Below are positions 1 through 44,820 of a stretch of 44,820 nucleotides of DNA, one piece after another. The stretch is taken from sequence record SRR20825019_764. One strand, given 5' to 3'. The position numbers were made by a program, and so were the translations under genes. The notes beneath the pieces are model-generated. The model was not told the DNA's origin, did not search any database, and saw only the letters and a program-made list of their open reading frames with translations. Each line of letters begins with the position of its first letter. Within the stretch, counting starts at the first letter, position 1.

Positions 1-219
1 ACTCTGCACCGCACACAGACGACAGGAACCGAAAGAATCCAGACTGTCGGTGGCGCACAGTTTGGGAATATTGATATCAGCCAGCGCTGCTGCACGCATC
101 ACTGAGGTGCCTTCCGGCACGGTGATTTCAACACCATCAATTTGCACCGACACCAGCGTTTCCGATAAACGCGCCGGGGTACCGTAATCTTTCTCAGGGT
201 TGAATTTTTCTACTCTCAT
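1..219 (-). CDS. fdsA: NAD-dependent formate dehydrogenase alpha subunit, 5' part (runs off the window)
   Basis: Manual translation MRVEKFNPEKDYGTPA...IDGVEITVPEGTSVMRAA...IPKLCATDSLDSFGSCRLC gives the N-terminal 2Fe-2S motif of FdsA/NuoG; ATGA overlap with the fdsB stop; GGAG RBS. Confidence 0.9.
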   Translation of the reverse strand, partial: MRVEKFNPEKDYGTPARLSETLVSVQIDGVEITVPEGTSVMRAAALADINIPKLCATDSLDSFGSCRLCAVQS

Positions 220-1766
220 GCTGACTCTCCTTGAGCTTTCAGCTCATCGGGGAAATATTTCATCACGCTCTGAACCGGGAACGGGGTCATTCCTCCCATA
301 GCGCATAAAGAGCCGTCGATCATGGTTTCACAGAGATCTTCCAGCAGCACCCAGTTCTTATCCGAATTGTTGCCGTCACGGATGCGATCGATGACCTCGA
401 CGCCGCGGGTGGAACCGATCCGGCAAGGAGTACATTTGCCGCAGGATTCGACTTTGCAAAACTCCATCGAAAAACGCGCCTGTTCCCCCATGTCGACACT
501 GTCGTCAAACATGACTACACCACCGTGACCGAGCACGGCGCCAACAGCAGAGAATTCTTCATAATCGACCGGTGTATCCCACTGACCCGCGGGCATATAG
601 GCACCCAAAGGTCCACCCACCTGAACAGCTTTGAGCGGTCTTTCGGTCAGCGTGCCGCCACCGAAGTCTTCCATCAGTTCACGCAGCGTGATGCCGAAGG
701 CGAGTTCCACCAGCCCGCCCTGTTTAACATTACCGGCCAGCTGCAAAGGCAATGTGCCACGAGAGCGGCCCATGCCGTAATCAGCGTAGGCTTGGCCACC
801 TTTATCAAGAATGTAGGGAATCGCCGCCAATGACAGGACGTTATTCACCACGGTGGGTTTGCTGAACAGGCCGATAATGGCCGGTAATGGCGGCTTGGCT
901 CTGACCAGACCGCGCTTGCCTTCCAGGCTGTCCAGCAGCGAAGTTTCTTCACCGCAGATATAAGCGCCGGCACCAAGACGGACTTCCAGATCAAAATGCT
1001 TGCCTGAGCCCAGAATATTGGCGCCCAGATAACCGGCTTCATAAGCCTTGTCGATGGCTTCATTAAGGAGTCGATGCGCTACCGGGTATTCGGAACGCAG
1101 ATAGATATAACCTTGCGTCGCATGCACCGCGAGCCCCGCTATGGTCATGCCTTCAATCAGCATAAACGGGTCGCACTCCATCACCAGTCGGTCAGCAAAA
1201 GTCCCGGAGTCACCCTCATCGGCATTGCAGACAATATATTTCTGCTCGGATGGGGTATCGAGTACCGTCTGCCATTTGATACCGGTCGGAAACGCGGCAC
1301 CGCCGCGGCCACGCAGACCGGAAGCTTTGACTTCATCCACGATCTGTTGAGGTTCCAGTTTCAGTGCATTTTTGAGGCCCTGATAACCATCGAGAGATTC
1401 ATAATCTTTAAGCGATACGGGATCGGTTATACCGGCACGGGCAAAAGTCAGTCGTTGCTGTTTTTTCAGGTAAGGCATTGCTTCAACCAGACCAATGCAA
1501 CTTGGATGCTGATCACTGCCATTGACAAAGTCCGCCTCAAACAGCGCTGAAATCTGCCCCGGATCCAGAGCAGCATAGCCGACCCGACCTTTATCGGTCT
1601 CAACTTCCACCAGCGGTTCCAGCCATAGCATGCCGCGGGAACCATTACGGATAATCTCGATCGGGATATCGCGCTTTTCAGCTTCCAGCCGGATGGCATC
1701 GGCGACTTTATCTGCACCTAAAGAGAGCGCGGTGGTATCACAAGGCACATAAATTCGTCTGGTCAT
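216..1766 (-). CDS. fdsB: NAD-dependent formate dehydrogenase beta subunit (NuoF-like, FMN/NADH-binding)
   Basis: Motifs GLRGRGGAAFPTGIKW, CNADEGDSGTFADR, GAGAYICGEETSLL, SCGKCTPCR, SLCAMG. Confidence 0.95.
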   Translation of the reverse strand: MTRRIYVPCDTTALSLGADKVADAIRLEAEKRDIPIEIIRNGSRGMLWLEPLVEVETDKGRVGYAALDPGQISALFEADFVNGSDQHPSCIGLVEAMPYLKKQQRLTFARAGITDPVSLKDYESLDGYQGLKNALKLEPQQIVDEVKASGLRGRGGAAFPTGIKWQTVLDTPSEQKYIVCNADEGDSGTFADRLVMECDPFMLIEGMTIAGLAVHATQGYIYLRSEYPVAHRLLNEAIDKAYEAGYLGANILGSGKHFDLEVRLGAGAYICGEETSLLDSLEGKRGLVRAKPPLPAIIGLFSKPTVVNNVLSLAAIPYILDKGGQAYADYGMGRSRGTLPLQLAGNVKQGGLVELAFGITLRELMEDFGGGTLTERPLKAVQVGGPLGAYMPAGQWDTPVDYEEFSAVGAVLGHGGVVMFDDSVDMGEQARFSMEFCKVESCGKCTPCRIGSTRGVEVIDRIRDGNNSDKNWVLLEDLCETMIDGSLCAMGGMTPFPVQSVMKYFPDELKAQGESA

Positions 1767-2257
1767 CAGCCGGCCTCCTTCATGTCTTTCTGATGCTCAG
1801 CGATGAGGGCATCAAATTTATCGAGGCTGATCCGGCCGTGAATAACATCATCAATGCGAATTGAGGGCGCGGTGGCACAATTACCCAGGCAATACACCGC
1901 TTCCAGTGAAAAGCTTCGGTCGGCCGTCGTCTGGTGGTAATCAATGCCCAGTGTTTTTTTAGCATGCTGCTCAAGACTGCGGCAGCCCATTGCCTGACAG
2001 GCCTCGGCTCGACATATTTCTATGGTATGTCTCCCCGGCGGGGTAGTGCGAAAATGATGATAAAAACTGATGACGCCATGCACTTCGGCACGGGTCTGCA
2101 ACAGTGACTCGGCGATCTGACTGACAGCTTTATCCGGAATATAACCGAGCTCATCCTGGATAGCATGCAGAATGGGTAACATCGCACCAGGTTTGTGCTT
2201 CAGTTTGTCGATAATCTGTTGAATGGACTGCATTGCCCACTCTGTGTTTGAACTCAT
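1766..2257 (-). CDS. fdsG: NAD-dependent formate dehydrogenase gamma subunit (NuoE-like 2Fe-2S)
   Basis: Motifs AEVHGVISFYHHF, CRAEACQAMG, YCLGNCA. Start moved to ATG 2257 behind a GGAGAGAGG RBS. Confidence 0.92.
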   Translation of the reverse strand: MSSNTEWAMQSIQQIIDKLKHKPGAMLPILHAIQDELGYIPDKAVSQIAESLLQTRAEVHGVISFYHHFRTTPPGRHTIEICRAEACQAMGCRSLEQHAKKTLGIDYHQTTADRSFSLEAVYCLGNCATAPSIRIDDVIHGRISLDKFDALIAEHQKDMKEAG

Positions 2258-2275
2258 TGCCTCTCTCCATCCGAT

Positions 2276-2295
2276 ATATGCATTAAAATGCATAA
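2276..2295. promoter_or_regulatory. FdsR-type operator, fdsG-proximal copy (ATATG-N10-CATAA)
   Basis: One mismatch to the ATANG-N10-CNTAT dyad described for Cupriavidus (Ralstonia) FdsR; lies in the fdsG leader. Confidence 0.55.
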
Positions 2296-2350
2296 TTAAT
2301 ACTGTTTTTATTGTTGTTATTTGGACATTAGCACAGGGATATACAGATAA

Positions 2351-2374
2351 AAATATGACTTTATGATCATATTT
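2351..2374. promoter_or_regulatory. FdsR-type operator, distal copy (AAATATGA-N8-TCATATTT, containing ATATG-N10-CATAT)
   Basis: Perfect 8-bp inverted repeat matching the FdsR dyad, upstream of the fds operon. Confidence 0.65.
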
Positions 2375-2482
2375 AAAATACTGATTGAGCATCTCGCTTA
2401 TTTCAATTTTTTCAGCGAATCAGTTACTTTGAGCAATGCCTGACAAAGTAGCGGTTTAAGTTAGTGCAGGGGAAGGTGAAAA

Positions 2483-2499
2483 TGCACTCAGAATGTGCG
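2483..2499. promoter_or_regulatory. NtrC-like enhancer site TGCAC-N7-GTGCG
   Basis: One mismatch to TGCAC-N7-GTGCA, about 100 bp upstream of the predicted sigma-54 start site. Confidence 0.4.
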
Positions 2500-2561
2500 C
2501 AAAAATGCTCATTGAGCTAGACTAAAAAATTAAGTCTTTGAAATTAAATGAATAAAATTTA

Positions 2562-2577
2562 TGGCACAGCTGATGCA
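2562..2577 (+). promoter_or_regulatory. sigma-54 (-24/-12) promoter TGGCACAGCTGATGCA
   Basis: GG-N10-GC spacing with TGGCAC and TGCA; predicted +1 near 2588. Confidence 0.6.
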
Positions 2578-2587
2578 AAAGAATGAC

Positions 2588-2679
2588 TACAAACAATTTT
2601 TCAGCTGCATGTTGTTTGTAATTTCTCTCTTGTCTACGTGCTGAACTTGGGGTGAACTGATGTTCACCCCTTTTTTTTT
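2588..2679 (+). ncRNA. candidate ~92-nt sigma-54-dependent small RNA
   Basis: Bounded by a sigma-54 promoter and an intrinsic terminator; 5' hairpin TACAAACAA/TTGTTTGTA; U/C-rich linker; no + strand gene feeds this terminator. Confidence 0.55.
2649..2679 (+). terminator. intrinsic terminator
   Basis: GGGGTGAAC-tgat-GTTCACCCC followed by T9. Confidence 0.85.
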
Positions 2680-2748
2680 GCAACTGATTCAGGCCTGATG
2701 ACTCTGATAGCATAGAGATATGTTCAATAATCGGTTCCTGAGGGCAAG

Positions 2749-3678
2749 ATGCATCAGCACACTATCGAACGCTGGCAGCAGGATCATGACTTTGTCATCG
2801 TCAATAAACACGGTGAGAAACGAACCCGTTATGTCTTACTGCTGACGGCTGTAACGATGCTGGCCGAAATCATCGCCGGCATGGCTTTCGGGTCTATGGC
2901 GCTGCTGGCAGACGGCTGGCACATGGCGACGCACGTTGCCGCTTTTCTGATTACCCTGTTTGCCTATCACTACGCCACGAAACACGCGAACAATCCTGAT
3001 TTTGCGTTCGGCACCGGTAAGGTCAGCGTGCTTGGTGGATTCACCAGTGCTATCGCCCTCGGCGTGGTCGCGGTATTGATGGCGCTTGAATCCATGGAGC
3101 GGCTGGTCAATCCGCATGACATTCAGTTGAATGCAGCGATTGCTGTCGCTTTTCTTGGTCTCGCTGTCAATGTGGCCAGTGCCGTGCTGTTAAAAGATCA
3201 TCATCATAGCCACAGTGAGCTTGAGCATCATCACGATCACAATCTGAAAGCGGCCTATGTTCATGTGCTGGCTGATGCGCTGACCTCGGTACTGGCAATC
3301 ATTGCATTGATTGCAGCCAAACTGGCCGGGCTGACCTGGCTGGATCCAGTGATGGGTGTCGTCGGTGCGCTGATCATCACGGTCTGGGCGGTGGGCCTGA
3401 TTCGGGAAACCAGTCCGATTCTGTTGGATGGCAGTATCGATGCAGACTATCGGCAAGCCATACAGCGGCGGATCGAACATGATGCTGATAACCGCATTGC
3501 CGATTTCCATATCTGGCATATCAGTCCTCATCACTATGCCGCTATTTTTACCATTGTCACGGCCAAGCCTCAGTCAACGTCGTATTACAAAGCACTGTTA
3601 TCCGAGTTCGATCGTCTGTCTCATATCACGATAGAAGTGCATCAATGTGAAGATGCGCATTGCAGTCACCCGAGTTAA
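2749..3678 (+). CDS. dmeF: CDF family Co/Ni/Zn efflux transporter, DmeF-like
   Basis: GSMALLADGWHM, His-rich loop DHHHSHSELEHHHDHN, AAYVHVLADALTS, C-terminal HITIEV. Confidence 0.85.
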   Translation: MHQHTIERWQQDHDFVIVNKHGEKRTRYVLLLTAVTMLAEIIAGMAFGSMALLADGWHMATHVAAFLITLFAYHYATKHANNPDFAFGTGKVSVLGGFTSAIALGVVAVLMALESMERLVNPHDIQLNAAIAVAFLGLAVNVASAVLLKDHHHSHSELEHHHDHNLKAAYVHVLADALTSVLAIIALIAAKLAGLTWLDPVMGVVGALIITVWAVGLIRETSPILLDGSIDADYRQAIQRRIEHDADNRIADFHIWHISPHHYAAIFTIVTAKPQSTSYYKALLSEFDRLSHITIEVHQCEDAHCSHPS

Positions 3679-3720
3679 AACGGGCAAAGACGAAACCGGA
3701 TAAAAGCTTTTTTACTTCAC

Positions 3721-3736
3721 CGGTACGAATATTGCG
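3721..3736 (+). promoter_or_regulatory. sigma-54 (-24/-12) promoter CGGTACGAATATTGCG
   Basis: GG(3722-3723)-N10-GC(3734-3735), close to YTGGCACG-N4-TTGC, about 40 bp upstream of the glucosylglycerate operon. Confidence 0.55.
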
Positions 3737-3773
3737 TTGCTCCTCATCATCGTTTCAATGAAGAACATGAGAT

Positions 3774-5540
3774 ATGGATATGCTGAACATCGACCTCAGC
3801 GGCTTTCTCCAACAGCACCGCCTCCCCGCAGGCTACCAGCAGCAAATCACGGAATGGTTTGCGCCGCTTGCTGATGCCATCAAAACGCACCACAATGGTG
3901 CTGGACGCTCGATTATCGTCGGTATTAATGGTGCTCAGGGTTCAGGTAAAAGTACGCTGGCTGCTTGCCTGGCCTTTCTGTTGGAACAGCAACACCATTT
4001 ACGTGCCCTGTCTCTCTCTTTAGACGACTTTTACTTTACTCGTGCCGAACGCCAGCGACTGGCACAGGGTATTCATCCACTGCTCTCGACACGCGGGGTT
4101 CCTGGCACGCACGATATTCCGCTGGCCCGGAAAACGCTGAGTGATTTGCTGCATCAGCATTTACCAGTGCTGATTCCCCGCTTCAATAAAGCGATTGATG
4201 ACCGTTATCCGCCGGAGTTTGCCGAATGCATTAATGAGCCTGTTGATGTGATTGTGCTGGAGGGCTGGTGTCTCGGTGCCAGTGCTGAAACTGAAGACGC
4301 CCTGTCTGAGCCGGTTAATGAACTGGAGTCCAGCGAAGACCCGCATGGCCGCTGGCGTCGCTATGTTAATGAACAGCTGGCGCTGTTTTATCCTAAATTA
4401 TTCGAGTTGATTGATATCTGGGTCATGCTGAAAGCACCGGATTTTCAGTGCGTTTATGACTGGCGTCTGGAGCAGGAAAATAAACTGCGTGACAGCAGCC
4501 GTGCTCAGCATCAGATCATGGATGCTTCACAAGTGGCTCGGTTCATCAAGTTTTATCAACGCATCACCCAACACACACTGAAAACACTGCCTTTGCGAGT
4601 CAATTATTTGTTTGAGCTGGATCAGAACCGGCAAATCATCAAACTGACATCAAAGCCGCCCACACTGACGCCCATGACGAAAAAACAATGGCTGGTCTTC
4701 ACTGACATGGACGGCAGCCTGCTCGATCATCACAACTATCATTTTGATGAAGCGGTGCCAACGCTGATGGCACTGGAAGACCACCATATCCCGGTGATAC
4801 CGGTGACCAGTAAAACCCAGGCTGAAGTTGAATTGCTTCGTGACAGTCTCCACAACAGTCACCCCTTTATTGTTGAAAACGGGGCTGCCATATTCATCCC
4901 TGTCGGCTATTTTAAACAGCAACCTGCGGATACCATCGAAAAAAACGGCTACTGGCTTAAAGAGTTTGTGGCACCCCGCTCACACTGGCAATCATTAATC
5001 GAGCAAACCCGCAGCCGTTACCAGGGCGAGTTCAAGACCTTTGCCGAAGTCGGTATTGACGGCATTATCGCGATGACCGGGCTCAATGTGCATGCTGCTG
5101 CCCGTGCCGCACGCCGGCAATACGGTGAACCCATCGCCTGGCAGGGTAATGGCAATCTTAAACAGCAGTTCATTAATGACCTGAAGCAGGCCGGTGCCCA
5201 TATTCTCGAAGGCGGCCGTTTTATGCATGTCTCGGGCGATTGCGATAAGGGGCGCGCCATTCAATGGCTGAAACAGCGATACCAGACAGCAAGCCCTGAT
5301 ACTAAAATGGTGTCACTGGCGATCGGTGATAGTCAGAATGATAAGGCCATGCTGGAACAGGCTGATTATGCCCTGCTGATTCGTTCGCCGGTTCACCCGC
5401 TGCCCACCATTGAGCGCACTGACAAGCTTGTTGTTTCCAGCCACACCGGACCCAAAGGCTGGGCGGAAGGTGTCAATCAAATTATCGATGCAACGTTGCA
5501 TTCCGATTCATCCACATTACCCCGAGGCAATCATGGCTGA
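3774..5540 (+). CDS. fusion of GLYK-type D-glycerate 3-kinase and HAD-IIB glucosyl/mannosyl-3-phosphoglycerate phosphatase
   Basis: N-half: P-loop GAQGSGKSTL, SLDDFY, RGVPGTHD, EGWC. C-half: FTDMDGSLL, TSKT, PFIVENG, GGRFMH, DKG, GDSQND. Confidence 0.85.
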   Translation: MDMLNIDLSGFLQQHRLPAGYQQQITEWFAPLADAIKTHHNGAGRSIIVGINGAQGSGKSTLAACLAFLLEQQHHLRALSLSLDDFYFTRAERQRLAQGIHPLLSTRGVPGTHDIPLARKTLSDLLHQHLPVLIPRFNKAIDDRYPPEFAECINEPVDVIVLEGWCLGASAETEDALSEPVNELESSEDPHGRWRRYVNEQLALFYPKLFELIDIWVMLKAPDFQCVYDWRLEQENKLRDSSRAQHQIMDASQVARFIKFYQRITQHTLKTLPLRVNYLFELDQNRQIIKLTSKPPTLTPMTKKQWLVFTDMDGSLLDHHNYHFDEAVPTLMALEDHHIPVIPVTSKTQAEVELLRDSLHNSHPFIVENGAAIFIPVGYFKQQPADTIEKNGYWLKEFVAPRSHWQSLIEQTRSRYQGEFKTFAEVGIDGIIAMTGLNVHAAARAARRQYGEPIAWQGNGNLKQQFINDLKQAGAHILEGGRFMHVSGDCDKGRAIQWLKQRYQTASPDTKMVSLAIGDSQNDKAMLEQADYALLIRSPVHPLPTIERTDKLVVSSHTGPKGWAEGVNQIIDATLHSDSSTLPRGNHG

Positions 5541-6756
5541 TTTTTACCAGAATGGGATTATTACCACCTTACACAACCTGACTCACCGCCACATCGCTGA
5601 TCTGGAGAGTGACCTGCTGCAGTTCAGCAAACAACGGCCGATGGGCTTGCTACTGCCATCTTTATTCTCGGAACTGGAGGGTGAAGCCCTGCCTAATATT
5701 GTGCAGCAGCTGAAAAATGTCCCGTATCTGTCGGAAATCGTCATCGGGCTGGATCGTGCTGATGAGGCGCAATACCGGCATGCCATTAAATTCTTTTCTG
5801 ACTTGCCGCAGCACCATCGAATTCTTTGGAATGACGGGCCGCGTCTCAAAGCCATTGACGCCGAGTTACAGTCGCTGGGACTGGCCCCCAAGGAGCTGGG
5901 TAAAGGGCGTAATGTTTGGTATTGCATGGGCTATATTCTGGCCTCCGGCAAAACCGAATCCATCGCGCTGCATGACTGCGATATCGTCACCTACACCAGT
6001 GAATTACTGGCAAGGCTGATTTATCCGGTCGCCAATCCACAGTTCAATTATGAATTCTGTAAAGGTTATTACGCCCGTGTTGCCGGCGGCAAACTCAACG
6101 GTCGCGTCAACCGGCTACTGGTCACGCCGCTTATCCGGGCGCTTAAGTCCGTGATTGGTCACCATCCCTATCTGGAATATATGGACAGCTTTCGCTATCC
6201 GCTGGCAGGTGAATTCTCCTTCCGCCGGGACGTGCTGACCGATATCCGCATTCCCAGTGACTGGGGACTGGAAATCGGCGTGTTATCAGAGATGCATCGT
6301 AACTATGCCAATAACCGACTTTGTCAGGTCGATGTTGCCGATGCTTATGATCACAAACATCAAAATCTGTCACTGGACGATCAGCGTGGCGGCCTGTCAA
6401 AAATGTCGATTGATATCGCCAAATCCCTGTTCCGGAAACTGGCAACCAAGGGCGTGGTGTTATCTCCTGAAGCTTTTCGCAGCCTTAAAGCCACTTACTA
6501 TCGTATCGCACTGGACTTTGTCGAAACCTATCGCAATGATGCTGTCATGAACGGCCTCAATTTCGATATACACCAGGAAGAGGAATCGGTAGAAATGTTC
6601 GCCAAAAACATTATGGATGCCGGCCAGATGTTTCTGGAAAATCCGATGGAAACGCCGTTTACACCAAGCTGGAGCCGGGTGCAGAGTGCACTGCCGGATA
6701 TTTTTGACCGGCTCTATGAGGCGGTTGAAGCCGATTACCAGGAATTTTCTGCCTGA
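5533..6756 (+). CDS. gpgS: glucosyl-3-phosphoglycerate synthase (glycosyltransferase)
   Basis: MADFYQNG start, GKGRNVW, HDCDI, KGYYAR, YPLAGEF, DWGLEIG, YDHKHQ; ATG 5533 with GAGG RBS overlaps the upstream stop. Confidence 0.85.
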   Translation: MADFYQNGIITTLHNLTHRHIADLESDLLQFSKQRPMGLLLPSLFSELEGEALPNIVQQLKNVPYLSEIVIGLDRADEAQYRHAIKFFSDLPQHHRILWNDGPRLKAIDAELQSLGLAPKELGKGRNVWYCMGYILASGKTESIALHDCDIVTYTSELLARLIYPVANPQFNYEFCKGYYARVAGGKLNGRVNRLLVTPLIRALKSVIGHHPYLEYMDSFRYPLAGEFSFRRDVLTDIRIPSDWGLEIGVLSEMHRNYANNRLCQVDVADAYDHKHQNLSLDDQRGGLSKMSIDIAKSLFRKLATKGVVLSPEAFRSLKATYYRIALDFVETYRNDAVMNGLNFDIHQEEESVEMFAKNIMDAGQMFLENPMETPFTPSWSRVQSALPDIFDRLYEAVEADYQEFSA

Positions 6757-6769
6757 GGACTGATGCTTG

Positions 6770-8524
6770 ATGACCGTGACTGACGAGCAGCTTAATCAGC
6801 TGCATGAAACCGTTCTCTATCATCTGCAGGCGATTTATCAAGACAGCCTGCCTGATTTATCGTTGCCTGAACTGAGTGATGACATCATAAAAATAATGGG
6901 TCTCGACGAGACTTTTTTCGAGTCGGTTCCCCATAAAAACAACTGGGATCAATCTGATGTGGTGCTCATTACCTACGGCAACAGTGTGCAGCGTCAGGGC
7001 GAAGCACCACTGAAGACCTTATATCGCTTCCTCAACCACGAGATTAAAGGCTATATCAACGGCGTACATATACTGCCGTTTTTCCCTTTCTGCTCCGATG
7101 ATGGCTTTGCCGTGATGGACTATTACCAGGTCAACAAGGCGCTCGGTGACTGGGAGGATATAGAGAGAATCGCTGGCGATTACCGCTTGATGGCGGACCT
7201 GGTGATTAACCACGGCTCCAGCAGCGGAGAATGGTTCAAAAACTTTATCAAAGGGGAAGGTCCGGGCCATGACTACTTTTATACCACTGCTGCCGACACA
7301 GCGGTAAGTCAGGTAGTACGCCCGCGCACCAGTCCCTTGCTGCGGGAAACCGAAACCCACGACGGCATCAAATATGTCTGGTGCACCTTCAGTCATACCC
7401 AGGTCGATTTCGATTTCCGTAATCCCGAAGTGTTGAAGGAATTCATCCGTATCGTACGGTTCTATCTCGATAAAGGGATCCGCATTTTCCGTCTGGATGC
7501 CGTCGCTTTTTTATGGAAAAAGCCGGGCACCAGTTGCCTGAATCTGTCTGAAACACACGAAGTAGTGCGACTGATGCGCAACCTGATTCAACATGCTCAG
7601 CCGGATGCCGTCATCATCACCGAAACAAATATCCCCAACCGGGAAAACCTGAGTTATTTCGGTAATGCCAACGAAGCGCACTGTATTTATAACTTCTCTC
7701 TGCCACCGCTGCTGGTCAATACACTGGTCACCGGCAACTGCTTCTATCTCAAGCAATGGCTGATGAGTATGCCGCCGGCTCAGAACGGTACGGCCTATTT
7801 TAATTTTATTGCCTCGCATGACGGCATAGGTCTGCGCCCGGCAGAGGGTCTGCTGACTGATAGCGAAATCGCGTCACTGATCAGTACCATGCAACAGTTC
7901 GGCGGCCAGATTTCATGGCGCGCCGGTGATAACGGTGTCAAAAAACCTTATGAAATCAACATTGCTTTATTTGATGCTTTACAGGGGACAACCCAAGGGC
8001 CCGATCAATGGCAAATCGACCGTTTTGTCTGCGCTCATGCCATCATGCTCTCACTGGAAGGTATTCCGGGTATTTATATCCACAGTTTGCTCGCGACCAG
8101 TAATGATCTGGACAAACTTGAGCATAGCGGTCACAACCGCGCCATTAACCGGCACGAGTGGGATTACGATAAACTGACGGCTGAACTGGCCGATCCGGCC
8201 TCCCAGCATGCCCGCGTCTCTGATCTGTTGAAAAAGCTGGTGCACCTGCGCCAACAACAACGGGCCTTCCATCCCAATGCCACGCAGTTTACGCTACAAA
8301 TGGGGGAACAGCTGTTCGGTTTCTGGCGTCAGAGCATGGACAGACGTCAGAGTATTTTCTGTATTTTTAATATCAGCGATACGCCTCAGGCACTTCGCAT
8401 CGCTGAGCTTAATTTAATCGTGACCGATCGCTGGTGGGACCTTATCAGTGGTCATATTTTTGATGAAAAAACAGAGACTTTCACTGTTAAGCCCTATCAA
8501 GTGCTATGGATCACAAACAGTTGA
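6770..8524 (+). CDS. GH13_18 sugar phosphorylase, probable glucosylglycerate phosphorylase
   Basis: GVHILPF, DLVINH, RLDAVAF nucleophile, ETN acid/base motif (EIH in sucrose phosphorylase), ASHDGIG, PYEIN loop; operon context. Start is ATG 6770 or TTG 6767. Confidence 0.82.
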
Positions 8525-8584
8525 TGACTGTCATGATACATTCACGATGGTTTGTTAATGTTTTTTCCAAAAAAGGATAATTGC

Positions 8585-9439
8585 ATGTCTGAAGTTAAAC
8601 CTATTCGTAAATGCCTGTTCCCGGTAGCGGGATACGGAACCCGCTTCCTGCCGGCAACCAAAGCCATGCCCAAAGAAATGCTCCCCATCGTCAGCAAACC
8701 TCTTATTCAATACGGTGTGGAAGAAGCCGTAGAAGCCGGTGTCAGTGAAGCAGGTTTTATCACCGGTCGTGGTAAACGTGCCATCGCGGATCATTTTGAT
8801 ACCAGCTACGAGTTGGAACAGGAAATTAAAGGCTCCAGCAAAGAAAAATTCCTGGAAGATATCCGTAATCTGATGGATAGCTGTGACTTCATCTTTATCC
8901 GTCAACGCGCCATGCTCGGCCTCGGCCATGCCATTCTGACCGGTGAACCACTCATTGGCGATGAGCCTTTTGCCGTCATTCTGGCTGATGATCTGTGTTC
9001 CCCCCCTGAAGACAACGGCAGCAAACGTGTTCTTGCACAACTGGTTGAACTCTATGAACGCTACAACTGCAGTGTTATCGCGATTGAAGAAGTGCCCGGC
9101 GATAACATCAGTAGTTATGGTGTGATCTCCGGTCGTGAGATCGAAGAAGGTGTCTATGAAGTAGACGATATGGTCGAAAAACCCAAGCCACAGGATGCAC
9201 CCAGTAATCTCGGTATTATCGGCCGCTATGTGCTGACACCGGACATTTTTGATTACATTCGCAAAACACCACCGGGCACCAACGGTGAAGTTCAAATCAC
9301 CGATGCGATTAAGGCGATGGCACAGGAAAAACGGGTGCTTGCCCTGAAATTTAAAGGTCACCGTTTTGACTGCGGCAGCATCGACGGTTTTGTCGAAGCC
9401 ACTAACTACTACTATCAACGCGACTATAAAAAGTCATAA
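8585..9439 (+). CDS. galU: UTP--glucose-1-phosphate uridylyltransferase
   Basis: PVAGYGTRFLPATKAMPKEMLPI, GLGHAI, VEKP, GRYVL; ATG 8585 after AAGGA. Confidence 0.95.
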   Translation: MSEVKPIRKCLFPVAGYGTRFLPATKAMPKEMLPIVSKPLIQYGVEEAVEAGVSEAGFITGRGKRAIADHFDTSYELEQEIKGSSKEKFLEDIRNLMDSCDFIFIRQRAMLGLGHAILTGEPLIGDEPFAVILADDLCSPPEDNGSKRVLAQLVELYERYNCSVIAIEEVPGDNISSYGVISGREIEEGVYEVDDMVEKPKPQDAPSNLGIIGRYVLTPDIFDYIRKTPPGTNGEVQITDAIKAMAQEKRVLALKFKGHRFDCGSIDGFVEATNYYYQRDYKKS

Positions 9440-9447
9440 GACACTGC

Positions 9448-9484
9448 CGTGTCAGCGTGATGCTGTTATGATCACGCTGACACG
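9448..9484. repeat. perfect 14-bp inverted repeat (stem-loop without U tract)
   Basis: CGTGTCAGCGTGAT-N9-ATCACGCTGACACG between galU and the GGDEF gene. Confidence 0.8.
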
Positions 9485-9503
9485 AAGCTGATACATTAAC
9501 CCT

Positions 9504-10037
9504 ATGGGCGGCATCAAAAACAATCCTGAACAAGCTTCCGACAATCCTATTCTGATCGATCAGACCCGATTGCTGGAAAAACTGATCTTTCATTGGCGTC
9601 AGGCCGTGGCTGAAGATTTTCCTGTCTCGATGTTTATTATCGATGTCGATCGCTTTTCGCAGATGGAAAATAAATCTGCCTGCTTTGAACAAATCCTGAA
9701 CGCGATTCGCCAACAATTTCATCGTGAAACCGACTTTATCGCGCGTTTCAACCGTAAACAGATGATGGCAATCAGCTCTCATATGAGTTATCGCCAGAGC
9801 ACCCAGATGGCTACCAAGCTTCACAAAGCTGTCGCCGCTCTGGAAATTTTCCATCCGCATTCACCGACCGGGCGCTATGCCACGGTCAGCATCGGCCACA
9901 GCACTTATGCACCGATTGAAAATGACTGCTATGGCATTCTGGATATGCTGGCCACGGTGCAATATCATATTGAGCAAGCCAAGCAAGCGGGTGGTAACTG
10001 CTCCAAAACCCGCCTGCACAGCCGGGTTTTGAAGTAA
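9504..10037 (+). CDS. stand-alone degenerate GGDEF-domain protein
   Basis: IDVDRF, RETDFIARF, TVSIG and AKQAGGN motifs; the GG(D/E)EF position reads NRKQM. Confidence 0.8.
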   Translation: MGGIKNNPEQASDNPILIDQTRLLEKLIFHWRQAVAEDFPVSMFIIDVDRFSQMENKSACFEQILNAIRQQFHRETDFIARFNRKQMMAISSHMSYRQSTQMATKLHKAVAALEIFHPHSPTGRYATVSIGHSTYAPIENDCYGILDMLATVQYHIEQAKQAGGNCSKTRLHSRVLK

Positions 10038-10041
10038 GCGC

Positions 10042-11274
10042 TTAAATCGTTTTTCTGTGGCCGGCCGGTTTCCATGCCGGTGCAATGACATTGGGCATTT
10101 TTGACTTTGCCAGTAACCGCGCCGGCGCCAGCATCATTTCGCCATAACGCTGGTTTACTTTATCCATCGCGGCATTGACTTGATGCCGTTGCCGATCCTC
10201 ATCAAAAAATAAATCGAGTTGGCGGCCCTGGCGAGGAGATAAGGCCGTCACCTGCACTTGCCAGACACCCTGCCCTTGCCAGTAATAAAACAGAAACTCC
10301 CGACAAAGCTGATAAATGATCCTGCCGTCATCAGTATGAAAACCAGCCTGGGCCTTGGTCTTAAGCCAGCCCTGCTGCGTTTTGATACCAATAAAAAAGT
10401 ATTCAGCCTGATAGTTAAAACAACGCATTCTGGCGGCGACCTTTTCCGACATATGCTGAAAATAGGTCAGAATGATATTTTCCTCACGGGTCTGTGGCGG
10501 TAACACCTTGCCATGACCGATGGTTTTGGGTGGTTTCACGTTAAAGCTCAGCGGCTCCGGGTCCAGGCCCTGCGCCATCAGCCAGATCCGTCGGCCGAGA
10601 TTACCGAAACGTTTCGCTAGCAAACTCATTGGTATCCGTTTCATATCACCGCAATAAACAACGCCATAACGGCTCAGAAAGCGACCAATGCCTTTGTTGA
10701 TGCCACTAAGCGCGGTCACCCTTTCCACAGCCAGCACTTGTTCAGCCTGCATCGGATGAATAATCGTCAGACCATCCGGTTTTTTCTTTTTAGCCGCAAA
10801 TTTAGCGGTGGTTTTATCGCCACTGATACCGACACTGCAGGTCAGACCGGACACGTTCCACACCCGTTTCCGAATACGCTCGCCGATATCCTCGGCACCG
10901 TTATAGAGTTGCTGACAACGAGTCAAATCAAGAAATGCCTCATCTACACTGAAGACTTCAATATCCGGCGTGATATCAACCAGCGCTTCCATAATCCGGC
11001 TTGATACCGCGGCATAACGGTATGGTCTGGAGGGCGCTTGTATCAGGCCCGGACAAAGCTGTCGGGCTTGCTTCAGACGCATCCCCGTATGAATACCGAA
11101 TGCCCGTGCCTCGTATGATGAGGTAATAATAGTCGAGCCCAGTTCACCATTGGTCACGGCAACCGGCTTCTTTGACCAGTTCGGGTTATCCTGTTGTTCT
11201 ATCTGTGCAAAGAAGCAGTTCATGTCGATCAGGGCAATCATCCGCGACCAGATTTGTTGCTGCTTCAGATCCAC
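10042..11274 (-). CDS. dinB: Y-family DNA polymerase IV
   Basis: DMNCFFA, SYEARAFG, SVDEAFLD, AKFA..KKPDG. GTG 11274 lies one nt after the lexA stop; alternative ATG at 11241. Confidence 0.9.
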   Translation of the reverse strand: MDLKQQQIWSRMIALIDMNCFFAQIEQQDNPNWSKKPVAVTNGELGSTIITSSYEARAFGIHTGMRLKQARQLCPGLIQAPSRPYRYAAVSSRIMEALVDITPDIEVFSVDEAFLDLTRCQQLYNGAEDIGERIRKRVWNVSGLTCSVGISGDKTTAKFAAKKKKPDGLTIIHPMQAEQVLAVERVTALSGINKGIGRFLSRYGVVYCGDMKRIPMSLLAKRFGNLGRRIWLMAQGLDPEPLSFNVKPPKTIGHGKVLPPQTREENIILTYFQHMSEKVAARMRCFNYQAEYFFIGIKTQQGWLKTKAQAGFHTDDGRIIYQLCREFLFYYWQGQGVWQVQVTALSPRQGRQLDLFFDEDRQRHQVNAAMDKVNQRYGEMMLAPARLLAKSKMPNVIAPAWKPAGHRKTI

Positions 11275-11275
11275 T

Positions 11276-11884
11276 TTAAGGGTAGGTACGCAGTTGTCCG
11301 ACCACGACGCCCTGAATCCGTACCCGCGAAGCCGGTAGTGTGATCGGTTCATAATTAATATTGGCCGGCATCAGGGTCACCGTGCCGTCATCATTGAGCA
11401 GCAGGGTTTTCAAGGTGGCATCAAAGCCGTCCACCAGTGCCACGACAATATCATTATGACGGGCGGTCGATTGCGACTGCACTACGACGTAGTCACCGGA
11501 CATAATCGCTTTATCAATCATCGAGTCACCGTTAACCTTGAGTACAAAGCGATCTTTACCGGTAAACATATAGCCCAGATCAATTTCCGATTCATCGGCC
11601 ACGGCCTCAATAAGCCGGCCCGCCGCAATTTTTCCCTTCACCGGCAGCGTCAGTGGTCCAGTCTCTGGCAGTTCGGCCTGCTCGGTCAGGCGCAGACCGC
11701 GGGTACGGCCAACATGGCGTTCCAGCAGACCGGCATCGACCAGCGTCTGGATATAACGATGCGTGGTTCCCTGCGAACGCAGACCGAGTCCGTCCGCAAT
11801 TTCTGAGACCAGCGGTGAACGTCCCTGTTCAGCGATGTAAGCACGAATAAATTCCAGCGTATCTTGTTCACGTTCAGTCAGCAT
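11276..11884 (-). CDS. lexA: LexA repressor
   Basis: N-terminal winged HTH, GKIAAG cleavage site, GDSM catalytic Ser, ATLK catalytic Lys. Confidence 0.92.
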   Translation of the reverse strand: MLTEREQDTLEFIRAYIAEQGRSPLVSEIADGLGLRSQGTTHRYIQTLVDAGLLERHVGRTRGLRLTEQAELPETGPLTLPVKGKIAAGRLIEAVADESEIDLGYMFTGKDRFVLKVNGDSMIDKAIMSGDYVVVQSQSTARHNDIVVALVDGFDATLKTLLLNDDGTVTLMPANINYEPITLPASRVRIQGVVVGQLRTYP

Positions 11885-11900
11885 GATCCCTTCCTTTTAA

Positions 11901-11933
11901 GAGAAAATAGTGAGAAGAGAAAATATAGAGAAC
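11901..11933. promoter_or_regulatory. tandem direct-repeat operator (GAGAA-N6-GAGAA twice), candidate LexA boxes
   Basis: GAGAAAATAGTGAGAA then GAGAAAATATAGAGAAC, overlapping the lexA -10 element. Confidence 0.6.
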
Positions 11934-11950
11934 AAAGGCGAATACAGCAA
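11922..11950 (-). promoter_or_regulatory. sigma-70 promoter of lexA-dinB (TTGCTG-N17-TATATT)
   Basis: Near-consensus hexamers with exact 17-bp spacing. Confidence 0.6.
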
Positions 11951-12111
11951 GCGTTTTTTTCTATTAATTGCTAAGTAATAGTGGATGAAAGTCGTGAACC
12001 ATCGCTTTACGGCTAAAATCCATTGATATCAGTGCGTTTAGTACCAAACAAGACAAAATAAAGATGAAATTGAAGCTGGCTTTCCAGAAAAAGAACTGCT
12101 ATCTTTGCGCG

Positions 12112-12130
12112 GATAATAATATTAATAATT
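12112..12130. promoter_or_regulatory. possible Fur box upstream of small ORF 1
   Basis: GATAATAATATTAATAATT matches 14/19 of GATAATGATAATCATTATC, just downstream of an extended -10 (TGcTATCTT, 12097-12105); AT-rich context weakens the call. Confidence 0.3.
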
Positions 12131-12160
12131 GTTTAACTTGATGAACTACGAGACAAGAGC

Positions 12161-12268
12161 ATGTTGAAAAAAATCGATAAACTGCTGGTGGAAAAATTCC
12201 CCCACATTATTCTTAGCTTCACTGCTTTCTGGTTGAGTCTGGTCGCTTTCGGCCTGTACAACGCCTGA
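12161..12268 (+). CDS. 35-aa small single-pass membrane protein MLKKIDKLLVEKFPHIILSFTAFWLSLVAFGLYNA
   Basis: Manual translation; GAG upstream; followed by a terminator; ungapped similarity to the neighbouring small ORF. Confidence 0.7.
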   Translation: MLKKIDKLLVEKFPHIILSFTAFWLSLVAFGLYNA

Positions 12269-12287
12269 TTCGCCTTGTAAAGCAATG

Positions 12288-12317
12288 AAAAAGCCAGTCA
12301 CTTGACTGGCTTTTTTT
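12288..12317. terminator. bidirectional intrinsic terminator
   Basis: AAAAAGCCAGTC-actt-GACTGGCTTTTTTT. Confidence 0.85.
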
Positions 12318-12356
12318 ATGGGCGTAACTTCGTAATCGCACATAAGCCGTTAATAA

Positions 12357-12370
12357 TTGATCCAAATCAA
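12357..12370. promoter_or_regulatory. FNR/Anr/Dnr box TTGAT-ccaa-ATCAA
   Basis: Perfect consensus centred at 12363.5; GATAAT -10 at 12393-12398 gives class II (-41.5) geometry for a start near 12405. Confidence 0.75.
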
Positions 12371-12446
12371 TGCTCACCACAGGGACACATTCGATAATCA
12401 ACTCAAGCTTGTTTTATCGTCAAACCACCCAAGAAGGAGGTGCATT

Positions 12447-12551
12447 ATGGACAAACTGGAAGAGTTTTTCAGTAAACATTTCGCTGAATTTATCTGCATT
12501 CTGTCAGTCGCATTTATTCTGCTGGTCGCTTACGGCCTGGTCATGTCATAA
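12447..12551 (+). CDS. 34-aa small single-pass membrane protein MDKLEEFFSKHFAEFICILSVAFILLVAYGLVMS
   Basis: Strong AAGGAGGT RBS, hydrophobic helix, paralogous to 12161-12268. Confidence 0.75.
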   Translation: MDKLEEFFSKHFAEFICILSVAFILLVAYGLVMS

Positions 12552-12555
12552 AGCT

Positions 12556-13665
12556 TCAGACAGATAACTCAAATACTCCCCGGGCTGCCACCTGGCCGTT
12601 AATCAGACATTCGACCCGGTGCTCCCCGGGATAGTAACGACGGGTTGAAAGTGGTTTGAACGTCTGGCTTTTGGTTAAAGTCAGCGGCTCTCTTGTCCGT
12701 GTCTGGATGTTTTTCCATTTAAAGACTTTCCAGCTCAGACGACCGTCTGCGCGTCGAAAGCCGATACGATAATCCACCACCAGCCGTTCGGCTTCCTGTG
12801 TTGTCAGTGTCAGGTTTAATCGTAAGGTTCCACCGAGTTTTAACTGCGTTTCGCTTAACTGCAGCTCAATATCTTTAATGACCGGCTTATCACTGAAGCC
12901 AAGCAGCGGGTAAACTTCCGCCCGTCCGCTTTTCACCAAAGTGCGCAAACCATGATTAATCAGCCAGTCGGTCTCTTTGTTCTGTAATTGCTGCCACTGC
13001 CGACAACGCATCAACACCAGGTCGGGATGATCCTTGCTGATGTCGTTGAGATTGTTCGCGACCGAGCGGCGTACATAGAGACTGGGGTCGGCTTTAAGGG
13101 CTTCCAGAATCGGCCAGATCGGCGCCGGCTCCCGGCGTAAAGCCGGTAACTGCTGTGCCCACGGCAAACGTGGTCGAATACCTTCTGAAGCCAGCCGTCT
13201 GACGTGTTCATTATCATGGCGGGTCCAGTGCAGCAGTTGTCGATGGGTCAGCTCAAAATACCGGTTCAGAAACGGCCGGATAGCAAACTCGGCGGTAAAC
13301 AGCGGCGTTAGTTTCTCCAGCACAACAAAAGCCCGTTGCGGATAGTTCAGGCCATAAACACTGACATAATCAATCAAAGGCCAGACGGTGAAACTGCTCC
13401 ACTGCCCTTGAGGCTGCTCCGGCCAGTTATCAGCCACACACTCAAGCAGACGGGCTGTTTCACAAAATCCTGACGGCAGATATTCAGCCAGTGCAGCAAT
13501 CAGATGTCTGACACGGGCTTTGAGCTCGAGCTCATCAAGTTCATGATTGGCCAGTTTGATGAAGCCCGGCTCGTCAAAGTCTGGATACACCGATTTAAGC
13601 ACAGCAGCCAGTTGCCCGACAGCAGCTGCCCCCAGTTGTGCTTTAAGCGGTGCCGGCTCCGCCAT
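12556..13665 (-). CDS. alkC: DNA alkylation repair protein, AlkC-like HEAT-repeat glycosylase with C-terminal Ig-like domain
   Basis: TAEFAIRPFL, VRRLASEGIRPRLPW, YVRRSVANNLNDISKD, STRRYYPGEH. Confidence 0.8.
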   Translation of the reverse strand: MAEPAPLKAQLGAAAVGQLAAVLKSVYPDFDEPGFIKLANHELDELELKARVRHLIAALAEYLPSGFCETARLLECVADNWPEQPQGQWSSFTVWPLIDYVSVYGLNYPQRAFVVLEKLTPLFTAEFAIRPFLNRYFELTHRQLLHWTRHDNEHVRRLASEGIRPRLPWAQQLPALRREPAPIWPILEALKADPSLYVRRSVANNLNDISKDHPDLVLMRCRQWQQLQNKETDWLINHGLRTLVKSGRAEVYPLLGFSDKPVIKDIELQLSETQLKLGGTLRLNLTLTTQEAERLVVDYRIGFRRADGRLSWKVFKWKNIQTRTREPLTLTKSQTFKPLSTRRYYPGEHRVECLINGQVAARGVFELSV

Positions 13666-14999
13666 CAGCGCTGTTTACTGAACACCGCAATGGATTCGAC
13701 GTGGCTGGTATGCGGGAACATATCCATCACCCCGGCCGCTTCCATTGTGTAGCCATGCCGGTTCACCAGTTCACCGGCATCACGCGCCAGCGTAGCCGGG
13801 TTACAGGAAACATAGACCAGTTTGTCGGCACCCAGATCAGCCAATTGATGTAGCACCTCCAAAGCCCCACTGCGAGGTGGATCCAGCAAAATCTTGTTAA
13901 AGCCTTTGGCGGCCCACGGGTAGTCTTTCAATTCAGTCTGGGTCAGATCCGCCAGTTCAAACTCGGCGTTATCAAGCTGATTCAGCTCGGCATTGCGGCG
14001 GGCATGGCCGACCAGGGCTGCATCGCCCTCAACACCGACCACTTCCGATACCCGACGTGCCAGCGGCAAGGTGAAATTCCCCAGTCCGCAGAACAGATCC
14101 AGAATGCGATCTTCAGGCTGAATATCGAGTAAATCCAGAGCCCGCTGAATCATTTTATGGTTAATACCGGCATTGACCTGGGTAAAGTCACTGGGGTCAA
14201 AGTTCAATGTCAGGCCCGGCTCGGGGGCGTAAGAAAGCTGCGGATTGTCAGGCCACAGGGGCGATATAGTATCCGGACCACCCGGCTGCTGGTAAACCCA
14301 GAGATTCTGTGCCTGACCGTACGCAATCAGTGTCTGTTTATCGGCATCAGATAAAGGATCGAGATTTCGGAATACCAAAGCGACATGCTCGTCATCCATC
14401 GCGACTTCGATCTGGGCGATGCGGTTATAAGCATCCAGGCCGGCGATCATTTCACCCAGTTCCGTCAGTCGCAGACCGACCCTCGGGTCCAGAACTTCGC
14501 ATTGTTCCAGCTGGGCGATAAATGGCGAAGCTTTCTCCCGAAAACCCACCAGCACCTGTTCTTTTTTGGTGACATATTTAACACCGAGGCGCGCTTTGCG
14601 GCGATAGCCCCAGAGCGGCCCTGTCAGCGGTGCCAGCCAGGTTGCCGGTGTCAGATTGCCAAAGTGGGTGAAGTGTTCGGCCAGTGTCGATTGCTTATGT
14701 TGAAGCTGTGCTTCCGGTGCCATATGCATCAGGCCGCAGCCGCCGCAGACACCGAAATGACGGCATTTTGGGTCCACCCGTTGCGACGAAGCATGATGTA
14801 CGGTCAGGGTTCTGGCTTCATCATAGCTTTTATGCAGACGGGTATACTGAAAATCCACCTGTTCACCGGCCAGTGCGCCGTCAACAAACACGGTTTTGCC
14901 ATCAATGCGGGCAATGCCGCGACCATCATGGGATAAAGATTCGATTGTTGCCGTCACCGGCTCCTGAGGCAGTTTCTGCCTGCGCCTGCGTTTTGCCAT
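13665..14999 (-). CDS. rlmD: 23S rRNA (uracil-1939-C5)-methyltransferase
   Basis: TRAM domain, CRHFGVCGGC Fe-S motif, LDLFCGLGNF, LDPPRSG, YVSCNPATLARD, DMFPHTSHVE. Confidence 0.95.
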   Translation of the reverse strand: MAKRRRRQKLPQEPVTATIESLSHDGRGIARIDGKTVFVDGALAGEQVDFQYTRLHKSYDEARTLTVHHASSQRVDPKCRHFGVCGGCGLMHMAPEAQLQHKQSTLAEHFTHFGNLTPATWLAPLTGPLWGYRRKARLGVKYVTKKEQVLVGFREKASPFIAQLEQCEVLDPRVGLRLTELGEMIAGLDAYNRIAQIEVAMDDEHVALVFRNLDPLSDADKQTLIAYGQAQNLWVYQQPGGPDTISPLWPDNPQLSYAPEPGLTLNFDPSDFTQVNAGINHKMIQRALDLLDIQPEDRILDLFCGLGNFTLPLARRVSEVVGVEGDAALVGHARRNAELNQLDNAEFELADLTQTELKDYPWAAKGFNKILLDPPRSGALEVLHQLADLGADKLVYVSCNPATLARDAGELVNRHGYTMEAAGVMDMFPHTSHVESIAVFSKQR

Positions 15000-15022
15000 C
15001 TTGCTCTCTTTTACGCTGAACT

Positions 15023-15057
15023 AAAAAGTCCAGTGACGCGTTAGCACGTCACTGGAC
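15023..15057 (-). terminator. intrinsic terminator-like hairpin between ydbL and rlmD
   Basis: GTCCAGTGACG-N8-CGTCACTGGAC followed by T5 on the minus strand. Confidence 0.65.
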
Positions 15058-15090
15058 CGAAAAGAAAAATATTATAAAGGAAACAGGCTT

Positions 15091-15699
15091 TTATTTTTGT
15101 TTCCAGCTGCCACCCTGTTGATACCACCAGCCTTTGGCCGCATTGCTAATCCAGCGTTTGGCGAAGGTCTGACGGATGTCATCCTGCCACTCCGGATGGC
15201 CATTGCCACGAGCAATTTCGGCATAGAGTGATTTGCGGTCTTTGTTCTCATCCGTCACCAGCGCATTCACTCTGTTGCGATCTTTAAGCGGGATGGCTTT
15301 GGCATCTCGCACCATGATAAAACCATCCTCGGTCAGACCGATGCCACCACTGTTATAGAAAGGCTCCAGCTGTTCATGCCGTTCTTTCATATCTGCTTTC
15401 AGCTCGTTAATGGCCGGTGAATTGATATTAATATCGGCTTCTGCAGCTGCCGGTGAGACCAGCCAGTTCAATATCGCAATGGCAATATTGTTGTCGTCGG
15501 CTTCGATGGCTGATGACTGATCTGCTGCTGCGTCGGGATCCACATCCTCACCTGGCCGTGTTCCCGGTCCCCAGACATCTTCAATAATCCGATCAGCCGC
15601 TTTCTCCGCAGCGGCAGCCGGAAAATAGATATTAATCGTGACACAAGACACCAGCATCAGCCCTGATACCGTACCTGTCAGCCATTTAAATAACGTCAT
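15091..15699 (-). CDS. ydbL: YdbL family protein with lipoprotein-like N-terminus
   Basis: SCVTINIYFPAAAAEKAAD, ENKDRKSLYAEIA, GWWYQ; downstream of a YdbH-like gene. Confidence 0.7.
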   Translation of the reverse strand: MTLFKWLTGTVSGLMLVSCVTINIYFPAAAAEKAADRIIEDVWGPGTRPGEDVDPDAAADQSSAIEADDNNIAIAILNWLVSPAAAEADININSPAINELKADMKERHEQLEPFYNSGGIGLTEDGFIMVRDAKAIPLKDRNRVNALVTDENKDRKSLYAEIARGNGHPEWQDDIRQTFAKRWISNAAKGWWYQQGGSWKQK

Positions 15700-15711
15700 C
15701 TTTGTCTCCTT

Positions 15712-17778
15712 TTATTCAATCACCGGGCCGGGACTGTCCCGCACGGCGAGCAGGCGTGCAATCAACTCTGACCAGTTTACATGACGGTTATAACCAATCA
15801 CATTGATCCACGGCGGCAAGCCACCTCCCCCTTTGACAATATAATAGCCCTGTTCTGCTTCTCCGATACCGGCCATTTCGCAGACTTCATTCTGTAACTC
15901 ACAGCTTAAACCCAGTTTCTGATAGGAAAAGTCATCAAAAAAACCGAGAAAACTACGCGACACCATCCCTGTGGGACCGCCACCCAGTTCAGTCAGGTTA
16001 TCAACCGCTTTCTGACTGATGCGACGCTTACCGGGATCCTCTTCTGGTGTCGCCAGCCTGGCATCAAACCGGACTGGCTCCCAATTGGACAAGCGAAGGT
16101 GATGAACATGACCTTCAATTTTGCCGGTGATGCGGCCAAAATCAAACGCATTGGTAAGCAGCGCCAGATCCAGATTGCGGATATCGACATTAGCGTAGAG
16201 CTGCGGCAGTCTCCCGAAAGGCGTAGTCATACGCAGATCCCGTATCACCGTCGTGCCATCGAAAACTTTGACCTGCAAGGCCCCGTCAATCTTCAGCTCT
16301 TCATCCTGATAGGTGACGGTGGGAATGACACCGGAGAGCTTCCCCTCAAGCGGTGGCCAGTCCAGTGCTGAAGTTAGACTCTGCATTGAAATCGGGGTGA
16401 GCAGGCCTTGAAACTGCCATTGCAACTGGCCGGATTGATTATCAAGACTGAAATTACTGATCTCAAGCTCGCCATCCATCACCGGTAGTTGCAGCGACTC
16501 ATCCAATGTTAGACGGCTGTTAACACTGTGAGCTCTGATGGCAGCCGCGCCCAACTCGATCTCATAAAGTTTTGCCGAGCGCCAGGCTAAATTCGTATGC
16601 AGTGGCTGCTCAGTCTGGCTCCAGCCCAACTGGCCATTCAGCTTCTGCAAGCTATAGCGCCCTTCTTTATCACTCAGCATGGCCTCGTTAAAGTCGAGCA
16701 ATAACCGGTAATCCGACTGTTGCCAGTCAAATGTCATACTGAGCTTGCCACTCGTTTCGAGCTTGGCAGCCGCACTACCGGCAACAAAAGGTTGCAGCCA
16801 GCTGGGATAAAGTCTGGATAAGTCAGCGGGGCCGGTCACAATATGAAGCGACTGCAAACTGTCATTTTTCCAGTTCAGTGTGGCATCAGCCGACAGTACC
16901 TTTGACTGTTCTAGCTGTGCCTGCTCAACTTTCAGCGCCTTGAAGTCAGTTGCCAGCTGACCACTCGCTTTCAGCGACAACGGATATTGCTGCAGATCCA
17001 GGAATATGGGCTCACTGTAGGCCTGACCGCTATCGCTTTCCAATTCAAGTTGCCAGTGCCATTGCGCCTGCTGTAGCCGACCGCTGGTCTGCCCGTTCAA
17101 GGCCACGCTCTCAGCAACCTGAGTGCCGCTTGCATTACTGAAACTCAAATCTGCTGCTTGCCAGTTCAGGGAAAATGCCCGTAACTGATCGGCCTGACCT
17201 TCAAGCCGACCATCCATTTTAATTCGCCCCTGATAATCCCAGTCTGCCGCTAAAGCCAGTTGCGACTCACTGAGAATCAATGGTAACCAGTCAGTGAGTG
17301 CCGACAGAGCAACGCTGTCAGCTGACACGGATACTTTCCAGGCTGAATCAGTTATATCGGCCTGCAGACTAATCTGGGACTCTGCCAGCTTCAGGCCATT
17401 AACATTCAACTGATAGTCGTTTTTATCAGGTAATGCTTTGATACTGAAACGGAAGTCCTGCTCACCTACTTGCTCATGCCTGAATGACGCCTTGCCAGAT
17501 TCACATTGCCAGTGACCGGCATTAAGCAAGAAAGACTCGCAAGTCAGTTGCACGTTCTGCAGGCGACCAATTGGCGCCGGCAAGTCCAGTTTTTCAGCAG
17601 TGGCGGAAACTTGAAGGCCCTGTCCCGTCAGATCGACTGACATATCAAACTGTTCCGCTACGGTGCCGTCCAGGGTCCAGTGACCGGCTTGCAGGCGAAT
17701 TGTGTCAATCGCATACAAGGGCGAATGCCACAACAGCAGGCAGCATATCCAGGCTGTCCATGCCGCAGTCCAGCGCAT
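15712..17778 (-). CDS. YdbH/AsmA-like intermembrane lipid transport protein
   Basis: Signal peptide, beta-rich body, C-terminal RISQKAVDNL...FSYQKLGLSC...GGGLP; adjacent to ydbL. Confidence 0.6.
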   Translation of the reverse strand: MRWTAAWTAWICCLLLWHSPLYAIDTIRLQAGHWTLDGTVAEQFDMSVDLTGQGLQVSATAEKLDLPAPIGRLQNVQLTCESFLLNAGHWQCESGKASFRHEQVGEQDFRFSIKALPDKNDYQLNVNGLKLAESQISLQADITDSAWKVSVSADSVALSALTDWLPLILSESQLALAADWDYQGRIKMDGRLEGQADQLRAFSLNWQAADLSFSNASGTQVAESVALNGQTSGRLQQAQWHWQLELESDSGQAYSEPIFLDLQQYPLSLKASGQLATDFKALKVEQAQLEQSKVLSADATLNWKNDSLQSLHIVTGPADLSRLYPSWLQPFVAGSAAAKLETSGKLSMTFDWQQSDYRLLLDFNEAMLSDKEGRYSLQKLNGQLGWSQTEQPLHTNLAWRSAKLYEIELGAAAIRAHSVNSRLTLDESLQLPVMDGELEISNFSLDNQSGQLQWQFQGLLTPISMQSLTSALDWPPLEGKLSGVIPTVTYQDEELKIDGALQVKVFDGTTVIRDLRMTTPFGRLPQLYANVDIRNLDLALLTNAFDFGRITGKIEGHVHHLRLSNWEPVRFDARLATPEEDPGKRRISQKAVDNLTELGGGPTGMVSRSFLGFFDDFSYQKLGLSCELQNEVCEMAGIGEAEQGYYIVKGGGGLPPWINVIGYNRHVNWSELIARLLAVRDSPGPVIE

Positions 17779-17781
17779 AAC

Positions 17782-18666
17782 TCAGACCGGAAATATCCCG
17801 GTAGACAGATAACGGTCGCCACGGTCACAGGCAATACTGACAATGACCGCATTTTCCAGCTGCTTCGATAGTCTTAACGCCACCGCCAGTGCGCCACCGG
17901 AAGATACACCAGCAAATATGCCTTCCTGACGTGCCAATTCACGCATGGTATGTTCAGCCTCTTCCTGACAGACATCCAGCGTCTCGTCGACGCGCTCTGG
18001 TTCAAAAATGTCCGGCAGATAAGCTTGCGGCCAGCGGCGAATACCGGGAATGCTGGCGCCTTCAGCCGGTTGCACACCGATGATCTGAACAGCGGGGTTT
18101 TGTTCCTTGAGATAACGTGACACCCCCATAATCGTACCGGTCGTGCCCATTGAGCTGACAAAGTGGGTCACTTTGCCGTGGGTATCCTGCCAGATTTCAG
18201 GTCCGGTCCCCTGATAATGCGCCAGGGGATTGTCGAAGTTGGCAAATTGATTAAGCACTTTGCCTTTACCCGCTTTGGACAGTTCCAGTGCCAGATCACG
18301 GGCTGACTCCATCCCATCGGTAAGAATAATCTCGGCACCATAGGCACGCATGGTTGCCCGCCGTTCACTGCTGCTGTTTTCCGGCATGATCAGAATCATG
18401 TGATAACCCAGAATCGCGGCCACCATGGCTAGCGCAATGCCGGTATTGCCACTGGTGGCCTCGATTAGCGTATCGCCGGGCTGAATATCGCCGCGCTGCT
18501 GTGCCTGACGAATCATGCTGTCGACCGGCCGATCTTTCACTGAACCGGCCGGGTTATTTCCTTCCAGCTTGAGCAGGATGGTATTACTGGTCTCGCCCGG
18601 CAGCCGTTGCAGCCGCACCAGGGGCGTATGACCAATAAAAGATTCAATGGTGGGAAAAGCAGTCAT
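17782..18666 (-). CDS. cysM: cysteine synthase B
   Basis: KLEGNNPAGSVKDR, EATSGNTG, MGTTGT, CDRGDRYLSTG. Confidence 0.95.
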   Translation of the reverse strand: MTAFPTIESFIGHTPLVRLQRLPGETSNTILLKLEGNNPAGSVKDRPVDSMIRQAQQRGDIQPGDTLIEATSGNTGIALAMVAAILGYHMILIMPENSSSERRATMRAYGAEIILTDGMESARDLALELSKAGKGKVLNQFANFDNPLAHYQGTGPEIWQDTHGKVTHFVSSMGTTGTIMGVSRYLKEQNPAVQIIGVQPAEGASIPGIRRWPQAYLPDIFEPERVDETLDVCQEEAEHTMRELARQEGIFAGVSSGGALAVALRLSKQLENAVIVSIACDRGDRYLSTGIFPV

Positions 18667-19049
18667 CAGATAGCTTCCATTAGTATCACGTAAGCACTGG
18701 CATACTCATGATCATCACTGAGGCTCAACAGGGCCCGGCCGATACGATGCTCAGTCATAATAGTCTGACCTGCCGCCTCAAAACTTAATTCCGGCTTACC
18801 CGCAGCATTGTTACTGACGACGATATGGCGAAGACTGAGACCATCACGGAAACCTGTGCCTAAAGCTTTGGCCGCGGCTTCCTTGGCAGCAAAACGCTTG
18901 GCCAGAAATGCCGCCGGTTTGATCTGTAATTTAAACTCGGCAAACTCCGACTCACTCAGGATGCGCTCTGCAATACGATCGCCATGCTTCTCCAGCAGGC
19001 TCTGCATGCGCGGGATATGAACCAGATCGGTGCCAATACCCGCGATCAT
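18666..19049 (-). CDS. acpS: holo-ACP synthase
   Basis: [21 protein letters not shown]. Confidence 0.95.
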
Positions 19050-19777
19050 CCGCGACGGGCTTCCTGCATCAGCTGTTTCATATCGCGCACGGCGGCTTTA
19101 AAGCCGGTGAAGACCGAGCGGGCCACAATCGCGTGACCGATATTAAGTTCAACCAGTTGCGGAATCGCGGCAATCGCCTGGGTATTGTGATAATGCAGGC
19201 CATGGCCCGCATTAACCTGTAAACCCCGGGCATGAGCCTGTTCAGCCGCTTCTGTAATTACTGCCAGTTCTCTGGCCATCTCACCGTCGGTTTCAGCATC
19301 GGCATAACGACCGGTATGCAGCTCCACCACCGGTGCGCCGCAGGCCAGTGATGCCTCGATTTGACTGATTTCCGGATCAATAAACAAGGACACCCGGACA
19401 TGAGCAGCAGCCAGCCTGTCACAGGCCTGTTTAATCCTGTCGAACTGGCCGGCAACATCAAGTCCGCCTTCGGTAGTGAGCTCTTCCCGTTTCTCCGGCA
19501 CCAGACAGCAATCGGCAGGACGGTATTTTTCCGCCATCACAAGCATTTCTTCGGTGACGGCCATTTCCAGATTCATCTTGGTTTGCAAAATGTCGGCCAG
19601 CATAGCGACATCACGTTCCTGGATATGACGTCGGTCCTCACGCAGATGCAGGGTAATGCTGTCGGCACCGGCCTGCTCTGCTTCAATCGCGGCCTGGATC
19701 GGATCCGGGTAACGTGTACCCCGTGCCTGGCGCAGGGTCGCGATATGGTCGATATTGACACCTAAATAAATGGACAT
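19046..19777 (-). CDS. pdxJ: pyridoxine 5'-phosphate synthase
   Basis: [40 protein letters not shown]. Confidence 0.97.
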
Positions 19778-19789
19778 GGAGCTCCGTTT

Positions 19790-20506
19790 TTATTTGCTAT
19801 TAAACTGTTTGAGGCCGGCGAACAACTGACGGCTGTGCAAAGGCCGACCACCCAGATAATAATTTATCACTGTCCGCATCAGAGTTTTAACCTGTTTCAG
19901 GCTGGTCTCATCAAATCCCCGCCCTTCACGCAGTTGGCGCAGACTTCTGCCGGACACAATACTGGCATTGCTGCTGCTACCATGATAGAGGTGTGGACCA
20001 CTGTCGGGTTGATACAGATAGTTCAACTCATCCTGCAGCGGCTGACCACTGTCGACATCGGTTTCGAGTTGGAGGCCATAGCCCAGTTCACTGAGTAAAG
20101 CCTTTTCAAATAAGCGTAAAGTGAGCTGTTGCTGATGACTGTTATTCTGTAGCTGTTCAAGTGTTTGCTGATAGGCATCAAACAGGTCGGTTTCCGGTTC
20201 ATGCAGGGGCAGCAGTTTATATAAAAGCTCGTTGATATAGAGTCCGCAAAGACTGGCATTACCTACTAAGCGATAAGCGGCATCAGACACTTCCACCTGA
20301 CTTAATGTAACCAGTTCCCCCTGACCATACCAGCTCAGCCACAAGGGTTGGAACAGTTGCATCACATTCCGTCTGCGCTTGGATTGCTGGCGCTGCCCGC
20401 GGGCTACCAGGCTGACACGACCGTGATCTCGGCTCAGCACATCAACCAGCAGACTGGTTTCACGATAGGGTCTGTGATGGAGAACAAAGGCGGCTGTCTG
20501 TTCCAC
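19790..20506 (-). CDS. recO: DNA repair protein RecO
   Basis: AFVLHHRPYRETSL, GLYINELL; position era-recO-pdxJ. Confidence 0.93.
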   Translation of the reverse strand: MEQTAAFVLHHRPYRETSLLVDVLSRDHGRVSLVARGQRQQSKRRRNVMQLFQPLWLSWYGQGELVTLSQVEVSDAAYRLVGNASLCGLYINELLYKLLPLHEPETDLFDAYQQTLEQLQNNSHQQQLTLRLFEKALLSELGYGLQLETDVDSGQPLQDELNYLYQPDSGPHLYHGSSSNASIVSGRSLRQLREGRGFDETSLKQVKTLMRTVINYYLGGRPLHSRQLFAGLKQFNSK

Positions 20507-20517
20507 GTCAAAAGGCT

Positions 20518-21423
20518 TTAAAGTTCGTCTTTGTAACCGAGGTTTTTGAGCATGCGCTCATTATCAGACCAGCCTTCACGCACCTTGACCCATATCTGCA
20601 GGTAGACCTTACAACTGAACAATTGCTCCATTTCCAGCCTGGCCTCACGGCCAATGAGTTTAAGTTGTTCACCGTTTTTGCCAATGACAATCGACTTCTG
20701 ACCGCTGCGCTCGACATAAACCACGGCACTAATACGGGACATATTGTCTTCTTCTTCGAACAGCTCGATTTCCACAGTCAGTGAATAGGGCAGTTCCTTG
20801 CCCAGATAACGGAACAGTTTTTCACGTACGATTTCAGCTGCGAGGAAACGGGAGCTGCGATCGGTCAGCTGATCCTCGTCATAAATCATCTCACCTGCCG
20901 GCATCAGCTTGGCAATTTCCTGTTCTAAAACATCGGTGTTCATGCCTTTGCGGGCGGAAATTGGCACCACCGCGGCAAAGTCATATTGTGCCGACAGTTC
21001 CTGCATTTGCGGCAATAAAGCCCCCTTATCACTGAGCTTATCGGCTTTGTTCAGCACCAGGATCACCGGCGCCCGAGCATCCTGTTGCAGGCGTTTGAGG
21101 ACTTTTTTATCTTCATCCGTCCATTTGAGGCCTTCCACCACAAACAGGATGACGTCGACATCTTCAATCGACGAGGCTGCAGCACGATTCATATAACGGT
21201 TCATCGCTTTTTTGTTATCGCTGTGCAGGCCGGGCGTGTCAACGTAAATGAACTGCCCTTGCTCGGTCGTTTTAATACCCAGAATTCGATGCCGGGTTGT
21301 CTGCGGCCGGCGGGAAGTGATACAGAGCTTCTGCCCCAACACACGGTTGATCAGGGTCGACTTGCCGACATTGGGTCGGCCGATAATAGCGACATAGCCG
21401 GAGCGGAATGGGGTCTCAGTCAT
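20518..21423 (-). CDS. era: GTPase Era
   Basis: GRPNVGKSTL, QTTR, DTPG, NKAD, KH domain. Confidence 0.97.
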   Translation of the reverse strand: MTETPFRSGYVAIIGRPNVGKSTLINRVLGQKLCITSRRPQTTRHRILGIKTTEQGQFIYVDTPGLHSDNKKAMNRYMNRAAASSIEDVDVILFVVEGLKWTDEDKKVLKRLQQDARAPVILVLNKADKLSDKGALLPQMQELSAQYDFAAVVPISARKGMNTDVLEQEIAKLMPAGEMIYDEDQLTDRSSRFLAAEIVREKLFRYLGKELPYSLTVEIELFEEEDNMSRISAVVYVERSGQKSIVIGKNGEQLKLIGREARLEMEQLFSCKVYLQIWVKVREGWSDNERMLKNLGYKDEL

Positions 21424-22103
21424 AATGTACTTTCTATCAGGGTCAGGGCGCGTTCAGCGGCTTTTTTTTCGGCTTTGCGGTGGCTGCTACCCTGCGCCAT
21501 CACGACTTTATCCAGCAGGGTCACCTGGCAGGCCGCTTCAAAGACCGGCTGCTTGTTTTCACCTTTTATTTCACGGACGCTGTAGATCGGTAAGGGTTGC
21601 TTGCGGCTCTGTAGCAGTTCCTGCAAGCGTGTTTTGGGGTCTTTTACCGTTTCAGTGACATCGATGCTGTCGAGTCTTTCATCGTAAAGTCGCAGGATCA
21701 GGGCTTTAACCACTTCCAGTCCCTGATCCAGATAAAGACTGCCGATAACCGCTTCCACCGCATCAGCCAGAATCGACTCACGCCGGAAACCGCCGCTTTT
21801 GAGCTCACCCGGTCCCAGGATCAACACTTCCCCGATTTTCAGTTCGCGGGCAATCTCGGCCAGGGTCTCGCCTTTGACCAGCGAAGCGCGCAGTCGACTG
21901 AGCTTACCTTCCTTGACTTGTGGGAAGCGGTTGAACAGTTCTTCTGCGATCACAAAGCTTAAAATAGCATCACCCAGGTATTCCAGACGCTCGTTGTTTT
22001 TGGGATCGGCGCTGCGGTGAGTCAGTGCCTGAAGCAGTAAGGCGGTATCCTTGAATTCAATTTGTAACTGTTTGCACAGGGCTTTTTGCCGCTGGGTCAT
22101 CAT
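21420..22103 (-). CDS. rnc: ribonuclease III
   Basis: NERLEYLGDA, GELKSGG, DPKTRLQE dsRNA-binding domain. Confidence 0.97.
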   Translation of the reverse strand: MMTQRQKALCKQLQIEFKDTALLLQALTHRSADPKNNERLEYLGDAILSFVIAEELFNRFPQVKEGKLSRLRASLVKGETLAEIARELKIGEVLILGPGELKSGGFRRESILADAVEAVIGSLYLDQGLEVVKALILRLYDERLDSIDVTETVKDPKTRLQELLQSRKQPLPIYSVREIKGENKQPVFEAACQVTLLDKVVMAQGSSHRKAEKKAAERALTLIESTL

Positions 22104-22480
22104 TGTCGCTTGGGCTCTACATCAATTTCTTCTTTGAAATGACCGATGAGGTCAATATGGGCGATAAAGGGTTTTCTGACTTCATAATCGATCACGATTT
22201 TGGTGATATAAGCCGAATTTTTACCACGAAGGATTTCAATATCTTCTCTATCCACACTTTTTATGTAGCCAGTATCAAACTTTTTGTAGAGTAGAAGCTC
22301 TACTTGATTTTTACTCAGATTGTTATTTTTGAGTTCGTTTTCCATCGAGTCCAGGACCTGCAGCACACCATAGTACTCCTGGTACATTGGCAACAGTCGC
22401 ATCACCAATGTGGCAAAAAAAGCAATGAGTGCCAGCACGATCACCCAGCCAATCAAAGTCATTCCGCGTTGATTTTTCAT
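22100..22480 (-). CDS. DUF4845 family protein (pilin-like N-terminus)
   Basis: MKNQRGMTLIG followed by a TM helix, DYEVR; usual position between lepB and rnc. Confidence 0.8.
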   Translation of the reverse strand: MKNQRGMTLIGWVIVLALIAFFATLVMRLLPMYQEYYGVLQVLDSMENELKNNNLSKNQVELLLYKKFDTGYIKSVDREDIEILRGKNSAYITKIVIDYEVRKPFIAHIDLIGHFKEEIDVEPKRQ

Positions 22481-22490
22481 GATTATCCCC

Positions 22491-23261
22491 TTAATCGATT
22501 GACTGACCGATACGGTTCCAGATAATACCGCCGGCATCCCAGTCCCAACTCATCCAGATCAAGAACGCTTTACCGACCAGATTCTCCTCCGGCACGGTGC
22601 CCCAGTAACGACTGTCATTACTATTATCACGGTTGTCACCCATGACGAAATAGTGCCCTTCCGGGACAACCATTTCGCCTTCCAGCGGCCGCTTATCCGT
22701 ATCCACCAGAATCATATGCCCTTCTTCACCCAGATGCTCAAAACGTAATTCGGTATAACTGGGTAAAACGATATTGGTCGGTTCAAGTAATTCCTGACCG
22801 ACCGGTTCACCGTTGATGTACACGATCTTGTCAAAATAGCCTACGGTGTCGCCCGGTAAACCGACCACACGTTTAATATAATCGATATCCGGCTTGTCCT
22901 GATCCTCGGGCTTTTTAGGGTAACGGAAGACAAGGACATCACCCCGCGCCGGTTCCCCGGTATCAAACAGCTTGGTATGCAGAACCGGCAGGCGGATACC
23001 GTAGGAGAATTTATTCACCAGAATGAAATCACCGATATGCAGTGTCGGCAGCATGGATGATGAAGGAATGCGGAAAGGCTCAGCAATAAAAGAGCGGATG
23101 ACCAGCACCAGCAGGATGATCGGGAAGAAAGAGCGGGCATACTCCACCACGACGGGTTCATCTTCTTCTTTGTTTCTTTTAGGTGCCCAGAACAACCTGT
23201 CAACTAACCAAATCAGGCCGGTCACAGCCACCAGTAACACCATCAATGCCGGAAAACTCAC
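22491..23261 (-). CDS. lepB: signal peptidase I
   Basis: EPFRIPSSSM, DYIKR, MGDNRDNSNDSR. Confidence 0.97.
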   Translation of the reverse strand: MSFPALMVLLVAVTGLIWLVDRLFWAPKRNKEEDEPVVVEYARSFFPIILLVLVIRSFIAEPFRIPSSSMLPTLHIGDFILVNKFSYGIRLPVLHTKLFDTGEPARGDVLVFRYPKKPEDQDKPDIDYIKRVVGLPGDTVGYFDKIVYINGEPVGQELLEPTNIVLPSYTELRFEHLGEEGHMILVDTDKRPLEGEMVVPEGHYFVMGDNRDNSNDSRYWGTVPEENLVGKAFLIWMSWDWDAGGIIWNRIGQSID

Positions 23262-23276
23262 TCAACAACGCTCCTT

Positions 23277-25073
23277 TTATGAATTCTTGGACAGCTGTAG
23301 CACTGCCAGGAATGCCTCCTGCGGCACATCTACCTTGCCGACCGACTTCATCCGTTTCTTACCTGCTTTTTGCTTTTCAAGCAACTTGCGCTTACGTGAT
23401 ACGTCACCGCCATAGCACTTGGCCAAGACGTTTTTACGCATCGCTTTCACCGTGGAACGGGCGATAATATGTCCGCCGATAGCGGCCTGAATCGCCACAT
23501 CAAACATCTGCCGGGGAATCAGTTCTTTCATTTTTTCCACCAGCAAGCGACCACGGCTGACACTGGTATCTTTGTGCACAATCAGCGACAGTGCATCGAC
23601 TTTTTCGCCATTAATCAGGATATCAAGCTTGACCAGATCGGCGGGCTGGAACCGGATGAAATGATAATCCAGTGAGGCATAACCACGGCTCACTGACTTG
23701 ATACGGTCAAAGAAATCAATGACCACTTCGTTCATCGGCAGCTCATAGCTCAGGGCCACCTGTTTGCCCATGTACTGCATGTGTTTCTGCACGCCACGTT
23801 TTTCCACGCAGAGGGTAATCACCGCGCCCAGATGTTCCTGCGGTACCAGGATATCAGCGGCAACGATAGGTTCACGGATTTCATCAACACTGCCGACATC
23901 AGGTAATGAGGCCGGATTTTCAACCTTAACCACCTCACCGTTTTTCTTCAGCACTTCAAAGACGACTGTCGGCGCGGTGGTGATCAGATCCAGATCGTAT
24001 TCACGCTCCAATCGCTCCTGAATGATTTCCATATGCAGCAGACCCAGGAAACCGCAGCGGAAACCAAAACCCAGCGCCTGTGAGGTCTCCGGTTCGTAGA
24101 ACAGCGAGGCATCATTCAGCCGCAACTTGCCCAGAGCCTCACGGAAATTTTCATAATCATCACTGCTGACCGGGAAAATACCTGCATAGACCTGCGGCGT
24201 GGCTTCTTTAAAGCCCGGCAGCATTTTATCGGCACCATGATGGGCATGAGTCAGGGTATCACCGACCGGGGCGCCGTCAATTTCTTTGACGCCGGAAATG
24301 ACGTAGCCGACATCACCGCAATCAAGCGTCTGACATGCCGTGCGTTTGGGCGTGAAAGTGCCGACCTGATCGACCTGATATTCCTGACCGGTCGACATCA
24401 CGCGGATTTTATCCTTGGTTTTCAGGCTGCCATCAACAATTCTGACCAGCGAGATGACGCCAACATAGCTGTCGAACCAGGAATCAATGATCAGCGCTTT
24501 CAGCGGCGCATCAGGATCACCTTGTGGCGGTGGCACTTTAGCTATCAACTCTTCTAGTACATCTTCAATGCCTAGACCGGTTTTAGCACTACAGCGCACA
24601 GCGGACATGGCATCAACGCCGATAATATCTTCGATTTCCTGAGCAACACGGTCCGGTTCTGCGGATGGCAAATCAATCTTATTAAGCACCGGTAACACTT
24701 CCAGTCCCAGATCGATGGCGGTGTAGCAGTTGGCAACGCTCTGTGCTTCCACGCCCTGGGCGGCGTCAACTACCAGTAAAGCGCCTTCACAGGCAGCCAG
24801 TGAACGCGAGACTTCATAGGAAAAGTCGACGTGACCGGGGGTGTCGATAAAGTTCAGCTGATACGTCTCTCCGTCACGGGCTTTGTATTCCAGTGACACG
24901 CTCTGTGCCTTGATGGTAATGCCGCGTTCACGCTCAATATCCATCGAATCAAGCACTTGCTGCTGCATTTCACGGTTGGTGAGGCCACCACAGATCTGAA
25001 TAAAGCGATCCGCGATGGTGGATTTGCCATGGTCGATATGCGCGATAATAGAGAAGTTACGTATATTATTCAT
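23277..25073 (-). CDS. lepA: translation elongation factor 4
   Basis: [31 protein letters not shown]. Confidence 0.98.
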
Positions 25074-25319
25074 TCAGTTATGTTTTTGTGGGTGCCCTCA
25101 ATCGCCCATAATGAGCCTGTCAACGCTGTATTATCCCAGGCTGACAATCACCGGCTTCGGGTCACGAATTAAGCAAATGACCCGTCATTATACGCACTTA
25201 ACGGTGACAAAACGATCATGATCCGTTCCACTTTTCCGGCTTATTGCTGGAAAAACCTTGCTGATTCAAATAAGAATAATTAGCCTAAGCGACTTTGTGG
25301 CATCAAGCCGGACCTGTTC

Positions 25320-26666
25320 ATGTCTTCACTCTCTCCCAATATACTGATTCTGTCCGGTCCGGTCGTGACGACTTTCCTGCGCTTTGCACTGCCCTCTATG
25401 CTGGGGCTGCTGGCGATCACCACAGCCAGTATTGTTGATGGCATCTTTGTCGGCCACTTTGTCAGCAGCGACGGTCTCGCCGCCATAAACCTGCTGATTC
25501 CGTATTTGTCACTGATATTCGGCCTGGCCCTGATGATTGCGATCGGCGGTGCGGTGCGCTGCGGCCATTTTCTCGGCCGCGCTCAAAATGAGATGGCTTC
25601 TGCGGTACTCAGCAAATGCCTGGTGGCAGTACTGATCGTCGGCATCAGCTTTATGCTGCTGTCGTTATGGTTGGATAAAACTATTCTGGGCTGGCTCGGA
25701 ACGCCTGACAGCTTAATGCCGCTGATTCTGCCTTATTTGCATATTATCAGTTGCGTGCTGGTGGTACAGATTTTCACCATGGTGCTGTATTACTTCGTGC
25801 GCCAGGACAATGGGCAGCGTCTCGCCACCACAGCGTTGGTCACCGGCGCGCTGATGAATATTGCACTGGATGCTTTGTTTATTATTCATTTTGAAATGGG
25901 GCTGGTCGGAGCCGCCTGGGCGACGGCGATTGCACAGGGTATCCAACTCATCATTCTGCTGAGCTTTTTCGCTCGCAAGCAACGCCTTTTGCATTGGGCC
26001 TGGCCAACTCAGTGGGCTGAATTAAAAAGCATTAGCTTTAATGGGTTGTCTGAATGTATTAACGAAATCTCCGGTGGACTGGTTATCCTGGTCCTGAACT
26101 GGACGCTGGTAATGCAGTTGGATGTCGATGGTATCGCTGCTTTCGCCGTCATTAATTACCTGATTTTTGTCAGTCTGATGCTCTACTACGGCATTGCCGA
26201 TGCGCTGCATCTGCTGATCAGTCGTAACCATGGTGCTGGCAATCCACAGCGGATAGTGCAGTTTGTCGCCACCGCATCTGCCATGGTGATGCTCATCAGC
26301 CTGGGGCTTGCGCTGTTATTGTGGCTGTCACCGCAATGGCTGACGGGATTATTTCTGGATGATAGCGCGGTTTCAACCCGGCAGTTATCGGTAGCATTTA
26401 TCGGGCTGGTCTGGCCTTTGTTTTTGATCAACGGGCTCAACGTGATTCTGTCGATTTATCTGACGGCAATGCAAAAACCCAGACCATCCATGCTGATTGC
26501 TTTGTCACGTGGTCTGTTTTTCCCGGTGGGGCTGCTATGGCTATTTAGTTCGCTGCTAACACCACCGCAGTTTCTTATCGCCCTGCCAATCGCTGAATGG
26601 CTGACCTTTACGCTGGCAGCCATCCTATTCTGGCATCATCGCCCTGCTCGACTTATTGTGAAATAA
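25320..26666 (+). CDS. MATE family efflux transporter
   Basis: FALPSMLG, IVDGIFVG, NIALDALFI, GAAWAT; about 12 TM segments. Confidence 0.88.
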   Translation: MSSLSPNILILSGPVVTTFLRFALPSMLGLLAITTASIVDGIFVGHFVSSDGLAAINLLIPYLSLIFGLALMIAIGGAVRCGHFLGRAQNEMASAVLSKCLVAVLIVGISFMLLSLWLDKTILGWLGTPDSLMPLILPYLHIISCVLVVQIFTMVLYYFVRQDNGQRLATTALVTGALMNIALDALFIIHFEMGLVGAAWATAIAQGIQLIILLSFFARKQRLLHWAWPTQWAELKSISFNGLSECINEISGGLVILVLNWTLVMQLDVDGIAAFAVINYLIFVSLMLYYGIADALHLLISRNHGAGNPQRIVQFVATASAMVMLISLGLALLLWLSPQWLTGLFLDDSAVSTRQLSVAFIGLVWPLFLINGLNVILSIYLTAMQKPRPSMLIALSRGLFFPVGLLWLFSSLLTPPQFLIALPIAEWLTFTLAAILFWHHRPARLIVK

Positions 26667-26780
26667 AGTCTTTTTTTTGCCTCATTTGAAGTAACTGTGC
26701 TTCCCCATAAAACTAAACAAGCCAAGCACTAAGTACCTGGCTGGCTTGCTCAGTCTGACAATAATCAGAATATCAGCAGC

Positions 26781-28748
26781 TTAGAACTGCCATGCTACGC
26801 TCAGGCGAATGTCTCGGCCCGGTTCATTTAAGCCTCTGACCCCTTCATAACCGGCAATATGCTCGAAATCACCGACACTGGCGTGATCCAGGTAGTTTTT
26901 GTCAAACACATTTCTGACTGTCAGGGTCAAACGAATATCTTCCGATGCTGATGGCAGCCACTGAGCATAAAAATCGTGTACACCGTAGCCGGGCTTGTCG
27001 ATTTCACCGGCACTGGTCTCGATATTGTCGTTGCCTTTAACAAAACGAGCATTCCAGCCAAAGTTCCATTGTGGGTTCAGCCGATAATCAAGTTGGGCAA
27101 TGAAGGTATCCTGGATCAGGTTGGCAATGCCATTATGGTCGAAGCCATTCGCTTCCAAGCCGTCGACTTCGGCATCGTTGTAGTGGTAGCTGACTCTGGC
27201 CAGGATATTTTCCCACCGACGCCCCAGTTCCAGAATGACACCGTCTGATTCCAGATCACCAATATTTTCAAACAGACGTGGGCCACCGGCAGGATCAGCC
27301 ACGACATCTTCAATTTCACTTCTGTACACCTTGGCTGAACCAAACCAGCTTGTTGATTCATAAGCCACACCAAATTCGGCGTTCTGTGCATCTTCAGGCT
27401 TCAGGTTGGGATCATTGGCAACGAAGTCAATTTTGAATGCATCCTGTGCCTGTGGTCCCTTAAAGGCCTCTGCATAAGAAGCAAAGGCGCTCCAGTTATC
27501 CGTGAAGTGATAGTTAATACCGATATTCGGGCTGACTTCATCTTCATCAAAGTCGTTATCGCCAAACTGGGTTTCCAGCTCATAGTCGTCGTAACGCAGA
27601 CCTGCACTGAGCAACAAGGCATCAGTAAGCTGCATATCGTCCTGAATATAGACGCCTCTCACCTCGGATTCGTCGCTAAACGCTGATTTATCACCATAGG
27701 CGTCACCCCCGGCAATAGTCTCATCTTCACGGTAGTCGATACCGTAGGTCACTTTATGCAGGCCCAGGATAGAGGTATTACGCAGGTCAAAGCCTTTGCT
27801 CTCACCGACACCATAGTAAGGACCGAACCGGCCATTCTGGAACAACTCGGTTTCGGTGTTATACAGGGTCAGAGCCATATCGAGGTATTGATTATCAAGT
27901 GGATTCAACTCGTAATTCAGGGTTACCGTCTCACGCTCAATATCCAGTGGGTACAGCGGATTCCATGAACTCACAATCCACTGTGGACGTTGTGTTCTCT
28001 CCCCCTGATCTTCACGTTTTTCATAGCTCAAACGTACTGTTTGGCTATCGCTGAGATGACCAACGACTTTGGCAAACAGAAAATCCTGATCAAACTTTGT
28101 TCCGGCTACTTCATTACCATCACCATCTTCGTATTCATCCGGGTTGTAATTCGTAGCGGAGACCATGGCACTCCAGTCATCGTTCAGGCGACCAAACAGC
28201 GTGGTATTGGTTTTGAACGAATCGGTATTACTGGAAAACATGCCCTTGACCAGGCCACCGTATTTTTCACTCGGTTTCAGCATATCTTCCGGGTCTTTGG
28301 TGATAAATTTCACTGAGCCACCCAATGCACCAGGGCCTGACAAGGCATTCCCTGCACCGGCATTGACCTCAACCCGTTTCAACAATTCAGGCTCAATACT
28401 GATGCGACCGGCGTGGTGAAACTGGCGAGTGGACTGCTGAGCACCATCAATAGTAATGTTCAACAGTTGGTCTTCCAGACCGCGGATATAGAGTTTCTGC
28501 GCCACATCAGGGCCACCCCCTACCGTCACTTCCGGTGACTGGCTGAACAGGTCTTCCAGATCATTCGCCTGCAGCTTTTCAATCTGTTCTGCATCAACAC
28601 TGTTTAATTCTGGTGTAATCGTGTTACCTGTAACCTGAACGGTATCCAGCACGATAGGCTCGGCAACAGCAGTATTCGCTGCCATAGCGGTTAAAAGTGC
28701 AACAGTGAGAACAGTCGGGCGACTGATGGGGTTAAAGTTCTTGCTCAC
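26781..28748 (-). CDS. TonB-dependent siderophore receptor (FetA/VctA/PeuA-like, probably catecholate)
   Basis: TonB box DTVQVTG, plug YIRGLED..IDGAQQ..HHAGR, NPNLKPE, NVFDKNY, C-terminal WQF; GTG 28748 with GAGG RBS. Confidence 0.88.
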   Translation of the reverse strand: MSKNFNPISRPTVLTVALLTAMAANTAVAEPIVLDTVQVTGNTITPELNSVDAEQIEKLQANDLEDLFSQSPEVTVGGGPDVAQKLYIRGLEDQLLNITIDGAQQSTRQFHHAGRISIEPELLKRVEVNAGAGNALSGPGALGGSVKFITKDPEDMLKPSEKYGGLVKGMFSSNTDSFKTNTTLFGRLNDDWSAMVSATNYNPDEYEDGDGNEVAGTKFDQDFLFAKVVGHLSDSQTVRLSYEKREDQGERTQRPQWIVSSWNPLYPLDIERETVTLNYELNPLDNQYLDMALTLYNTETELFQNGRFGPYYGVGESKGFDLRNTSILGLHKVTYGIDYREDETIAGGDAYGDKSAFSDESEVRGVYIQDDMQLTDALLLSAGLRYDDYELETQFGDNDFDEDEVSPNIGINYHFTDNWSAFASYAEAFKGPQAQDAFKIDFVANDPNLKPEDAQNAEFGVAYESTSWFGSAKVYRSEIEDVVADPAGGPRLFENIGDLESDGVILELGRRWENILARVSYHYNDAEVDGLEANGFDHNGIANLIQDTFIAQLDYRLNPQWNFGWNARFVKGNDNIETSAGEIDKPGYGVHDFYAQWLPSASEDIRLTLTVRNVFDKNYLDHASVGDFEHIAGYEGVRGLNEPGRDIRLSVAWQF

Positions 28749-28757
28749 AACGACCTC

Positions 28758-28776
28758 GTTAATAATAATCATTATC
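28758..28776. promoter_or_regulatory. Fur box
   Basis: GTTAATAATAATCATTATC, 17/19 to consensus, adjacent to the receptor RBS. Confidence 0.85.
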
Positions 28777-28866
28777 AAATAAAACAAGATCGCATTCTAA
28801 TCAGCATACAATTGAAATGAAACGACTTTTACAATTGTTACATGATGGTCACCAAATCCAGATTTG

Positions 28867-30219
28867 TTAGTTGGCAGCCATAGGGGCAGGTAAGCTAATG
28901 GTCATCCTCAGCCCTTTTGTTTCGATATTGCTCGCTTTCAGCTTGCCGCCCACCGCTTCAACCTGACGCTTGGCAAGCGATAGACCGATACCAAAGCCGT
29001 GATACTGGTGCCGGCTGGCACGGCCAAGTCGAAAGAAAGGTTTGAAAATATCATCCAGATACTTGGCTGCAATACCCGGCCCTTGATCATCTATATCAAT
29101 CCGATACTGCTGAGCAACAGATCGTAAACTCACTGTCACTGTGCCCCCTTCAGGGGTGTGAGTAAGGGCATTACGAATGATATTTTCAATCGCATGCCCC
29201 AACGCCCGATCACTGCTGTGTGTTAACAGTGCATGTTCAGGCAGTTTGAGTTCGATTCGGTGCTCAGGAAACTCAAAGCGGGCATCATCAACAATACTGT
29301 CAATCAGATCGGTCAGATCCAGTTCGTCAGTCTGCAATTCAGGCTGTTCGTTCTCCAGCCAGGCCAGGCTGAGCGTGTCCTCAACCAAATTCCGCATCTG
29401 CTGACATTCTTCCCTGATTCGCCGCAAAGGTTTGCTATTCGGTGAGTGCTGTTCAGCCCAGTTGAGCGCTAGTTCAATCCGCGTCAGAGGGGTTCGCAAT
29501 TCATGGGACAAATCGGAAGTCAGGTGTCGCTGACTCTGAATGAGATTGCCAATCCGTTCAGCCATACCATCAAAGGTTTCTGCCAACGCGGTGATTTCAT
29601 CATTACGTGCGCCCAGACTGTTTCTGAGCCGGACATCAAAATTGCCCTGGCTGAACTGTTGAGTGGCACGTTCGAGTTGTCTTAGTGGTGACATCACATG
29701 ACGATAGATGATGATACTGATCATTGCCATCAGCAGCATGGGCAAAGCAATCTGTAGCAGCAGATTGGTTTCCAGCCAGTAGGTCCCGGGCCGCATTCGT
29801 TGCGGTAAGGTAATTAGAAAATGGGTTCGTCCATCGGCAAAAATGAGATCCATGACCGGATTAGTTTTGAAATAGAGATGGATTTTCCAGTCAATGCTGC
29901 GGCCCAGACGAAACCGTTGTTTGAAGTCTTCTGACAACACACTGCCCGCAATCGTCTGAATCTCTGGCTGCACAACGGCTACCCAGGTATCTTCTTTGTC
30001 ACGAAGTGTCTGTAACCAGTCCTTAAGGCCGGCTTTGTCTCCGTTTAAATATAGCTGCTCAGCTTTAGCGGCATAATGGTGTAAAGTTTGTTGATGCGCC
30101 TCATCGATGAAGCTCATATGCTGCTCAGTTTTATTAACAAGAATGTGGATCAGCCAGAAAAGGAGGACTGTGCCGGCAACGATAATCGCGCTCAGCTTCC
30201 ACAAGAGGCGCCGCTTCAT
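28867..30219 (-). CDS. sensor histidine kinase (PfeS/PeuS-like)
   Basis: Two TM segments, HAMP, SHELRTPL, NIIRNA, DQGPG, GFGIGL. Confidence 0.9.
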   Translation of the reverse strand: MKRRLLWKLSAIIVAGTVLLFWLIHILVNKTEQHMSFIDEAHQQTLHHYAAKAEQLYLNGDKAGLKDWLQTLRDKEDTWVAVVQPEIQTIAGSVLSEDFKQRFRLGRSIDWKIHLYFKTNPVMDLIFADGRTHFLITLPQRMRPGTYWLETNLLLQIALPMLLMAMISIIIYRHVMSPLRQLERATQQFSQGNFDVRLRNSLGARNDEITALAETFDGMAERIGNLIQSQRHLTSDLSHELRTPLTRIELALNWAEQHSPNSKPLRRIREECQQMRNLVEDTLSLAWLENEQPELQTDELDLTDLIDSIVDDARFEFPEHRIELKLPEHALLTHSSDRALGHAIENIIRNALTHTPEGGTVTVSLRSVAQQYRIDIDDQGPGIAAKYLDDIFKPFFRLGRASRHQYHGFGIGLSLAKRQVEAVGGKLKASNIETKGLRMTISLPAPMAAN

Positions 30220-30908
30220 AACAGCAGATAGCCAGTGCCATGCACTGTTTGTAACCGGTCTGCCGGCATGCCTGCTGCTGTCAATTTCCGCCGCACCCGG
30301 CTCATATGCATATCAAGACTGCGATCATAACGACTGAATTCACGTTCCAGCACCAATTGATACAAAGCAGGTTTGCTGAGCGTTTGATTCGGATGCTGCA
30401 TCAGCGTCCAAAGCAGCTTGAACTGGATCGGCGTGAACGTCACCTTTTTGCCATCAAACATCACTTGCTGTTTATCTTTATCGATTTGCAGCCCTGCGCG
30501 TGTCAGTCTGGCCGGGTTCCCCTCCGGTCTGGTCTGCGAGAGCGAGCGCCGGAGGATAGCTTCAATACGAAGTAGCAGTTCTGTCAGGTTGAAGGGTTTT
30601 GACAGGTAATCATCGGCACCGTTACGTAAGCCGGTAATCCGCTCCTCTTCTGCGCCATGCGCGGTCAGCATCATCACTGGTGTGGTACGGCTTTGTCGCA
30701 ACGTTTTCAGCACGGCATAGCCATTCTTTTCTGGTAGCGCCACATCAAGCAGGATCAAGTCAAAATGCGCTTTCATCGCCATCAATAACCCCTGCTCGCC
30801 ATTGAACGACTGGCTGATGTCGAATTCTGCAGCCTCTAACAGCTGCTTCAACTGATCACTCAGTTTGCTGTCGTCTTCAATGATGAGAATACGTGCTTTT
30901 TTATCCAA
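30216..30908 (-). CDS. OmpR family response regulator (PfeR/PeuR-like)
   Basis: IIEDD, LLDVALP, GADDYLSKPF, DMHMSRVRRKL, TVHGTGY. Confidence 0.92.
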   Translation of the reverse strand: MDKKARILIIEDDSKLSDQLKQLLEAAEFDISQSFNGEQGLLMAMKAHFDLILLDVALPEKNGYAVLKTLRQSRTTPVMMLTAHGAEEERITGLRNGADDYLSKPFNLTELLLRIEAILRRSLSQTRPEGNPARLTRAGLQIDKDKQQVMFDGKKVTFTPIQFKLLWTLMQHPNQTLSKPALYQLVLEREFSRYDRSLDMHMSRVRRKLTAAGMPADRLQTVHGTGYLLL

Positions 30909-30937
30909 GTTTTCGTCCCTGCGCCACTATAACAAAT

Positions 30938-30956
30938 ACGAATGATTCACATTTAT
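30938..30956. promoter_or_regulatory. possible Fur box upstream of the response regulator
   Basis: Minus strand ATAAATGTGAATCATTCGT with AATG-NN-AATCATT core, 11/19. Confidence 0.4.
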
Positions 30957-31000
30957 GATAAAAGTTCTGGCGCCAAAAATAAACACTAAACTGAGAGGCA

Positions 31001-31040
31001 AAAAAAAGCAGCTGAGCGGATAAACCGGTCAGCTGCTTTT
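31001..31040 (-). terminator. intrinsic terminator after mucD
   Basis: AAAAGCAGCTGA...TCAGCTGCTTTT with a long T tract on the minus strand. Confidence 0.85.
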
Positions 31041-31059
31041 GAGCGAGAGAAATGCTTAT

Positions 31060-32493
31060 CTATTTTTCGATTTTCAAGGCCAGGAATTGTGATTGCCCTG
31101 AGCGTTGAACCAGTACCGGAATCGGTTTACCTACCGGCAACTCCTTGGCTAATTCAACAAACTGATGTGCATCTTTGATATCAACATTATTCAGACTCAA
31201 AATCACATCACCTGGACGAATACCGGCATTAATTGCAGGACCTTTTTCCACTTTCATGACCACAACACCACCTGATTCAACATCCAGTTTTTCGCGTTGT
31301 TCAGGTCTGATCTCAGCCACTTCCAATGACAGGTTCTCTGCAACAAAACGGCCCGGTTTACTACCAGTAGCGGCGAGTTCCTCATCTTCGGGCAGTTCTT
31401 CAATAGTGACGCCCAGTGTGGTGCGTTTGTTATCACGCATAACGATAACATCGACCTCTTTACCGACCATAGTACGGCCTACAATCGGCGGCAGATCGGA
31501 AGAAGTTTCAACGTCTTTTCCGTCAAACTTCAGAATGACGTCACCGGCTTTAAAGCCAGCTTCGGCTGCAGGGCTGTCTGAGACAACACGCGATACCAGT
31601 GCCCCTTTGGGCTTGTTGAGACCAAAGGACTCAGCCAGTTCACGGGTCACATCCTGAATCACCACACCAAGCCAGCCTCGGCTGACATAGCCCTGGTCTT
31701 TGATTTGTGCGACCACATTCATCACAGTATCGATCGGAATAGCAAATGACACGCCCATAAAGCCACCAGTGCGGCTGTAAATCTGGGAATTGATGCCGAT
31801 CACTTCACCATCAAGGTTGAACAGGGGGCCGCCAGAATTACCCGGGTTGATCGCCACATCAGTTTGGATGAACGGTACATAACTGTCGCTTGGGAGGCTG
31901 CGTCCCAACGCACTGACAATACCGGCAGTGGCAGAGTAATCAAAGCCGAATGGTGAACCGATAGCCAGAACCCATTCGCCCACTTGTAAATCATTGGAGT
32001 CACCCAGCTTGACTGATTTGAGCCCAGTTGCATCGACCTTCAGCAGGGCCACATCACTGCGTTCGTCACTACCCAGCAGTTCTGCTTCCAGTTCAGTGCG
32101 ATCACTGAAACGGACAATGATTTCTTCGGCATCTCTGATAACGTGGTGATTAGTCAGGATAAAGCCATCAGATGACAGCACAAAACCGGAACCCAGGGAT
32201 TCACTTTCCCTTGGTGAAGGCATACCACCGCCGGGAGGCATGCCTGGCATACCGTCAAAAAATTTCTTGAAGAACTCGTCTATACTAGAGCCTTCAGGGA
32301 TTTCCATACCCGGTGGCAACATAGAGCTTGCTGACTGATCCACTTTGTTACGGGTACTGATATTGACAACGGCATCGCCGTTTTCAGCAACCAATTCGGT
32401 GAATTCAGGCAGGGCGCGAGCTTGTACATTGAAGCTCAGCATCAACCAAGCCGTCAGCATCATCACTGCTGTCCAGGTTTTGGTATATCTCAT
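31060..32493 (-). CDS. mucD: HtrA/Do family periplasmic serine protease (MucD/DegP)
   Basis: LGSGF, TNHHV, INPGNSGGPL, two PDZ domains; last gene of the rpoE operon. Confidence 0.92.
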   Translation of the reverse strand: MRYTKTWTAVMMLTAWLMLSFNVQARALPEFTELVAENGDAVVNISTRNKVDQSASSMLPPGMEIPEGSSIDEFFKKFFDGMPGMPPGGGMPSPRESESLGSGFVLSSDGFILTNHHVIRDAEEIIVRFSDRTELEAELLGSDERSDVALLKVDATGLKSVKLGDSNDLQVGEWVLAIGSPFGFDYSATAGIVSALGRSLPSDSYVPFIQTDVAINPGNSGGPLFNLDGEVIGINSQIYSRTGGFMGVSFAIPIDTVMNVVAQIKDQGYVSRGWLGVVIQDVTRELAESFGLNKPKGALVSRVVSDSPAAEAGFKAGDVILKFDGKDVETSSDLPPIVGRTMVGKEVDVIVMRDNKRTTLGVTIEELPEDEELAATGSKPGRFVAENLSLEVAEIRPEQREKLDVESGGVVVMKVEKGPAINAGIRPGDVILSLNNVDIKDAHQFVELAKELPVGKPIPVLVQRSGQSQFLALKIEK

Positions 32494-32915
32494 TGGTATT
32501 CCTCTATTGTTTGAACACGGATGCCGGGGTTCTTATCATTCATCTGTCGCTTGACCCAGAAAAAGCCGGCACACAGTCCTAGTAGACCAGCCGTAATTTG
32601 AGCCAGTTCCCCTGCGCCGATCATTCTTGTCAGAGCCGCCGCTGAGAACAAGACTAACAGCGGGACCAGATACATCAGTAAAGCACCGGTAAGTAATGCC
32701 TCCTCAGGGATGGAAACCATGACCTGTTGGCCGACTTTCAAATCCAAATCGGTATTGACAGCCAGACGGGAAAAACGCCGACCGACATGCTTGGCAAGTA
32801 AACCGGTACCACAGCCTTTACGTGCCTGACATTGTCCGCAGGTTGATTGACGCTCTGCTTCAACCCAGACCAGTCTGCCGTCACGACTGATCACCGTGGC
32901 CTGCTGTTCAATCAT
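32490..32915 (-). CDS. rseC: RseC/MucC family protein
   Basis: STCGQCQARKGCG, C-terminal TM segments. Confidence 0.92.
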   Translation of the reverse strand: MIEQQATVISRDGRLVWVEAERQSTCGQCQARKGCGTGLLAKHVGRRFSRLAVNTDLDLKVGQQVMVSIPEEALLTGALLMYLVPLLVLFSAAALTRMIGAGELAQITAGLLGLCAGFFWVKRQMNDKNPGIRVQTIEEYQ

Positions 32916-33898
32916 TGCCTGGCTTCCGCAAAGGCAATACTGTTGCCGATTTTCTCGACCGTCTGGGCTGGAACCTCACCGACGACAGTGACAAAATGCG
33001 CCTGCATGATGGTGCCGAAGGCATTGATAGCACCGACATGAGAACCACCTCGAAGATGGCTGTGACGCGCTCTGATTTTTTCAATGAAGACAGACACTGA
33101 ACTCAGGCCATCACTGTAGACACGTTGTTCGACATCAGCACCGTTATTGGCTCTGAGACGGGTCTGATACGCTACCTGGGAAAAACCATCCGGCAGCCAG
33201 GAGGGTCGCCAGTGATGTTCCTGACTGTGGCTGGCTGCATCCAGCGGCTTTTCCGGTTCGCTACGGTGCCAGGTCATTTCCTCTCCGGCCATTTGCGATT
33301 TGAACTTGTGCTCGGGAATATGCACATCAGTGTCAATGGATGAGAAAGTGAATGTTTCCAGCACACCGCCATCAGTGCCGACCAGTTCAGATTTGAGTAA
33401 CAAATGCGTGTCGGCATCAACCCATAACCGGTAACCGTAGCGATATTCATCCACCGGCGTAATGACCAGTTCCTGCGCCTTGCGTCCGGCAATCCGGTCC
33501 ATTTCACCCAGATTGACGTCATAATAGGGCGTAGCCGAATTCAGTCTTCTGGGTAAATCACTGGGGAAGCCACGGCCGAGCGGACGACGACTGACATTGA
33601 CCTGCTTACCCTCGGGGTTAATGCAAGTCACCATATCGTTACTTCGGATCACCTCACGGGCTTCACCATTGAGAGAGATTAGACGCTCCAGTTCACCGCG
33701 GGCATCAGCACGATGATAGATGCGGATCGACTGCATGTTTTTACCGGACTGGTAGGCAAAAACACCTTCATATGTCAGCGTTTTCGCTGCCTCGGTCATG
33801 CGTTCCAGCATCTTCAGGGCTTCATCATTGTCGGCAGCTGTGACCAGGACGGGCAGACAGAGACTGGCCCCCAACAGGGCGTGAAGCAGAAAACGCAT
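32912..33898 (-). CDS. rseB: sigma-E regulatory protein RseB/MucB
   Basis: YEGVF, DEYRYGY, WLPDGF, YSDGLSSVSVFIE. Confidence 0.93.
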   Translation of the reverse strand: MRFLLHALLGASLCLPVLVTAADNDEALKMLERMTEAAKTLTYEGVFAYQSGKNMQSIRIYHRADARGELERLISLNGEAREVIRSNDMVTCINPEGKQVNVSRRPLGRGFPSDLPRRLNSATPYYDVNLGEMDRIAGRKAQELVITPVDEYRYGYRLWVDADTHLLLKSELVGTDGGVLETFTFSSIDTDVHIPEHKFKSQMAGEEMTWHRSEPEKPLDAASHSQEHHWRPSWLPDGFSQVAYQTRLRANNGADVEQRVYSDGLSSVSVFIEKIRARHSHLRGGSHVGAINAFGTIMQAHFVTVVGEVPAQTVEKIGNSIAFAEARQ

Positions 33899-33904
33899 CA
33901 GCCT

Positions 33905-34462
33905 CTACTCCTCGCCGTATGAAACGACACGGGCATAGGAAAACAAACCGGACGCGCCAGCATATTCGTTATGGTCAACCAGGTAGTTGTTCAAGCGGTC
34001 TTCCACTTCCTGCTCACCCACCGTCCAACGATTCGGAGAGGCCACCACGACTGCTTGTGCCTCAACAGGAGCAGCCTGAGCCAGTTCCGGCGTAACATCG
34101 GTTTGCGGCTGATTCAGAACACCAATAACGGCTAGCGCACCGATTGAAGCGGCCGCCGCAAGGCCTGCCGTTTGTTTCCAGAACCAGTCAGGCAGCGTCA
34201 GCACACTGGCTTTTTTGCCTGACTTCGCGGTTAGCTGATGAACCGGCTCATCGGCCAGTGCCGCACTGATACGGGCGCTAAAATCAACAGGCTGACTGCG
34301 ATTGGTATACCCCCGTAAAACGTCACTGGAAAGTTGATATCTTTGATAATCTGCTCTGGCATTGTCATTCGTGCTCATCAGCGCCAGTAGTTCATCCAGC
34401 TCCTGCGAGTTAAGTTCACCATCGACAAATGCTGACAGTAATTCATGTTGCTTGGCTGTCAT
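33905..34462 (-). CDS. rseA: anti-sigma-E factor RseA/MucA
   Basis: LSAFVDGEL, single TM helix, LNNYLVDH. Confidence 0.9.
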   Translation of the reverse strand: MTAKQHELLSAFVDGELNSQELDELLALMSTNDNARADYQRYQLSSDVLRGYTNRSQPVDFSARISAALADEPVHQLTAKSGKKASVLTLPDWFWKQTAGLAAAASIGALAVIGVLNQPQTDVTPELAQAAPVEAQAVVVASPNRWTVGEQEVEDRLNNYLVDHNEYAGASGLFSYARVVSYGEE

Positions 34463-35040
34463 TGTTGTTCCTCTCCACCCATCACTGCTTTGACCTGCTT
34501 ATCTATTGCCTCTCTGGCGCGAAAGATACGTGATCGTACCGTACCTATAGGACAATCCATTGCCTGCGCTATTTCCTCATAACTCAGGCCATCAAACTCC
34601 CGCAGCTTGATAGCCGTTGCCGTGTCTTCAGGTAAATCCTGAATGGCCTGATGAATCGCTTGTTGCAACTCATCACTCATGAGACTGCTTTCAGGCGTCT
34701 CAAATTCCTTCAATTCCGGTGCATCATAATAAATCGTTGCATCCATCGCATCGACGTCCGTCACTGGAGGCCGTCTCGATGCCGCTGTCAGGTAGTTCTT
34801 GGACGTGTTGATAGCGATACGATACAGCCATGTGTAGAACGCACTATCTCCTCTGAATCCGGGTAAAGCGCGATACGCTTTAATAAACGCTTCCTGCGCG
34901 ACATCCATGGCTTCAACCGGGTCATGCACAAATCCGGTAATGACATGGATAATTCGCTGTTGATATTTCATAATCAACAAGTCAAACGCTTTTTTATCCC
35001 CTGCCTGTACGCGTCGTACTAGCTCTTGATCTGCATTCAT
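34459..35040 (-). CDS. rpoE: RNA polymerase sigma factor RpoE/AlgU
   Basis: DVAQEAFIKAYRAL, FYTWLYRIAINT, CPIGTVRSRIFRARE. Confidence 0.97.
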   Translation of the reverse strand: MNADQELVRRVQAGDKKAFDLLIMKYQQRIIHVITGFVHDPVEAMDVAQEAFIKAYRALPGFRGDSAFYTWLYRIAINTSKNYLTAASRRPPVTDVDAMDATIYYDAPELKEFETPESSLMSDELQQAIHQAIQDLPEDTATAIKLREFDGLSYEEIAQAMDCPIGTVRSRIFRAREAIDKQVKAVMGGEEQQ

Positions 35041-35093
35041 CCTATCTTCCGGCTATTATCGACACGACAGTGCACGCTTTTAAATTCTGCTTG

Positions 35094-35121
35094 ATTGACC
35101 ATGTCGATTTAACTTTGTTCC
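35094..35121 (-). promoter_or_regulatory. sigma-E-type autoregulatory promoter (GGAACAA-N16-TCAAT)
   Basis: Resembles the GAACTT-N16-TCNAA consensus, about 55 bp upstream of rpoE. Confidence 0.6.
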
Positions 35122-35170
35122 ATATTGTGTGCAAAATAAAATTCTATCTATTGTACCTGTATCGAGCCTT

Positions 35171-36784
35171 ATGACCACAACTGAGCATTTTGACATTCTG
35201 ATAATCGGCAGCGGCACCGCTGGACTGACACTCGCCCTGCATATGGCGGACCAGGCCAGTGTCGCAGTTATCTCGAAAGGACAGCTGGATGAGGGCGCCT
35301 CGCTCTATGCTCAGGGCGGCATCTCAGTGGTGCTGGACAAGACTGACTCTATTCAGTCGCATATCGATGATACGCTTCGCGCCGGTGCCGGCCTTTGTGA
35401 CGAACAAGCGGTTCGATATACCGTCGAACATGCCCGCGAAAATATCGAATGGCTGATTGAACAGGGCGTCTCTTTTACCCGCGATGGCATGACAGCGGAA
35501 ACCTACCATCTGACACAGGAAGGCGGTCATAGCCACCGTCGTATTATCCACTCGGCTGATGCCACGGGTCGTGAGGTAGAAACCACTTTATTATCAAAGG
35601 CACAGGCACACCCCAATATCACGCTGTTTCCTTATCATATCGGCATTGATCTCATCACCAGCAATAAACAACTCAGGCAATCCCCCAATCGCTCTCTGGG
35701 TTGCTACGTACTCGACATAAAAAATGACGAGACTAAAACTTTTCTGGCGCCGGTCACAGTGCTGGCTACCGGTGGTGCCGGTAAGGTTTATCTCTATACC
35801 AGTAACCCGGATGTCTCAACCGGCGATGGCATTGCCATGGGCTGGCGCGCTGGCTGCCGGGTAGCCAATATGGAATTTGTCCAGTTCCACCCCACCTGCC
35901 TGTTCCACCCTAAAGCTAAATCTTTTCTGATCAGCGAAGCACTGCGGGGTGAGGGCGCCCGGTTACTTTTAGCCAACGGGGAGCGGTTTATGCCGCGTTT
36001 CCATCCACAGGCTGAATTGGCACCGCGTGATGTCGTTGCCAGAGCCATAGACCATGAGATGAAACGGCTGGGGCATGACTGCGTTTATCTTGATATCTCT
36101 CACAAACCGGCGACATTCATCAAAAGCCACTTCCCAACTATTTATCAACGCTGTCTGGTTTACGGCATCGATATGACCCGTGAGCCGGTGCCAGTGGTGC
36201 CGGCCGCTCACTATACCTGCGGTGGCATCATGACCGACCTGCATGGTCGAACCGATATTCCCGGTCTCTACGCTGTTGGGGAAACCGCCCATACCGGTCT
36301 GCATGGTGCCAACCGGATGGCCAGTAACTCCTTACTGGAATGCCTGGTATTCGCCCGCGCTGCGGCAGATGACATCAAACAGCAGGTGCTGAGGCCTGTT
36401 ACGGCCAGTATTCCGTCCTGGGATGCCAGCCAGGTAGAACCGGCCAAAGAAGCCATCTCAATCAGTCACAACTGGGATGAGCTGCGTCGCTTCATGTGGG
36501 ATTATGTGGGCATTGTCCGTTCCACACATCGGCTTAACAAAGCCCGTCAGCGACTATTGTTGCTGAAGCAGGAAATCAGAGACTATTATGCGCAGCACCA
36601 TATCAGCAGTGATCTGCTTGAGTTGCGTAATCTGGCCGATGTCGCCGAACTCATCATTTTTTCCGCGCTGATGCGAAAAGAAAGCCGTGGATTGCATTAC
36701 ACACTGGATTATCCCGACACCGATAACAGCAAGCCACCACAGGAAACCATTATCAATCCCAGGATGCAGGATCACGCAGCCTGA
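35171..36784 (+). CDS. nadB: L-aspartate oxidase
   Basis: IIGSGTAG, AQGGI, EGGHSHRR, QFHPT, HGANRMASNSLLE; divergent from rpoE. Confidence 0.96.
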   Translation: MTTTEHFDILIIGSGTAGLTLALHMADQASVAVISKGQLDEGASLYAQGGISVVLDKTDSIQSHIDDTLRAGAGLCDEQAVRYTVEHARENIEWLIEQGVSFTRDGMTAETYHLTQEGGHSHRRIIHSADATGREVETTLLSKAQAHPNITLFPYHIGIDLITSNKQLRQSPNRSLGCYVLDIKNDETKTFLAPVTVLATGGAGKVYLYTSNPDVSTGDGIAMGWRAGCRVANMEFVQFHPTCLFHPKAKSFLISEALRGEGARLLLANGERFMPRFHPQAELAPRDVVARAIDHEMKRLGHDCVYLDISHKPATFIKSHFPTIYQRCLVYGIDMTREPVPVVPAAHYTCGGIMTDLHGRTDIPGLYAVGETAHTGLHGANRMASNSLLECLVFARAAADDIKQQVLRPVTASIPSWDASQVEPAKEAISISHNWDELRRFMWDYVGIVRSTHRLNKARQRLLLLKQEIRDYYAQHHISSDLLELRNLADVAELIIFSALMRKESRGLHYTLDYPDTDNSKPPQETIINPRMQDHAA

Positions 36785-37175
36785 CGCGAAGCCGACGCCA
36801 GTTATCGGCATCCACAGCATCAAAGGGAATGAGTACGGACTTAGCGATAAAGCCATTCAAAGGCCTGAAATAAATGGCTATCAGCGGCCCCATTATCACA
36901 CTGCTTTTGAGTCGTATAGGTCCCTGCACCCTGCCCTCTTGGTCCGTCATAAACCAGAACCCGTCATCATCAACCCATAAGCTTTCGACCTGAGGCCGTT
37001 GAGCCATCCAGCCATAACAACGGCTGTAATAAACCAGACTGCCAATGATCAGCAAGGAGACAAAAGCCTCGAACATCAGGCTCAAACCAATCTGACTGAT
37101 CAAAAGCAATGCCGATACATGCATCAGCAGGAGGTAAACCATCAACAAGCGCGATCGTTGCAGCGTGATTTTCAT
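36753..37175 (-). CDS. ygfX: YgfX/CptA family inner membrane protein
   Basis: Two N-terminal TM segments, C-terminal DAVDADNWRRLRVRL; position between nadB and ygfZ. Confidence 0.8.
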   Translation of the reverse strand: MKITLQRSRLLMVYLLLMHVSALLLISQIGLSLMFEAFVSLLIIGSLVYYSRCYGWMAQRPQVESLWVDDDGFWFMTDQEGRVQGPIRLKSSVIMGPLIAIYFRPLNGFIAKSVLIPFDAVDADNWRRLRVRLRDPASWD

Positions 37176-37262
37176 CCCTGAATAACCTCTTTATTCATCC
37201 CTGTTTTCCGTGCCTGCCAGCCGTTAGAATAGACACTTATTATTTTCTTAGTCTATGGCATT

Positions 37263-38210
37263 ATGAACTGGCAAAAATTAATCGAGCAACAACCTCAATC
37301 TGCCTCAATCATCGAGGGCAACAGCCTTATTCCTCTGCCGGGCCGGCAACTCATCCGGATCGCAGGCGATGAAGCCCAAAGTTTTCTGCAGAACCTGCTG
37401 ACTAATGATGTCAATGCGCTGCAGGTCAATCAATCTCAGTTAAGTGGTTTCTGTAACCCGAAAGGCCGGCTGCTGGCAGTTTTTCAGCTGGTAAGACGGC
37501 AGGATGATTATCTGATTGTGTTGCCGGCTGAACTCGCTGACGCTATCAGCCAGCGCCTCAACATGTTCAAATTACGCAGCAAAGTTGAAATTGGTCTGCT
37601 GGAAGGCAGCCATGTGTTGGGGCTGATTCATCCCCAAACCGGGCTTGGTTCAGCTGAAGCCTGGCAAGGTCACAGCATTGATGAAGGCCTGATTATTCGT
37701 CAGCCAGGTGAGACAAGCCGGTCATTACTGATCACAGAGGAAAAAAATGTTGCTGCATTAGCTGACTGGCTGAAACAGGATTGGCAACTCGTCGCTGCCT
37801 CTGTATGGCAATGTCTGGAGATTGAGGCCGGACTGCCTATGGTCTTCGCTGAAAGCAGGGAAACATTCACACCACAACAGATCAATCTCGATCTGGCAGG
37901 CGGTGTCAGCTTTAAAAAAGGCTGCTATCCCGGTCAGGAAGTCGTGGCACGTTTGCACTATCTGGGCTCCCCCAGTCGCAGACTCTTTCTGGGCCGGCTT
38001 CATGACGACACGCTGCCTGAGATCAACAGTGAGGTGACAGATGCTGATGGGGCTACGCTGGGTCATGTAGTACAAGCACAATTCAGTGCGGAAAAGACGA
38101 TTGTCTGCCAGCTCAGTATGAAACTATCTGCTATCGGCAAAACCGCCCTGGTCGGAGAGCAAAAGGTCGAATCGCTGACTCCGCTGGCCGCTGAGCCGGA
38201 CTCAGCTTAA
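37263..38210 (+). CDS. ygfZ: folate-binding Fe-S/tRNA-modification protein YgfZ
   Basis: Signature SFKKGCYPGQE. Confidence 0.95.
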   Translation: MNWQKLIEQQPQSASIIEGNSLIPLPGRQLIRIAGDEAQSFLQNLLTNDVNALQVNQSQLSGFCNPKGRLLAVFQLVRRQDDYLIVLPAELADAISQRLNMFKLRSKVEIGLLEGSHVLGLIHPQTGLGSAEAWQGHSIDEGLIIRQPGETSRSLLITEEKNVAALADWLKQDWQLVAASVWQCLEIEAGLPMVFAESRETFTPQQINLDLAGGVSFKKGCYPGQEVVARLHYLGSPSRRLFLGRLHDDTLPEINSEVTDADGATLGHVVQAQFSAEKTIVCQLSMKLSAIGKTALVGEQKVESLTPLAAEPDSA

Positions 38211-39565
38211 TCCAGCTCGAGCTTTTTCAGTTTGTAACGCAGGGCGCGGAAGGTAATACCCAACTTCTTGGCAGCAGCCGTCCTATTCCAGCGGGTCGCT
38301 TCCAACGCTTGCGTGATCAGTTGCCGCTCCTGATCCTCAAGACAGGACTCAAGATCCTGGGGCAGCGGCCCATCTGTTTCAGCTGAAAGAGATGCCTGAC
38401 TGCCTGCAACGGGCTGATGTTCAGGCAACATCAGGTCATCGATTTCAATGACATCGCTATCGGCCCAGGTCAGTGCACGTTCCAGAATATTCTCAAGCTC
38501 CCGTACATTTCCGGGAAAAGCGTAGGACAGCAGTTTTTTCATCGCCGCCTGGCTAATGACCGGTTTGCTCCGGTGGTTCTTTTTGGCCAGCAAGCCAAGA
38601 ATATGTTCCGCCAGCATCGGAATATCGGCCTGGCGCTCACGTAATGGAGGGACATTCAGCTCAATCACATTGAGCCGATAGAACAAATCTTCACGAAAAC
38701 TGCCTTCGCGCACGCATGCGGCCAGGTTTTTATGCGTTGCCGATAGTATGCGGACATCAACATTGACTTCTTCATTGCCGCCCACCGGTCTCACTGCCTT
38801 TTCCTGAATCGCACGCAGCAACTTGACCTGCATCATCAGTGGCAGATCAGCCACCTCATCCAGAAACAGGGTGCCTCCCTCAGCCGCCTGAAAAAGTCCC
38901 TCTTTATCAGCGACAGCGCCGGTAAATGCCCCTTTTCTGTGTCCGAAAAACTCGCTTTCCACCAGCTCCGCGGGAATCGCACCGCAGTTAATCGGTACAA
39001 ACGGTCCGTCAGTGCGAGCCCCCAGCTCGTGAATCAGTCGGGCCACCAGTTCTTTACCGGTGCCTGATTCGCCTGTGATATAGACGGGTGCCTGGCTTCG
39101 TGCCAGTTTAGTGATCTTGCCGCGCAGCGCACGGATGGGATCAGTATCACCGAGCAACTTGTCACGTGAGCGTCGCTCACGATGTTGTGGCCGATCCGGT
39201 GACAATTTCAGTGCTGCCTCAACCAGATCGCGCAGCATTCTGAGCTTGAGCGGCTTGGAGACAAAATCAAAGGCGCCTGATTTCAGGGCTTCTACGGCAT
39301 GATCAACATTACCGTGAGCAGTAATCACCGCAACCGGCAGTTCCGGCCACTGTTTCTGCAGTGTTTTAACAAAGTCGAGACCATTGCCGTCAGGCAGACG
39401 CATGTCGGTAAAACACAAATCGAATTTGTGCTGTTTCAGCGCCTGATGTGCCTGCGCCAGATTCTCAGCGGTGACACAGTCAATCGACATCCCGGAAAGC
39501 GTCATAGTCAGCAGTTCCAGAATATCCGGCTCATCATCAATTACGAGTGCTTGTCGATTTGTCAT
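38207..39565 (-). CDS. pilR: sigma-54-dependent response regulator PilR
   Basis: Receiver domain, GESGTGKE, GAFTGA, TRWNRTAAAKKLGITFRALRY; ATG 39565 overlaps the pilS stop. Confidence 0.9.
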   Translation of the reverse strand: MTNRQALVIDDEPDILELLTMTLSGMSIDCVTAENLAQAHQALKQHKFDLCFTDMRLPDGNGLDFVKTLQKQWPELPVAVITAHGNVDHAVEALKSGAFDFVSKPLKLRMLRDLVEAALKLSPDRPQHRERRSRDKLLGDTDPIRALRGKITKLARSQAPVYITGESGTGKELVARLIHELGARTDGPFVPINCGAIPAELVESEFFGHRKGAFTGAVADKEGLFQAAEGGTLFLDEVADLPLMMQVKLLRAIQEKAVRPVGGNEEVNVDVRILSATHKNLAACVREGSFREDLFYRLNVIELNVPPLRERQADIPMLAEHILGLLAKKNHRSKPVISQAAMKKLLSYAFPGNVRELENILERALTWADSDVIEIDDLMLPEHQPVAGSQASLSAETDGPLPQDLESCLEDQERQLITQALEATRWNRTAAAKKLGITFRALRYKLKKLELD

Positions 39566-41163
39566 GCGAGATATTCCTGCCATTCTCCCGGGAAGCTTAT
39601 ACGAAAACGACTGCTTTGCAACTCATCGGGCAGAAAGCTCAGGCGGGCACCGTTAGCCTGACAAAGTTCACGGGCCAGATACAGCCCCAGTCCGGTCCCA
39701 CCCTGACGCTGTGAATGAAACGGCTCAAACAGATGCTCCTGTACATCCTCCGAAACTCCCGGTCCATTATCACTGACATCAACGACAATTTCACCTTCAG
39801 ACTTGCTGAGACAAACGCTTACTCGCGGTAAAGATTGCTCCTGCTCCGAATAGTGCCAGGCGTTCTCCAGCAGATTCCACATAACCTGATGTAACTGTTC
39901 CGGATCCATCGCTACTTTGACCAGCGGTGATTCTACCTTTAACTCGATATCCAGTTCGGTCGCGCCTTTGAGATCGCGAAACTCACTAAGAAAGCGATCC
40001 AGCCAGGTTGCCAGTACCACCGTCGCCGGTTCCACTGTTTTACGGCGACTCATCTGCAGAATCGTCTCAATAATATTGTTCACCCGCTGACTGTGACGCT
40101 GAATAATACCGGTGAGCTTTTGCATCCCGTCATCCTGGTCTTGCTGTTCTGCCAGCAACTCACCGGCATGACTGATAGCGCCCAGTGGATTACGGATTTC
40201 GTGTGCGATACTGGCCGTCAGCCGACCCAATGAGGCGAGCTTGAGCTGTTGGGCCTGCTGCGCCATTGCCGAGGTGTTTTCGACATAAACCAGGGTTTCG
40301 CCACTGTCGAGTCGAGTCGCCGTCGCCCTGACCTCCGGCAAATCAGGCCGGGCCTGGAAAGGCTGAAACGGCTGGGGATTGTGATGCTGCCAGAGCCAGA
40401 TTTGTTCCGCCAGTACCGCTACATTCTGTTTCAGCTTAAAGCCGGGCACCGTACGTTCAATACCTAACAGATAACGTGCAGACTCGTTAAACAAAGTAAC
40501 ACTGCCATGCGCATCCAGTGCCAATACCCCGATTTGCAGGCGGCTGATGATGTGCTGATTCAATACCGCCAGGTTGGCGACATCACGCGCACGCTCTTCC
40601 GCCAACACCTGAGAAGTCTGCATTTTCTTTGACAGCCACTGTGCCAGCCAGGCAGTGACAAAGAATGTGGCACCCAGCAGTCCCGCCTGGCTGTATTTGG
40701 TGGCGCCGTCACCGGCAATTTGTGAGTAGCTGACTTCCAGCAGGATCGCCAGCGTCGCTATCGCAGCGATAAAGGCAGCCAGTCTGCCCGGCACCAGCGC
40801 ACCACCCGCAACCACCACGACCAGCAACAGCGAACCGAGTCCGGTCTGGAGCCCACCACTGGCATGTATCAGCATGGTGAGTGCAACAATATCGATGACC
40901 AGTTGCAGTTTGATCTGGGTATCGACGTAGCCCCAGCGTTTTAAGGTAAACACCAGCAGCACCAGCGCGATCAACAGATAAATCTGACTGACACTGGCAT
41001 AAAAACGTGGATCGACCGACCCCAGAAATTCGGGGGGCAGTTTCAGATAGAAAACAAAAAACAGAATGCCGGCCAGGAAAAAGCGATAGGCGGCAAAAAC
41101 AGTCAAAGCCCGCCAGGTGGCAGGGTCCTGACGTAATGTCAGTCGGGCGGAATCCGCACTCAT
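39562..41163 (-). CDS. pilS: sensor histidine kinase PilS
   Basis: Multi-TM N-terminus with SGG, LGRLTASIAHEIRNPL, GLYLARELCQANGA. Confidence 0.9.
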   Translation of the reverse strand: MSADSARLTLRQDPATWRALTVFAAYRFFLAGILFFVFYLKLPPEFLGSVDPRFYASVSQIYLLIALVLLVFTLKRWGYVDTQIKLQLVIDIVALTMLIHASGGLQTGLGSLLLVVVVAGGALVPGRLAAFIAAIATLAILLEVSYSQIAGDGATKYSQAGLLGATFFVTAWLAQWLSKKMQTSQVLAEERARDVANLAVLNQHIISRLQIGVLALDAHGSVTLFNESARYLLGIERTVPGFKLKQNVAVLAEQIWLWQHHNPQPFQPFQARPDLPEVRATATRLDSGETLVYVENTSAMAQQAQQLKLASLGRLTASIAHEIRNPLGAISHAGELLAEQQDQDDGMQKLTGIIQRHSQRVNNIIETILQMSRRKTVEPATVVLATWLDRFLSEFRDLKGATELDIELKVESPLVKVAMDPEQLHQVMWNLLENAWHYSEQEQSLPRVSVCLSKSEGEIVVDVSDNGPGVSEDVQEHLFEPFHSQRQGGTGLGLYLARELCQANGARLSFLPDELQSSRFRISFPGEWQEYLA

Positions 41164-41384
41164 CGTGACTGGCGATGGGCCTCTAGATGGTCGTGCGAGC
41201 AGAAAAACTGGTGATTGTCTTCCAGTGCTTCTGTTTCAATGATGTGCAGCCCGCAATGCTCACAACGAACCATGCTTTCGCTGCTGCCGGAAGCCGTATT
41301 GGAGGGCATTTTGCTCTTTCTGAGCAGATTTCCGATGATGATATAGAGTAAAAGCCCAATGGCCAGCAAGATCAGAATGCGCAT
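41160..41384 (-). CDS. PP0621 family small Zn-binding membrane protein
   Basis: TM helix plus MVRCEHCGLHI...FFCSHDH; usual position upstream of pilS. Confidence 0.8.
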   Translation of the reverse strand: MRILILLAIGLLLYIIIGNLLRKSKMPSNTASGSSESMVRCEHCGLHIIETEALEDNHQFFCSHDHLEAHRQSR

Positions 41385-41406
41385 CTTTCACCTCAAAAAC
41401 AGGGGA

Positions 41407-41432
41407 CACAGGAGCGAGTCATCGCTCCTGTG
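41407..41432 (-). terminator. stem-loop after typA
   Basis: CACAGGAGCGA-gtca-TCGCTCCTGTG; weak U tract. Confidence 0.5.
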
Positions 41433-41469
41433 ATTAGGATACCCTTTTTTGCCTGCCGTTTGGACCTGA

Positions 41470-43302
41470 TTAACCGCGGGAAGCGCGCTTACGCTCATGC
41501 TCCAGCAGCAGTTTCTTACGCAGGCGCAATGACTTGGGAGTGACTTCCAGCAATTCATCATCGGCGATGAATTCCAGTGCCTGTTCCAGACTCATGCGAA
41601 TCGGCGGTACCAGCGTCACCGCATCGTCATTACCCGATGCACGAACGTTGGTGAGCTGCTTACCTTTGAGCGGGTTGACCACCAGATCATTATCACGTGA
41701 GTGAATACCGATAATCATGCCTTCGTATACTTCATCACCATGGCCGACAAACATCCGCCCACGTTCCTGCAGATTGAAGATGGCGAAAGCCACGGCCTTA
41801 CCGACACCGTTCGCAATCAATACACCATTGATGCGTTTACCGTAATTACCCGGTTTCATCGGCGCGTAGTGATCAAAAACACTGTAAATGAGGCCGGTGC
41901 CCTGAGTCGCGGTCAGGAACTCGGTACGGAAACCAATCAGTCCACGCGATGGAATGATAAAGTCCAGGCGCACCCGGCCTTTACCATCCGGCACCATGTT
42001 ATTCATTTCAGCGCCACGCTCGCCCATTTTCTCCATCACGGTACCCTGATGTTCATCTTCAACATCAATCGTGACCTGTTCAAATGGTTCCTGTTTTACG
42101 CCATCAATCTCGCGAATGATCACTTCTGGACGGGATACGCCCAGTTCGAAGCCTTCACGGCGCATGTTCTCAATCAGCACCGACAAATGCAGCTCACCAC
42201 GACCTGAGACCTTGAACTTGTCCGGATCGGTCGGTGACTGTTCCACCCGCAGTGCCACATTATGAATCAATTCGCGTTCCAGACGCTCCTTGATCTGGCG
42301 GGAGGTAATGAACTTACCATCCTTACCGGCGAACGGTGAGTTATTGACCTGGAAGGTCATCGTCACGGTCGGCTCATCCACTGACAGCGGTGGCAAAGCT
42401 TCTACCGCACTCTGGTCACAGACCGTATCGGAAATATTGAGCGGATCCAGGCCTGTGAAAGCAATAATATCGCCGGCCTGCGCTGCAGGCACTTCTTCAC
42501 GTTTCAGCCCCATGAAGCCCATAACCTGCTGAATGCGACCATTACGTTTATTACCTTCGCGATCCACCACTGTCACCGGTGTATTGGTTTTTATCCGACC
42601 GCGCTGTACCCGGCCAACGCCAATAACACCGACATAGCTGTTGTAATCCAGTGAGGATACCTGCATCCGGAACGGACCGTCAGCATCGACATCAGGCGGG
42701 CTGACTTTGTCGACAATCAGTTCGAACAACGGCGTCATATCACCTTCATGGACGTTTTCATCCATATTGGCAAAACCGTTCAAACCGGAAGCATAGATGA
42801 CATCAAAGTCGAGCTGCTCGTCAGTCGCATCCAGATTTACGAACAAATCAAAAGTCTGGTCCAGCACCCAGTTGGGACGTGCAGCCGGTTTATCAATTTT
42901 GTTAATGACCACAATCGGTTTCAGTCCCAGTGCTAGGGCTTTCTGGGTCACGAAACGGGTCTGTGGCATCGGACCTTCAGCCGAATCCACCAGCAGCAGC
43001 ACCGAGTCGACCATCGACAGAACGCGTTCCACTTCGCCACCGAAGTCGGCGTGTCCCGGGGTATCGACGATATTGATGTGATAGTCGTTCCAGCGAATCG
43101 CTGTATTTTTGGAAAGAATGGTAATACCGCGCTCGCGTTCCAGATCATTAGAGTCCATCACCCGTTCGGTGAGCTCTTCATGCTCACCAAAGGTACCGGA
43201 TTGACGCAGCAACTGGTCGACCAGCGTTGTTTTACCATGGTCGACGTGAGCGATGATCGCGATATTGCGCAGCTTGGAAATGTCTTTTTGGTTATCAGTC
43301 AT
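41470..43302 (-). CDS. typA: translational GTPase TypA/BipA
   Basis: [40 protein letters not shown]. Confidence 0.97.
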
Positions 43303-43364
43303 ATAAAGAATTCAGTAGGTGCATGCGGTGCATGCAGGTGTAAAGAAGCCCGCAAGGGTCCGAT

Positions 43365-44159
43365 TTAAATGAGTGGTTCCTGCAGGTGGGGCTTAATGGC
43401 ATCCAGCATCAGTTTGTGTACTCCGAAACCGGCGGCGATGACATTGCCTTTATCGAACAGATTGTCATTGCCGGCAAAGTCAGTCACCAGACCACCCGCC
43501 TCTTCTACCAGCAATAGACCGGCTGCCAGGTCCCAGTTTTCCAGGCCGATTTCCCAGTAGCCGTCAAGGCGGCCCGCAGCCACATAGGCTAAATCAAGTG
43601 CGGCTGAACCGGCACGGCGGATATCAGCAACCTGCTTGAACAGGGCTTCAAAGCTGGCCATGTATTTGTCGTGGTGCTGAGGATACTTAAACGGGAAGCC
43701 GGTTGCCAGCAGGGCGCCTTTTAAATCGCGCCGCTTGCTGATTCTCAGACGTCGGTCATTGAGCTTAGCGCCCTCACCTCGACTGGCGGTAAACAATTCA
43801 TCGCGCTGCGGGTCATAAATCACGGCATGCTCCACCCGGCCTTTGATGCGGACAGCGATGGACACGCAGAAATGCGGGAATCCGTGCAGAAAATTGGTGG
43901 TGCCGTCCAGCGGGTCAATGATCCAGACGGTATCACTGTCACCGGCGTTGCCGGACTCTTCCGCCATGATCGCATGGTCGGGATAGGCTTTCTTGATAAC
44001 TTTGATAATCTCTTGTTCGACCTGATGATCAACTTCAGACACGTAGTCATTACGGCCCTTTGTGGTGATTTCCAGGTGTTCAACATGTTGCAAAGATCGC
44101 ATGATCAAAGTGCCTGCATTGCGGGCAGCACGGATCGCAATATTCAGCATTGGGTGCAT
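43365..44159 (-). CDS. suhB: inositol monophosphatase / Nus factor SuhB
   Basis: MHPMLNIA, WIIDPLDGTTNF, GSAALDLAYVAAGR, WDLAAG. Confidence 0.96.
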   Translation of the reverse strand: MHPMLNIAIRAARNAGTLIMRSLQHVEHLEITTKGRNDYVSEVDHQVEQEIIKVIKKAYPDHAIMAEESGNAGDSDTVWIIDPLDGTTNFLHGFPHFCVSIAVRIKGRVEHAVIYDPQRDELFTASRGEGAKLNDRRLRISKRRDLKGALLATGFPFKYPQHHDKYMASFEALFKQVADIRRAGSAALDLAYVAAGRLDGYWEIGLENWDLAAGLLLVEEAGGLVTDFAGNDNLFDKGNVIAAGFGVHKLMLDAIKPHLQEPLI

Positions 44160-44403
44160 AAGACAAATTTTTCCAGAACGGTTTAGAAAAGACGGAATTC
44201 CCGAGCAGGAAACCGGAGCATTTCAAAAGGCGTAATTATAGCAAGTATTTAGCGGCGGGGAGACAGCTTTGCAGAAACAGTTCGCATTTTGCCTGTCTCT
44301 TGATAGACAGTGAAAATATTTCTTGCTAGCGTATGTTTTATGTTGCGAATACGCAATATAATATGCCTGCCATTTAAACTGGTACTTTTTCAAGGAGATT
44401 AAA

Positions 44404-44703
44404 ATGAAACCATTAGCAAAACTGAGTGCTGTAATCCTGCCTTTGGCTCTGTTGACCGCTTGTGCCAACACTGCCGAAATGGACGCGTTGAAAGCCTCTG
44501 TAGAATCAGCTCAATCAACTGCTGACTCTGCTCTTGCTGCTGCCCGCAATGCTCAAAGCACTGCTGACACAGCTCAACGCACTGCTACTGACGCAGAACT
44601 GGCTGCGATGAACGCCCAGAAATCTGCTGATGAAGCAATGGCTACAGTTGAAGAATGCTGCGCCAAAATTGATCGCATGTTTGAAAAAGCCATGAGCAAA
44701 TAA
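44404..44703 (+). CDS. Lpp/OprI family alanine-zipper outer membrane lipoprotein
   Basis: Lipobox LTAC (Cys20), AQSTAD-type heptads, C-terminal DRMFEKAMSK; AAGGAG RBS. Confidence 0.88.
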   Translation: MKPLAKLSAVILPLALLTACANTAEMDALKASVESAQSTADSALAAARNAQSTADTAQRTATDAELAAMNAQKSADEAMATVEECCAKIDRMFEKAMSK

Positions 44704-44722
44704 CAATATATTTGCCGCATGC

Positions 44723-44756
44723 AAAAAAGCCGGAACGCAAGTTCCGGCTTTTTTTT
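44723..44756. terminator. bidirectional intrinsic terminator
   Basis: AAAAAAGCCGGAAC-gcaa-GTTCCGGCTTTTTTTT. Confidence 0.9.
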
Positions 44757-44820
44757 GTCTGAATTTTTGTTCAGTGACTAGGGCTTGTTTATCTTTCATC
44801 TTCACCACTGCTGGAGGCTA

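Follow-up and report, generated by a model that had tools for sequence, protein, structure and literature searches.

A conserved candidate small RNA gene with NtrC-type enhancer sites and a sigma-54 promoter upstream of the glucosylglycerate operon of Methylophaga

The intergenic DNA between a gene for a formate dehydrogenase gamma subunit and a dmeF-type gene of the CDF family raises the question of whether it holds a small RNA (sRNA) gene in its own right and, if so, under whose control such an RNA is made and on what it might act. This DNA is part of a stretch of 44,820 nucleotides from sequence record SRR20825019_764, here called the window, and the features considered are collected in Table 1. 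The original prediction, made from the letters of the sequence, comprised an NtrC-like site, a -24/-12 promoter, a hairpin at the predicted +1 and a terminator, and all of these elements are found where it had placed them (TGCACTCAGAATGTGCG at 2483-2499; TGGCACAGCTGATGCA at 2562-2577), downstream of a gene that is indeed divergent. The segment 2483-2679 begins with a 17-bp box of the NtrC type and continues with an exact -24/-12 promoter, the hairpin at +1, a single-stranded CU-rich stretch and a strong intrinsic terminator. As the mark of a sigma-54 promoter, GG and GC dinucleotides 10 nt apart in a TGGCAC-N5-TTGCW context were sought, and this arrangement is present at 2562-2577; if C2576 is taken as -12, the predicted +1 is 2588. 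NtrC boxes are of the 17-bp TGCACC-N5-GGTGCA type and precede the promoter by some 100 bp or more, and the box TGCACTCAGAATGTGCG agrees with this in its length and in being centred near -97.

Table 1. Features of the candidate sRNA gene and its neighbours in the window
Feature	Position	Strand	Remarks
Formate dehydrogenase gamma subunit gene	1766-2258	-	Divergent, upstream of the sRNA
Candidate sRNA gene unit	2452-2679	+	From the enhancer sites to the end of the T-run
Distal enhancer half-site	2452-2468	+	Block TTTAAGTTAGTGCA ending in GTGCA; 31 bp upstream of the GTGCG arm at 2495-2499
Proximal NtrC-type box	2483-2499	+	TGCAC-N7-GTGCG, 17-bp imperfect palindrome; centre about -97 from the predicted +1
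Putative IHF-like box	2531-2543	+	TAAGTCTTTGAAA; starts 31 nt upstream of the -24 element
Sigma-54 promoter	2562-2577	+	TGGCAC-N5-ATGCA; GG at -24, GC at -12
Predicted sRNA, about 92 nt	2588-2679	+	Inferred +1 to end of T-run
Hairpin 1, 10 bp	2588-2597 paired with 2611-2620	+	RNAfold
Invariant UUCAGCUGCAUG	2600-2611	+	Carried by the loop of hairpin 1; fold and alignment
Single-stranded region, presumed seed	2621-2648	+	Unpaired in MFE and centroid structures
CU-rich anti-Shine-Dalgarno core	2621-2632	+	AUUUCUCUCUUG, followed by UCUACGUGCUGAAC
Intrinsic terminator	2649-2679	+	9-bp stem (6 G-C pairs), 4-nt loop, T9; terminator scan
Conserved box, probably extended -10 of the CDF gene's promoter	2702-2714	+	CTCTGATAGCATA, with TGATAGCAT as probable extended -10; alignment A1
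dmeF-type CDF Co/Ni efflux gene	2749-3678	+	NCBIfam NF033827, 374 bits against a cut-off of 250
Second sigma-54-type promoter, P2	3721-3737	+	CGGTACGAATATTGCGT; GG-N10-GC spacing correct
First gene of the glucosylglycerate operon	3774-5540	+	Preceded by P2

The RNA predicted from this layout folds much more stably than its composition would suggest. RNAfold gives the segment 2588-2680 a minimum free energy (MFE) of -25.8 kcal/mol, as compared with -13.64 +/- 2.56 for shuffled sequences (z = -4.75), and none of 200 shuffles is equally stable. The hairpin at the predicted +1 forms as proposed, although with 10 bp instead of the 9 bp originally assigned to it. A scan of the window for intrinsic terminators returns the site at the end of the unit as the sole one (one found, 0.4 expected), and RNAfold places its stem-loop at 2649-2670, directly followed by T9. 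Sequence motifs are less telling, as GCAC-N7-GTGC occurs three times in the window (1.26 expected) and TGGCAY-N6-TGCW twice (0.92 expected); the motifs alone are not rare, and the case for more than chance therefore rests on conservation.

Conservation is extensive. The covariance model R1, which scores 119.5 bits at the window sRNA, has matches in 31 of 83 genomes of the family, once in each, and model R2 in 41 of 90 genomes of the order. The sRNA is single-copy in four of four genomes, the next-best matches having E values of at least 0.16. In the whole species-genome collection the exact core pattern is present in 23 stretches, 22 of them titled Methylophaga and one a Gammaproteobacteria MAG; an exact 43-mer of the sRNA found no match in the genome-contig collection that was searched. 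Cultured carriers are M. sulfidovorans DSM 11578, M. muralis Bur 1, M. lonarensis MPL and M. pinxianii TMB456. Thirty-one homologous loci, 17 of a group 1 and 14 of a group 2, were inspected, and the whole unit is kept in every one of them. All 31 copies have a promoter of the form TGGCA[CT]-N5-NTGC; the match to the covariance model begins 16-26 nt after it, in the majority of copies 24 nt. The body of the RNA is near-invariant where the neighbouring CDF protein is only 72-89% identical, and the flanks diverge; in alignment A1 this near-invariance starts within 1-2 nt of the inferred +1 (ACAAACAA from 2589) and stops at the T-run. On these comparative grounds, the locus is a conserved, real sRNA gene of marine methylotrophs (Methylophaga) that had previously not been described, and its promoter resembles those that respond to nitrogen shortage.

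Failure of the promoter and the hairpins to be conserved had been named beforehand as evidence that would speak against the gene. The promoter and the terminator came through this comparison, the latter with compensatory changes: at 6 of its 9 pairs both partners vary between copies, and every cell (100%) is paired, in an alignment that was itself fitted to the covariance model. Hairpin 1 fared less uniformly. It is kept in group 1 and also, with other arm sequences, in distant homologues; in L127, L128/L132, L131 and a sibling sRNA type its arms differ yet pair. Group 2 has lost it, and another helix is predicted there. This alternative helix, UCAG(Y)UGCAUG / CGUGCUGAGC, belongs to the predicted MFE structure in at least 11 of the 14 group-2 copies and in 2 of the 17 group-1 copies; its register differs between the groups, both arms are invariant, and it is broken in L136 by three changes. 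Two short elements are invariant in 35 of 35 aligned copies, UUCAG in the loop of hairpin 1 and UCUCUC in the seed. The sibling sRNA type also has UUCAG in common with the window sRNA and is preceded by a different promoter. A U-tailed intrinsic terminator combined with a conserved unpaired seed, the features by which an Hfq-dependent base-pairing sRNA is recognised, are both present.

The enhancer region is consistent with NtrC as the activator. In group 1, 16 of 17 copies have GCAC-N7-GTGC at a constant distance (the exact box is missing in L091), and the right arm of the proximal box, GTGCG in the window, is GTGCA in relatives. Further upstream, GTGCA is located 98-100 nt ahead of the promoter TGG in 15 of 17 group-1 copies, and GTTAGTGCA of the distal half-site is invariant in alignment A1. 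Group 2 has tandem TGCGC-N7-GTGC[AG] and GGTGC sites in place of the group-1 box. Judged by the IHF consensus, the box between enhancer and promoter is a putative IHF site; the relaxed form YAA-N4-WTGWWW is found at this fixed position in 20 of 31 copies and the strict form YAA-N4-TTGATW in 3 of 31. GCAC-N7-GTGC together with a sigma-54 promoter, in the same geometry as at the sRNA, is encountered upstream of glnA in five of five related Methylophaga genomes, and in one of the relatives, G077, such sites lie upstream of amtB, glnA, ntrB, a nitrate transporter and the nitrate-assimilation cluster; 14 of the 45 sites in G077 are intergenic (31%), as against 11.7% intergenic DNA. The presence of the same box at nitrogen genes of relatives strengthens the assignment to NtrC and bears out what had originally been called an NtrC-like site. 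NtrC itself scores 729-739 bits in the related genomes (cut-off 558.6), and in all five of them rpoN exceeds its model cut-off and hfq is found, the presence of these three genes being a finding for the relatives.

Whereas the CDF gene varies in its presence, the conserved neighbour of the sRNA is the operon for the nitrogen-free compatible solute glucosylglycerate, which has its own sigma-54-type promoter, P2. P2 is the only occurrence of its motif in the window, and 2.5 Mb of G077 likewise contain just one, located at the same locus; the motif is found downstream of the sRNA in 14 of 14 group-2 loci, at a distance of 520 nt or less in 12 of them. Nitrogen deprivation leads to accumulation of glucosylglycerate in some microbes, as reported in PMC5381378. 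Since the sRNA is directly 5' of an operon with a sigma-54-type promoter of its own, the two are probably co-induced and probably represent parts of one nitrogen-sparing response.

The sRNA was also compared with known RNAs. Rfam 15 gives no match at gathering thresholds anywhere in the window, and a literature search found no paper on sRNAs of Methylophaga, in agreement with the claim that the sRNA was undescribed. A proposed likeness to the GcvB R1 seed is unsupported, because GcvB does not appear even among Rfam matches at E<=10; Qrr is likewise not among them. The best sub-threshold scores are those of SorY (34.8, gathering 111), AniS (27.9, gathering 50) and suhB. With MmgR/suhB (RF00519) of the alpha-proteobacteria, the window sRNA shares a short build and an unpaired CU-rich anti-Shine-Dalgarno stretch before the terminator, and mmgR is under positive control by NtrC; however, the scores stay below threshold (23.3 in the window and 33.5 for the tandem copy in L105, gathering 41 bits), the bacterial class is another one and the 5' hairpin is not aligned. 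AniS (RF02274), SorY (RF02651) and the Betaproteobacteria toxic sRNA (RF02278) have in common with it a hairpin, a CU-rich single strand and a terminator, but their matches are far below gathering and the matched columns are mostly terminator; RF02278 reaches 30-31 (gathering 50) only for the sibling type in other genomes. The Qrr RNAs of Vibrio are described as sigma-54-dependent Hfq-type sRNAs of about 100 nt with an NtrC-family activator bound upstream, and they are multi-copy in some genomes, as is the window sRNA type in L105 and L108. When compared with the LuxO consensus, the boxes of the window are of the NtrC type GCAC-N7-GTGC and not of the LuxO type, and the seed is different. NrsZ of Pseudomonas aeruginosa depends on RpoN, is longer, processed and built of repeats, and adjoins ntrC, whereas the window sRNA is a single module of about 92 nt without detectable sequence relation to it, and in G077 the sRNA is about 100 kb away from glnA-ntrBC. 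Both RNAs are stand-alone, and NrsZ is reported to be induced by NtrB/C under nitrogen limitation (PMC4253122). The enterobacterial GlnZ is also described as an sRNA of nitrogen limitation whose level is set by NtrC-activated transcription, but it is cut from the 3' UTR of the glnA mRNA (PMC9731577; bioRxiv 10.1101/2022.04.01.486790), while the window sRNA has its own promoter and is not beside glnA.

Possible targets were searched for with RNAduplex in 2386 start regions of G077, covering 2.50 of 2.90 Mb (86%), and no outlier emerged (mean -18.0, sd 3.7, best -33.3). Ranked by contiguous helix, the top regions are those of fba, groES, usp, gloA and nirB and of genes for a PII protein, an OlsF-like acyltransferase and a molybdopterin oxidoreductase. 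Pairing with fba and the PII gene is restricted to the closest genome and lost in four of five others, so that it was treated as chance, and comparison of the best G077 candidates in five other genomes revealed no conserved complementarity to target mRNAs. A switch of ectoine synthesis was also considered and is unsupported: the start regions of ectB and ectC rank at the 41st percentile and the called, uncertain start of ectA at the 82nd, and that of ask_ect is in the top 5.3%. Notable pairing was absent at ectB, ectC, the called ectA start and the ribosome-binding site of the glucosylglycerate gene, and the start regions of dmeF and the glucosylglycerate gene do not pair with the sRNA. The seed is complementary to the Shine-Dalgarno sequence of fdsG (GGAGAGAG), the scores in five loci being 7-12. 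This is not decisive, since any strong Shine-Dalgarno sequence would pair with the CU-rich seed, which for that reason says little about specificity.

Taken together, it seems likely that the locus encodes a stand-alone anti-Shine-Dalgarno sRNA activated by NtrC and sigma-54 and probably dependent on Hfq. During nitrogen limitation, phosphorylated NtrC would bind the enhancer sites at 2452-2468 and 2483-2499, and a bend at the IHF-like box (2531-2543) would bring it to sigma-54 RNA polymerase at 2562-2577. Transcription would start at about 2588 and stop at the T9 terminator, giving an RNA of about 92 nt. Hfq at the U-tail might then assist pairing in trans with the ribosome-binding sites of target mRNAs, and pairing through the invariant unpaired CU-rich stretch (UUUCUCUCUUG) would be expected to lower their translation.

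If the main role of the promoter at 2562 were instead to transcribe dmeF and/or the glucosylglycerate operon, the sRNA would be a cis-acting leader or attenuator whose terminator is read through under a second signal, e.g., osmotic stress, and the short transcript a by-product. Such an arrangement would fit the position of the sRNA, which always precedes the glucosylglycerate operon and has the same orientation; in eight group-2 loci 32-57 nt separate it from P2, and in group 1 the dmeF start is about 60-70 nt past its end. Co-regulation with an operon for a nitrogen-free osmolyte would also be physiologically sensible (PMC5381378). However, the operon has its own conserved sigma-54-type promoter between terminator and start codon, and the interval that separates it from the sRNA varies between 32 and over 400 nt, dmeF or other DNA being inserted. 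As for dmeF, a conserved -10-like box is situated 3' of the terminator; this box, CTCTGATAGCATA, is invariant or nearly so in all five A1 sequences, the adjacent bases diverge, and it is probably the extended -10 of the CDF gene's own promoter. A leader attenuator of the CDF gene had been named at the outset as an alternative to the sRNA, but this gene lies between sRNA and operon in group 1 only, is downstream of the sRNA in 15 of 16 group-1 loci, is inverted and upstream in L103, where the sRNA is kept, and is absent from 14 of 14 group-2 loci. Neither constant linkage nor an antiterminator fold is therefore found, as the strong terminator (9 bp, T9) forms in both MFE and centroid structures without any competing pairing to its 5' arm. 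In L105 and L108, moreover, two sRNA units follow each other in tandem, each with its own promoter. A leader function is thus improbable. Still far less probable is a coding or dual-function transcript, in which an ORF of 11 codons starting with ATG at 2609 (MLFVISLLSTC) would yield a hydrophobic micropeptide. This ATG has an equivalent in 11 of 17 group-1 and 14 of 14 group-2 copies, and the first residues are similar (MLF/MFV). On the other hand, the start codon is ATT in five and ATA in one of the 17 group-1 copies, the ATG has no purine-rich Shine-Dalgarno sequence ahead of it, the copies differ in length by numbers of nucleotides not divisible by three, and frames and stops vary; the peptides would range in length from 9 residues to over 30, and some run through the terminator. 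The unit has no conserved ORF among the copies compared. An ORF of 63 amino acids on the minus strand (2522-2713) was discarded, as it belongs to no Pfam family and its counterparts differ in length and sequence.

Two further readings keep the transcript as a regulatory RNA and change its activator or its mode of action. Each related genome encodes 5-8 sigma-54 activators that match the NtrC model below the cut-off, and the activator could therefore be an enhancer-binding protein other than NtrC, responding to a signal other than nitrogen. One such two-component pair is encoded in the window itself, at 38207-41163, and the group-2 boxes have TGCGC, not TGCAC. Yet the window's extra activator is 36 kb off and unlinked to the sRNA, box geometry and half-sites equal those at glnA, ntrB and amtB in the same genomes, and the osmolyte of the neighbouring operon is tied to nitrogen deprivation in other bacteria (PMC5381378), so that another activator appears unlikely. 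The sigma-54-dependent RNA might also act other than by anti-Shine-Dalgarno pairing, through its UUCAGCUGCAUG loop, as an RNA sponge or by protein binding. UUCAG shows no more variation than the CU core and recurs in the sibling type in spite of the different promoter there, and the target scan provided no conserved mRNA target for the CU seed. In contrast, a 5' hairpin, an unpaired CU stretch and a U-tailed terminator constitute the classical architecture of base-pairing sRNAs, the sub-threshold Rfam likenesses are only to such RNAs (SorY, AniS, mmgR), and repeated GGA or other protein-titration motifs are absent from the sRNA sequence. Such a mode of action is quite improbable.

An NtrC-activated base-pairing sRNA in these bacteria would add to a small class. 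To our knowledge, few sRNAs are driven directly by NtrC and sigma-54, and the literature search found none for Methylophaga or marine methylotrophs. According to a study of the NtrC regulon of a methanotroph, the part that sRNAs play in controlling nitrogen metabolism there has yet to be investigated (PMC12799797). The locus described here offers a sharply defined, highly conserved sRNA candidate with cultured hosts, and its conserved position beside a sigma-54-type glucosylglycerate operon makes a link between nitrogen status and osmolyte choice testable. A more far-reaching idea, tentative and open to doubt, is that one enhancer region drives both the sRNA and the glucosylglycerate operon as a twin-promoter NtrC/sigma-54 module to which the sibling sRNAs are related. 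If so, the sRNA would act as the post-transcriptional part of a switch by which marine methylotrophs spare nitrogen, and the sibling sRNAs of the Methylophagaceae, which share the UUCAGC loop and the UUUCUCUCUC seed and carry different promoters, would allow several signals to converge on one set of targets through a shared seed.

As far as sequence comparison reaches, the original prediction of a sigma-54/NtrC-type sRNA gene is upheld: the gene is real, and the predicted unit is stand-alone, NtrC-type and sigma-54-dependent. It had not been described before, is confined to Methylophaga and its near relatives, and shows linkage to a glucosylglycerate operon of sigma-54 type. The NtrC-like site, AT-rich spacer, -24/-12 promoter and terminator with T9 all lie where they had been placed. 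The hairpin proposed at the predicted +1 does start there, twelve bases beyond the C of the -12 GC, but it has 10 bp in the fold of 2588-2680 and not the 9 bp first assigned to it. In the same fold it is followed by 28 unpaired bases, AUUUCUCUCUUG among them, and by a G+C-rich terminator hairpin of 9 bp with nine U; the minimum free energy is -25.8 kcal/mol (z = -4.75), and none of 200 shuffles was equally stable. A terminator scan returned this terminator as its sole site (1 found, 0.4 expected). The divergent gene upstream is fdsG, for the gamma subunit of an NAD-type formate dehydrogenase, and the gene downstream is dmeF, for a DmeF-type CDF transporter. Within the window, GCAC-N7-GTGC occurs three times (1.26 expected) and TGGCAY-N6-TGCW twice (0.92 expected); neither DNA motif alone is rare there, so the case rests on comparison across genomes.

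Features of the sRNA locus and its surroundings
Feature	Sequence	Position	Strand	Remarks
Third GCAC-N7-GTGC box	GCACCAGGTTTGTGC	2184-2198		within 5' part of divergent fdsG
fdsG ribosome-binding site	GGAGAGAG(G/A)	2240-2262	-	same in 5/5 loci examined
NtrC-type box	TGCACTCAGAATGTGCG	2483-2499	+	
AT-rich spacer		between 2483-2499 and 2562-2577	+	
Sigma-54 promoter (P1)	TGGCACAGCTGATGCA	2562-2577	+	
sRNA (predicted)		2588-2679	+	
Hairpin 1		2588-2597/2611-2620	+	
Invariant box	CTCTGATAGCATA	2702-2714		between sRNA terminator and dmeF
P2, sigma-54-type	CGGTACGAATATTGCGT	3721-3737		directly before 3774-5540 gene; consensus CGGTA[CT]GAWWMTTGCG
Near-perfect NtrC-type palindrome	GCACCACAATGGTGC	3886-3902		about 110 nt into first cluster gene

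The remaining window is an ordinary gammaproteobacterial chromosome (lexA, dinB, rnc, era, lepA, rpoE-rseABC, nadB, typA), and the nearest relatives of the CDF protein are encoded in Methylophaga genomes (89, 88, 79, and 72% identity). A 280-base stretch around the sRNA has its counterpart 5' of the CDF gene in four Methylophaga genomes, each with a single sRNA copy. In the alignment a near-invariant block starts no more than 1-2 nt from the predicted +1 (with ACAAACAA from 2589) and runs up to the T-run; the sequence varies in both flanks and in the 10 bases that separate the -12 element from +1. Of 83 genomes from the family, 31 gave one match each with a first covariance model, built on five sequences: sixteen strong matches (95-127 bits) make up group 1, the window's own group, and fifteen weaker ones (38-51 bits) group 2. 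With a second model, which drew on all matches of the first, the sRNA was found in 41 out of 90 genomes from the order. The exact core pattern is present in 23 stretches of the whole species-genome collection, 22 titled Methylophaga and one an unclassified gammaproteobacterial MAG.

Conservation of promoter and hairpins, on which the prediction depended, is found for the promoter (31 of 31 copies), for the terminator and, within group 1, for hairpin 1, which is however lost in group 2. In the terminator stem both sides change in six of nine pairs with 100% pairing kept, as in the arms GGGGUGAAC/GUUCACCCC, GGGUAAAUC/GAUUUACCC, and GGGCAAAUC/GAUUUGCCC, in an alignment fitted to the model and hence biased toward pairing. 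Hairpin 1 is invariant within group 1, and distant sigma-54-driven homologs form it with different arms, ACCAA/UUGGU (L128, L132) or GCCAAUC/GGUUGGU (L131). The fold predicted for group 2 would pair UCAG(Y)UGCAUG with CGUGCUGAGC and leave the CU stretch in a loop; in group 1 this pairing would amount to a pseudoknot with the hairpin-1 loop, and both arms are invariant. All 35 aligned copies share UUCAG and UCUCUC.

A coding function is not borne out, in agreement with the ORF-free unit first described: an 11-codon ORF (ATG at 2609) is devoid of a Shine-Dalgarno sequence, varies in frame and length and lacks its ATG in 6 of 17 group-1 copies, and a 63-codon ORF on the opposite strand is unconserved and belongs to no family. 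The element might also be only a leader attenuator of the CDF gene, which does lie 3' of it in 15 of 16 group-1 loci; this reading did not hold, as the CDF gene is missing from all 14 group-2 loci and in L103 is situated upstream on the opposite strand. Judged by its sequence, the invariant box preceding dmeF is probably the extended -10 of the CDF gene's own promoter, or possibly a metal-regulator site.

Membership in a known RNA family has little in its favor. No family of Rfam 15 reaches its gathering threshold; the best scores for the window are 34.8 for SorY (threshold 111), 27.9 for AniS (50), and 23.3 for suhB/mmgR (41), and all such sub-threshold matches derive from the CU stretch and the terminator. 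The likeness to the GcvB R1 seed that had been suggested did not survive, GcvB, like Qrr, being absent even from the sub-threshold matches. A full-text search, judged on titles, abstracts and passages (PMC11526790, PMC3840354), found no paper on a Methylophaga sRNA. At two loci the sRNA stands in tandem with a second copy that has diverged (L105, about 1750-1860; L108, about 1226-1312) and has a separate TGGCA-N..TGC promoter and NtrC-like sites; this copy shares the UGUUGUUCUCUCUCGUCU core with the sRNA but differs from it in the 3' half before the terminator, and that of L105 scores 33.5 against suhB/mmgR (gathering 41). Eight weak matches from other genera of the family (L129, L130, L133, L134, L135, L137, L138, L139) form a sibling type consisting of the sRNA's hairpin with a UUCAGCU loop, the same AUUUCUCUCUCC stretch, an extra hairpin and a terminator. 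At these eight loci a sigma-54 promoter is absent, and the RNA is preceded by a ggaa..attcc..gggataagtcgctcat box, itself conserved, at a gene end; it scores 30-31 against RF02278 (threshold 50). Both types occur together in three genomes (G044, G055, G067).

TGGCA[CT]-N5-NTGC stands just 5' of the sRNA in all 31 copies surveyed (30 loci plus the window), mostly 24 nt ahead of the point where the covariance-model match begins. In group 1, GCAC-N7-GTGC is centered about 70 nt 5' of the TGG in 16 of 17 copies, with an extra GTGCA 31 nt further upstream in 15 of 17, and group 2 has two adjoining boxes, TGCGC-N7-GTGC[AG] and N-GGTGC[AG]. Between enhancer and promoter, 20 of 31 copies contain a YAA-N4-WTGWWW box starting 31-32 nt before the TGG; its strict form, YAA-N4-TTGATW, which is the IHF consensus in reverse complement, occurs in three. 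The predicted layout is that of a textbook enhancer-dependent sigma-54 promoter. All three GCAC-N7-GTGC boxes of the 44.8-kb window fall inside 2184-3901.

In five Methylophaga genomes, the region 5' of glnA contains a sigma-54 promoter of the form TGGCGT-N5-CTGC together with one or two boxes of GCAC-N7-GTGC geometry. The related genome G077 (2.5 Mb covered) has 45 boxes of this type, 14 of them intergenic (31%, vs 11.7% intergenic DNA); among these are boxes ahead of glnA, ntrB, the sRNA, the nitrate-assimilation cluster, and genes for an ammonium and a nitrate/nitrite transporter. RpoN and Hfq were found in all five related genomes, and true NtrC adjoins glnA (729-739 bits, cut-off 558.6). 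NtrC is the best-supported candidate activator, short of proof because each related genome encodes 5-8 sigma-54 activators. The window itself encodes, within 38207-41163 (-), 36 kb from the sRNA and syntenic in G077, a response regulator of the sigma-54 activator type (418 bits for AtoC, 415 for NtrC, both below cut-offs) paired with an AtoS-like sensor kinase.

No conserved target was established in a scan of G077 and a comparison of neighboring genes. RNAduplex, run on 2386 start regions from rough gene calls (86% of the genome), gave no outlier; the longest contiguous matches to ribosome-binding sites concerned fba (14 bp), an OlsF-like acyltransferase (12 bp), a PII gene (11 bp), groES, and nirB, and for fba and the PII gene pairing is kept in the closest genome only. 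Ectoine genes, the glucosylglycerate gene and dmeF showed no notable pairing. The fdsG Shine-Dalgarno region is complementary to the CU core in five loci (scores 7-12), reaching 13 contiguous pairs in L097, which is suggestive at most of seed pairing.

In group 2, the next same-strand gene after the sRNA is a homolog of window 3774-5540, encoding a kinase-like domain fused to a glucosyl/mannosyl-3-phosphoglycerate phosphatase (Pfam HAD domain in seven loci, the remaining ORFs being truncated by the locus end). In the window it is followed by genes for a GpgS-like synthase, a sucrose-phosphorylase-like enzyme and GalU, and the set 3774-9439 is a glucosylglycerate cluster. P2 is present in all 14 group-2 loci, in 12 of them at most 520 nt from the sRNA terminator, and its motif is unique both in the window and in 2.5 Mb of G077, where it marks the same locus. 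The palindrome inside the first cluster gene is conserved in other genomes as GCAC-N7-G[TCA]GC despite differing residues (HHNGA vs HQKSA), and may act as a downstream enhancer for P2. The position of P2 and the operon next to the sRNA across group 2 indicates that the ancestral order is enhancer, P1, sRNA, terminator, P2, and operon, dmeF having been inserted in group 1. A literature search found no paper on glucosylglycerate regulation in Methylophaga; according to PMC5381378, nitrogen deprivation leads to glucosylglycerate accumulation in some microbes, which fits an Ntr-controlled locus.

Follow-up and report, generated by a model that had tools for sequence, protein, structure and literature searches.

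The window analysed here, a 44,820-nt stretch of DNA, carries two very short open reading frames in tandem, ORF1 and ORF2, and it raises the question of whether such small frames are genes and what a bacterium might gain from keeping both. The host is Methylophaga, a genus of marine methanol-using bacteria in the family Methylophagaceae. The signals around the two frames are collected in the table below. Convergent with ORF2 is a gene for a 369-aa HEAT-repeat protein (‘DNA alkylation repair’-like), whose stop codon lies 4 nt from that of ORF2, and 5' of ORF1 the opposite strand carries a lexA-like and a dinB-like gene. The remainder of the window is ordinary chromosome (rlmD, pdxJ, recO, era, rnc, lepB, lepA and the rpoE-rseABC operon).

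Table. Features of the ORF1-ORF2 locus, in window coordinates; promoter elements and transcription start sites (TSS) are predicted.
Feature	Position	Strand	Remark
ORF1 promoter, -35 hexamer CTGGCT	12076..12081	+	18 nt 5' of the -10; read from alignments
ORF1 promoter, extended -10, TG-c-TATCTT	12097..12105	+	TGnTAYNWT conserved; predicted TSS ~12112
ORF1 5' leader	12113..12160	+	AT-rich conserved element and weak ribosome-binding site ACGAGA
ORF1 (type A), 35 aa	12161..12268	+	ATG 12161 to TGA 12268; cationic amphipathic N-terminus and one membrane-length hydrophobic helix
ORF1 intrinsic terminator, GCCAGTC-ACTT-GACTGGC and T7	12288..12317	+	A-run on the opposite side, bidirectional in form
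FNR/ANR box TTGATCCAAATCAA	12357..12370	+	sole TTGAYN4RTCAA in the 44.8-kb window
ORF2 promoter, -10 hexamer GATAAT	12393..12398	+	22 nt 3' of the FNR box; predicted TSS near 12405
ORF2 Shine-Dalgarno sequence (SD) AAGGAGG	12434..12440	+	6 nt 5' of the ATG; GGAGG kept in relatives
ORF2 (type B), 34 aa	12447..12551	+	ATG 12447 to TAA 12551; acidic N-terminus and one membrane-length hydrophobic helix

The lexA-like gene (TIGR00498, 152 bits) and the overlapping dinB-like Y-family polymerase gene occupy 10042-11884 on the minus strand, between a GGDEF gene (9504-10037) and ORF1. GGDEF or SulP directly adjoins ORF1 in other clades, and in loci L020 and L038 only the lexA-like gene is found at this place. 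The cassette looks inserted, with the ORF1 -35 spared. A near-palindrome in the 5' region of the lexA-like gene, CATTGATATCAGTG (12021-12034), is shared by the five relatives closest to the window and is missing wherever the cassette is missing, and the LexA-like repressor may use it as an operator. A gamma-type LexA box with at most one mismatch was not found in 11885-12160, and a blastn search of a plasmid collection with 11885-12555 gave no match.

Both small ORFs are present, as the sequence-only reading had proposed, when open reading frames are listed from 20 aa. At a cut-off of 60 aa ORF1 is invisible, and it is indeed missing from the ORF track. ORF2 then appears with a wrong start, as part of a 64-aa frame from a TTG at 12357. 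This TTG forms the first three bases of the FNR box, and the N-terminal extension that it would add is unconserved, with open frames of 38 to 81 aa in relatives. The description of the pair as unannotated holds in so far as the names go no further than ‘hypothetical’ or ‘uncharacterized’, and fails in so far as exact copies of both proteins already stand in public gene calls.

Close relatives were reached through the neighbouring 369-aa protein, which led to six Methylophaga MAG loci at 63-84 % identity. ORF1 is 91-100 % and ORF2 82-94 % identical at the amino acid level in all six, and the DNA differences are mostly at third positions. Even where the adjacent 369-aa protein is down to about 40 % identity, ORF1 is still 69-77 % identical. 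A coding test on the last 33 codons, ungapped, of 28 unique ORF1 and 27 unique ORF2 sequences (loci L012-L041 and the window) gave a pooled pN/pS of 0.29 for ORF1 and of 0.46 for ORF2, the latter inflated by the ORF2 of L019, which is one codon out of register in the crude alignment. Median pairwise dN/dS was 0.17 for ORF1 (210 of 378 pairs usable) and 0.21 for ORF2 (135 of 351). Controls in shifted frames reached pN/pS values of 0.7-2.7, and differences between codon positions followed the order 3>1>2. The check by conservation and dN/dS that had been suggested for the pair thus came out in its favour: both ORFs are under purifying selection and are kept in relatives. Start codon, SD and stop stand at the same places in all 56 tandem pairs compared (55 genomes and the window).

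Structure prediction points in the same direction for the two proteins. AlphaFold2, run on orthologue alignments, gave a single helix for ORF1 (residues 2-34, pLDDT 91) and for ORF2 (residues 2-33, pLDDT 89). Both proteins begin with an amphipathic stretch of 14-15 residues and end in 20 strongly hydrophobic ones, and both would insert into the membrane.

Contigs from RNA libraries cover one or both ORFs in all four libraries compared. A 151-nt contig matches 12124-12274, including ORF1, with 0 differences, and a 285-nt contig from a seawater library matches 12357-12641, including ORF2, with 6. The runs contain only 5-10 % of the words of the 1.8-kb query, so that uncovered parts are uninformative. 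The contigs give neither strand, ends nor level, and DNA can contaminate RNA libraries; they are consistent with transcription and no more. One RNA contig begins at 12357, upstream of the predicted ORF2 TSS, which counts against that TSS. ORF2 is without a terminator of its own, and RNA-library contigs extend about 90-100 nt beyond its stop (12551-12660). FNR-driven transcription may therefore run antisense into the 3' end of the 369-aa gene. Taken on the whole of this evidence, ORF1 and ORF2 are almost certainly real proteins.

Public transcriptome data seem to have passed the pair by. In the part of supplement 3 of PMC11526790 that covers this region of M. nitratireducenticrescens JAM1 and GP59, only a 126-nt CDS on the opposite strand is listed from galU (Q7A_1393) to the PEP-synthase regulatory gene (Q7A_1391). 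In that part of the JAM1/GP59 tables the pair is not listed, its expected place being taken from synteny with locus L038 (PMC11526790). Judging from these tables, published Methylophaga transcriptomes can miss the two genes.

The two proteins of the window had been said to align without gaps, and they do, with 8 of 34 residues identical. Their BLOSUM62 score of 38 was not reached in 5000 full shuffles and was reached three times in 5000 shuffles that preserve the compositions of the N-terminal and membrane segments. The proposed paralogy gains further from profile comparison: hhalign, with 20 type A against 17 type B sequences, gave a probability of 97.5 % (E 6.4e-12) over 34 columns, and identity between the two copies rises to as much as 64 % in distant genera. 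A quick ML tree was built for 103 unique sequences, with identical rows collapsed. One of its branches parts the upstream from the downstream copies, and the first/second label changes once, against a minimum of 27 changes in 500 label shuffles. The support of the branch separating type A from type B is low (15.8) because only 34 columns are available. Since upstream and downstream copies split into two clades, the duplication predates the radiation of the family. Judged by alignment and tree, ORF1 and ORF2 are true paralogues and ancient duplicates.

The two types also differ consistently at their ends. Type A mostly terminates in ...GL-x-N-x (N in 38 of 56) and type B in ...GL-x-M-S (M in 46 of 56). 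The net charge of the N-terminus ranges from 0 to +2 in type A (median +1, 25 unique sequences) and from -4 to 0 in type B (median -2, 24 unique sequences). Opposite membrane topologies of the paralogues, which these opposite charges could suggest, were set aside because co-expression of ORF1 and ORF2 is not expected.

A family profile was built from 44 sequences of both types and genomes were counted as matching at E<=1e-3. The order was represented by 90 genomes; 70 had matches, all of them within the 83 Methylophagaceae genomes, and the profile search gave no match in the 7 genomes of the order's other families. Exactly two copies are present in 59 of the matching genomes and one copy in 10, and a single genome has ORF1 with a broken ORF2. 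Only the four members of the family scored well (E<=3e-16) in an even sample of 400 genomes of the class. Four other genomes of this sample gave partial matches (E 0.004-0.009) in long frames or a repeated element, none of them convincing. Among 1.84 billion representative proteins, 25 clusters match, of which 24 are 34-50 aa long and one is an 80-aa call. The family is thus confined to Methylophagaceae among the genomes searched.

One subclade (L021, L029-L032, L034, L035 and L037) has a type B C-terminus of the form ...LSWFMA in place of ...YGLxMS. The type B gene of L029 carries a frameshift, L021 has lost its FNR box, and the boxes of L032 and L029 have one mismatch. The hypoxic copy (type B) seems to be decaying in this subclade, with type A intact.

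The sequence-only reading had also placed a terminator between the ORFs and made each its own unit. A G+C hairpin followed by a T-run lies between them in the window, and by eye about 29 of 31 loci show a hairpin with a T-run no more than 60 nt from the ORF1 stop. By these signals, each of the two ORFs forms its own transcription unit. Of 31 loci, the window included, 30 have the extended -10 motif TGnTAYNWT at a distance of 40-68 nt 5' of the ORF1 start, and the -35 (CTGGCA or CTGGCT) is kept in relatives regardless of the upstream gene; some of these hexamers overlap the stop codon of the upstream SulP gene. Just 3' of the predicted TSS, the leader element (GATAATAATATTAATAATTGTTTAAC; GATAATAATATTAATAAT, 12113-12140) is conserved in the clade of the window, and we infer a function for it. 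By eye, the GATAATAATATTAATAAT element resembles a Fur-type hexamer array, and besides a Fur box an ArcA box was considered as a possible reading of the leader.

The promoter of ORF2 is of a different kind. For the 56 tandem loci a box was scored when it had at most one mismatch in the ten specified positions and lay 40-140 nt before the start. The downstream copy has such an FNR box in 55 of 56 loci, 70-125 nt before the start, of which 36 are perfect and 19 have one mismatch; only L021 is without. The upstream copy has none in the same zone in any of the 56, the best sites having two mismatches (7 loci). New here is this predicted FNR box, family-wide and on the downstream copy only. It strongly suggests that, as had been proposed, the two proteins are swapped according to conditions.

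Class II FNR promoters have their box centred near -41.5. Here 22 nt separate the box from GATAAT, and relative to a TSS near 12405 the centre of the box is at about -41.5, as in class II. The sequence features of a class II FNR-dependent promoter were thus found, namely TTGAT-N4-ATCAA near -41.5 and, in the close relative G001, an Fnr. The latter genome, a single contig of 2.9 Mb, encodes an Fnr (NF008365, 277 bits against an NCBIfam cut-off of 228) with the motif C-x2-C-x5-C, and a separate CRP. Its chromosome contains 10 perfect TTGAT-N4-ATCAA sites against 0 for a reversed-pattern control. Six are inside genes. The remaining four are intergenic, and the genes that follow them are ccoN (TIGR00780), cydA, an hsp20 gene and ORF2. 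Five other relatives have 24-29 perfect boxes per genome and 0-6 in controls, so for these lower-GC genomes the count does not carry over and ‘one of ten’ is valid for G001 only. Rows were listed for three of the five, each with one box before ORF2, and one of them also with a box before ccoN. Induction of ORF2 by FNR at low oxygen is therefore likely, and in vivo ORF2 would depend on FNR if its promoter is read correctly.

The perfect box of the G001 hsp20 gene, which encodes a small heat-shock protein, lies 113 nt 5' of it (L070:1501-1514). The slot of the leader element, directly 3' of the ORF1 -10, is taken by an FNR box in four loci, three of them tandem (L036, L039 and L112) and one single-copy (L040). 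FNR bound at this position would repress ORF1.

The claim that the family is undescribed held up in all searches made. ORF1 has no match at E<=1 in Pfam or NCBIfam, and Rfam gave no match at threshold. A profile of 44 in-frame sequences gave one irrelevant match (E 0.59) among PDB chains of at least 20 residues. The best ESM Atlas scores, 0.80-0.85, are in the chance range, and three sequence motifs of the family were not found in the literature text searched. No known family was matched, and in public gene calls the members are named only as described above.

Neighbouring genes do not point to a partner. No respiratory gene is a conserved neighbour of the pair in loci across the clades; SulP, GGDEF, lexA-like, aminotransferase, S13 peptidase and DegP genes take turns beside it. 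Because the neighbours change between clades, synteny names no partner. In G001, ccoN is about 52 kb from the pair.

Co-occurrence is more telling for cytochrome bd than for cbb3 oxidase, with the proviso that MAG incompleteness clouds the counts for both. The gene cydA is present in 37 of 83 family genomes and the pair in 70 of 83, and since cydA is found in fewer genomes than the pair, cytochrome bd cannot be its obligatory partner. The ccoN gene is present in 78 of 83, and this near-universal occurrence is compatible with cbb3 as partner, yet the phylogenetic profile cannot discriminate. The pair went unmatched in at least 9 ccoN-bearing genomes and so is dispensable for cbb3. If cbb3 itself is induced by FNR, the aerobic isoform (ORF1) would have no obvious use on it.

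The pair as a replacement for CydX or CcoQ was also considered and rejected, as G001 has canonical cydX and ccoQ in their own operons. In its cyd operon, cydB is followed by a canonical cydX (MWYFAWILG motif) and a ybgE-like gene, and the cco operon contains ccoQ and a further 39-aa ORF with one helix. This ORF lies directly after ccoP (L076:3723-3842); by BLASTP, 7 of the 15 further family genomes compared also have it behind ccoP. It may be an additional cbb3 subunit or an assembly factor.

We propose the following sequence of events. ORF1 (type A) would be read from an FNR-independent extended -10 sigma-70 promoter, with transcription stopping at its own terminator, and would be made constitutively or aerobically. 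ORF2 (type B) would be read from a class II FNR-activated promoter and should therefore appear at low oxygen, when cbb3 and bd, the high-affinity oxidases, are made as well. With falling oxygen the cell would thus probably replace one protein by the other. FNR also seems to occupy the ORF1 promoter in a few genera, where the switch would be reciprocal. The two proteins could be isoforms that take turns at one site of a respiratory-chain membrane complex, tuning or stabilising it for high or low oxygen. Overall, oxygen-switched isoforms sharing one site on such a complex are the best reading, held tentatively and at slightly less than an even chance.

Its parts are graded on their own. That the proteins are accessory subunits of a respiratory complex is possible, somewhat short of even, and is argued by analogy. 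The cbb3 oxidase would be the single most likely partner, again by analogy, with CcoM, and even so an unlikely one.

Small proteins of this kind are known from other oxidases. CydX and CydH (YnhF), single-helix accessory subunits of about 30-37 aa, belong to cytochrome bd, a low-oxygen oxidase, and CydH is encoded away from the cyd operon. The Methylophaga proteins resemble them as small single-helix proteins and differ in that they match none of the corresponding family models and are kept by many genomes in which cydA is absent. In yeast Cox5a/Cox5b and mammalian COX4-1/COX4-2, paralogous single-helix subunits exist in an air and a hypoxia form that are set by an oxygen-sensing transcription factor. 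These systems share with the pair the paralogous single-helix proteins and the oxygen-dependent isoform logic proposed for it; they are, however, eukaryotic, larger and unrelated in sequence. A bacterial counterpart of Cox5a/5b (COX4-1/4-2), in which FNR would directly control which of two ancient paralogous subunits sits on a terminal oxidase, cbb3 being the likeliest, seems doubtful. If it existed, oxidase kinetics or stability would be retuned as oxygen falls, and the two forms would differ in function through the opposite charges of their N-termini (type A 0 to +2, type B -4 to 0).

The bacterial protein closest in design is CcoM, the fifth subunit of the cbb3 oxidase of Pseudomonas stutzeri, which PMC4742706 describes as a 36-aa protein from an orphan gene with an ANR box, restricted to its genus and stabilising cbb3. 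The likeness lies in the one helix, the size class of 35-39 aa, the single lineage and the annotation as hypothetical (PMC4742706). Set against the marks by which CcoM-type proteins are described there, i.e. 35-39 aa, one transmembrane helix and an orphan gene with an ANR/FNR box, ORF2, at 34 aa, fits the description. Sequence homology to CcoM (PstZoBell_05036; conserved M17, F20 and F24) did not emerge from the profile search of PDB chains, a set that may lack the CcoM chain. CcoM is a single gene and not an aerobic/hypoxic pair as proposed for Methylophaga, and it was bound to CcoN in purified oxidase (PMC4742706).

How far other explanations compete with exchangeable respiratory isoforms depends on what the same data say for them. 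The pair could act as small modulators outside respiration, on a membrane protein such as a transporter, a sensor kinase or a protease, with one isoform aerobic and the other controlled by FNR. AcrZ, MgrB and MgtS are examples of such modulators, the regulatory and conservation evidence fits this explanation equally well, no respiratory gene is linked to the pair, and the pair is missing from some cbb3-bearing genomes. On the other hand, targets of perfect FNR boxes in G001 are dominated by terminal oxidases, and synteny yields no candidate partner since the upstream genes, SulP and GGDEF, vary between clades. We consider this explanation rather unlikely.

Very unlikely, in our estimate, are type I-toxin-like peptides that depolarise the membrane, with an ldr/ibs/zor-like tandem arrangement in which FNR fires ORF2 and growth slows when oxygen is exhausted. 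Such toxins (Ldr, Ibs, ZorO and TisB) are, like the pair, small hydrophobic peptides encoded by tandem paralogues that each have a promoter and a terminator of their own, so that size, hydrophobic helix and duplication fit, and in several clades ORF1 adjoins a lexA-like gene; stress-induced toxins exist, e.g. TisB. Type I toxins usually vary in copy number, however, and the pair is inherited strictly vertically and in synteny as exactly two diverged orthologue groups across the family. It also departs from them in having an FNR promoter and a strong SD and in that neither antisense RNA nor structured leader was seen. There is no match in Pfam, NCBIfam (ORF1) or Rfam and no conserved antisense promoter, the only promoter-like minus-strand site, TTGACG, reading TTGTCG in close relatives. 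The ORF2 mRNA is structurally unremarkable (z +0.63) with its SD strong and open, and 11885-12160 contains no gamma-type LexA box with at most one mismatch. The conserved units could finally be regulatory RNAs, an FNR-induced sRNA like FnrS and a partner, with the ORFs incidental. FnrS is an FNR-induced sRNA with a short transcript, ORF2 resembles it in its predicted class II FNR promoter and short transcript, and there is a weak, sub-threshold Rfam match to STnc430 (E 0.54, minus strand). The score of that match is 24.6 against a gathering score of 47, and the fold z-score is nothing out of the ordinary. Amino acids are kept even as synonymous sites approach saturation, a signal lost in shifted frames, and the positions of start codon, SD and stop are kept in all 56 pairs. 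This makes an RNA function extremely improbable.

Oxygen-switched isoforms on a respiratory complex thus remain the reading that we prefer. The discovery of CcoM, of CydX and of CydH was in each case accidental and came from purified complexes. In the present case, an uncharacterised family with a clear and testable regulatory logic of one aerobic and one FNR-induced copy emerges from comparative genomics alone. If the partner is an oxidase, this would to our knowledge be the first bacterial case of an oxygen-controlled exchange of paralogous accessory subunits, a principle so far known from mitochondria. Methylophaga species are cultivable, which makes an experimental test practical, and they are important in marine C1 cycling and in denitrifying bioreactors. 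For the Methylophagaceae, the pattern would mean that an aerobic and an FNR-induced copy have been kept apart since before the family diversified.
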